From the NCBI GenBank assembly GCA_018302765.1, contig JAGVZG010000026.1:1-31523 (forward strand): DNA of 31,523 nucleotides. The letters are read 5' to 3'. Below are positions 1 to 31,523 of this stretch, one piece after another; the first letter of the stretch is position 1, and each line of letters starts with the position of its first letter. The stretch comes from Candidatus Woesearchaeota archaeon. Its GTDB lineage: Archaea; Nanobdellota; Nanobdellia; SCGC-AAA011-G17; GW2011-AR18. The notes below the pieces were generated by a model. The model was not told the origin of the DNA, did not search any database, and saw nothing but the letters and a program-made list of their open reading frames with translations. The position numbers and the translations under genes are program-made.

Positions 1-173
1 CGCTAGGTTCTGGGCTGATTCTTATTGTGTTCACCTGTTCTGCGACTGGAATCCGACTAGCTCGAATGACGATCTCGGAGTACGTCGCGCAAAAATTTTT
101 AGAAAGTAGAAAATTCTAAAAGAACCATCTGCAAAAACTTATTAAATCTAATATTCTTAATTTTAATACAAAA

Positions 174-2354
174 ATGCCAAAAAAAGAGGATGTTAAAGAT
201 ATTCTGGAAAAGTATCGTTCTAAAATCGAAGAATATGTAGATGTAGAAACAGAAGGGCAAATTGAATCTGAATCAACAAAAGCTTTTTCATCAGAATACA
301 TAAAATTCAGAGAGGAAATATTATCAAAAAATATATCTAATTACGAAAAATGGTGTAATATTTCTGAAACCATAGTAAAACTAAAGCCGTCTGATAAAAA
401 CCTTCCAAGAATAGAAGAAGCAATAAGTACAGCCCATCTCAATATAACACCAACAGGAGCTGCTAGTTTTGCAGCATTATCAAGTTTATTGATTATTTTT
501 CTAGGAATTTTCATATCTGCAATATTATTTCTGTTAATAGGAGAAATTCCAATATTTACTCTTTTAATGTTTCTAATTATTGGATTGGTTGCTTTGATGT
601 ATTTTAATAAAATGCCACTGTTTATAGCAACAAAATGGCGTCTAAAAGCCAGCAACCAAATGGTTCTAGCTATATTGTATGTAGTAATTTATATGAGGCA
701 TACTTCAAATCTAGAACATGCAGTAAAATTTGCAGCACAGCATATTGATGCGCCACTATCTTTAGACTTAAGAAAAGTATTTTGGGATTTAGAAACAGGA
801 AAATTCTCAACAATAAAAGAATCTCTAGACAATTATCTAGAATCTTGGCGTCATTATAATTTAGAGTTTGTTACAGCATTTCATCTAATTGAATCATCTT
901 TGTATGAACCAACACAATCAAGAAGAAGTGATCTTCTGGATAAAGCTCTCAACGTAATTCTAGAAGGAACTTATGAGAAAATGCTGCATTATGCACAAGA
1001 TGTAAAAGGGCCAATAACAACGCTGCACATGCTTGGAGTAATTCTTCCTATATTAGGTTTAGTAGTATTTCCTTTAGTAGGTTCATTTTTGCAAGGACTT
1101 GTAAAATGGTATCACTTAGCATTTCTTTATAATATAATACTTCCAGTTATGGTATTTTCTCTGGGTATGAATATACTTTCAAAAAGACCAACAGGGTATG
1201 GGCAGTCAAAAGTAGCAGAAAGAGTATACCAGAAGGGATTTGATCCTTTTTGGTTGTGTTTTTTCATAGCTACATTACTTATTGTAATTGGATTCCTGCC
1301 AATAATGTTTAAATGGGTCACTCCGCCAACATTCTTAGAGAACCAAAAATGCGCTGTAGGAGATATAGACCTAGGTGACTCACTAGGCTGTTTTTTTGGC
1401 TACTTTGAATTTGGAGGCAAAGCATTCGGCCCTTTTGGTATTGGTGCATTAATTCTTAGTTTTTTTATTCCAGCAGGAGTTGCAATAGGTTTTGGATACT
1501 ACAATAAATTAAAAAGTAAAAAAGTCATAGAGTTAAGAAATGAGACAAAGACATTGGAAAGTGAGTTTGCAAGTACACTTTTTCAGTTAGGAAATAGAAT
1601 TGGTGATGGAATTCCAACAGAGCTTGCATTTAATAAAGTAGCCCAGACAATGGAAGGAACACCATCAGGCAATTTTTTCAGACTGGTTGATGCAAACATT
1701 AGACAGCTGGGAATGGGAATAGAAGAGGCAATATTTAATGAAAAAAATGGAGCGTTGCTTGCTTATCCCTCGCCATTGATAGAAAGCTCAATGGAAGTGC
1801 TCTTAGAAAGCTCAAAGAAAGGACCGCAAATAGTTTCCCAGTCACTTATAAGTATTTCAAATTACGTAGACAAAATACACAAGGTAACAGAGCGTCTTAA
1901 GGACTTGCTTGCAGAAGTAATTTCTTCCATGAAGTCTCAGATATCTTTTCTTACCCCAGCAATAGCAGGAATAGTTGTAGGAATATCAGCAATGATTGTC
2001 AATATTATAGTCGCTTTAAATGTAAAAATATCAAGCTTTTCTCTGGAAGCAACAGGAGAAACAGCAGGTGGTGCTACTGGTTTGACTACAATAGTTGATT
2101 TATTTAAATTAGAAGGAATAATACCTGGTTATTTTTTTCAAATAGTTGTAGGAGTTTACGTTGTACAGTTAGCTTATATATTAACAATTATGCAAAATGG
2201 CATTGAAAATGGTTCAGACAAAATAAACGAACAGCACTTGCTAGGTAAAAACCTAGTAATAAGTTTTCTTCTTTATGCAATAATTGCAACAATAGTTACA
2301 TTGCTGTTTACTTCAATGGCGCAGGGTCTTCTTTCAAAAGAGTTAACAGGCTAA
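174..2354 (+). CDS. Type II secretion system F-family / TadB-TadC (ArlJ/PilC-like) pilus assembly membrane platform protein, apparently two fused T2SSF modules
   Basis: 726 aa polytopic protein with two soluble-domain plus TM-bundle repeats (GPITTLHMLGVILPILGLVVFPLV; MKSQISFLTPAIAGIVVGI); lies directly upstream of a prepilin cluster. Confidence 0.8.
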   Translation: MPKKEDVKDILEKYRSKIEEYVDVETEGQIESESTKAFSSEYIKFREEILSKNISNYEKWCNISETIVKLKPSDKNLPRIEEAISTAHLNITPTGAASFAALSSLLIIFLGIFISAILFLLIGEIPIFTLLMFLIIGLVALMYFNKMPLFIATKWRLKASNQMVLAILYVVIYMRHTSNLEHAVKFAAQHIDAPLSLDLRKVFWDLETGKFSTIKESLDNYLESWRHYNLEFVTAFHLIESSLYEPTQSRRSDLLDKALNVILEGTYEKMLHYAQDVKGPITTLHMLGVILPILGLVVFPLVGSFLQGLVKWYHLAFLYNIILPVMVFSLGMNILSKRPTGYGQSKVAERVYQKGFDPFWLCFFIATLLIVIGFLPIMFKWVTPPTFLENQKCAVGDIDLGDSLGCFFGYFEFGGKAFGPFGIGALILSFFIPAGVAIGFGYYNKLKSKKVIELRNETKTLESEFASTLFQLGNRIGDGIPTELAFNKVAQTMEGTPSGNFFRLVDANIRQLGMGIEEAIFNEKNGALLAYPSPLIESSMEVLLESSKKGPQIVSQSLISISNYVDKIHKVTERLKDLLAEVISSMKSQISFLTPAIAGIVVGISAMIVNIIVALNVKISSFSLEATGETAGGATGLTTIVDLFKLEGIIPGYFFQIVVGVYVVQLAYILTIMQNGIENGSDKINEQHLLGKNLVISFLLYAIIATIVTLLFTSMAQGLLSKELTG

Positions 2355-2359
2355 AAAGG

Positions 2360-2367
2360 TTTATAAA
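2360..2367 (+). promoter_or_regulatory. Putative archaeal TATA box (TTTATAAA) preceded by purine-rich BRE-like AAAAAGG, for the pilin cluster
   Basis: Ends 22 nt before the ATG at 2390, the spacing expected for a leaderless transcript. Confidence 0.5.
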
Positions 2368-2389
2368 CAAAGTTTATCATTTAAGAAGT

Positions 2390-2521
2390 ATGTCTAAAAA
2401 AGGTGAAAGCAGAACTACACTATACGTAATATTTATCCTGATAGCAGCATTATTATTGCTGTTTTTATTGTACAAAATTATACAGCTTAAAGTACTTGGA
2501 GGAATATTCAAAATAATATGA
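2390..2521 (+). CDS. Mini-pilin (43 aa) with class III signal peptide; not in the ORF track
   Basis: Hand translation MSKKG|ESRTTLYVIFILIAALLLLFLLYKIIQLKVLGGIFKII*; TGA overlaps the next ATG (ATGA, 2518-2521). Confidence 0.75.
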   Translation: MSKKGESRTTLYVIFILIAALLLLFLLYKIIQLKVLGGIFKII

Positions 2522-3723
2522 AGAAAGGAATTGAAGCTATAACTGTTGTTATAGTTCTAATAGTTTTTTTGCTTACCTTAGCTATATATATTTTATTTAA
2601 TAAAGCCTATGGAGGAACTTTAGTATCTAGCACAAATCAAGCAGCAATAAATTTATGGGTTAAGGAAAGGTCAGCATCTTTTGGAACTGACAAAATTGTT
2701 GCAGATTATCCGCCTGTTCCAGAACTTGAAGATCCATTGGAAATTAAATCAAGAGATGATTTATTATGGAAAGGAGGCAAACCTCCCAAAGCGTATAAAG
2801 AAATAGGAGATAGTATGATTGATTGTTGGAAATCATTTGATAGAGGAAAAACAGATTTCATTAATACAGTAGAAAGAACACCATTTTGTTTTAAGTGTAG
2901 AGCAATATCATTTTCAAATGAAATAAAAAAAGAAAAAGTTCAGATGCTTGGTTTTAATAGATATTTAAATGAGCAAAAGGTTGGTAGTAAATCAACGCCA
3001 ACATACATGCAGTACTTTGCTAATGATAATTTCTATAACTTATCAGAAGAGGAAATAGGAGAGGACAAGACCATAATTGAAAGAGATTTATACGTATACT
3101 TATTTGCAGCTTCAGGAAGAGGGATTGCTAATATAATGTCTAATTTGCTTGGAGCTGGTGATATAGTACCAGAAGAAGTGAGCAAGGCAAAGACATCAAC
3201 ACTAGCAACCACAACAACAATCAGTGAACGGGCTGAAATTTCAGCAGCAACATCAGGAGTTCTGGCTGCAACTAAGGCAGGCACTTATACTTTGAATACT
3301 TTACAGAAAGCAATGCAGCAAAAAGCAGCTGAATCAGCAGCAGAGACTGCAGCAAGAGGAGCAGTGTCAGCTGAAGCTGCAACAATAACTGAAGCAAAAC
3401 TTATTACAGTAGGAGAATATACTGCAGGAAGAACTGCTGCACAAGCAGGAGAAAAAGTTGTTGTCTCTGTAGCAACAAAAACAGTTGAAGAAAAAGTTGC
3501 AAAAACAGTAGCAAATAAAGTAGCAAGTAGTGCTCTAAGAAGATTGCTTGCAGGTGCCGGTTCGAAAGTTATTGGTGGTCCTATTGGTTGGTATTTAATT
3601 GTAGGAACTGCTGCTTATGGAACTTACAATATAGTTTTCGGAGAGAAGCCATTTTCAGCCAATGTAATGCTTGTTGATCCAGTAGAAGCAAATGCCTTAT
3701 GCAATGCCAAGGCAAAAGAATAA
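2518..3723 (+). CDS. Class III signal peptide (pilin-like) protein, 401 aa, with Cys-containing domain, Ala-rich region and C-terminal Gly-rich hydrophobic segment
   Basis: MKKG|IEAITVVIVLIVFLLTLAIYILF N-terminus; DCW and CFKC motifs; AGAGSKVIGGPIGWYLIVGTAAYG near the C-terminus. Confidence 0.75.
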   Translation: MKKGIEAITVVIVLIVFLLTLAIYILFNKAYGGTLVSSTNQAAINLWVKERSASFGTDKIVADYPPVPELEDPLEIKSRDDLLWKGGKPPKAYKEIGDSMIDCWKSFDRGKTDFINTVERTPFCFKCRAISFSNEIKKEKVQMLGFNRYLNEQKVGSKSTPTYMQYFANDNFYNLSEEEIGEDKTIIERDLYVYLFAASGRGIANIMSNLLGAGDIVPEEVSKAKTSTLATTTTISERAEISAATSGVLAATKAGTYTLNTLQKAMQQKAAESAAETAARGAVSAEAATITEAKLITVGEYTAGRTAAQAGEKVVVSVATKTVEEKVAKTVANKVASSALRRLLAGAGSKVIGGPIGWYLIVGTAAYGTYNIVFGEKPFSANVMLVDPVEANALCNAKAKE

Positions 3724-3725
3724 AT

Positions 3726-3887
3726 ATGAAAAATTCAAATAAGAAAGCAGATTTTGAAATTGAAACAGTTCTAAAGATATTATTAGCGCTTATAATTTTA
3801 CTAGTTATTATTGGATTAATATTTTTATTAAAAGGAAAATCAATTAATATCTTAGAGCAAATAAAAGAGATATTAAGATTAACTTAA
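3726..3887 (+). CDS. Mini-pilin (53 aa) with class III signal peptide; start moved from 3699 to 3726
   Basis: MKNSNKKA|DFEIETVLKILLALIILLVIIGLIFLL with Glu at +5; ATG lies 2 nt after the upstream stop. Confidence 0.8.
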   Translation: MKNSNKKADFEIETVLKILLALIILLVIIGLIFLLKGKSINILEQIKEILRLT

Positions 3888-3890
3888 AAA

Positions 3891-5063
3891 ATGGCAACAG
3901 AATTTCATTTAAGGCCTGTAGTTGTAATAGCTATAGGTTTAATAGTTGTAATTTTTATTTTAGGTTCTATTATTTATGGAGGAGCAACGCCTTTAATAAA
4001 ATCAATAGCAGATCTTTTTCCTTCAAATCAAACAGAGACAAACATTGCAGAAGTCAGCGATAACATCCCATTTTACAATGAATTTATAAAAAATTACAAA
4101 GAATGCAAATTATCTCCTTCTGTAGATTGTTTTTGTTCATTGACAAATCCAACAGTGCCTGAAAATTACATAATTCAAGTAAAAAACAATCCAAGTTCAA
4201 AAACAACATCTATACTTCTGCATTCAAATGCAAGACTAAACAAATGCAATGCAATTTCACCAACAAAGGAATTAAAAGACATACAAACAATTCAAACAGA
4301 TATAACAGACGATTTATTATATTTCAAGAATTATGTTTTTTATCCAACAATAGCACAGGAGCAGACTAAAGAAGTAGAAGTTCCGTCATCCAGTGGAATA
4401 TTGGCTGGTGTTTACAGAAGAGCATACTTAAAAGAAGAGCCAAGTAAAATACAGCAGGCACAATTAGGAAAATTAAAGAAAGAAGAATTTACACAAGCAG
4501 ATAATTTGTTTTTATACAATCTAAATTTATGTTCCTCAAAAGATGTCTCAGGCAATGATGAAATTTCATTTACAAAAGGGATTATTTATAAGTTTAGCAA
4601 TGAAGAAACAACGCTTATTTCAGGATTTACTGGTTTAAAAAGATGCGCAACAATTAAGGATGCATTGCCAGCAGACGAACAGTTTATCAAATTGATTTCA
4701 ACAATAAATGAATGTAAGCAAGGGCCGTGCGCTTTTTCCATAATATCTGCTGAAGGAATTGAATCAGTTATTCCAAAAGATTATGAAATTATAATTGAAG
4801 GTCAAAAGTTAACATTGCAATATAAGGAAGAAAAAGTAAAGACAGCAGAAATAAAAAAAGAAATGTGTTTATTTTCAGACTTTAGAGAAATAACACTAGA
4901 GAATTCAAAGCCATTAACAAAATTAATTTTCAATAATTATATTGGGGCTGAATTTTATGCATTTGATAACAAGATATGTGTTCTTCCTTATACGCCTGAA
5001 ATAAAAAAACAAAAAGATTTACTGCTAGAAAAACTCAAAACAAGGTCTTTAATCCCAACGTAA
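3891..5063 (+). CDS. Membrane-anchored Cys-rich extracellular protein (390 aa) in the pilin cluster; no clear class III cleavage motif
   Basis: N-terminal TM helix VVVIAIGLIVVIFILGSIIY; multiple Cys pairs; probable internal duplication. Confidence 0.7.
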   Translation: MATEFHLRPVVVIAIGLIVVIFILGSIIYGGATPLIKSIADLFPSNQTETNIAEVSDNIPFYNEFIKNYKECKLSPSVDCFCSLTNPTVPENYIIQVKNNPSSKTTSILLHSNARLNKCNAISPTKELKDIQTIQTDITDDLLYFKNYVFYPTIAQEQTKEVEVPSSSGILAGVYRRAYLKEEPSKIQQAQLGKLKKEEFTQADNLFLYNLNLCSSKDVSGNDEISFTKGIIYKFSNEETTLISGFTGLKRCATIKDALPADEQFIKLISTINECKQGPCAFSIISAEGIESVIPKDYEIIIEGQKLTLQYKEEKVKTAEIKKEMCLFSDFREITLENSKPLTKLIFNNYIGAEFYAFDNKICVLPYTPEIKKQKDLLLEKLKTRSLIPT

Positions 5064-5071
5064 CCAAAAGC

Positions 5072-5079
5072 TTTATATA
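5072..5079 (+). promoter_or_regulatory. Putative internal TATA box (TTTATATA) upstream of the 5119 pilin
   Basis: AAAAGC-TTTATATA-G in a 55-nt intergenic gap; SD-like AGGTGTGAT at 5108-5116. Confidence 0.45.
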
Positions 5080-5118
5080 GAAACATCATAATTTATGAAT
5101 TATTAAAAGGTGTGATAG

Positions 5119-5553
5119 ATGTCAAATAGAAAAGCACAAGGTATGCCGATGAATGTTATAATCATTGCAATAATTGTGCTAGTTGTTCTTATTATTTTAA
5201 TTGCATTCTTTGCTGGTGGCTTTAGTAGTGTTGTAGGCAAAGTAAGGGATTTATTCACAGGAACTACTTCAGGTCAGTCAAGAGATGTAGTAATACAAAC
5301 ATGTCAAAATCTCTGTGATACAGCCAAAGTGTTGCCTGAATCATCCCAAAAAATCTCAGGTTATTGCAAGCAGTCTTTTGTAGTAGACATGGATAGTAAT
5401 CCAACAACTAAACCAGAAAGAGTCGTTTGTGGTTCTCCTGCATCAGCTATTACAGCAGAATTTAGTAAATATAAAGAAGATCCAAAAATAGATAACACAG
5501 GTAAGAATAACTTAGGCGTAGACTGTCTAGAAATAAAGTGCGAAAATGTCTAA
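5119..5553 (+). CDS. Type IV pilin-like protein (144 aa), candidate major pilin
   Basis: MSNRKA|QGMPMNVIIIAIIVLVVLIILIAFFAGG class III signal; small Cys-rich head with five Cys; own putative promoter and SD. Confidence 0.85.
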   Translation: MSNRKAQGMPMNVIIIAIIVLVVLIILIAFFAGGFSSVVGKVRDLFTGTTSGQSRDVVIQTCQNLCDTAKVLPESSQKISGYCKQSFVVDMDSNPTTKPERVVCGSPASAITAEFSKYKEDPKIDNTGKNNLGVDCLEIKCENV

Positions 5554-5722
5554 AAAAGGTGTTTCTTTATCTCTAGAAACTATTGTTGTTACAATTCTAA
5601 TTCTTGTTGCTCTTATTCTAATAATTATTTTTGTATTAAAATATGGCGGTCAGTTAAGTTCTAGTATTGGACAGCAAGCAAAGACTAGTGCTTCTATGCT
5701 TCCAAATATAACAACACCATAA
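5546..5722 (+). CDS. Mini-pilin (58 aa) with class III signal peptide; not in the ORF track
   Basis: Hand translation MSKKG|VSLSLETIVVTILILVALILIIIFVLKYGGQLSSSIGQQAKTSASMLPNITTP*; overlaps the upstream stop by 8 nt. Confidence 0.8.
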   Translation: MSKKGVSLSLETIVVTILILVALILIIIFVLKYGGQLSSSIGQQAKTSASMLPNITTP

Positions 5723-5756
5723 CAAATAAATACCAATCAATTCTTTAAATTAAAAT

Positions 5757-7418
5757 ATGAAAAATAAAAGGGGTACAGAGGATATATCACTAAATATTTT
5801 CTTTGGTGTAATTGCTGCATTGCTGATTGTTGGGGCTATTGTCTTAGCAGCTAACAAATTAACTATAAAAACTGGAAAATTTGAATGCCAAAATATAAAT
5901 TTCTGGGATGGTTTTAATGGTTTAAAGGAGAAATTAAAGCAAGTAGACAGTGGAAAACATACAGAATTTATGTTTTATAACAAAGATTGTTATTTAGTCA
6001 GTTTCAGCTTTCTGCAAGCACCACAATTAAATAAAATAGAATATCCACAGCCTTTGCCAAGGGAACCGTTGCTTTGTCTTTGTAAGATAGAAGAAAGCAA
6101 ATGCAAGCCATACGATTGCTACAAATTTGAAAATTATGAAAAAATAAATCAGGAACAATTTTTAACAGAAGACTATGACAATTACCTGTTCCTAGAATTT
6201 ATCAAAGAAGGTAAAACTTTATACATAAAACCTGTTGGATATAAGAAACCAATTGAACCAGCATCGTACACAAAGTCAGAAATATCAGAAAAAACGGATC
6301 CAAAAGGGCTGATTAAAGAATTAAAAATTACGTTCAATGTGAAAGATATAAAATCATTTAATCCTTTTGTAGATGTTAAGGAACCAGGGCTGCTATTGCC
6401 AGCAGGAATTCCAAATATGGAAGGATTTACTCAATTATTTGATATAAATATATCTCATCCTCCACTGTATGGGCAATCTATTGAAGATTATATAGTAAAC
6501 CCAAGGCCAATAGATATAAATGTGGTAAAATCAGCTTACATTTTAATATCTTTGCCTAAAAATAAATATGAAATATTAACAGAACCACAGAAGCAGAATA
6601 TAAATTTATATTTTAAATTAGGTCAAGAATGGAAAAAATCAAAAATGCTGTGTCAGGAAGCAGAAAATGAAGTCTTATGTGAAGCAAATATAGAAGGATT
6701 TTCACAAAATTTTGCTATTTCTATTGAAGAGCAAATAGAAATCACAACAGGCGAATGTGCTGGCTTCGCACCAGGTTTAATTCTAATACAAAAAGACAGT
6801 AAAATCTCATGTTCAGATAAGGTATGTTGTGCTCATCCAGAAGCTGTAGCTCAGATCGAGAAAACAAGAAGTTTAATTGAAAAATCAGATGACTATTTAG
6901 TAATTTTTGACGCTGCAAGAACACTAGAATCTCAACGTCTGGCATTTTTAGACTATCTTTCCGGAGGTTATGAAGCAGCAGGTCCAGAAGGGATAAATAA
7001 ATACAGTTTAGCAGCTGAAGTTACTAAGGCATTCAAAACTGAGTTCGGAAACATTAAGACTACAAAGCAGCAAAAAATTGACTTTGCTTTAAAATGGTTA
7101 TCAGAAAATAAGCCAGAATTACTAGTAATAATAAATGATCTGTCAAAATATATTAAAAATAGTAACCACTACAATGGTCGTGCAATAGATATTAGATTAA
7201 AAGCAATGCCAAGTGATTACAGTAAAGCAAGCAATGATGATGTTATAAGATTACGTAACTTAATGTGTAAATTAGGGTGGGCAAATTATGGCGGTGAATG
7301 GTGGCATTATGAATATAAAACAAGTGATTATGAAACAGCTAAGAAAAATAACCAATGTTTCTGGTCAAAGGATAAATATGCTGATGCTGCAGCAACCGTA
7401 CAACCAAATTATGCATAA
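5757..7418 (+). CDS. Pilin-like protein with class III signal peptide, Cys-rich domain, PGF-pre-PGF-like domain and C-terminal M15 (VanX/VanY-like) Zn peptidase
   Basis: MKNKRG|TE followed by a TM helix; LYFKLGQEW...EANIEGFSQNFAI; DAARTLESQ, SNHYNGRAID and GEWWHYEY motifs. Confidence 0.85.
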   Translation: MKNKRGTEDISLNIFFGVIAALLIVGAIVLAANKLTIKTGKFECQNINFWDGFNGLKEKLKQVDSGKHTEFMFYNKDCYLVSFSFLQAPQLNKIEYPQPLPREPLLCLCKIEESKCKPYDCYKFENYEKINQEQFLTEDYDNYLFLEFIKEGKTLYIKPVGYKKPIEPASYTKSEISEKTDPKGLIKELKITFNVKDIKSFNPFVDVKEPGLLLPAGIPNMEGFTQLFDINISHPPLYGQSIEDYIVNPRPIDINVVKSAYILISLPKNKYEILTEPQKQNINLYFKLGQEWKKSKMLCQEAENEVLCEANIEGFSQNFAISIEEQIEITTGECAGFAPGLILIQKDSKISCSDKVCCAHPEAVAQIEKTRSLIEKSDDYLVIFDAARTLESQRLAFLDYLSGGYEAAGPEGINKYSLAAEVTKAFKTEFGNIKTTKQQKIDFALKWLSENKPELLVIINDLSKYIKNSNHYNGRAIDIRLKAMPSDYSKASNDDVIRLRNLMCKLGWANYGGEWWHYEYKTSDYETAKKNNQCFWSKDKYADAAATVQPNYA

Positions 7419-7420
7419 AT

Positions 7421-7801
7421 ATGAAAAAAGGTAAAATACAAATAGGACTGGAATTATTTATACACTTGGCCTTATTATTAATAGTTATAGCTGCATTTTT
7501 TTCTGTTACTGGATTAATAAAAAATAATATTTCTCATGATTTGCGTGCAGAAGCAAAAGACTATGTTCTTACACATGATGCAATAATTTCTTATTCAGAC
7601 AATTTAAATTATGTCTATAATCCAAGGGAAAATGTAACTATTATATTTGATGAAGCTAACTGTTTGGTTGAAGCAAGGCACAAATCAGAATTAACACAGC
7701 CAGTAAGGTTTTTTTGTGGCACAGATAAGTCTGCTTTTACAAAAGCTGAAAGAATCAACAATAAAATTATTATAAAAAATGAGCAAAAAAGGGATATTTA
7801 A
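7421..7801 (+). CDS. Minor pilin-like protein (126 aa), class III signal peptide
   Basis: MKKG|KIQIGLELFIHLALLLIVIAAFFSV; Cys pair. Confidence 0.7.
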   Translation: MKKGKIQIGLELFIHLALLLIVIAAFFSVTGLIKNNISHDLRAEAKDYVLTHDAIISYSDNLNYVYNPRENVTIIFDEANCLVEARHKSELTQPVRFFCGTDKSAFTKAERINNKIIIKNEQKRDI

Positions 7802-8258
7802 TATTGTAGAATATATTGTTTATTTAATATTTATTATAATTGGGGCTTCATTTATAGCAATTGTGGCATTTGGATATTTAAATGAAAAAATAGACACAAC
7901 AAATTTAGAAGCTTTTATACTGACTAAAAAATTAATATATTCAGAATCCTGTCTTGCATTTAAAGATAATTTAGGTTTGCATAAAGGTATTATAGATATA
8001 CAAAAAGTAGACACAAGCAAGATAATAAGTTGTTTTACAAAGCCAAACTTAGGTTACATTGTAAGTATTAGTAATTTGGATGGTAAAATAATAAAATCAG
8101 CATCAAATTTAAATCTAAAGCAACAATTAGATCTTCCTGTTTGTAAAACAATAAAACAATATAAATGCCATAGCAGAACGGATATAATATTATATAAAGA
8201 AGGAGAAGAAACTAAAACAGGTTTTATAAATATAGAGGTGATTAATCTTGTGGGATAA
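7779..8258 (+). CDS. Minor pilin-like protein (159 aa), class III signal peptide
   Basis: MSKKG|IFNIVEYIVYLIFIIIGASFIAIVAFG; four Cys. Confidence 0.75.
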   Translation: MSKKGIFNIVEYIVYLIFIIIGASFIAIVAFGYLNEKIDTTNLEAFILTKKLIYSESCLAFKDNLGLHKGIIDIQKVDTSKIISCFTKPNLGYIVSISNLDGKIIKSASNLNLKQQLDLPVCKTIKQYKCHSRTDIILYKEGEETKTGFINIEVINLVG

Positions 8259-8814
8259 AAAAGGAGATTATGGCTTTCCTATTTATTTCGTGCCTGTCTT
8301 GGCTATTTTTGTAATAGTTTTAATTATATTTTCAGCATTGTTTTTTGCATCTAATATTATTAAAAGTCCGAACTTAATAATAAAATCTGTAAAATATCAG
8401 GACAGTTCAAAAGTTTTAACAATATTAAAGTCTGTAGTGCCAGTAGAAAATAAAAATATCACAATTGCAGAATTAATATCATTAGCTTTTGAAGATTCTA
8501 AATATGAAGGAAAATTAGGTGAGGAAATAAAAACATTTTTATCCAAATTACCCAAGCCACAAAGAAAAGAAGATCTTACTGAATCTAAATTATTAATTAT
8601 AGAAGCAACAAAGTCAAGTTTGCAGAAGGCAAATTGGATTTTAGAAATAGAGTCAAATGGCAGAACTATAGCTTTTGGAGAAAAATCCACATTTGGAATG
8701 AAATATTTCCTGCAAAATGCAATAATTCCTTTATCATTCAATAACATAGCGAAAATTAAATTATACCTAGATTGTTTTTCATGTTCAGAGGAGGGAATAA
8801 ATGCAATTGCATAA
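8248..8814 (+). CDS. Minor pilin-like protein (188 aa), class III signal peptide, TTG start
   Basis: MWDKKG|DYGFPIYFVPVLAIFVIVLIIFSALFF; SD GAGGTGA at 8235-8241. Confidence 0.75.
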   Translation: MWDKKGDYGFPIYFVPVLAIFVIVLIIFSALFFASNIIKSPNLIIKSVKYQDSSKVLTILKSVVPVENKNITIAELISLAFEDSKYEGKLGEEIKTFLSKLPKPQRKEDLTESKLLIIEATKSSLQKANWILEIESNGRTIAFGEKSTFGMKYFLQNAIIPLSFNNIAKIKLYLDCFSCSEEGINAIA

Positions 8815-9688
8815 AATAAACAAAAAAGGCCAGATATTTCTATTTGGTTATGTGATAATTTACACCATTATACTTATCTCATTATTTTTTACAACAATAT
8901 CAGCAGCCAATAAAAAAGAAGATATTATTGGTCTAAGGGCAATAAATTTAATAAAAGCAAACCAGGAATCTGATAATATAGAATTGTATTTAGACATGGC
9001 AGCAAAATATTCTTATGAGAATTCACTGAATAAATTGGCTGAAAATGGTGGTTATTCAGAGGAAAATAGATGTGAAAAAACACAACCAACAATTATAGAT
9101 AGAGAAGAATATGTAATACTAAATACTTGCCAAGTTCTGGATTCAAATGGAGAATTCCAAAGCCAGTTAAAAAAAGAAATAAAATATTACTTAAATATTT
9201 ATGAAAGCAGTTATACAAAAACAAGTTTTAAAGACGATTTCAATATAGAAAAAGAATATCCTCGTTTGGAAGGAGTACCAGAAAAAATCAAAGATGACTA
9301 CAATTATATTTATACCCAAGCTATTAAAAATACAAAAATTGAAAAAATAGAACAAGGCAGTAAAAATTTAATTATAGCATTTTCAGATGTTATTCTACCT
9401 ATAGAAAATGACGAGATTTCATACTTAAATTTAAAGCCAGAAATTTCAATAGACAAACCAGATTTTACAATTTATAAAGAAATACATCTGGCAATAAACA
9501 ATTATTGTATAAAAAAGGATAAAAAAACTTGTGAAGAAGCACTAAAAATTAAATTCAAGGATATAAATATTTATACAGAAGGAATACTATTCAAAATAAT
9601 AATACCTTATAATAATTATAAAATTAAATTGGCATTTTATAATGATAAGATGATTCCACTTATGCAAGATTTGACTAATACCGTTTAA
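8801..9688 (+). CDS. Pilin-like protein (295 aa), class III signal peptide
   Basis: MQLHKINKKG|QIFLFGYVIIYTIILISLFF; SD-like GAGGAGG at 8788-8794; two Cys pairs. Confidence 0.75.
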   Translation: MQLHKINKKGQIFLFGYVIIYTIILISLFFTTISAANKKEDIIGLRAINLIKANQESDNIELYLDMAAKYSYENSLNKLAENGGYSEENRCEKTQPTIIDREEYVILNTCQVLDSNGEFQSQLKKEIKYYLNIYESSYTKTSFKDDFNIEKEYPRLEGVPEKIKDDYNYIYTQAIKNTKIEKIEQGSKNLIIAFSDVILPIENDEISYLNLKPEISIDKPDFTIYKEIHLAINNYCIKKDKKTCEEALKIKFKDINIYTEGILFKIIIPYNNYKIKLAFYNDKMIPLMQDLTNTV

Positions 9689-9745
9689 TAAACATATATT
9701 TTGTATAAAATAAAACATTAAAAAAAGATTAATTGTGAAATTAAT

Positions 9746-10018
9746 ATGATAAGTTCAAAAAACACATCGATCTTGGTTAAAATAATTTCAATTAGCTTTG
9801 GTTTGATTGCCATAGTTACTGCAAATAATACTTTAGGGTATAGAAATCAAATAGATATACTGAGAGATATTGAAGCAAGGCAAGGCAGTAGTGAAGCTAT
9901 AAAGCAGGCAGAATATTGTTCTGGGCCTAAAGATGAATTACTTTATAGAATAACTGGGGGCATGTTTGATTATGGAAAATGGACAGCATGTGAAGATTAT
10001 CTCTATAAACACCAATAA
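9746..10018 (+). CDS. Small secreted or membrane-anchored hypothetical protein (90 aa)
   Basis: N-terminal hydrophobic segment and one Cys pair; no family recognised. Confidence 0.5.
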   Translation: MISSKNTSILVKIISISFGLIAIVTANNTLGYRNQIDILRDIEARQGSSEAIKQAEYCSGPKDELLYRITGGMFDYGKWTACEDYLYKHQ

Positions 10019-10084
10019 ATGCTTTCTTAAGTCATTATAAAATGAAACAAAATCTTTTTAAAGATATTAAAAACAAAACCATTT

Positions 10085-11038
10085 ATGATTCTTGGTTACG
10101 AAACAATAATAAGTAAAATAGTTGATGCAACAGAGATTTCTAGGCAAGACATAGAGTCTAAAATTGAACAAAAACTTAAAGATCTGCAGGATTTAATATC
10201 TAGAGAAGGCGCAGCACATATAATAGCAAATGAATTAAATGTAAAACTATTTGATGCAACAAACAGGTCACTAAAAATAGCTCAGATACAACCAGGACTG
10301 AATTCTGTTAACATAATATCAAAAGTTATTAATGTAAATGAAGTAAGAACATTCCAAAAAGAAAATAGGCAGGGAAGAATAGGATCTTTATTAGTGGGAG
10401 ATGAAACTGGCACAATTAGATTAGTGATTTGGGATGAAAAACTTATAGATTTATTAAAAGAAATTAAACAAGAGGACATTTTAAAAATCAACAACGCTTA
10501 TTCAAAACAAAACAATAACTTTAGAGAATTGCATTTAGGAAGTAAATCTCAAATAATAATAAATCCAGAAAATGAATCAATAGCATCAGTAAAATTAACT
10601 AACACATCAAATAGAAAGCAGATTAAAGATCTAGTTGCAAGTGATTTTGTAGAAGTTTTTGGTACAATAGTGCAAGTATTTGAGCCAAAATATTATAATT
10701 CCTGCTCTGTATGTAATAAAAAAACAATACAGCAAGGAGATTTATTTAATTGTCCTGAACATGGTTCAGTTCCTCCAAAACAAACACCAATACTAAACAT
10801 ATTCTTTGATGACGGCACTGGTAATATAAGAGCAGTTTTATTTAGGGACCAGGCAGCTAAATTAATATTAAATAAAGAGGGTTTTGAAGACATAAAAAAA
10901 GAAGTATTAGGCAAACAATTAATACTAAAGGGAAAAGTAAATAATAACGAAATGTTTAACAGGATAGAATTGGTAGTTAATAATATAGAAGAGCCAAAAC
11001 CAGAAGATATGATTGCTGAAATGCAAAATGATGTTTAA
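10085..11038 (+). CDS. rpa: Replication protein A (OB-fold ssDNA-binding protein with Zn finger)
   Basis: OB motif VGDETGTIRLVIWD; CSVC...CPEH Zn finger; second OB motif DDGTGNIRAVLF. Confidence 0.85.
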   Translation: MILGYETIISKIVDATEISRQDIESKIEQKLKDLQDLISREGAAHIIANELNVKLFDATNRSLKIAQIQPGLNSVNIISKVINVNEVRTFQKENRQGRIGSLLVGDETGTIRLVIWDEKLIDLLKEIKQEDILKINNAYSKQNNNFRELHLGSKSQIIINPENESIASVKLTNTSNRKQIKDLVASDFVEVFGTIVQVFEPKYYNSCSVCNKKTIQQGDLFNCPEHGSVPPKQTPILNIFFDDGTGNIRAVLFRDQAAKLILNKEGFEDIKKEVLGKQLILKGKVNNNEMFNRIELVVNNIEEPKPEDMIAEMQNDV

Positions 11039-11501
11039 AACCCACCTTGCATTTGGCCTTCTAATAAGTTTGTTAATTGTCAATACAATTAATGTTTCAT
11101 ATCCTATTATTTTTGTTATATTGGTAACTATATTTACTTCTTTGCCAGATATAGATCATCCAAAGAGCAAAATAGGAAGGAAATTATTCTTTATATCTTG
11201 GCCCATAAACGTGATTTTTAGTCATCGTGGATTTTTTCATTCTATATTTCCGCCTTTGATAATTTCTTCAGTATTGTATTACATAGGTCTAAAGTTTTTG
11301 GCTTTAACATTGACCGTTGGTTACATTGCACATCTTTTGGGTGATTCAATAACTAAAGAGGGAATAAATTTTCTGCATCCATTTACAAGATTCAGATTGC
11401 AAGGGCCAATAACAACAGGCCAAACATTTGAATATATTATTTACATATCTATTTTATTTACAGATTTATTAATTACCGCAAAACTATTTAACATAATTTA
11501 A
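11028..11501 (+). CDS. Membrane-bound metal-dependent hydrolase (YdjM/DUF457-like); start moved from 11013 to 11028
   Basis: THLAFG, LPDIDHP, HRGFFHS and HLLGD motifs. Confidence 0.8.
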   Translation: MMFKTHLAFGLLISLLIVNTINVSYPIIFVILVTIFTSLPDIDHPKSKIGRKLFFISWPINVIFSHRGFFHSIFPPLIISSVLYYIGLKFLALTLTVGYIAHLLGDSITKEGINFLHPFTRFRLQGPITTGQTFEYIIYISILFTDLLITAKLFNII

Positions 11502-11512
11502 TAATAAATATC

Positions 11513-11977
11513 ATGCAAACTCTAAAAAAATATACCAAAGAAGCATTTATGGCAATAACATCTTTAGGCACTGTATTTTTTTATACAATAATATTTTTAT
11601 TTTTATTTTTTATAAAGGAATTTACAATAGCAAAACACATAGCAATAGGATTAATATTGTGTTATTTGTTTGTATTTGTATTAAGAATTTTTTATTTTAA
11701 GGAAAGACCTGAGAAAGAAGAATACTACAATTTATTTACCAGAATTAATGCCTCTTCATTTCCCAGCCTTCATGCAATGAGCTCAATTTATGTAGCAATT
11801 GTTCTGGCAAACCACATAAAAAAATCAATAATTTCAATTTTTTTAGTTTCAATTTCTTTGTTAATAGCGTATTCCAGGATATACTTAAAAAAGCATTATT
11901 TTGTAGATATTATGCTTGGTTTAATACTTGGAATAATTGCTTCAATTATATATTTATTAATTATAAATTTTAGTTAG
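11513..11977 (+). CDS. PAP2-family membrane phosphatase
   Basis: KERP, SFPSLH and SRIYLKKHY motifs; about four TM segments. Confidence 0.85.
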   Translation: MQTLKKYTKEAFMAITSLGTVFFYTIIFLFLFFIKEFTIAKHIAIGLILCYLFVFVLRIFYFKERPEKEEYYNLFTRINASSFPSLHAMSSIYVAIVLANHIKKSIISIFLVSISLLIAYSRIYLKKHYFVDIMLGLILGIIASIIYLLIINFS

Positions 11978-12007
11978 TCTTTTAAATCTAATTAATTACA
12001 AAAATAT

Positions 12008-12667
12008 ATGTTATCTGTTATAATACCTGCATGTAATGAAGAACAGTATATTAAAGAGACAATAGAATCAATAAAAAAACAAAATTATAAGGAATATGAG
12101 ATAATTGTTGTTTGTGACGGATGTACAGACAAAACTCCTGAAATAGCATCAAAATTGGCAGATAAAGTAGTTACTCTGAAAACAAGATCTGGACCGGCAA
12201 TCGCAAAAAATAAAGGAGTAGAAATATCTAAAGGCAATAAATTAGTGTTTTTAGATGCAGACACCCACCTAGGTAAAGAGGCATTATCAAATATTTCAGA
12301 AGTTCTTGATAATGATATAAATACAATCGGAACATGCAAAATAAAACCATCAAGCAATAAAACAAAACACAAAATAATGATGTTTCTTAAGAATTATTTA
12401 ATATCTCCATTAGGGGTATCAAATGGAATAATATTTTGCACCAAAAAGTTATATACTAAATTTAACGGATTTAATAATGGATTAAAGAAAAGAGAAGATG
12501 GTGATTTTATTAGAAGAATAAAAAAGCAAGGGAATTTTATAATATTAGATAACTATGTAGTAAGTTCTACAAGAAGATTTGATAAAAAAGGATATCTAAG
12601 TCTTTGGGTTTATTGGTTAAAAGAGTATATAAAACCATCAGATGACCATTACGAAATAATAAGATAA
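12008..12667 (+). CDS. Glycosyltransferase family 2
   Basis: SVIIPACNEE, VVCDGCTD and FLDADT (DxD) motifs. Confidence 0.9.
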   Translation: MLSVIIPACNEEQYIKETIESIKKQNYKEYEIIVVCDGCTDKTPEIASKLADKVVTLKTRSGPAIAKNKGVEISKGNKLVFLDADTHLGKEALSNISEVLDNDINTIGTCKIKPSSNKTKHKIMMFLKNYLISPLGVSNGIIFCTKKLYTKFNGFNNGLKKREDGDFIRRIKKQGNFIILDNYVVSSTRRFDKKGYLSLWVYWLKEYIKPSDDHYEIIR

Positions 12668-12713
12668 AAATTAAGTCACAAACTTTATAAATATTATTTC
12701 TTCACATTAAAAC

Positions 12714-13280
12714 ATGAGTAAAGCTGAAAATAAAGAGCCTAAAATGGACAAAATAGAAAATGAAAAGTGTCCGATGTGCCAAAAGAATACATTAACTCTT
12801 TATGAAACAGAACAGGACGTTCCTTACTTTGGCAAAGTGTTTCTTTTTGGTATGAGTTGTTCAAATACAGAATGTAATTTTAAGGAAAATGATGTGGAAT
12901 TAGAAAAGCAAGGTGAACCATCTAAAATAGAATTTACAATTTCTAATTCAAAAGATCTTAATGTTAGAGTTATTAAATCTTCAGAAGCAACGGTAAAAAT
13001 TCCACAGTTAAAAATGGAAGTTGAGCCTGGAGTTGCTAGTGATGGCTACGTAAGTAATATAGAAGGTTTATTGCAGAGATTCAAGAAAATATTAGAAGCA
13101 GAAAGAGATACAGCAGATGAAGACGATGTAAGAAAAAAAGCAAAAAACCTGCTTAAAAGACTCTGGAAAGTAGAATGCGGGGATGAGGAACTTAAAATTA
13201 TAATTAAAGATCCATCTGGAAATTCAGCAATTATTTCTGAAAAAGCAGTTATTACACAATTTAAAAACAAAAAGAAATGA
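12714..13280 (+). CDS. zpr1: ZPR1 zinc-finger domain protein
   Basis: CPMC...VPYFG...C-x4-C; LNVRVIKS; GYVSNIEGLL; IIKDPSGNSAII. Confidence 0.9.
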   Translation: MSKAENKEPKMDKIENEKCPMCQKNTLTLYETEQDVPYFGKVFLFGMSCSNTECNFKENDVELEKQGEPSKIEFTISNSKDLNVRVIKSSEATVKIPQLKMEVEPGVASDGYVSNIEGLLQRFKKILEAERDTADEDDVRKKAKNLLKRLWKVECGDEELKIIIKDPSGNSAIISEKAVITQFKNKKK

Positions 13281-14077
13281 AAGATTTTAGCGGAAAAGAA
13301 AACTACAGAGATTTTGGCAATTTGAAAACAAGAAAAAATTTCTATTCTAAATATTGTAATCCATTAATAAATTCTAAAGAAGAAGTTTTTAAGTTATTGA
13401 ATATAAAAGGAAATGAAAAAATTTTGGATGTTGGTTGTGGAAATGGTGATTTTCTTGCTTATATTGAGGATAAAGGTTGTTCAGGAGAAATGATAGGCGT
13501 AGATATTTCTAAAGGTATGATAGAGGAAGCTAAGAAATTAAATATAGACAAACCAATTTCATTTATTACTGCAAATGCAGAAGACCTTCCATTTATTAAT
13601 GAATGCTTTGATATTGTAGTATGCAAGCATATACTCTATCATTTAAATTCAATAGAAAAAGGCATAAATGAAATATATAGGGTATTAAAAAATGGAGGGT
13701 ATTTATGTGTGACTCTAAATTGTATGTATGGAAGAGAAAATATTGAGAATTTTAAGAGAATTATTGCTAACTCAATAAAAAATAATAATTTTTTAGATAA
13801 TAATAAGCGTATTAATTTTGAAAATTATAATAGTTTTATATCTGGGTTTAATATTTTAAGAGAAATAAAATTACACAGATATTTAGAATTAGAAGATCCA
13901 GAACCAATTGTTGAATATTTAAATAGTTTTAGAGGATTTTGGCAACCTTTACCTCCAGATGAAGCATGGTACAAAGCATTAAAGATAATTAAAGAAGAAA
14001 TAATAAAAATAATTCAAAAAGAAGAAAAATTTAAAGCAGATCTTGCCTTTGGCATGATACTATTACAAAAAATTTAA
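13277..14077 (+). CDS. Class I SAM-dependent methyltransferase
   Basis: ILDVGCGNG, GVDIS, ANAEDLPF, FDIV and RVLKNGG motifs. Confidence 0.85.
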   Translation: MKDFSGKENYRDFGNLKTRKNFYSKYCNPLINSKEEVFKLLNIKGNEKILDVGCGNGDFLAYIEDKGCSGEMIGVDISKGMIEEAKKLNIDKPISFITANAEDLPFINECFDIVVCKHILYHLNSIEKGINEIYRVLKNGGYLCVTLNCMYGRENIENFKRIIANSIKNNNFLDNNKRINFENYNSFISGFNILREIKLHRYLELEDPEPIVEYLNSFRGFWQPLPPDEAWYKALKIIKEEIIKIIQKEEKFKADLAFGMILLQKI

Positions 14078-14841
14078 CTTTTTATAATATCAACAACAGT
14101 TTTCCACAACTCACTCCCTTCTCTATAATCAGCAGGAAGAATATAATTAACATCATTCTTTATTTTTTGTGCTTTATCAAAAGAATCATTTTTATTTGGA
14201 TCATAAACGCATATTGCAGTTCCGTTTCTTTTTTTAACAAATCTAAATGCAGGAATGTCTGTCATTCCATCTCCAAAATAAATCATGTCTTTAATAGGAA
14301 ATTCAAAATCTGTTTCGCTATTGCCATAACTTACAGTAACAATAGATGATATTTTCTCTGAAGACGAAGTGGTACTTTTTATCTCATCGATAGCTAGACC
14401 AGGAGTTAAATCATCAAAAAAAGTGTATCCAAATATATAATTCATATATTTATTTAAACTAGAACCTTCTAACAAAGGTTTTATTCCAACACTAACAATA
14501 TTAAAAGAGATATTATTTTCAGAATTCAATTTTCTAATCTTATCAAAAAATTCAGGAATTCCAGGATAATACAATTTTTCTAAATCTTTGCCATCATTTC
14601 TTAGGTCTTGTAAGGTTAAACCTCTTAATTTTCCATATCTGATTTCATTCATAAAATGTGCAAGATAAATAATGTCTAGGTTTGTTTTTTCCCCATTATT
14701 TTTTTCAGCTTGCTGCAAACTAGAAACTTTCTTCCAAAACTGATCAATATCAACACCTCTTTTTTCTAGTATAATGCTTGGGTGGTAACCATTAATTAAA
14801 GTATAGTCAACGTCAAAAACCAAAGCAATGTTTTTTACCAT
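14074..14841 (-). CDS. HAD-superfamily hydrolase
   Basis: Motif I FDVDYT; motif II IVSVG; motif IV YFGDGMTDIPAF. Confidence 0.85.
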   Translation of the reverse strand: MVKNIALVFDVDYTLINGYHPSIILEKRGVDIDQFWKKVSSLQQAEKNNGEKTNLDIIYLAHFMNEIRYGKLRGLTLQDLRNDGKDLEKLYYPGIPEFFDKIRKLNSENNISFNIVSVGIKPLLEGSSLNKYMNYIFGYTFFDDLTPGLAIDEIKSTTSSSEKISSIVTVSYGNSETDFEFPIKDMIYFGDGMTDIPAFRFVKKRNGTAICVYDPNKNDSFDKAQKIKNDVNYILPADYREGSELWKTVVDIIKS

Positions 14842-14901
14842 AATAATTAATATAATTTAATAGTTATATATTTTGGTGGAGAGATAATTCACCATTTTTT
14901 A

Positions 14902-15900
14902 TTATAGGAAACCATATTCAATTAAGTCTTCCCATTTTAATTTACCAATAGCAACCAAAGCTTCTCTAAAAGTAACTAAAGTTTGATCATATTTTTCATG
15001 ATCTTCAATAGCAATTCTAGGACAAGCAAGCTCAACAAAAGCACTTATACCATGAAAATTAACTAATTTGTCTTTAGTTATCTCAGTCATTGTAATTATA
15101 ACAACCTCTTTTCCAGCATCTTCAAATTTATTTTTTATCACTTTAAAGCTACCAAACTTCTGCCCTGGTTTTATTCCAACTATAATTCCAATTTTATTAG
15201 AGTTTCTAACCTTCTCAATAGCGGCAAATCTTTGTTTTATCACCTTGTCTCTTAATTTAGTCATGTCAACAACTTCTTGATTATAAATATCAAGTAAATA
15301 AACTTGATTTCTAACAGATAAAGCAGCACCTAATGAATGAAATTTATTTCCTATAACTACAAAAGCATCAACATCACCAGATATACTCTTTAAGGAATTA
15401 TATTCACAACCAACAATATGTCCATCATAATAAGCATAGCCTTTTTTATTTGGTATAATAACTTTCTTGCCAAGATTTTCAAAGAAATTTTTGGCTTGTT
15501 CTAATTGGTAAATATGTTGAACGCTGCAAACAAGTCCAATAGACTTAAATTTAACAACATCTTTCTTCGATTTCTCCAATAAACTATAAATAGGTGTTTT
15601 ATCTTTCATTTCTATATAAATAACAGGAAAATCAACTTTTTTCATAAAAGGAGCATGGCCATAATGCACTAATAAGTCAGCACTCAAATTCTTGGCTTCA
15701 TCTAATGCTAAGTCACATCCACCCCAGCAAGTTTCTCCAGAAATAATAATTTCTGATTTTGTTTTGCTTTCAAAATATTTAACCAGCCTTATAGCTTCTT
15801 GCTTTAAACCTTCAGGCAACTGAACCAAAACTAATTTAGATTTTCTATTGTTAATTTCATTAATGACATAGTCTTCCTGAAAATCAAATTTACTATTCAT
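14902..15900 (-). CDS. dph2: Diphthamide biosynthesis enzyme Dph2 (2-(3-amino-3-carboxypropyl)histidine synthase)
   Basis: LVQLPEGLK; CWGGCD, VGC and ACPRI give three cluster-binding Cys; HYGHA. Confidence 0.92.
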   Translation of the reverse strand: MNSKFDFQEDYVINEINNRKSKLVLVQLPEGLKQEAIRLVKYFESKTKSEIIISGETCWGGCDLALDEAKNLSADLLVHYGHAPFMKKVDFPVIYIEMKDKTPIYSLLEKSKKDVVKFKSIGLVCSVQHIYQLEQAKNFFENLGKKVIIPNKKGYAYYDGHIVGCEYNSLKSISGDVDAFVVIGNKFHSLGAALSVRNQVYLLDIYNQEVVDMTKLRDKVIKQRFAAIEKVRNSNKIGIIVGIKPGQKFGSFKVIKNKFEDAGKEVVIITMTEITKDKLVNFHGISAFVELACPRIAIEDHEKYDQTLVTFREALVAIGKLKWEDLIEYGFL

Positions 15901-16039
15901 AAATAAACAAATAGAATAATAGTTATAAGCTTAACGATGTTTCTAAGGATCTCCAGATTTAAATGGATAATCAAACAACAAACCTAAATTTTATAATACT
16001 TCCTAAACTTTAAATACAAGTAATTTAACTTCTAAGTTA

Positions 16040-17560
16040 ATGGAATCAAAAGAAAAATCAAGATCAGAAAAGATAATGGATATAGTCACAAAACGTGGTT
16101 TTATTTATCCATCTTCTGAAATATATGGAAGTAAAGCTGGATTCTGGACATATGGAAGTTTAGGTACAAAAATAAAGCACAAATGGGAAAACTTATGGAA
16201 GTCTTATTTTTTATCTCTCAATACTAATTTTTATGAAATAGATGACTGCAGCATAATGCCAAAAAAAGTATTTGAAAGCTCAGGACATCTGAAAAATTTT
16301 ACAGATCCTTTAACAGAATGTGAAAAATGTCATTTTAGATTTAGGGCAGACCAATTAATAGAAGATGAACTAAAAATTGATGTAGCAGGTTTAAAAGAAG
16401 ATGCATTAACAAAGTTAATTAGAGATAACAAGTTAAAATGCCCAAAATGCAAAGGAAACTTAATAGATGTCCGATTCTTTAACATGATGTTTGATATAAA
16501 AGTTGGAGCTACAGGCGACGATATAATGTATTTAAGGCCAGAATCAGCACAGTCGCCATACTTGGCATTTAAAAGAGAATTTGAAGCAACAAGAAGAAAA
16601 TTACCTTTGGGTTTAGCTGTAATAGGAAGAGTTTTCAGAAATGAAATAAGCCCCAGGCAGGGTTTCTTTAGGCTAAGAGAATTTATACAAGCAGAATTGC
16701 AGATATTCTTTGATCCAGAAAAGATAAATGAACACCAAAATTGGAATGAAGTGAAAGATTACTCATTAATTGTATTTTCAGATAAGAAAACTAGAAAATT
16801 AACTTGCAAAGAAATGAAAGATAAACTAAAATTTCCAAAATTCTACATATACCACATGGCTAAAGTTCAGCAGTTTTATTTGGATATATTAAAAATACCA
16901 GAGAAAATATTTAGGTTTAGAGAATTAGGTCCAGATGAACGAGCATTTTATAATAAAATTCACTTTGATGTAGAATTAAATCTTGAAACTTTAGGAGGTT
17001 TCAAAGAGGTTGCTGGTTGCCATTACCGTACAGATCATGACTTAGGAGGCCATCAATTAGGTTCTGGAGAAAAACTAGAAGTTACATTGGATGAAGAAGG
17101 AAAAGTAAAAAAATTTATTCCACACGTTCTTGAATTAAGTTTTGGCACAGATAGAAATATATGGGCTTTATTAGATACGTTCTACAAAGAAGAGAAAGAA
17201 AGGAATTTGTTCACATTTCCAAATAATCTTACACCACTAGATGTTGTAGTATTTCCCTTAGTAAATAAAGAAAATATACCAGAATTTGCAGAGAAAGTAT
17301 TTTTAGAATTGTTCAAAGAAGGATTTACAATTTTCTATGATGATTCTGGAAGTATAGGAAGACGTTATAGAAGGCAAGATGAAATAGGCACAAAGTTTTG
17401 TATTACAGTGGATTTTGATTCCTTAAAAGATAATACAGTTACAGTAAGAGACAGGGATTCAATGAAACAAATTAGAATAAAATCTGGTGAACTAAAATTG
17501 AAATTAAATTCTTTAATAAAAGAAAATAAAGAACTAAGTACTTTTGGAAATTATATCTAA
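16040..17560 (+). CDS. glyS: Glycine--tRNA ligase (alpha2, archaeal/eukaryotic type)
   Basis: YLRPESAQ, FRNEISPRQGFFRLREF, HVLELSFGTDR; anticodon domain SGSIGRRYRRQDEIGT. Confidence 0.95.
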   Translation: MESKEKSRSEKIMDIVTKRGFIYPSSEIYGSKAGFWTYGSLGTKIKHKWENLWKSYFLSLNTNFYEIDDCSIMPKKVFESSGHLKNFTDPLTECEKCHFRFRADQLIEDELKIDVAGLKEDALTKLIRDNKLKCPKCKGNLIDVRFFNMMFDIKVGATGDDIMYLRPESAQSPYLAFKREFEATRRKLPLGLAVIGRVFRNEISPRQGFFRLREFIQAELQIFFDPEKINEHQNWNEVKDYSLIVFSDKKTRKLTCKEMKDKLKFPKFYIYHMAKVQQFYLDILKIPEKIFRFRELGPDERAFYNKIHFDVELNLETLGGFKEVAGCHYRTDHDLGGHQLGSGEKLEVTLDEEGKVKKFIPHVLELSFGTDRNIWALLDTFYKEEKERNLFTFPNNLTPLDVVVFPLVNKENIPEFAEKVFLELFKEGFTIFYDDSGSIGRRYRRQDEIGTKFCITVDFDSLKDNTVTVRDRDSMKQIRIKSGELKLKLNSLIKENKELSTFGNYI

Positions 17561-17670
17561 ATAGTTATCATCTTATTTTTTATGATTCTTTTTAGCCATT
17601 TATTGTACAACCTGCAATCTGGTAGTTCATCAACAAATAATCTGTTGTATCCTTTATATTTAAAATTCAT
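17557..17670 (-). CDS. Small hypothetical protein (37 aa); not in the ORF track
   Basis: MNFKYKGYNRLFVDELPDCRLYNKWLKRIIKNKMITI*; GGAGGTG SD (complement of 17677-17683) 6 nt upstream. Confidence 0.55.
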   Translation of the reverse strand: MNFKYKGYNRLFVDELPDCRLYNKWLKRIIKNKMITI

Positions 17671-17798
17671 TTATCACACCTCCGACATTAAAAAATCTAT
17701 GATGAGTTGTTATTAATCGATTATTAAAGAGAAATCCAGAAAACCAATATAGATTGATCTTTCACAACATTTAAAAAACAAAAATCAGTACTACAAAT

Positions 17799-18458
17799 GT
17801 GGGAAATTTATATATAATACCTGACTGGTTTTTTGGTTACACAATTATTTTAGGTTTAATTTTTGGTATAATAACTTTAATAGTTGGGGTATATGCATTA
17901 AAGATTTACAAATTATCAGCCCAAAAAGCATCAAAAAATTTTGGAATAGGTTTCATTTTCATATCTATAGCTTATTTTATTCAGACAATTTTAAATTTGG
18001 TTTTATTTTCAAAACTACAGATACAAAAAGTAATATCCCTTTCAACATTTAATATGTGGGGTAATATAGGGATTTATTTATACATGCTGTTTTTTCTTGC
18101 AGGATTAATAACTCTAGTTTATGTAACTTTAGGAGTGAATAATTTCAGAGTTTATTCTTTATTGTTTATTTTGCTAATGGGTTCTTTAATAATAACACCA
18201 TTTAAATTAAATATATTCCATATATTTTCTTCTATATTATTTGTATATATAATAATACATTACTTAATTAATTACTTAAGAAACAAAAATTACAAAAATT
18301 TAATAGTGTTCATTGCATTCATATTTTTATTGTTAAGCAATATACAATTCATATTTTCTCTAAAAAATGGTTTGTATTATGTAATTGGAGACATACTTAG
18401 TTTTGTGGCTTATTTACTTATATTAATTAACCTAATAATTGTAGCAAGGAAAAAATGA
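17799..18458 (+). CDS. Seven-TM integral membrane protein (219 aa), GTG start
   Basis: Seven hydrophobic segments by eye; stop overlaps the downstream wHTH ATG. Confidence 0.75.
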   Translation: MGNLYIIPDWFFGYTIILGLIFGIITLIVGVYALKIYKLSAQKASKNFGIGFIFISIAYFIQTILNLVLFSKLQIQKVISLSTFNMWGNIGIYLYMLFFLAGLITLVYVTLGVNNFRVYSLLFILLMGSLIITPFKLNIFHIFSSILFVYIIIHYLINYLRNKNYKNLIVFIAFIFLLLSNIQFIFSLKNGLYYVIGDILSFVAYLLILINLIIVARKK

Positions 18459-18730
18459 GCAGAAAAAGGGATAGACTACAAGTAATTTATGATATACTTA
18501 GTGTTATAAAGGAAAAAAATGGAAAAATTAAGCCAACACATATATTATACAAATCAAATCTGTCTCATCAAATGATGGAAGAATATGTAGGAGAATTAAT
18601 TGGCGGTGGATTTGTAATAGAAAATAATACTGCATCAGGAAAAACGTACCAATTAACAGAAAAAGGTTTTGACTATTTAAATAAATACAAAACAATAACA
18701 GATTTTCTAGATTCTTTTGGATTAAGTTAG
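18455..18730 (+). CDS. Winged helix-turn-helix transcriptional regulator (archaeal ArnR1-like/HTH_45 type)
   Basis: RKRDRLQVIYDIL...KPTHILYKSNLS...YQLTEKG pattern. Confidence 0.8.
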   Translation: MSRKRDRLQVIYDILSVIKEKNGKIKPTHILYKSNLSHQMMEEYVGELIGGGFVIENNTASGKTYQLTEKGFDYLNKYKTITDFLDSFGLS

Positions 18731-18762
18731 ATATTTAAACCAATCTTAATTTAAAAATATAT

Positions 18763-18847
18763 GGGCTCGTAGTAGAATGGCAATACGCATCCTTGGCGTG
18801 GATGAAACTGCGGGTTCGATATACTCACGAAAGTCCCGCCGAGTCCA
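18763..18847 (+). tRNA. tRNA-Ala(GGC) containing a 13-nt intron in the T-loop; CCA not encoded
   Basis: Acceptor GGGCTCG/CGAGTCC with G3:U70 and A73; anticodon stem CATCC/GGATG, loop TTGGCGT; T-stem GCGGG/CCCGC. Confidence 0.92.
18821..18833 (+). other. tRNA intron at position 59/60 (ATACTCACGAAAG) with bulge-helix-bulge motif
   Basis: Central helix UUCG/CGAA flanked by 3-nt bulges AUA and AGU; removal restores the 7-nt T-loop UUCGAUU. Confidence 0.8.
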
Positions 18848-18852
18848 CTAAA

Positions 18853-19350
18853 ATGACAAAAACAATAAAAATAAAATTATACAGCAAAGTAAAATCAAAT
18901 TTAAATAAATTAAAAATAGACCCAAAAGACAAAGTATCAAAAGATAAGCATTTTTCAGTTGGTGCATTGATTAAAAATAAAGATAAATACTTGGTGATTA
19001 ACAGAAATTTATATCCTCCAGGTTATGCAGGAATTGCAGGACATGTAAATAAAAGAGAAACACAAGAGAAAGCATTAATAAGGGAAGTAAAAGAAGAAAC
19101 AAACTACAATATATTAAGCAAAGAGTTATTATTTCATGAAATTATAGAAGGCAATGAATGCAGGACTGGTTTTAAAAAACATGAATGGTACTTGTATTGG
19201 TGCAAATGCAATGGAAAACTTAAATTGCTAAAAAGAGAAGAGAAATCTATTAAATATTTAACTCAAAAACAAATAAATAAAATATATAAAAAGGGAAAAT
19301 TAGAGCCAGTTTGGGAATACTGGTTTAAAAAACTAAAGTTAATAAAATGA
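18853..19350 (+). CDS. NUDIX hydrolase; start moved from 18793 to 18853 because the longer ORF overlaps the tRNA
   Basis: Nudix box GHVNKRETQEKALIREVKEETNY. Confidence 0.88.
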   Translation: MTKTIKIKLYSKVKSNLNKLKIDPKDKVSKDKHFSVGALIKNKDKYLVINRNLYPPGYAGIAGHVNKRETQEKALIREVKEETNYNILSKELLFHEIIEGNECRTGFKKHEWYLYWCKCNGKLKLLKREEKSIKYLTQKQINKIYKKGKLEPVWEYWFKKLKLIK

Positions 19351-19503
19351 TTCTATTAACTACTAAAAATATAATAAACTAATTTATATGCAAGGCTTCA
19401 AGTAAATTGAAGCTGTTTAATTCCAAGAATTCTAATTGTTACAAGTCAATCTATATTTTATAGGACAATTTTCTTTAAAAATTAAAAAAATTAGTTCAAA
19501 GTT

Positions 19504-20133
19504 ATGCAATTAGAGGATTTACTGTTAAGAAAAGAAGAGCTTCCAATATCGCTATCTTCAGATACAAATAGAAATACAGGATTTAGAGTCCCAATTTTCA
19601 GAGTACCTATATATCCAAGATTAATTTCTAGTGAGGTTAGTTTAGATCCAAAATTAGCAGATGGTGTTTTTGAAGAAGCAGCAAGACAGTGGTATGAAGA
19701 TTTAAAATTATATTTAGATTCCCAAGATTCAAAGCCAGAAAGAGATTGGACAAATGAAACTTTTTACAAAAAAGGTCTTAAAATAGAAAAAAGAGGCGAA
19801 GTTATTAGTATTAATAATATGTGGGAGAATATGACAACAAATTTTGGAAATGGTTTTGTTGATACTCTATCAATAAACAGAAATGTTGGAGGAACTTTGT
19901 TTATAATTATTGAAAAAATAAGACCACAATATATTGGCAAACCAGAAGTACTTTTTTCTAAAGAGAAATTTAGATTATATAAAGGAAAAGATATTGACTG
20001 GGATTTTGATGATTCGACAGCAGGGTATTCCTATGACAGACATAACATAGATAATTATCCAGGTGCATTATTTTTGAGAAATTGGGCAATTCTGTATTTA
20101 AATGAAGCAATTAAAAACATAAAACCAGCATGA
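19504..20133 (+). CDS. Hypothetical soluble protein (209 aa)
   Basis: Long ORF with typical codon usage; no family recognised. Confidence 0.65.
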   Translation: MQLEDLLLRKEELPISLSSDTNRNTGFRVPIFRVPIYPRLISSEVSLDPKLADGVFEEAARQWYEDLKLYLDSQDSKPERDWTNETFYKKGLKIEKRGEVISINNMWENMTTNFGNGFVDTLSINRNVGGTLFIIIEKIRPQYIGKPEVLFSKEKFRLYKGKDIDWDFDDSTAGYSYDRHNIDNYPGALFLRNWAILYLNEAIKNIKPA

Positions 20134-20163
20134 TTTATAAATTATAAATTATTGATTATTTTT

Positions 20164-20586
20164 ATGGAAAACTGTGTATTTTGCAAAATAATAAAAAAAG
20201 AAATATCATCTTCTATTGTTTACGAAGATGAAAAAACATTTGCTTTCTTGGATATTTCTCCTGCCTCACTAGAAGGAGGACATACTTTGGTGATGCCAAA
20301 AAACCATTATAAATTTGTTTCAGAAATGTCAGATGAAGATTCAAAAGCGATTGCTTTAACAATTAAGAAATTATCAAAAGCATTGCTTAAATTTGGCGAA
20401 GGTATGAATATAATACAAAATAATAATAAAATAGCAGGCCAGTATGTTCCGCACGTTCATTTTCATTTAATACCTAGATTTAAAGGGGATGGGATAACTA
20501 TAGAGAAATGGTCTTCTCATAAGTATAAAGATAATAGAGCAATGGAAGAAATTGCTAACAAAATCAAAAGTCTTTTAAAAGATTAG
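20164..20586 (+). CDS. hit: HIT family nucleotide hydrolase; start moved from 20152 to 20164
   Basis: CVFCKII, AFLDISP, GHTLVMPKNH and HVHFHLIPR motifs. Confidence 0.92.
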   Translation: MENCVFCKIIKKEISSSIVYEDEKTFAFLDISPASLEGGHTLVMPKNHYKFVSEMSDEDSKAIALTIKKLSKALLKFGEGMNIIQNNNKIAGQYVPHVHFHLIPRFKGDGITIEKWSSHKYKDNRAMEEIANKIKSLLKD

Positions 20587-20604
20587 TTTAGTTCTTTGTT
20601 TCAA

Positions 20605-20677
20605 GCCTCTGTCGTCTAGCGGTCAGGACACGAGTTTCATAAGCTCGATATCGTCGGTTCAAATCCGACCAGAGGCA
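20605..20677 (+). tRNA. tRNA with CAT anticodon, most likely elongator tRNA-Met; intronless, CCA not encoded
   Basis: GCCTCTG/CAGAGGC acceptor; CGAGT-TTCATAA-GCTCG anticodon arm; GTCGG-TTCAAAT-CCGAC T arm; lacks the initiator A1:U72 and GGG/CCC features; Ile2 not fully excluded. Confidence 0.88.
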
Positions 20678-20711
20678 CTTTTATAAAATAATACTTTAAT
20701 TATAAATTAAT

Positions 20712-21638
20712 TTAAGCATATTGAATAAAAAATGCATCAACTTCTCCAATGTTTTCTAGAGAATTTCTATTAATTCTAGTTGCAGCTTTCCTTAAATTTT
20801 CATAATTATTTTCTTTTCCAAATAAACTATAGTCTTCTAATTTTATTATTTGAGTAATGGGATCAACAAATAATTTACCTTCAATTTTACTTTGTTGAGT
20901 ATTGTGTCTTCGTTTTATAGCTTCTCTACTAGCTACAATTAAACCCATTCTTTTAACTGGTTTTTCTCCATAATTTATCAAGTACAATGCAAGGTCTGTT
21001 AATCTTCTATTAAAATAAGACAGGTCGTCAATATTTTCTTTAAAGTATCCAGTAAATATTCCTGAAACTGCTAATAAAGTTCCACCAATATTTATCGATG
21101 GGATAATTTTTAATATTCTATCTTTAAGTTTAATATCTATTTTGTGTTCCTTTGACTTACGTGATTGGCTAACAGAACTGCAAATGCCATCAGAGAATAT
21201 TGAACCCCAAAAATAAATTAAATCAAATTTGTCTTCTCTTAACTCACTTTTTTTATCATCTAAAAAAGCAATGTCTCCCATATAGCAAGAAACTTCTCCA
21301 TTTTTACCACCTAATAAGGGAATCGAGTCTCTTTTCATTTCTGAAAGTTTTTCAAAAGTGATATAGGTATGTCTATCATTACTCCAATCCGCATCTAAAG
21401 TATAAACTTTATTACCTAATTTAGATAGTGCTTGTGATGGTGATTGGTTATGGCCTGCCCCAACTTCCAAGCAAGATTTTCTATCTTCAAAACCTAATTT
21501 TTCACTAAGAGTTTTCATAATCTTATCTAAACTTTCTTGTTTACCATAATTTCTAGGAAAACCAATTTCAGGTTGCCCATCGTCTGGAAAATATTCAAAT
21601 GGATTCCCAGAAGTTTCATCAATAATTAGTAGTTCCAT
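20712..21638 (-). CDS. Hypothetical protein with class I SAM-methyltransferase-like motifs
   Basis: CLEVGAG, YTLDAD, YMGDIAFL and FDLIYF motifs. Confidence 0.6.
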   Translation of the reverse strand: MELLIIDETSGNPFEYFPDDGQPEIGFPRNYGKQESLDKIMKTLSEKLGFEDRKSCLEVGAGHNQSPSQALSKLGNKVYTLDADWSNDRHTYITFEKLSEMKRDSIPLLGGKNGEVSCYMGDIAFLDDKKSELREDKFDLIYFWGSIFSDGICSSVSQSRKSKEHKIDIKLKDRILKIIPSINIGGTLLAVSGIFTGYFKENIDDLSYFNRRLTDLALYLINYGEKPVKRMGLIVASREAIKRRHNTQQSKIEGKLFVDPITQIIKLEDYSLFGKENNYENLRKAATRINRNSLENIGEVDAFFIQYA

Positions 21639-21688
21639 AAAAAATTCTAAAATGAGAAGTCTATTTAAATGTTACTACTATTAAGATG

Positions 21689-23374
21689 TCACATAAACAA
21701 CCTGTTCTTCCTAATTTCATCAACTAATTTTTCCCTGTAATTTTTCCCCCATTTTTTTATGCCTTTTGCATCCAGATGAGTTAAATAATCAGCAACTTTT
21801 TGTCCTGCCAAATATTCTGGGAAAATAACAAAGTCAACGCCTTCCCTGTATAATAATAAAGCATCCATTGCGCTGTGTGTATTTATAATAGTAATCAGGT
21901 TTTTGTTGGCAAATTTTGCAATCTTAACTAATCTTATATTGTCGTGTAAATTTGGCACAGTAGAGATTAGCATTTTTGCTTTTTTTATATTTAAGATTTC
22001 CAGTACATGTATGTTGCCATAATCCCCATAAATACAGTTAATTCCTTCATTCATTAATTGTTTTACTCTTTCTGGATTAAAATCAAGAACAACAAAATCT
22101 TTTCTCTTTAATTTCAAAGTTTCAATAATTCTAGAAGCCATTCTGTGAGCGCCAATTATTATAATATGATTGCTCATTTCTTTTTCTAGTCTTTCTATAT
22201 TAAAATTCTTGGGATTTGTCTCAATTTTTTTAAGAATGGGATAAAATATAGAATAAATTCCTCTGTCATACTTGATAAGGTAAGATGTTAAAGTAAATGT
22301 AATGGCACCAATAATAATTACTAAGCTGAAAACCCCCTGACTTAGATGTCCAGAAGCAACGCCGCTTCCAGCCAATACTAATGAGAATTCGCTTATTTGG
22401 GCTAATGATAAGCTAGTACTAAAGCAAGTTCTATTGCTCTGTTTAAATGATTTTAATAACCAAAAGATTATGAAAGGTTTAATAATTATAATTAGCAATA
22501 GCAATATTAATAACAAATTTATATTTCCGTTAAAATTAAAGCCATTTATCTGCATTCCCAATGATACAAAAAATATTACTAAAAAGAAATCCTTCAGCGA
22601 TATAACTCTTCCAACAATCTCAAAACTATAAGGCGATGATGCCAATGCAACTCCAGCTATAAAAGCACCAATTACAATGGAAAATCCAAGATAATAAGCT
22701 AAAGCTGCATAAGTAAAACTAATTGCCAGAGCTACAACAAACAATAATTCAGGTAGTGAAGCAGTTAAACGCAAAACATAATTGAAAATATATTTTCCTA
22801 TTAAATAAGATACCAAAATAAGTCCTAGACCTTTAACCAGGGAAATTAATGCAAAGAAAGAGCTGTTGCCAATTCCTTGCAATAAAGATAAAGCTAATAC
22901 AACTAGTATATCCTGAACCAACAAAATTCCAAGAACGATTTTTCCATGCAATGTTTGAAGTTCATTTTTATCTTCCATCAACTTTACAACAAGCATGGTG
23001 CTAGAGAATGCAACAATTAATCCTACGTACAAGGCTTCAGTAGTATTAAGCCATATAGTTGCAATTAAAGTTGCTACAAAAGTGACTAAACTAACTTGTA
23101 GAACACCTACAATGCCAACAACCCAACCAAGCTGCTTAAACTTACTTATATCAAGCTCCAAGCCAACAATGAAAAGAAGAAAAGCCACTCCTAATTCAGC
23201 TAGTTGTTTTATTAGTTCTGCATTAGTAATCAGACCAAATGCTAATGGACCAATTAAGATGCCAGCTAGAACATATCCTAATACCAATGGTTGTCTAAAG
23301 AATTTTACAATTAAAGCTAAAAAAGCAGCAAATAATATAATTAATCCTATATCAATTAATAATGAACTTACCAT
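21689..23374 (-). CDS. CPA2-family cation:proton antiporter with TrkA-N/KTN domain (Kef-like)
   Basis: LGYVLAGILIGP, LLFIVGLELD, FSSTMLVVKL, ILLVQDI; C-terminal IIIIGAHRMA...IYGDYG. Confidence 0.92.
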   Translation of the reverse strand: MVSSLLIDIGLIILFAAFLALIVKFFRQPLVLGYVLAGILIGPLAFGLITNAELIKQLAELGVAFLLFIVGLELDISKFKQLGWVVGIVGVLQVSLVTFVATLIATIWLNTTEALYVGLIVAFSSTMLVVKLMEDKNELQTLHGKIVLGILLVQDILVVLALSLLQGIGNSSFFALISLVKGLGLILVSYLIGKYIFNYVLRLTASLPELLFVVALAISFTYAALAYYLGFSIVIGAFIAGVALASSPYSFEIVGRVISLKDFFLVIFFVSLGMQINGFNFNGNINLLLILLLLIIIIKPFIIFWLLKSFKQSNRTCFSTSLSLAQISEFSLVLAGSGVASGHLSQGVFSLVIIIGAITFTLTSYLIKYDRGIYSIFYPILKKIETNPKNFNIERLEKEMSNHIIIIGAHRMASRIIETLKLKRKDFVVLDFNPERVKQLMNEGINCIYGDYGNIHVLEILNIKKAKMLISTVPNLHDNIRLVKIAKFANKNLITIINTHSAMDALLLYREGVDFVIFPEYLAGQKVADYLTHLDAKGIKKWGKNYREKLVDEIRKNRLFM

Positions 23375-23427
23375 AAAACCTCTTTTTTATTAAAATAAGA
23401 GAAAATCAGTTAATAAAACTTCTTATA

Positions 23428-23811
23428 TTACTTATATACAGCAAAATCTGCCTTTTCATTACAATCTAAAATTGATGCAATATAAAACCTCTTTTTTGGA
23501 GCCATAATTTTAAGCAGATTTTTAATTGGTGGAAGTTGTGTTCCCTTCCATATTACATCTTCAACTATAACAACAGTGCCTGTATAATCTTCCTTTGTAA
23601 AATTAGTCCTCCAAAGTTTTGCTTTACCTTTTATTATATTTGTCCATACTTCATAATAAGCAACATTTATTCCTTCATTTCTTAGGTTTGAGGCAATAAG
23701 TTTAGATAATGTTCTCCCTCCAGAACACACAGCTAAAAGATGAATTGGCTGCTTAAGATTAAGTAATTGATCGCTTAAAATTTTTATAATTCTTTTCGTT
23801 GATTTATTCAT
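23428..23811 (-). CDS. Small type I phosphoribosyltransferase-like protein
   Basis: LLAVCSGG and PRPP-loop-like VVIVEDVIWKGTQL. Confidence 0.7.
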   Translation of the reverse strand: MNKSTKRIIKILSDQLLNLKQPIHLLAVCSGGRTLSKLIASNLRNEGINVAYYEVWTNIIKGKAKLWRTNFTKEDYTGTVVIVEDVIWKGTQLPPIKNLLKIMAPKKRFYIASILDCNEKADFAVYK

Positions 23812-23862
23812 ATAAAAAAGACATTACTAAAGTTTTTAAATTTTGAGGTTGCTAAACAAACA

Positions 23863-24627
23863 ATGGAATTTAATCCAAATTTATTATGGAACAAGGAAAA
23901 TAAAATTTATATTATTTCATATAAAAAAGTAGAGAATACAAAAATAAGCTCAAACAAGAAAAATAAAAAAGAAATTATGAAATTGGTTGAAAGAATTGCT
24001 GACTTATTTAATTTTCATAAAGCAGTTAGAATAACAGGATCATTAAGCATATATACCCAGATTCCAAATAAGTCAAGATTAATATCAGATGTTGATATTA
24101 ACATTAATGAATTGAATTTTATTCATATTACAAAATTAATAACAAAAAAAGGTTATTCTTTATGCAGATTAGCACAAAGAGAATTAAAAGATGGAATCAG
24201 AACGTGTGTATTTGAAGAAATTAAACCAAGTGAATTTATTATAAGGAAACCTTCTGTAAGAACTGTATTTCTAAAGAAAAATATTTTTAAGCAAAACCAT
24301 AAGAAAAGTCCCTTAGATATAATAGATATTTTTGTAAATTATATTGATAAAAATAATTGGGAATGTACTTATGATCATAGAATAAACCCAATTATTCCTG
24401 AAGAATTTGAAAAAGAAATTATTTTACCAAAAGGCAACATAAGAACAGTTTCTCTTAAATATATGGCAGTAGTTAAATCAATATTATTAAAAAATGAAGA
24501 TTTATTTGGAATTGGAAACAAATTAGATAGAGAGAAAAATAAATATGATCTAAATGTTATATTAAAAAATATAAAAAATGCAGAAGAGATAAAAGAAATA
24601 TTAAAAAAACGCAAAACAATAAAATAA
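23863..24627 (+). CDS. Pol-beta-superfamily nucleotidyltransferase-like protein (possibly AbiEii/DUF2204-like)
   Basis: ITGSLS...ISDVDI (GS...DxD); IIDIFV; C-terminal VK...REKNKYDL. Confidence 0.55.
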   Translation: MEFNPNLLWNKENKIYIISYKKVENTKISSNKKNKKEIMKLVERIADLFNFHKAVRITGSLSIYTQIPNKSRLISDVDININELNFIHITKLITKKGYSLCRLAQRELKDGIRTCVFEEIKPSEFIIRKPSVRTVFLKKNIFKQNHKKSPLDIIDIFVNYIDKNNWECTYDHRINPIIPEEFEKEIILPKGNIRTVSLKYMAVVKSILLKNEDLFGIGNKLDREKNKYDLNVILKNIKNAEEIKEILKKRKTIK

Positions 24628-24631
24628 AAAT

Positions 24632-24937
24632 TTACTTCTTTTTTAGTGTAATCTCTATAAAACTTACCCTTACGTTTTTTCCTTCTTTGTTTGTAAAGTC
24701 TTCACTCCCAATCTTTATGTCTGCAACTTCTACAGTACTATCTAGAAATCTTTTTGAAGCCACTTCTGCTACATCCACAGCTCTAGAAATAAATTTACCT
24801 CTTGCTTTAACAATAACTTCATTAGAATTCTGTGTTGTAAATTGCATGACGACACCCGTTACATAATTCATAAAAGGCTTTTCCCCTATGAACACGACGT
24901 TGCTATTATATTTTTTTTCAGTTGTTTCTGTTGTCAT
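24632..24937 (-). CDS. albA: DNA/RNA-binding protein Alba
   Basis: VVFIGEKPFMNYV, VIVKARGKFISRAVDVAE, VSFIEITL. Confidence 0.95.
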   Translation of the reverse strand: MTTETTEKKYNSNVVFIGEKPFMNYVTGVVMQFTTQNSNEVIVKARGKFISRAVDVAEVASKRFLDSTVEVADIKIGSEDFTNKEGKNVRVSFIEITLKKK

Positions 24938-25018
24938 TTTCTATTTCTCCAAGTGTTTTTGAAGTGTTTCTTATAAGAGAAATTAGTGTTTATACTATTT
25001 TAACTTATTGTTCTTAAA

Positions 25019-25207
25019 TTATTTGCTATGCTTAAGTAAATGTGTTATATAACCAGCTATAAGATTTCTCAATTTTTTAGAGTAAATATCTGCTACCTCA
25101 TCCAAATTTTTCTTATTATGCTCAAAATTCGGCTGAAATCTATCAGGGAACTTTTTAACTAAATTTTCTCCAGTTCTCTTGACTAAAGTGGTTCTTATTC
25201 TTCCCAT
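25019..25207 (-). CDS. rps17e: 30S ribosomal protein eS17
   Basis: MGRIRTTLVKR...F..NK...SKKLRNLIAGYIT. Confidence 0.96.
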   Translation of the reverse strand: MGRIRTTLVKRTGENLVKKFPDRFQPNFEHNKKNLDEVADIYSKKLRNLIAGYITHLLKHSK

Positions 25208-25250
25208 AAAAATATTGAAAATTCAAACACTATTTAAAGTTTACTGGAAC

Positions 25251-26369
25251 CTAAATTTTTTCTAAAATATATATTTCTCTAAGTATTTTATTTTCTTTAT
25301 AGCCATAAGGTACAGGCTTAAAAGCTAAAATAAAGCTGTTCTTTTCTGCAATAGCTTTAAAGTCCAAAAAGACAATTTTATTTTCTCTTGTCCTGATTTT
25401 AGGGATAATTATCACAACCCTGCACCCGACTTTCACAACTTTCCTTAGTTCATTTAATAAAGAAGTGTAAAGCCCTGATAGTTCATTTATTAGCATCTTG
25501 GCGCCTTCTAATGTAGGTAGTTTCCTTATATAAGGCCCCATATAAGGCTCAGTTGCTACACCATCAATACTGTTTTCTTTTATTTTTTCAGATAATTTTC
25601 TTGAATCATGTTTAATAAGCTGAAATTTTGAATTTAAACTATATTCTTTTACCAGCCAATTAAGATTTTTTTCAGCTTGTTTTATTGATTTTTCATCACC
25701 ATCTATACCTATAACATTTATCTTATTAAGTAAGGCCTCTTGTAATATAGTACCAGAACCACAAAAAGGATCCAGTAAAATGCCACCATTCTTGACTTTT
25801 GTTAAATTTACTAATATCTTAGCCAATCTTATGGAAATAACTTTCATATAATCTACTTCTGGTCTTGATAGATCTCTTTTTTTAAATTCCAAAGGGTTAC
25901 TAATTGCAACAACATTTCCAATATAGTTCCTAAAAATAATAATATTAATGCCTTTATTTAGTATATTTTTATTTACTAATTTTGATGGATCGTTGGTTTT
26001 TTTGTATAAAGCCTTTATGCCTATGCCTTTAAAATAATTTTTTAAATAGTCTTCAACAAAAGAACAAAGGTTTGTATTAAAACTGTCAATATAATACTCT
26101 ATTTTATTATTTTGACCATTATACAGGTTAGCTTTTTCTAAATTATCTTCAATCTGATCAAATCTACCCGAATTAGATATTACTTTTGCTATTTTTATAA
26201 TGCCGCCGAATTCTTTAATTATTTCAGGTTTTAACTCATTGCAGTCTATAATAAGAACATTTTTACCTTCATCACAAATTCTAAAAGTAATTTTTTCTCT
26301 TTCTAATACAGATTCTACTTCCAACCTTGACAATTCTGGGTCTCTGCCTAATAAAAATAAGTATAACAT
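25251..26369 (-). CDS. TrmG10/Trm11-like tRNA (guanine-N2) methyltransferase
   Basis: ISIRLAKILVNL, LLDPFCGSGTILQEA, ATEPYMG motifs; N-terminal region probably THUMP-like. Confidence 0.75.
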   Translation of the reverse strand: MLYLFLLGRDPELSRLEVESVLEREKITFRICDEGKNVLIIDCNELKPEIIKEFGGIIKIAKVISNSGRFDQIEDNLEKANLYNGQNNKIEYYIDSFNTNLCSFVEDYLKNYFKGIGIKALYKKTNDPSKLVNKNILNKGINIIIFRNYIGNVVAISNPLEFKKRDLSRPEVDYMKVISIRLAKILVNLTKVKNGGILLDPFCGSGTILQEALLNKINVIGIDGDEKSIKQAEKNLNWLVKEYSLNSKFQLIKHDSRKLSEKIKENSIDGVATEPYMGPYIRKLPTLEGAKMLINELSGLYTSLLNELRKVVKVGCRVVIIIPKIRTRENKIVFLDFKAIAEKNSFILAFKPVPYGYKENKILREIYILEKI

Positions 26370-26467
26370 GTAAAGACAAAATAAACAACTTATAAAAGAC
26401 TTGCTATTGAAAATTTTTCAATAAAACAACATAATTCTTTTTTAAGGAACTTAATTATATTTAATAA

Positions 26468-27124
26468 ATGAAATACCTGTTTTTGTTAATAATTTTACTA
26501 ATAACTCCTTCAGCTTATGCTTGGAAGTTTGAAACTCATCAAAATATAATAGAAACAATATATATTAACTTACCACAGGAAAATCAACAAAGCTTAAATT
26601 TGACAAAGCTTAAGGAAGGCTCTATAATTCCTGACAAAGATTTTAAAGATAATAAAAAACACCATTACCCTTATTCTTTAACAGAAGCCCAAAAATGGCT
26701 AAATAATGACACTGATTTAAGTATTAATTTGGGAATAGCCTCTCACTATATCACAGATTCATTTGTTGCTCCTCATAATATTAAAAAAGAGTCATATAAT
26801 TTGCATTCAATGTTCGAAAACCAAGTTAAGAGTTATTATCCTATGGTAAATTGTAATAACCAAACATTTACCCTGATAGATTTATCAAAAGGTGTTAAGA
26901 ATTCTAAAGATTGGTATGTTTGGCTGAAAACAAAAGATAAGAAAATACCAGAAAAAGAAGTTGACGAAGGAGCTCAATTTTTGTTTTCAATAATATTAAA
27001 TAAATTAAGTGCAACATGTAAAAATCTTCAAGCAGAAGTTAAAGAAATACCTTATTTTACTGCAAATAAGATTATATTTTCTTTCATAGTTTTATCAATT
27101 GGTTTATATTTCCTTAAGAATTAG
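26468..27124 (+). CDS. Secreted, C-terminally anchored Zn-dependent phospholipase C / S1-P1 nuclease superfamily protein
   Basis: Signal peptide ending AYA|WKFETH; PDKDF, HHY, SHYITDSF...H and HSMFE Zn-ligand pattern; C-terminal TM helix. Confidence 0.75.
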   Translation: MKYLFLLIILLITPSAYAWKFETHQNIIETIYINLPQENQQSLNLTKLKEGSIIPDKDFKDNKKHHYPYSLTEAQKWLNNDTDLSINLGIASHYITDSFVAPHNIKKESYNLHSMFENQVKSYYPMVNCNNQTFTLIDLSKGVKNSKDWYVWLKTKDKKIPEKEVDEGAQFLFSIILNKLSATCKNLQAEVKEIPYFTANKIIFSFIVLSIGLYFLKN

Positions 27125-28087
27125 CTGGCCTTGCATTTTCTGCTCTATTAGAATGCTTGCTTTTTTATTTGGCTTACCATTTGTTAACAAAACAACAGGC
27201 ATTTTTCTTAGCTGGCCTTCGCTAAAGGCCATTGAAATATCAGCTTCATTGATGGAAGGCTTGTTTTTAGCTTTAATCAAATACATCAAATTTCCAAAAC
27301 TGCTAGGTATATTTACAAGAAAATCAAACTCCTTATCCTTTTTAATAAGTTCTTCCTTTAAAATATCAACACCGTTGTCTTTTATAAATTCTATAACTTT
27401 AGAATAGAAATCGCTTTCTTCTTTTGTTTTTTTCTTAGTTTCTTTACATTTTATAGGTTTTTGTTCATTTAAAGTTTCTTGTATTGTTTCTTTATTTTTT
27501 ATTTCATTAACTAAAGAATTAACCACTTCAATTTTTTCATCTTCTAATTCCTGTAAGTCTTCTACTTTTGGTTGCAGATCGATTTTCGCTATACTCTCAT
27601 TAGCTAAATTTTCTTGTTCTTGTATTTCAGGCCCATAAGCATCGCTAATAATTTCAGAAATTATCAATTTTGCTTCTTCATCACTTACTAAACTATGTTT
27701 CCAAAAAACCTCGCTGTTCCCTTCATTATTAACAGCTATTTGAACAGAGAAATCTTTCAAGTCTTTAACAGCAACTCTTTGCCATGGCTCCATTTCTTTT
27801 TCCCACAAAACTTTTTTTTCTTTTAGTAATTGATAAGCTTCTTTTTCTCTTCCATTTAGCGCAGTTGATAATCTGGAATCCATTAATTCTTCCTGTCCAG
27901 GCAAGTAATACAAAGGGCTGCCGCCTATTGAAGCATGAGTTATCCTCAATATCTTTCTTGCAACTAATTCAGATAAAATAGCAGAAGAAAACAAGATGTT
28001 TGTATTAATGTGTTTAGCAATTTGTACAGGCAAAACGGGACCGTTATATTTAATAAAATTTAATACATCATCTCTTTGATCTGGCAT
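27104..28087 (-). CDS. Hypothetical protein: N-terminal wHTH-like region, acidic linker, C-terminal PD-(D/E)xK-like domain
   Basis: GPVLPVQIAK...LSELV; FDFLV...YLIKAKNK...VVLLTNG. Confidence 0.6.
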   Translation of the reverse strand: MPDQRDDVLNFIKYNGPVLPVQIAKHINTNILFSSAILSELVARKILRITHASIGGSPLYYLPGQEELMDSRLSTALNGREKEAYQLLKEKKVLWEKEMEPWQRVAVKDLKDFSVQIAVNNEGNSEVFWKHSLVSDEEAKLIISEIISDAYGPEIQEQENLANESIAKIDLQPKVEDLQELEDEKIEVVNSLVNEIKNKETIQETLNEQKPIKCKETKKKTKEESDFYSKVIEFIKDNGVDILKEELIKKDKEFDFLVNIPSSFGNLMYLIKAKNKPSINEADISMAFSEGQLRKMPVVLLTNGKPNKKASILIEQKMQGQLILKEI

Positions 28088-28159
28088 AGGTATAATAAAT
28101 TAGAAGTTTATATAAACATTTTGTAAACTAAAAAGTATATTTAATATCACAATATAAGG

Positions 28160-28777
28160 TCAAGGCCTCATCCATTTTATTTCATAATAAACACAATCTG
28201 ACTCATTATCTACTATAGCAATCAGCAATCTTTTCCTAGTAGAATGTGCAACCCTATTCTTAGCAGTAAATTCATACCAAGACTGCGAACTTGTTTCATA
28301 AACAGGATAAACAATCCACCTAGCATGATCTTCCCCAGGTTTAACACCTCTATCATAAACCCTAAAATCAGCTCCAAATTTCAAAGCAGTTTTAACTATG
28401 TATCCTCTTTTCCTTAAATCTTTGAAGACAACATATCTAACCCAGAAATTTGGTTCTAATTTTCTAGCTTTTTTAAGAAAGTCATCATTTGATATCTTTT
28501 TACTCTTATTATCAACAACATTAAATTTTCCCCTTTCCATTAAGTAAAAAGCTTCTATCAAAGAATACTGAAATTTTTTGTCTTCAGTAGGTTCCCCATA
28601 TCTTGTTTTATCATAAAGTTCTCTGGTAACGTCATTACTTTCTGCAATAACCACTTCCCCAGCCAGATTTGCAGTTACAACCTCTTTGGTTTTAGGAAGA
28701 TCATCAACCACTTCTCCTAATTTTTCTTCCTTTAATTCATTGTCTGAATTTTCTGATGTAAGATCTTTTTTTGTCAT
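28160..28777 (-). CDS. endA: tRNA-splicing endonuclease, single catalytic unit; start moved from 28798 to 28777
   Basis: YVVFKDLRKRGYIVKTALKFGADFRVY, EDHA, RVAHSTRKRLL give the Tyr/His/Lys triad. Confidence 0.95.
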   Translation of the reverse strand: MTKKDLTSENSDNELKEEKLGEVVDDLPKTKEVVTANLAGEVVIAESNDVTRELYDKTRYGEPTEDKKFQYSLIEAFYLMERGKFNVVDNKSKKISNDDFLKKARKLEPNFWVRYVVFKDLRKRGYIVKTALKFGADFRVYDRGVKPGEDHARWIVYPVYETSSQSWYEFTAKNRVAHSTRKRLLIAIVDNESDCVYYEIKWMRP

Positions 28778-28838
28778 AAGATCATTACAGACAATCAATT
28801 TAAAAAGGTTTTTATATTTATATTCTCGAGAATATAAT

Positions 28839-29729
28839 ATGAAGCTAATATTTTTAGGTACTGGATCGATGCAGCCAACAAGAGAGAGAAATCTTAGTTC
28901 TATCTACTTCAATTATGAATCAGAACATATATTGTTTGATTGTGGTGAAGGAACTCAAAGACAAATGAGAATAGCAGGAATTAAACCAACAAAATTAACT
29001 AAAGTGGTTTTGAGTCACTTTCATGCAGATCATATTCTTGGCCTTGGCGGATTATTAAGAAACTTAGAAGTTAATGGATATAACAAAACACTTTATATTT
29101 ATGGCCCAAAAGGCTTAGAGAGATTTTTTCATAACATAGTTAATTCTGCTTATTATGGAAATGGTTTAAAGGTAAAGCTTATAGAAATAAAACCCGGTAA
29201 ATTTATAGAAGATAATAAATTTGTCATAGAGGCAGTGCAATTGGATCATTCTGTTCCATCTTATGGTTTTATATTTATAGAAAAGGACAAAAGAAAGATA
29301 AATATAGAATATCTATCTAAATTTGATTTAAAACAACACCCAATTCTTGGCGAACTGCAAAAAGGAAAAGATATTGTCTGGAATGGTAAAAAAATAACTG
29401 TGAAAAAAGCCACAAAACCAGTTAACGGTAAAAGAATAGGATTTATATTTGATACAGGTTATTGTATAAATTGTATCAAAATAGCTAAGAATGCAGATCT
29501 TCTAGTGTCAGAGAGCACTTTCTCTGTGGAAGAAAAAGAAAAAGCAAAGGAATACAAGCACTTAACATCAGAAGATGCAGCAAACATTGCTAAAAAAGCT
29601 AAAGTCAAGAGATTAATACTGACACATTTCAGCCAAAGATATGAAGATGAACAGTTATTAAAGAAAGAAGCTAAGAGGATTTTTAGTAATGTAGAATGTG
29701 CTAAGGACTTTTTAGAAATTGATATTTAA
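28839..29729 (+). CDS. rnz: Ribonuclease Z; start moved from 28686 to 28839
   Basis: FLGTGS, LFDCGEGTQRQ, SHFHADHILG, flexible arm, DTGYC, ESTF, KHLT and LTHFSQRY motifs. Confidence 0.96.
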   Translation: MKLIFLGTGSMQPTRERNLSSIYFNYESEHILFDCGEGTQRQMRIAGIKPTKLTKVVLSHFHADHILGLGGLLRNLEVNGYNKTLYIYGPKGLERFFHNIVNSAYYGNGLKVKLIEIKPGKFIEDNKFVIEAVQLDHSVPSYGFIFIEKDKRKINIEYLSKFDLKQHPILGELQKGKDIVWNGKKITVKKATKPVNGKRIGFIFDTGYCINCIKIAKNADLLVSESTFSVEEKEKAKEYKHLTSEDAANIAKKAKVKRLILTHFSQRYEDEQLLKKEAKRIFSNVECAKDFLEIDI

Positions 29730-30538
29730 TAATTCTTGAAAATAAACAGTGTAGACCAAAGATTAACAGAAATATCTATAAGTGTTTTAATAATTAAATA
29801 TAAAATCGAGCTTATGGAAGTTAATGTAAATATACTTAAGTTATTCCATATAAGAGGGATTGCTGCAAACATCACACTAAAAATAAAACCAACAACACTA
29901 ACAAAAACTAGAACTACAAAAGCACCAAGTTTATTTTGCTTAAAATGAATAATTGTATTTTGCAAGCATTTAACTGGATTTAATACATTTTTGATAAATA
30001 GTGTAGGATAAATAAAGATAAATAAAAGCCTAAATACAAAAAATAAAATCAATATTAAAAGAATACTAATTAAAATTAAGGGTTTGTAAACAATACCAAT
30101 TGTAAGCAGAATAAATATAGGCACAACATATATTACTAATAGGCTTAGTTTTAGCCAGATAAGAGGAAATATATATCTATGTGCCTGTTTCAAGCTATTT
30201 CTTAAACTAATTTTTTCTCCTTTAATTATAGATGAGATCATTGCAAATCTAACCGTTATAGTTCCCAATCCAATAACTAGATTAATAAAAATTAAGACTA
30301 GAAAGCTAATAATTAATCTCAAAAGTAATGGCGTTGTGGAAATAATGCTTTTTATTTGGCTATTAAATTGAATAAGTTCACCGCCAAATATGCTTGTCAG
30401 ATTATTCAACTGTAAAAATATAAAAGTAAGTATAAAAGCTGCTACAAAAAATACCAAATCTGGAACATACAAAACTAAATTTTCTTTTATAGCTTTTATA
30501 GAAAATAATACACCACTAAAGTAACCTCTATTTTTCAT
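29726..30538 (-). CDS. Polytopic membrane protein of unknown function; ATG at 30538 preferred over TTG at 30556
   Basis: About six TM segments; ATG lies 23 nt from a shared TATA box. Confidence 0.7.
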   Translation of the reverse strand: MKNRGYFSGVLFSIKAIKENLVLYVPDLVFFVAAFILTFIFLQLNNLTSIFGGELIQFNSQIKSIISTTPLLLRLIISFLVLIFINLVIGLGTITVRFAMISSIIKGEKISLRNSLKQAHRYIFPLIWLKLSLLVIYVVPIFILLTIGIVYKPLILISILLILILFFVFRLLFIFIYPTLFIKNVLNPVKCLQNTIIHFKQNKLGAFVVLVFVSVVGFIFSVMFAAIPLIWNNLSIFTLTSISSILYLIIKTLIDISVNLWSTLFIFKNY

Positions 30539-30561
30539 ATAGTTCTCAAACACCAATAGAA

Positions 30562-30569
30562 TTTATAAA
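30562..30569. promoter_or_regulatory. Palindromic TATA box (TTTATAAA) between divergent genes
   Basis: 21 nt to the lgt ATG (30591) and 23 nt to the minus-strand ATG (30538). Confidence 0.5.
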
Positions 30570-30590
30570 GTTTGTTAATGTTAAATCAAT

Positions 30591-31346
30591 ATGGTTAATC
30601 CAATTCTGTTTGATTTAGGTCCAATTGAAATTAGATACTATGGTGTGTTGTATGCTCTTGCTTTTCTTGTTGGTTATTTTATACTAAGAAAATTAGCAAG
30701 AAAATTCAACATCAAAGAAGAATACATAGATGATTACATGCCTTATATCATAATAGCAGATATAGTTGGAGCAAGGCTTTTTGAGGTTTTATTTTATAAT
30801 TCAGAATATTACTTTGCAAATCCACTAAAAATATTTGCAGTCTGGGAGGGTGGTTTGGCTTCTCATGGGGCAATTATAACCATAATTTTAGCAACAATAT
30901 GGTTCTGTAAAAAAAGAAAGATTTTATTTTATAATTTTGCAGACATGATTTCAATACCTATAGCATTGGGTGCAGCCTTCATAAGGATTGGCAATTTTAT
31001 AAATTCTGAATTGGTTGGGAAAATAACAGATTTGCCATGGGCTGTTCAATTTTTGGGCTATGAAGGATCAAGACATCCAGTGCAGATTTATCAGGCAACA
31101 GGACATGTAATAATTTTCTTTATTTTATTAAGCATGACAAAATTAAAAAATATAAAAGAAGGCACAATATTCTGGTCATTATTATTTATAGATTCTATAT
31201 TTAGATTTGTTACAGAATTTTATAAAGATCTGCCAGCAGATTATGGTTTTGTATATTTAGGATTAAATTTAGCTCAATGGGCAAGTTTAGTTATAATTAT
31301 GGTTTCAATAAAACCACTTTATGACAGATTTAAATTATTGAAATAA
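30591..31346 (+). CDS. lgt: Prolipoprotein diacylglyceryl transferase (bacterial-type Lgt)
   Basis: IRYYGVLY, GARLFEV, GGLASHG, RIGNFINSELVG signature, RHPVQIY, RFVTEFYK. Confidence 0.92.
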   Translation: MVNPILFDLGPIEIRYYGVLYALAFLVGYFILRKLARKFNIKEEYIDDYMPYIIIADIVGARLFEVLFYNSEYYFANPLKIFAVWEGGLASHGAIITIILATIWFCKKRKILFYNFADMISIPIALGAAFIRIGNFINSELVGKITDLPWAVQFLGYEGSRHPVQIYQATGHVIIFFILLSMTKLKNIKEGTIFWSLLFIDSIFRFVTEFYKDLPADYGFVYLGLNLAQWASLVIIMVSIKPLYDRFKLLK

Positions 31347-31523
31347 ATTGCAAAAATATAATATTTAACGCATTTCTTTAAAAAACAAAACTTTATAATT
31401 CAAATTAATTCCTAAAAATATATAGTTATTAAGTTAGAGAATGTAAATAACATAATACAGCAGTATATAGGAAGCACGTTAAAATATAATATACAATTGG
31501 CAATAATAATAACACAGATTGAT

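Follow-up and report, generated by a model that had tools for sequence, protein, structure and literature searches.

A syntenic woesearchaeal operon that probably displays peptidoglycan-hydrolase modules on pilin-like carriers

Why would a tiny groundwater archaeon join a peptidoglycan-type peptidase to a protein that begins like a pilin? The question is raised by a gene cluster at positions 174–9688 of a stretch of DNA from a member of the Woesearchaeota with a genome of 1.02 Mb; the window, as used here, is that whole stretch of 31,523 nucleotides. The original prediction described a platform gene followed by 11 co-oriented, packed open reading frames (ORFs), and ORF lists bear this layout out. 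On the plus strand, the gene for a 726-aa polytopic membrane protein is followed by 11 co-oriented genes that are tightly packed or overlapping, with gaps of −23 to +55 nt and overlap at five junctions. The reading favored here, with a probability of roughly 0.6, is that a conserved type IV filament (T4F) operon, of which the cluster forms the distal part, displays wall-hydrolase modules and acts on bacterial walls.

A class III signal peptide is a short basic leader that ends in glycine or alanine and is followed by about 20 hydrophobic residues that form an N-terminal helix. Such prepilin-like N termini, [KR][GA] before a hydrophobic helix, are found in 10 of the 11 array proteins, and all ten that had been quoted in the prediction are present in the ORFs exactly as given. 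When a strict pattern written for this analysis was applied to all ORFs in the genome that are 40 aa or longer, 47 of 3673 matched, and 8 of the 47 fall within the 7.3 kb between 2390 and 9688, where 0.34 would be expected (Poisson P ~3e-9). The clustering of class III leaders at the locus is far above chance. The leader motif is also kept in orthologue alignments (consensus MNKKG), and N-terminal helices are predicted at residues 9–35 of the 553-aa protein and 11–48 of the 144-aa protein. Synteny of the array, from the platform gene to an RPA-like gene, holds in 16 genomes of the same order. Apart from the cargo modules of relatives, no Pfam or NCBIfam family was matched above cut-off by the array proteins. 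Cleavage of the leaders by a prepilin peptidase and incorporation of the proteins into a filament, at its tip or in its body, are what these features would lead one to expect. No RNA run was found that contains the locus.

The array opens with a 43-aa mini prepilin-like protein (2390–2521, MSKKG/ES, the slash marking the end of the leader), which has orthologues of 36–50 aa in the same position in relatives. It is followed by a 401-aa prepilin-like protein (2518–3723, MKKG/IE) with a Cys-containing domain and a variable insert and by a 53-aa mini prepilin-like protein (3726–3887, NKKA/DFEIE) with orthologues of 50–55 aa; the latter would be 62 aa long if started from the upstream ATG at 3699. 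The eleventh protein, the one with a hydrophobic N-terminal helix that lacks the [KR][GA] motif, is a 390-aa leaderless pilin-like or signal-anchored scaffold (3891–5063, MATEF). This scaffold reaches 1031 aa in one relative (G010). Next comes a 144-aa prepilin-like protein (5119–5553, NRKA/QGMPMN), the best conserved of the array, with six invariant cysteines in the alignment of orthologues. Its AlphaFold2 (AF2) model has a helix at 11–48 and a small head (pLDDT 68.8), and a structure search with it returned no PDB match and no pilin fold match. This protein is a candidate structural subunit. An alternative candidate is the 58-aa mini prepilin-like protein (5546–5722, MSKKG/VSLSLE; 39–71% identity in its family), which would be a headless subunit of the Flp/Epd-like kind. 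Downstream of the 553-aa modular prepilin-like protein (5757–7418, MKNKRG/TE), a set of four coupled genes is opened by that for a 126-aa prepilin-like protein (7421–7801, MKKG/KI), which has a 2-nt gap on its 5′ side and a 23-nt overlap with the following gene. The remaining three encode prepilin-like proteins of 159 aa (7779–8258, MSKKG/IF, four invariant cysteines), 188 aa (8248–8814, MWDKKG/DY), and 295 aa (8801–9688, NKKG/QI), the last being a second carrier scaffold with no extra module in the window copy.

The machinery that would assemble such proteins is only partly encoded in the window. As the prediction said, there is no ATPase or prepilin peptidase in it, and both are encoded elsewhere in the genome. 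A linked ATPase had been named beforehand as one point on which the filament reading would turn, and in 6 of 6 relatives the platform gene is immediately preceded by a gene for a T2SSE-family ATPase. The homologue in the source genome, interrupted by an intein, sits at the end of contig C23, and this contig end has the same upstream neighbors as the ATPase–platform pair in all six. Synteny thus suggests the C23–C12 junction, and hence adjacency of ATPase and platform in the source genome as well. An orthologue of the ATPase (L027:5648-7939) matches Pfam T2SSE at 4e-18, and its best solved relatives in the PDB are A. fulgidus GspE (2e-25), CpaF (8e-25), and FlaI (3e-14). A Peptidase_A24 gene, for a prepilin peptidase of the PibD/EppA/FlaK class, is found at G000:C28:27032-27388 (60 bits, above cut-off). 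The ATPase linkage and the peptidase support the idea of a type IV filament-like locus, and the gene order from a T2SSE-type ATPase to the 726-aa platform-like protein and then to 11 pilin-like genes is directly seen or strongly indicated.

The 726-aa protein itself (174–2354) is a candidate platform of a divergent ArlJ/PilC/TadC-like kind. It has no Pfam or NCBIfam match, and it was negative in a PDB profile search and in hhalign comparison with the genome's own T2SSF proteins. T2SSF is matched by 2 of its 22 orthologues, with a best E of 0.01. In the Atlas, its nearest clusters are named as GspF-domain proteins, and T2SSF is found on about 20% of the members of further clusters (TM 0.77). 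The predicted TadB/C likeness is therefore weak by sequence and stands on Atlas neighbors and genomic context. The protein is 47–81% identical across the order and present in 299 of 301 genomes sampled in a phylum draw, all listed as the same class or closer. The near-universal presence of ATPase and platform in this sample speaks for a surface machine of general housekeeping function, in which hydrolases are optional additions and not the purpose.

The 553-aa protein carries the clearest working module. Its AF2 model (pLDDT 90.8) has a 27-residue helix at 9–35, an alpha/beta domain at 47–161, a beta-sandwich at 165–330, and an M15 module at 335–553, with short interdomain links of high confidence. 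The helix and the alpha/beta domain are likewise predicted with high confidence; residues 1–165 gave no pilin fold match in a search whose rows were filled by the other two domains. The M15 signature consists of zinc ligands His-x6-Asp and a distal His, a catalytic Glu in E-x-x-H, and a transition-state Arg. The motifs S-x-H-x-x-G-x-A-x-D and E-W-W-H lie where they had been placed, and the residue set R388, H471, D478, E514, and H517 is invariant in 18 of 18 module-bearing homologues and aligns to the VanX motifs. In Foldseek, VanXYc and VanY lead and account for 9 of the 11 top rows; LdcB follows at rank 16 and VanX at rank 40 (probabilities 0.96–1.00, E ~5e-3 to 3e-2). In VIA alignment, the 12 best rows are all M15 entries (Z 7.5–8.9, 124–145 residues aligned), 11 of them over ~335–539 and one from 219; the rows that follow belong to another domain (Z ~6). 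Profile scores are lower: 18 bits against Pfam M15 (cut-offs 27 and 25) and 5.8e-7 against NCBIfam PRK10178, with a score far under cut-off. Homologues of the module do exceed the Pfam M15 cut-off (P0006 27.4, P0007 28.3, P0009 31.7, P0023 46.9, the last with VanY as well). The subfamily is rare, with 45 cluster representatives among 1.84 billion at E ≤ 1e-3, and has a Cys-rich N-terminal extension; its members are always the C-terminal part of larger proteins. Taken together, sequence comparison and modeling indicate that the protein ends in a true, if divergent, M15 module (VanX/VanY/LdcB-like) that looks catalytically intact. VanY and LdcB are carboxypeptidases, and enzymes of the VanX/VanY/LdcB type act on peptidoglycan stem peptides. 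The proposal that the protein would cut a bacterial wall was thus right about the module and overstated in its verb: its closest structural relatives (VanY, VanXY, LdcB, VanX) trim stem peptides, so the M15 copy alone need not breach a wall.

A second putative cargo found no support. An Ala/Gly-rich segment of the 401-aa protein had been proposed to engage a membrane, and an Ala/Thr/Glu/Lys-rich stretch is indeed situated there, at about residues 215–370, before a conserved C-terminal strand and cysteine. The insert is missing in alignment from the orthologues in G002, G010, G030, and G020, one of them of the same genus. The family is known only from Nanobdellota; its Atlas model is of low quality (pLDDT 0.55), and no known fold was matched. 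The segment is a low-complexity, variable insert between conserved parts, so a membrane role is not supported.

The strongest new evidence is comparative: among sequenced relatives, a syntenic operon exchanges its modules, among both genomes and scaffolds, as the original prediction anticipated. C-terminal M15, SLT, M23, and Amidase_2 modules are spread over three scaffolds (the 553-, 295-, and 390-type) in same-order genomes, and the cargo that can be assigned to a family is mostly peptidoglycan hydrolases. Orthologues of the 553-aa protein stop at about 330 aa or bear SLT, M23, or Amidase_2 instead. The 295-type scaffold carries M15 in G001, Amidase_2 in G002, and SLT in G037, and the 390-type bears an M15 module in P0003. 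Even within one genus (G000, G001, and G002), both the kind of module and its carrier differ. A Pfam tally at E ≤ 1e-3 over 71 large array proteins, in which the window's own M15 falls under the cut-off, gave SLT 6, Amidase_2 2, M23 2, and M15 2. At least one hydrolase module is present in 8 of 16 complete same-order arrays and in 2 partial arrays; the other half of the complete arrays have no recognizable hydrolase.

What, then, is the substrate? A profile search found no match to Mur_ligase_M in the source genome, which is rated 100% complete. Neither murein nor pseudomurein synthesis is expected in a genome with no member of the Mur ligase family, and the substrate of the M15 module is therefore most likely bacterial murein. 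Murein hydrolase modules in an organism with no Mur ligase of its own suggest that bacterial walls, at the archaeal surface or close to it, are the most likely target of the apparatus. We infer that the target would be a living bacterium rather than wall debris.

Debris is at the center of the best-surviving alternative, which we regard as possible but distinctly less probable: a bindosome-like arrangement in which the T4F machine does no more than anchor or organize enzymes on the archaeal surface, as for the SPIII sugar-binding proteins of Sulfolobales, with no long filament. Living bacteria would not be contacted, and free peptidoglycan would be broken down as a source of amino sugars and amino acids. 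Handling of SPIII-bearing nonpilin proteins by T4F machinery is known in archaea (PMC13705601), the M15 module looks like a carboxypeptidase of the stem-peptide-trimming kind, only some of the genomes compared have a hydrolase, and the small genome implies reliance on scavenged building blocks. However, a conserved pilin-like scaffold encoded among translationally coupled genes, four of which are small and minor-pilin-like, exceeds what an anchor needs, and the recurrent wall-opening enzymes (SLT, M23, and amidase) suit intact sacculi as well as debris. Export in the manner of type II secretion is unlikely. A short pseudopilus would expel soluble enzymes, and the hydrolase-bearing proteins would be released (a second cleavage could do this) to diffuse as antibacterial or lytic agents. 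The T2SS and type IV pili do have ATPase, platform, peptidase, and pseudopilins in common, and bacterial killing by secreted archaeal peptidoglycan hydrolases is on record (PMC12352652). The substrates of a T2SS do not resemble pilins, whereas the enzymes of this locus are fusions with a class III N terminus. There is no sign of a cleavage site or a linker protease, and in the 553-aa model short links connect the domains, at high confidence. Opening of the archaeon's own wall by the hydrolases, to let a filament through, is very improbable: bacterial secretion and pilus systems use specialized lytic transglycosylases to pass their own wall, and dedicated SLT enzymes are found in bacterial T4SS, T3SS, flagellar, and some pilus loci, but no Mur ligase family member was found in this complete-rated genome, and the kinds of enzyme vary and are missing from half of the arrays.

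The locus is known in part, since modular pilins and woesearchaeal murein hydrolases have both been described. Modular pilins are established in bacteria, as with PilB-vWA and PilC-lectin of Streptococcus sanguinis (Raynaud et al. 2021, PMC8179133). The array proteins share with them a class III N terminus and pilin-like scaffold followed by a C-terminal functional module, and variation of modules between strains. In the 553-aa protein, a module that is not pilus specific (M15, 335–553) is joined C-terminally after a beta-sandwich, and in G018 a Laminin_G_3 module adjoining the platform gene belongs to PF13385, a lectin module family listed in the same paper. The bacterial IPR012902 motif is inapplicable, as the organism is an archaeon. 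Unlike the bacterial cases, the modules here include peptidoglycan hydrolases (M15, SLT, M23, and Amidase_2), which PMC8179133 does not mention, one module moves among three scaffolds, and incorporation into a filament is a prediction. With archaeal T4F (Epd of Methanococcus, Aap/Ups, and the bindosome; PMC13705601), the system shares an ATPase, a candidate platform, a class III peptidase, and many SPIII proteins; its headless mini-pilins recall the Epd/Tad type, and the idea of a functionalized T4F applies. In that survey, DPANN (Nanobdellati) seldom have an ordered T4F locus and peptidoglycan is unmentioned, whereas this locus has a regular gene order that is shared across a taxonomic order, with a candidate platform that is a single 726-aa gene missed by standard T2SSF models.

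Murein transglycosylases of Woesearchaeota have been interpreted as aimed at bacteria (2021, PMC8204110; Vigneron et al. 2022, PMC9723730). The lineages and the bacterial-wall inference are the same, and SLT domains occur in the arrays of several relatives. Those enzymes are described as large extracellular proteins or CAZy hits, with no pilin-type N terminus or pilus operon, whereas the array proteins are 300–700 aa long and occupy fixed operon slots. The source genome also encodes a giant protein of that sort, a 2262-aa frame on C26. Compared with the M15 family (VanX, VanY, VanXY, and LdcB), the fold, the zinc ligands (H-x6-D...H), the Glu of E-x-x-H, and the Arg are alike; the divergence, the Cys-rich extension, and the constant C-terminal placement set the subfamily apart. 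Contact-dependent killing of prey by the Tad-like Kil apparatus of Myxococcus xanthus (PMC8460266) and the type IV pili of Bdellovibrio-type predators and CPR episymbionts (PMC5430801, PMC11623550) offer a functional analogy only, in which a T4F-family machine serves direct dealings with another bacterium's envelope. The ATPase here is near the Tad ATPase CpaF, but hydrolases fused to pilins are not reported in those systems. No paper was found on the combination of an archaeal pilus operon with peptidoglycan-hydrolase modules on pilin-like carriers.

On the favored reading of a hydrolase-displaying T4F operon, a PibD-type peptidase encoded elsewhere in the genome would strip the short basic leaders, and the ATPase and platform would lift the hydrophobic N-terminal helices from the membrane to build a filament on the surface, or a short pseudopilus. 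The filament body could consist of one or more small, well conserved subunits, the 144-aa protein or the 43–58-aa proteins. As modular pilins, the larger proteins would use a pilin-like N-terminal scaffold to hold a C-terminal working module outside the cell. In this genome that module is a zinc M15 peptidase of the VanX/VanY/LdcB type that looks intact, and in relatives the same slots are filled by lytic transglycosylase, M23 endopeptidase, or N-acetylmuramoyl-L-alanine amidase modules. Bacteria can be killed by archaeal peptidoglycan hydrolases (PMC12352652), and the purpose of the apparatus may be attachment to bacteria, access to them, or feeding on them. For these tiny archaea, wall enzymes on pilin-like carriers point to dealings with bacteria.

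The locus joins the gene set of a type IV filament system to modular pilin-like carriers of intact-looking murein hydrolase modules. It belongs to a 1.02-Mb genome (G000) of 28 contigs, roughly 30% G+C and rated 100% complete, in which the window is one entire contig. A 726-aa polytopic membrane protein, the candidate platform, is encoded at 174-2354 (+), followed by an array of 11 genes for proteins of 43, 401, 62/53, 390, 144, 58, 553, 126, 159, 188, and 295 aa. Spacing within the array is -23 to +55 nt, with overlaps at five junctions. DNA near-identical to the window is found in groundwater and soil metagenomes; the data sets listed for the locus are all DNA, with no RNA data set among them. 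A scan for bacterial-type promoters and terminators stayed at shuffle level and is not applicable to an archaeon.

In ten of the 11 array proteins, a short basic leader with Gly or Ala as its last residue precedes about 20 hydrophobic residues at the N terminus. The original prediction had listed ten such class III (prepilin-type) N-termini as a cluster, and all ten are present as listed. With our own strict, home-made pattern, 47 class III N-termini were scored among 3673 ORFs genome-wide, and eight of the 47 fall within the 7.3 kb of the array, against 0.34 expected (Poisson P about 3e-9). The 390-aa protein (3891-5063) has the hydrophobic helix without the leader motif. The N terminus in this protein and in its orthologues reads M-[A/T/G/V]-x-[E/D] with the helix directly next, which, judged by sequence, resembles an already mature pilin start that would need no leader peptidase. 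The AlphaFold model of the 144-aa candidate subunit was moderate (pLDDT 68.8), and Foldseek against the PDB gave nothing for it below E 3.5. Modeling of the 126-, 159-, and 188-aa proteins, soluble portions only, with the soluble portion of the 295-aa protein as partner spoke neither for nor against a complex, since a control with one chain replaced scored too close.

The array is syntenic in 16 same-order genomes, from the platform gene to an RPA-like OB-fold gene. Naming the proteins by their lengths in the window, the order is mini-pilins, 401-type, 390-type, 144-type, 58-type, 553-type, and four small coupled genes, the last of which is the 295-type. The proteins diverge fast, with 25-70% identity among same-order genomes. 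In 16 loci from other orders and in L061 (from G228, which is listed as same order), the position right after the platform gene is without a co-oriented array, a result that refers to this position only. The RPA-like single-stranded DNA-binding protein (10085-11038; 317 aa, OB folds, Rep_fac-A_C) is a fixed downstream neighbor of the array across the order, at 37-79% identity. Unrelated small gene pairs on the array strand sit inside or beside some arrays (L029:5578-6589, L031:5837-6450, L042:2233-2878, and L042:5072-5657 in loci fetched from relatives). The domain tally of large array proteins has one Phage_integrase match, and the arrays tolerate insertions.

The M15 peptidase claimed for the 553-aa protein is borne out by conservation and by modeling. 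Pfam and NCBIfam gave only weak M15-type matches at its C terminus (18 bits; PRK10178 5.8e-7), and an exhaustive search with residues 340-553 matched no more than 45 cluster representatives out of 1.84 billion. In each of these 45 the module is C-terminal within a longer protein, and almost none of their clusters carries a name; several exceed the Pfam M15 threshold, and the more distant ones also match VanY. Residues R388, H471, D478, E514, and H517, which align to the zinc and catalytic motifs of VanX, are kept in 18/18 module-bearing sequences. The AlphaFold model (pLDDT 90.8) comprises a helix (9-35), an alpha/beta domain (47-161), a beta-sandwich (165-330), and the module (335-553). Foldseek placed VanXYc and VanY at the top of its list and LdcB and VanX lower down, and the best 12 rows of VIA-align were all M15 entries (Z 7.5-8.9), with a clear gap to the next rows. 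The sandwich is generic, with only middling fold matches (Z about 6), and residues about 180-325 had no Pfam match at E<=1. On this combined sequence and model evidence, the C terminus is an intact-looking murein hydrolase module. Its nearest structures are carboxypeptidases and dipeptidases, not wall-lytic endopeptidases.

Whether cargo domains swap across relatives had been posed as a synteny test, and the outcome agrees with the prediction: swapping is seen both between genomes and between scaffolds. Within the same genus, G002 carries M15 on the 553-type and Amidase_2 (1e-24) on the 295-type, while the 553-type of G001 is a module-less protein of only 328 aa and M15 sits on the 295-type. 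Other genera have SLT plus M23 (G015), SLT (G006 and G005), or SLT plus Amidase_2 (G030) on the 553-type. The 553-type of G275 bears M23 and a weak phage-lysozyme match, G037 has SLT on the 295-type and M23 on a different array protein, and in G039 an array protein of 579 aa bears SLT. Among metagenomic homologues of the M15 module, P0003 carries it on a 390-type scaffold, and P0004 and P0010 (the latter 1047 aa) carry it after an SLT domain. At least one murein hydrolase module is present in 8 of the 16 complete arrays, as well as in two partial arrays.

Other domains appeared as single cases among the 71 array proteins scanned: PEGA, an integrase, and a Laminin_G_3 lectin. The last of these, a concanavalin-like domain overlapped by weak Sialidase and CarboxypepD_reg-like matches, is in a 517-aa array protein encoded directly after the platform gene in G018 (L032:2323-3876). 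Raynaud et al. (PMC8179133) list Laminin_G_3 (PF13385) as one of the modules with which modular pilins of bacteria bind carbohydrates. A further metagenomic homologue, P0007 (731 aa), has the M15 module after a GDSL/SGNH esterase. Peptidoglycan O-acetylesterases occur among GDSL esterases, so the wall may be the target of this pairing as well.

The second proposed cargo, an Ala/Gly-rich segment of the 401-type protein thought to engage a membrane, did not hold up. An alignment of 15 orthologues has a conserved leader and Cys-containing domain, a low-complexity insert, and a conserved strand with a terminal Cys. The insert is very variable in length and is absent in four orthologues (G002 of the same genus, G010, G030, and G020), and nothing supports a membrane role for it. 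From the alignment, the segment is read as a variable insert. The 401-type family is known only from Nanobdellota, with a poor Atlas model and no known fold.

The assembly machinery is partly outside the window. Canonical T2SSE plus T2SSF loci occur twice in the G000 genome (contigs C5 and C13), and Peptidase_A24 is encoded once (C28). A third, weak T2SSE match is in a 1284-aa frame at the extreme end of contig C23 (C23:14696-18547; L004/L005). A homologue of this ATPase (Pfam T2SSE 4e-18) is directly upstream of the platform gene in 6/6 relatives fetched, which supplies the linked ATPase that the window lacks. The G000 protein is longer than most relatives' copies (about 1270 aa in same-genus G001 and about 765 aa in five others) owing to an intein (Intein_splicing 1.7e-27, with a LAGLIDADG_3 homing endonuclease domain) inserted in its core at about residue 517. 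Among solved structures, those nearest to the ATPase are A. fulgidus GspE, the Tad ATPase CpaF, and FlaI. Five genes lie directly upstream of its gene (C23:11965-14635): three encode paralogous membrane proteins, each of about 190 aa, and two are small (132 and 180 aa) and divergently transcribed. All five are kept in 6/6 relatives (L023-L028). The two small genes have weak matches to coiled-coil-type Pfam families, and no Pfam family could be assigned to any of the five, which may be further machine parts.

The end of C23 almost certainly precedes the start of the window contig in G000, since the ATPase of the relatives adjoins the platform gene and has the same upstream neighbors as on C23. 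The two contig ends do not overlap, and alignment to the relatives' spacers was uninformative. Judged by eye, positions 1 to about 90 of the window are far higher in G+C than what follows them on the contig (about 29% G+C), and no sequence preceding the relatives' platform genes aligns to them. They could reflect an assembly artefact at the contig end, or they could mark the border of sequence inserted between the genes for ATPase and platform.

The 726-aa protein is named a candidate platform from its genomic context and its ESM Atlas neighbors. Searches for T2SSF identity were negative or marginal throughout: Pfam and NCBIfam on the protein, its profile against PDB sequences, hhalign against the genome's two canonical T2SSF pairs, and Pfam on 22 orthologues. 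A half-against-half BLASTP search for an internal repeat was likewise negative or marginal. The Atlas places the protein among archaeal clusters named GspF-domain, some members of which have T2SSF (feature score 0.96-0.98; TM 0.77). It is strikingly well conserved, with 47-81% identity across the order. A platform profile match was found in 299/301 genomes of good quality sampled across the phylum, every one of them listed as same class or closer (297/299 without the two unpublished genomes G265 and G266). Because the ATPase and platform are near-universal and the hydrolases optional, the distribution suggests a general surface machine with wall-active modules grafted on.

In the most likely scheme, the A24 peptidase would remove the leaders of the array proteins, and the ATPase and platform would assemble them. 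The modules would be displayed either on a short pseudopilus or on the filament, there most plausibly at the tip, the position argued for in bacterial modular pilins (PMC8179133). Once displayed, they would act on bacterial murein. Surface scavenging of wall debris, in the manner of a bindosome, would be a rival use of the same modules, and T2SS-like release of the hydrolases is another. Remodeling of the archaeon's own wall is nearly excluded, as the G000 genome has no Mur ligase family match, which makes a murein or pseudomurein wall of its own unlikely.

Further genes with wall-related domains lie outside the window. An 842-aa frame (C27:87602-90127) has a penicillin-binding-protein Transpeptidase domain (44.7 bits) despite the lack of Mur ligases, and its N terminus (…RRHKKG|ISLAGALVF…) is also class III-like. 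Outside the operon, a 2262-aa SLT-domain giant with a Sec-like N terminus (C26:13778-20563) fits the published family of "large extracellular murein-like transglycosylase" proteins. The gene for a 381-aa SLT-domain protein (C16:20510-21652) follows shortly after a class III-like gene of 179 aa.

Murein transglycosylases of Woesearchaeota and Pacearchaeota, and the idea of bacterial targets, have already been published (PMC8204110, PMC9723730). Peptidoglycan hydrolases of a haloarchaeon kill bacteria, and those whose signal peptide is known are reported with Sec and Tat signals only (PMC12352652). Modular pilins are established in bacteria, and peptidoglycan hydrolase modules go unmentioned there (PMC8179133). 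A 2026 survey of archaeal type IV filaments found ordered loci to be rare in DPANN, in contrast to the ordered, order-wide locus described here, and does not mention peptidoglycan (PMC13705601). A current survey method overlooks this locus, since existing models fail on a platform and pilins as divergent as these. A full-text literature search found no description of pilin-fused murein hydrolases in a conserved archaeal type IV filament operon.

Four wall-cutting enzyme families, repeatedly fused to pilin-like carriers at fixed operon slots, make a concrete, testable apparatus. Defined proteins are available to label, express, and assay, and the bond specificity of the modules could indicate the type of bacterial wall targeted. 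To our knowledge, every DPANN archaeon in cultivation lives on another archaeon as its host. The dependence of the very abundant groundwater Woesearchaeota and Pacearchaeota on bacteria has so far been debated from isolated enzyme matches. A bolder reading, given a probability of roughly 0.3, concerns the highly conserved ATPase-platform machine of nearly all sampled genomes of the class. In Woesearchaeales it would build a contact organelle with interchangeable murein hydrolases on its tip pilins, and these enzymes would open the wall of a bacterial host or prey. If true, the apparatus would breach walls by way of a pilus, and it would count as direct evidence, at the genome level, that many of these DPANN archaea live on bacteria, not archaea.

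What the first reader, a model, noticed from the sequence alone, without database searches (positions are those of the whole stretch)
5757..7418. Prepilin-type protein fused to an apparently intact M15 (VanX/VanY-like) Zn peptidase in an archaeon
Seen: DAARTLESQ (Arg codon 6918-6920), SNHYNGRAID (His 7167, Asp 7188) and LMCKLGWANYGGEWWHYEY (Glu 7296, His 7305). Known: these match the SxHxxGxAxD and ExxH Zn-ligand/catalytic set and the transition-state Arg of MEROPS M15 enzymes, which cleave D-Ala-D-Ala or L-Ala-D-Glu bonds of peptidoglycan peptides. Archaea lack murein. Archaeal peptidoglycan hydrolase homologues have been reported (recalled, not checked), but I do not recognise this pilin fusion. 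The domain seems to lack the VanX N-terminal segment and DMGT-x-FD loop, suggesting an open cleft for polymeric substrate (inference).
Basis: partly seen in the sequence, partly recalled or inferred. Interest (0 to 1): 0.9.

Follow-up and report, generated by a model that had tools for sequence, protein, structure and literature searches.

The report
Pilin-like archaeal protein carrying cell-wall peptidase
A tiny groundwater archaeon that makes no bacterial-type cell wall encodes, inside a pilus gene cluster, a pilin-like surface protein ending in an apparently intact zinc peptidase of the kind that cuts bacterial cell-wall peptides; its relatives carry other wall-cutting enzymes at the same position, which suggests a pilus-borne tool kit for attacking bacteria.

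Summary
ORF 5757-7418 (553 aa) has every motif at the stated codons. R388, H471, D478, E514 and H517 are invariant in 21 relatives. The C-terminal 224 aa model confidently (pLDDT 96), and every top structural match has the LAS/M15 fold (VanY, VanXYc, LdcB, VanX).

By profile comparison it is a diverged VanY-type domain (E 1.8e-39). It has a roughly 50-residue helical insert and lacks VanX's cavity-closing loop.

The N-terminus (MKNKRG, then a hydrophobic helix) is one of nine adjacent class-III-like leaders. They follow a GspF-like platform gene. The genome has a prepilin peptidase, and the cognate ATPase lies at a contig end.

New here: the 330-aa Cys-rich carrier is conserved in all nine sampled genomes of the family, but its C-terminal cargo is swapped. 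Cargos seen are M15-like, SLT, SLT+M23, SLT+amidase_2, or none. In another genome the same M15-like domain sits on two other subunits of the locus.

The genome has no Mur ligase or Ddl, so the likely substrate is foreign murein.

Archaeal peptidoglycan hydrolases are published, including LysM+M15 in Woesearchaeales, and so are bacterial modular pilins. I found no report of this combination. Activity, bond specificity and pilus display are untested.

The parts
5757..7418 (+). Whole gene: 553-aa pilin-like carrier fused to an M15/LAS peptidase domain
   Evidence: ORF list. Full-length orthologues P0002 (53% identity) and P0003 (46%). Single copy in the genome.
5757..5774 (+). Short basic leader MKNKRG, the putative class III (prepilin) signal ending in Gly
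   Evidence: Sequence. K4 is invariant and K/R-G (one K-A) is conserved in orthologues. The same K-K/R-G motif occurs in 9 adjacent ORFs.
5784..5858 (+). Hydrophobic N-terminal alpha-helix (residues about 10-34)
   Evidence: The AF2 model has helix 10-34. Hydrophobic stretch seen in the sequence.
5877..6743 (+). Cys-rich, beta-rich carrier module (residues about 41-329), no known family or fold
6744..7415 (+). M15/LAS-fold zinc peptidase domain (residues 330-553), a diverged VanY type
6918..6935 (+). R388-x4-Q393 motif (AARTLESQ)
   Evidence: Invariant in 21 sequences. Aligns with the SAYRxxxxQ consensus of VanY-type relatives.
7161..7190 (+). SNHYNGRAID: H471 and D478, putative Zn ligands
   Evidence: Invariant. 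Aligned to the VanX SSHSRGSAID segment.
7296..7307 (+). EWWH: E514 (putative catalytic base) and H517 (third Zn ligand)
   Evidence: Invariant. Aligned to the VanX EWWHY segment.
6999..7151 (+). Family-specific helical insert (residues about 415-465) between the Arg motif and the His-Asp motif
   Evidence: Gap in the hhalign alignment against VanY-type relatives. Helices 86-101, 108-122 and 124-136 of the domain model.
174..2354 (+). GspF/T2SSF-like polytopic platform protein of the locus
   Evidence: Atlas feature score 0.98 and TM 0.88 to an archaeal 'GspF domain' cluster. No Pfam hit by itself.
2390..9688 (+). Run of co-oriented pilin-like genes (43, 401, 53, 390, 144, 58, 553, 126, 159, 188 and 295 aa)
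   Evidence: N-termini listed. 9 of the genome's 56 class-III-like leaders lie here. Synteny is conserved in three other contigs.

Best explanation
The gene encodes an extracellular modular pilin-like protein of a DPANN (Nanoarchaeia/Woesearchaeota-type) archaeon. A class-III-type leader and hydrophobic helix put the protein into the pathway of the adjacent type-IV-pilus-like machine (ATPase, GspF-like platform, prepilin peptidase). This step is inferred. A 290-aa disulfide-rich carrier module then holds out a zinc peptidase of the M15/LAS fold. The Zn triad (H471, D478, H517), the catalytic Glu514 and Arg388 are intact. The peptidase most likely cleaves a D-amino-acid-containing bond in the stem peptide or cross-link of bacterial peptidoglycan. 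The exact bond is unknown. The organism has no murein or pseudomurein synthesis genes, so the substrate is another cell's wall. The locus therefore acts as a contact-dependent kit for breaching or digesting the bacterial envelope, for host attachment and feeding or for antagonism. Different lineages mount different hydrolases (M15-like, VanY, SLT, M23, amidase_2, GDSL esterase) on the same carriers.
For: Shown: The M15/LAS fold has high confidence, and all 50 top structural matches are LAS enzymes. Catalytic residues are invariant in 21 homologues. There is a profile link to VanX and to VanY-type domains.

Cargo swapping on the orthologous carrier: amidase_2 (P0005, P0006, P0019, P0026); SLT (P0008, P0018, P0033); SLT+M23 (P0027, L002 711 aa); SLT+amidase_2 (P0030); and M15-like (P0002, P0003, P0025). 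In the same taxonomic family the carrier is in 9 of 9 genomes with varying cargo.

The same M15-like domain sits on orthologues of two other locus subunits, window ORFs 3891-5063 and 8801-9688, in L002. It also co-occurs with SLT in P0017 and P0024.

Other archaeal contigs place canonical VanY-bearing, KKG-leader proteins next to the RPA gene, one with an SLT gene alongside.

Locus: a GspF-like platform. A T2SSE ATPase lies upstream in the P0003 contig. Its orthologue is at the end of own contig C23. An A24 prepilin peptidase is in the genome. Leaders are clustered, 9 of 56 in 7.3 kb of a 1.02 Mb genome.

No Mur ligase and no Ddl were found in a genome estimated 100% complete.

Extracellular location fits 14 Cys, with conserved Cys in both modules.
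Against: There are no biochemical data, and bond specificity cannot be read from sequence. Single-sequence Pfam scores are below the gathering threshold. No Pfam or NCBIfam archaeal pilin or class-III-signal model hits any protein of the locus. The carrier has no recognisable pilin fold. Processing by the prepilin peptidase and incorporation into a filament therefore rest on motif and context only. No recognised cell-wall-binding domain is present. No bacterial partner is known for this lineage.
Confidence: 0.68

Rival explanations
1. The enzyme is a real peptidoglycan peptidase but is not part of a filament. The N-terminal helix is a signal anchor, or a class III signal used only for export as in type II secretion. 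The protein then stays membrane-tethered on the archaeal surface or is released.
For: No pilin-family HMM hit. No pilin fold match for the carrier. A low-confidence linker at residues 36-40 follows the helix. Published Woesearchaeales M15 and SLT hydrolases are annotated as Sec-secreted.
Against: The K-K/R-G leader recurs in nine adjacent genes. The gene sits in the middle of a conserved ATPase-platform-pilin cluster. The cargo moves between different pilin-like subunits of that same cluster.
Confidence: 0.22
2. The LAS domain is a non-lytic binding or scavenging module. It could be an adhesin recognising D-Ala-terminated stem peptides. It could instead be a carboxypeptidase or dipeptidase that harvests D-Ala from released muropeptides as food rather than breaching walls.
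For: The nearest families, VanY and LdcB, are carboxypeptidases, not endopeptidases. Hedgehog N-domains share the fold without known protease function.
Against: The catalytic Glu and all Zn ligands are invariant. The domain is interchangeable with clearly lytic domains, SLT, M23 and amidase_2. The VanX cavity-closing loop that restricts VanX to dipeptides is absent.
Confidence: 0.07
3. The enzyme remodels the archaeon's own envelope, for example to let the pilus through a murein-like or pseudomurein-like layer.
For: Bacterial secretion and pilus systems often carry dedicated wall hydrolases (general knowledge; papers cited within PMC12102498).
Against: The complete 1.02-Mb genome has no Mur-ligase family and no Ddl genes. 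SLT, amidase_2 and M15 chemistries target murein, not pseudomurein (established knowledge).
Confidence: 0.03

Closest known systems
VanY / LdcB-type M15B carboxypeptidases (PF02557; PDB 5hnm, 4mph, 4ox3) and VanXYc (4mus)
   Different: About 15-22% identity. An extra helical insert of about 50 residues. An N-terminal Cys-rich beta-hairpin and conserved disulfide Cys. Below the Pfam threshold as a single sequence. Fused to a pilin-like carrier. Found in an archaeon.
VanX / DdpX D-Ala-D-Ala dipeptidases (M15D, PF01427; PDB 1r44)
   Same: The best sequence-level match in the PDB, E 1.9e-5. Identical EWWHY and SxHxxGxAxD segments. NCBIfam DdpX hit at E 5.8e-7 over the ExxH region.
   Different: Lacks the 24-residue loop that closes the VanX cavity. 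Extracellular and tethered, not cytoplasmic.
Archaeal modular peptidoglycan hydrolases (Strock et al. 2025, PMC12352652)
   Same: Archaea without murein encode murein hydrolases, and Nanoarchaeota are prominent. Supplementary table S2 of that paper lists LysM+Peptidase_M15 and LysM+SLT in Woesearchaeales.
   Different: Those proteins were defined by a known wall-binding domain plus a catalytic domain, and some are marked Sec. This protein has no recognised binding domain, has a class-III-like leader and sits in a pilus locus. The words pilin and pilus do not occur in that paper's main text.
Modular type IV pilins of bacteria (PilB and PilC of Streptococcus sanguinis; Raynaud et al. 2021, PMC8179133)
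   Same: A functional module is grafted onto the C-terminus of a pilin for display by the filament. Many architectures exist.
   Different: The described cases are bacterial. Their modules are mainly adhesive, and the only enzymatic one named is IPR030392. The paper's main text has no occurrence of 'archaea' or 'hydrolase'.
'Large lytic murein transglycosylases' of Woesearchaeota (Vigneron et al. 2022, PMC9723730; AR20 genome)
   Same: The same lineage and the same inferred anti-bacterial role. Possibly includes SLT-bearing relatives of this carrier family; not checked.
   Different: Only the GH23 domain was noted there. The paper has no occurrence of 'pili' or 'pilin', and neither the carrier nor the M15 variants are described.

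Membership tests
MEROPS M15 / LAS zinc peptidases | Zn-ligand triad His-x6-Asp ... His | tested here: met
   H471, D478 and H517 are present and invariant in 21 homologues. They align with the VanX ligand segments.
MEROPS M15 / LAS zinc peptidases | Catalytic Glu three residues before the last His (ExxH), and Arg in the R-x4-Q motif | tested here: met
   E514, R388 and Q393 are invariant. They align with the VanY-type consensus SAYRxxxxQ / ExWHFEY.
MEROPS M15 / LAS zinc peptidases | LAS (hedgehog / DD-peptidase) fold | tested here: met
MEROPS M15 / LAS zinc peptidases | Significant sequence-model match | tested here: inconclusive
   The single sequence is below the Pfam cut-offs, 18 against 27 bits and 18.2 against 25. 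Relatives P0023, P0020 and P0014 pass PF01427. The family profile hits VanX at E 1.9e-5. hhalign to VanY-type relatives gives E 1.8e-39.
MEROPS M15 / LAS zinc peptidases | Zn-dependent hydrolysis of a D-amino-acid-containing peptide bond | not testable with these tools
   Needs an enzyme assay.
VanX/DdpX dipeptidase subfamily (M15D) | Loop between the Asp ligand and ExxH that closes the cavity around a dipeptide | tested here: not met
   A 24-residue VanX segment is absent in the profile alignment. D478 to E514 is 35 residues.
Archaeal type IV (pre)pilin | Class III signal: short basic leader ending in Gly/Ala directly followed by a hydrophobic helix of about 20 residues | tested here: inconclusive
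   The pattern MKNKRG | TEDISLNIFFGVIAALLIVGAIVLA is present and shared by 9 adjacent ORFs. No Pfam or NCBIfam pilin or class-III model hit was found, and no dedicated predictor was available.
Archaeal type IV (pre)pilin | Encoded with a T2SSE-type ATPase and a GspF/PilC-type platform, with a prepilin peptidase in the genome | tested here: met
   Platform at 174-2354. ATPase adjacent in the P0003 contig. Its orthologue is at the end of own contig C23. An A24 peptidase is on C28.
Archaeal type IV (pre)pilin | Cleavage by the prepilin peptidase and assembly into a filament | not testable with these tools
   Needs N-terminal mass spectrometry or cryo-EM.
Modular peptidoglycan hydrolase sensu Strock et al. 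2025 | Catalytic domain plus a recognised cell-wall-binding domain (LysM, PG_binding, SH3 and similar) | tested here: not met

The most novel reading that the evidence does not exclude
Some DPANN archaea build a type-IV-pilus-like filament whose subunits carry interchangeable envelope-degrading enzymes (M15/VanY peptidases, lytic transglycosylases, M23, amidase_2, GDSL esterases). In effect this would be a pilus-mounted drill for opening bacterial cells. It would be molecular evidence that these archaea parasitise or prey on bacteria rather than on other archaea. It would also be the first case of enzymatically armed pilins delivering wall hydrolases across domains.
Probability: 0.35. Interest if true: 0.85.

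Novelty: new variant of a known kind. Interest (0 to 1): 0.7.

Why it matters
Hosts and lifestyles of Woesearchaeota-type DPANN archaea are largely unknown. A conserved pilus locus whose subunits carry swappable murein hydrolases gives a concrete, testable mechanism for archaeon-on-bacterium attack. It provides candidate marker genes for finding such interactions in metagenomes. It extends the 'modular pilin' idea to archaea and to lytic enzymes. It also reveals peptidoglycan hydrolases that screens based on known wall-binding domains probably miss. The diverged, disulfide-rich M15 domain and its unknown carrier are candidates for new enzybiotic scaffolds.

Tried and rejected
- A single-sequence search of the PDB found nothing.
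- Pfam and NCBIfam gave only sub-threshold M15 hits for the target and none for the neighbouring pilin-like ORFs.
- The Atlas fold library for the C-terminal model was unavailable.
- The profile sent to the representative search unintentionally covered both the N- and C-terminal halves of P0003. The hits were therefore sorted by matched profile range.
- No DNA was retrievable for the P0003 contigs.
- No RNA holder was listed among the sequencing runs.
- The P0080 contig (T4SS_pilin+VanY) was too short to tell whether it is bacterial or archaeal.
- A self-wall role is judged unlikely because Mur ligase and Ddl are absent.
- A VanX-type dipeptidase is judged unlikely because the cavity-closing loop is missing.

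Full report
**1. Observation**

The window is a complete 31.5-kb contig (C12) of a 1.02-Mb, 28-contig genome estimated 100% complete. GC content is about 28%.

ORF 5757-7418 (+) encodes 553 aa. The codon coordinates map to R388, H471, D478, E514 and H517.

As a single sequence the protein gives only sub-threshold family hits:
- PF01427: E 0.0027, 18 bits against a cut-off of 27.
- PF13539: 18.2 bits against 25.
- NCBIfam DdpX: E 5.8e-7 over residues 489-523.
- PDB sequences: no match.

**2. The C-terminal domain is an intact, diverged M15/LAS peptidase**

Homologues were collected. An alignment of 21 domains (A3) shows R388, Q393, H471, G474, D478, R500, C504, E514, W516, H517 and C534 to be invariant.

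AlphaFold2 on this alignment gives a very confident model of residues 330-553 (pLDDT 96.3, pTM 0.89).
- Foldseek ranks VanY-B, VanXYc, LdcB and VanX first, at probability 1.0 and TM 0.4-0.5.

The family profile hits VanX (1r44) at E 1.9e-5. That alignment shows that VanX has a 24-residue segment between the Asp ligand and ExxH which is missing here.

Weaker hits of the representative search form a second group (A5). 35 of 40 carry canonical PF02557 VanY and PF01427. hhalign between the two groups gives 100% probability and E 1.8e-39 over domain residues 6-207. The only large difference is a helical insert of about 50 residues (protein residues about 415-465) in the family studied here.

The domain is therefore a VanY-type (M15B-like) derivative, not a VanX-type dipeptidase. 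It begins at about residue 330 with a conserved Cys-containing beta-hairpin, not at 355. So the claim that the N-terminal segment is missing is not supported.

**3. The N-terminus and the locus**

The protein begins MKNKRG, followed by a hydrophobic helix. AF2 models a helix at residues 10-34.

The same K-K/R-G (or K-A) leader plus helix occurs in the neighbouring ORFs of 43, 401, 53, 144, 58, 126, 159, 188 and 295 aa. A simple pattern scan of the whole genome finds 56 such ORFs among 3665. Nine of them are contiguous at 2390-9688, which is 7.3 kb of 1.02 Mb.

Machinery associated with the locus:
- The 726-aa ORF at 174-2354 has no Pfam hit. In the ESM Atlas it matches archaeal 'GspF domain' and T2SSF clusters (score 0.98, TM 0.88).
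- In the contig of orthologue P0003, a T2SSE ATPase lies directly upstream of the platform gene.
- In the contig of orthologue P0002, the upstream partial gene is 58% identical to the C-terminus of a 1284-aa T2SSE-like ORF. That ORF sits at the very end of the own genome's contig C23. The ATPase therefore probably adjoins the window start.
- An A24 prepilin peptidase is present on C28.

Against this, no Pfam or NCBIfam pilin or class-III-signal model hits any of these proteins. The 290-aa carrier module is beta-rich with 8 invariant Cys and has no convincing structural relative. 'Prepilin-type' is thus well supported by motif and context, but processing and assembly are inferred.

**4. What the surroundings add: swappable cargo**

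This is the main new result.

Proteins sharing the N-terminal carrier end in different murein hydrolase domains:

| Cargo | Proteins |
|---|---|
| M15-like | P0002, P0003, P0025 |
| amidase_2 | P0005, P0006, P0019, P0026 |
| SLT | P0008, P0018, P0033 |
| SLT+M23 | P0027, and the 711-aa gene of L002 |
| SLT+amidase_2 | P0030 |
| none (about 330 aa) | many |

In a sample of 301 genomes of the same class, the carrier was found in 9 of 9 genomes of the window's family and in none of the others, with this single-sequence query. The cargo on those orthologues is SLT+M23, SLT, SLT+amidase_2, SLT, none or unrecognised.

The M15-like domain itself was found in only 4 of the 301 genomes. Outside the window it sits in very long open frames, one of which also carries SLT.

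In contig L002 the same M15-like domain is attached to orthologues of two other subunits of the locus:
- Window ORF 3891-5063: E 7e-40.
- Window ORF 8801-9688: E 3e-59, there together with a GDSL esterase.

The VanY-type relatives also start with an MxxKKG consensus. Two of them were checked and lie in small-ORF clusters just upstream of the archaeal RPA gene, as here. One has an SLT gene alongside.

SLT domains occur in 85 of 301 genomes of the class and canonical VanY in 6 of 301.

**5. Substrate**

The genome contains no Mur-ligase-family gene and no D-Ala-D-Ala-ligase-type gene, while the control genomes ring. It does contain two more SLT-bearing ORFs elsewhere. The wall being cut is therefore not the archaeon's own.

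All interchangeable cargos are murein-specific chemistries, so bacterial peptidoglycan is the most likely target. Which bond the M15-like domain cleaves cannot be inferred. It could be a carboxypeptidase, an L-Ala-D-Glu endopeptidase or a cross-link endopeptidase.

**6. Organism and habitat**

Archaeal markers in the window are RPA, diphthamide synthase and ZPR1. Relatives are annotated Candidatus Nanoarchaeia or Woesearchaeota. The gene is held by many groundwater and some soil metagenome runs, and no RNA run is listed.

**7. Comparison with the literature**

- Strock et al. 2025 (PMC12352652) showed that about 5% of archaeal genomes encode modular peptidoglycan hydrolases, with Nanoarchaeota prominent. 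Their S2 table lists LysM+Peptidase_M15 and LysM+SLT proteins in Woesearchaeales, some marked Sec. Pilin and pilus are not mentioned in the main text.
- Vigneron et al. 2022 (PMC9723730) noted 'large lytic murein transglycosylases' in Woesearchaeota and proposed predation. The paper does not mention pili.
- Raynaud et al. 2021 (PMC8179133) defined modular pilins in bacteria. The modules are mostly adhesive, and archaea are not mentioned in the main text.
- Full-text searches combining Woesearchaeota or DPANN with pilin and peptidoglycan terms found no paper describing pilin-hydrolase fusions in archaea. That is no proof that none exists.

**8. Verdict**

Archaeal murein hydrolases and modular pilins are each known. 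The combination is a new variant with a clear, testable mechanism. It consists of a conserved DPANN pilus-locus carrier with interchangeable murein-hydrolase cargo, of which this M15-like domain is one.

Confidence:
- About 0.8 that the domain is an active murein-directed peptidase.
- About 0.55 that it is displayed on a filament.
- 0.68 for the combined statement as worded.

Noticed in passing
L002:6934-9129 and L010:5960-7867: Pilin-locus subunits in related contigs carry a GDSL lipase/esterase domain. In L002 it sits on the orthologue of window ORF 8801-9688 together with the M15-like domain. It could be a peptidoglycan O-acetylesterase or a lipase aimed at the prey envelope.
   Followed up: partly
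G000:C16:21188-21568 (381-aa ORF) and G000:C26:28217-28378 (2262-aa open frame): Two further SLT (lytic transglycosylase) domains lie elsewhere in the same genome, one in a giant protein. In related genomes the M15-like and SLT domains also occur in open frames of 1600-2600 aa.
   Followed up: partly
P0080 (L028:307-1629), P0076: These proteins combine a PF18895 T4SS_pilin domain with a VanY domain; 8 of the 40 weaker hits have this family. It may be a parallel 'pilin plus wall peptidase' fusion, perhaps in Patescibacteria. The contig is too short to assign an organism.
   Followed up: partly
G000:C13:21304-25458, C16:121-3417, C21:439-21519, C5:103460-105063: There are at least four more clusters of ORFs with class-III-like leaders in this 1-Mb genome, and two lie near T2SSE ATPase hits (C13, C5). 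That is an unusually large share of a tiny genome devoted to pilus-like systems.
   Followed up: no
window:1-173: The contig starts with a comparatively GC-rich non-coding stretch that has no ORF and no Rfam match. It may be the edge of an unassembled RNA gene or repeat.
   Followed up: partly
window:18763-18847 and 20605-20678: ARAGORN and Rfam (gathering threshold) find only one tRNA in the window, tRNA-Met at 20605-20678. That does not exclude a non-canonical intron.
   Followed up: partly
window:2518-3723: This 401-aa pilin-like protein has a long Ala/Thr/Glu/Lys-rich segment and a Gly-rich hydrophobic tail. It has no family hit.
   Followed up: no
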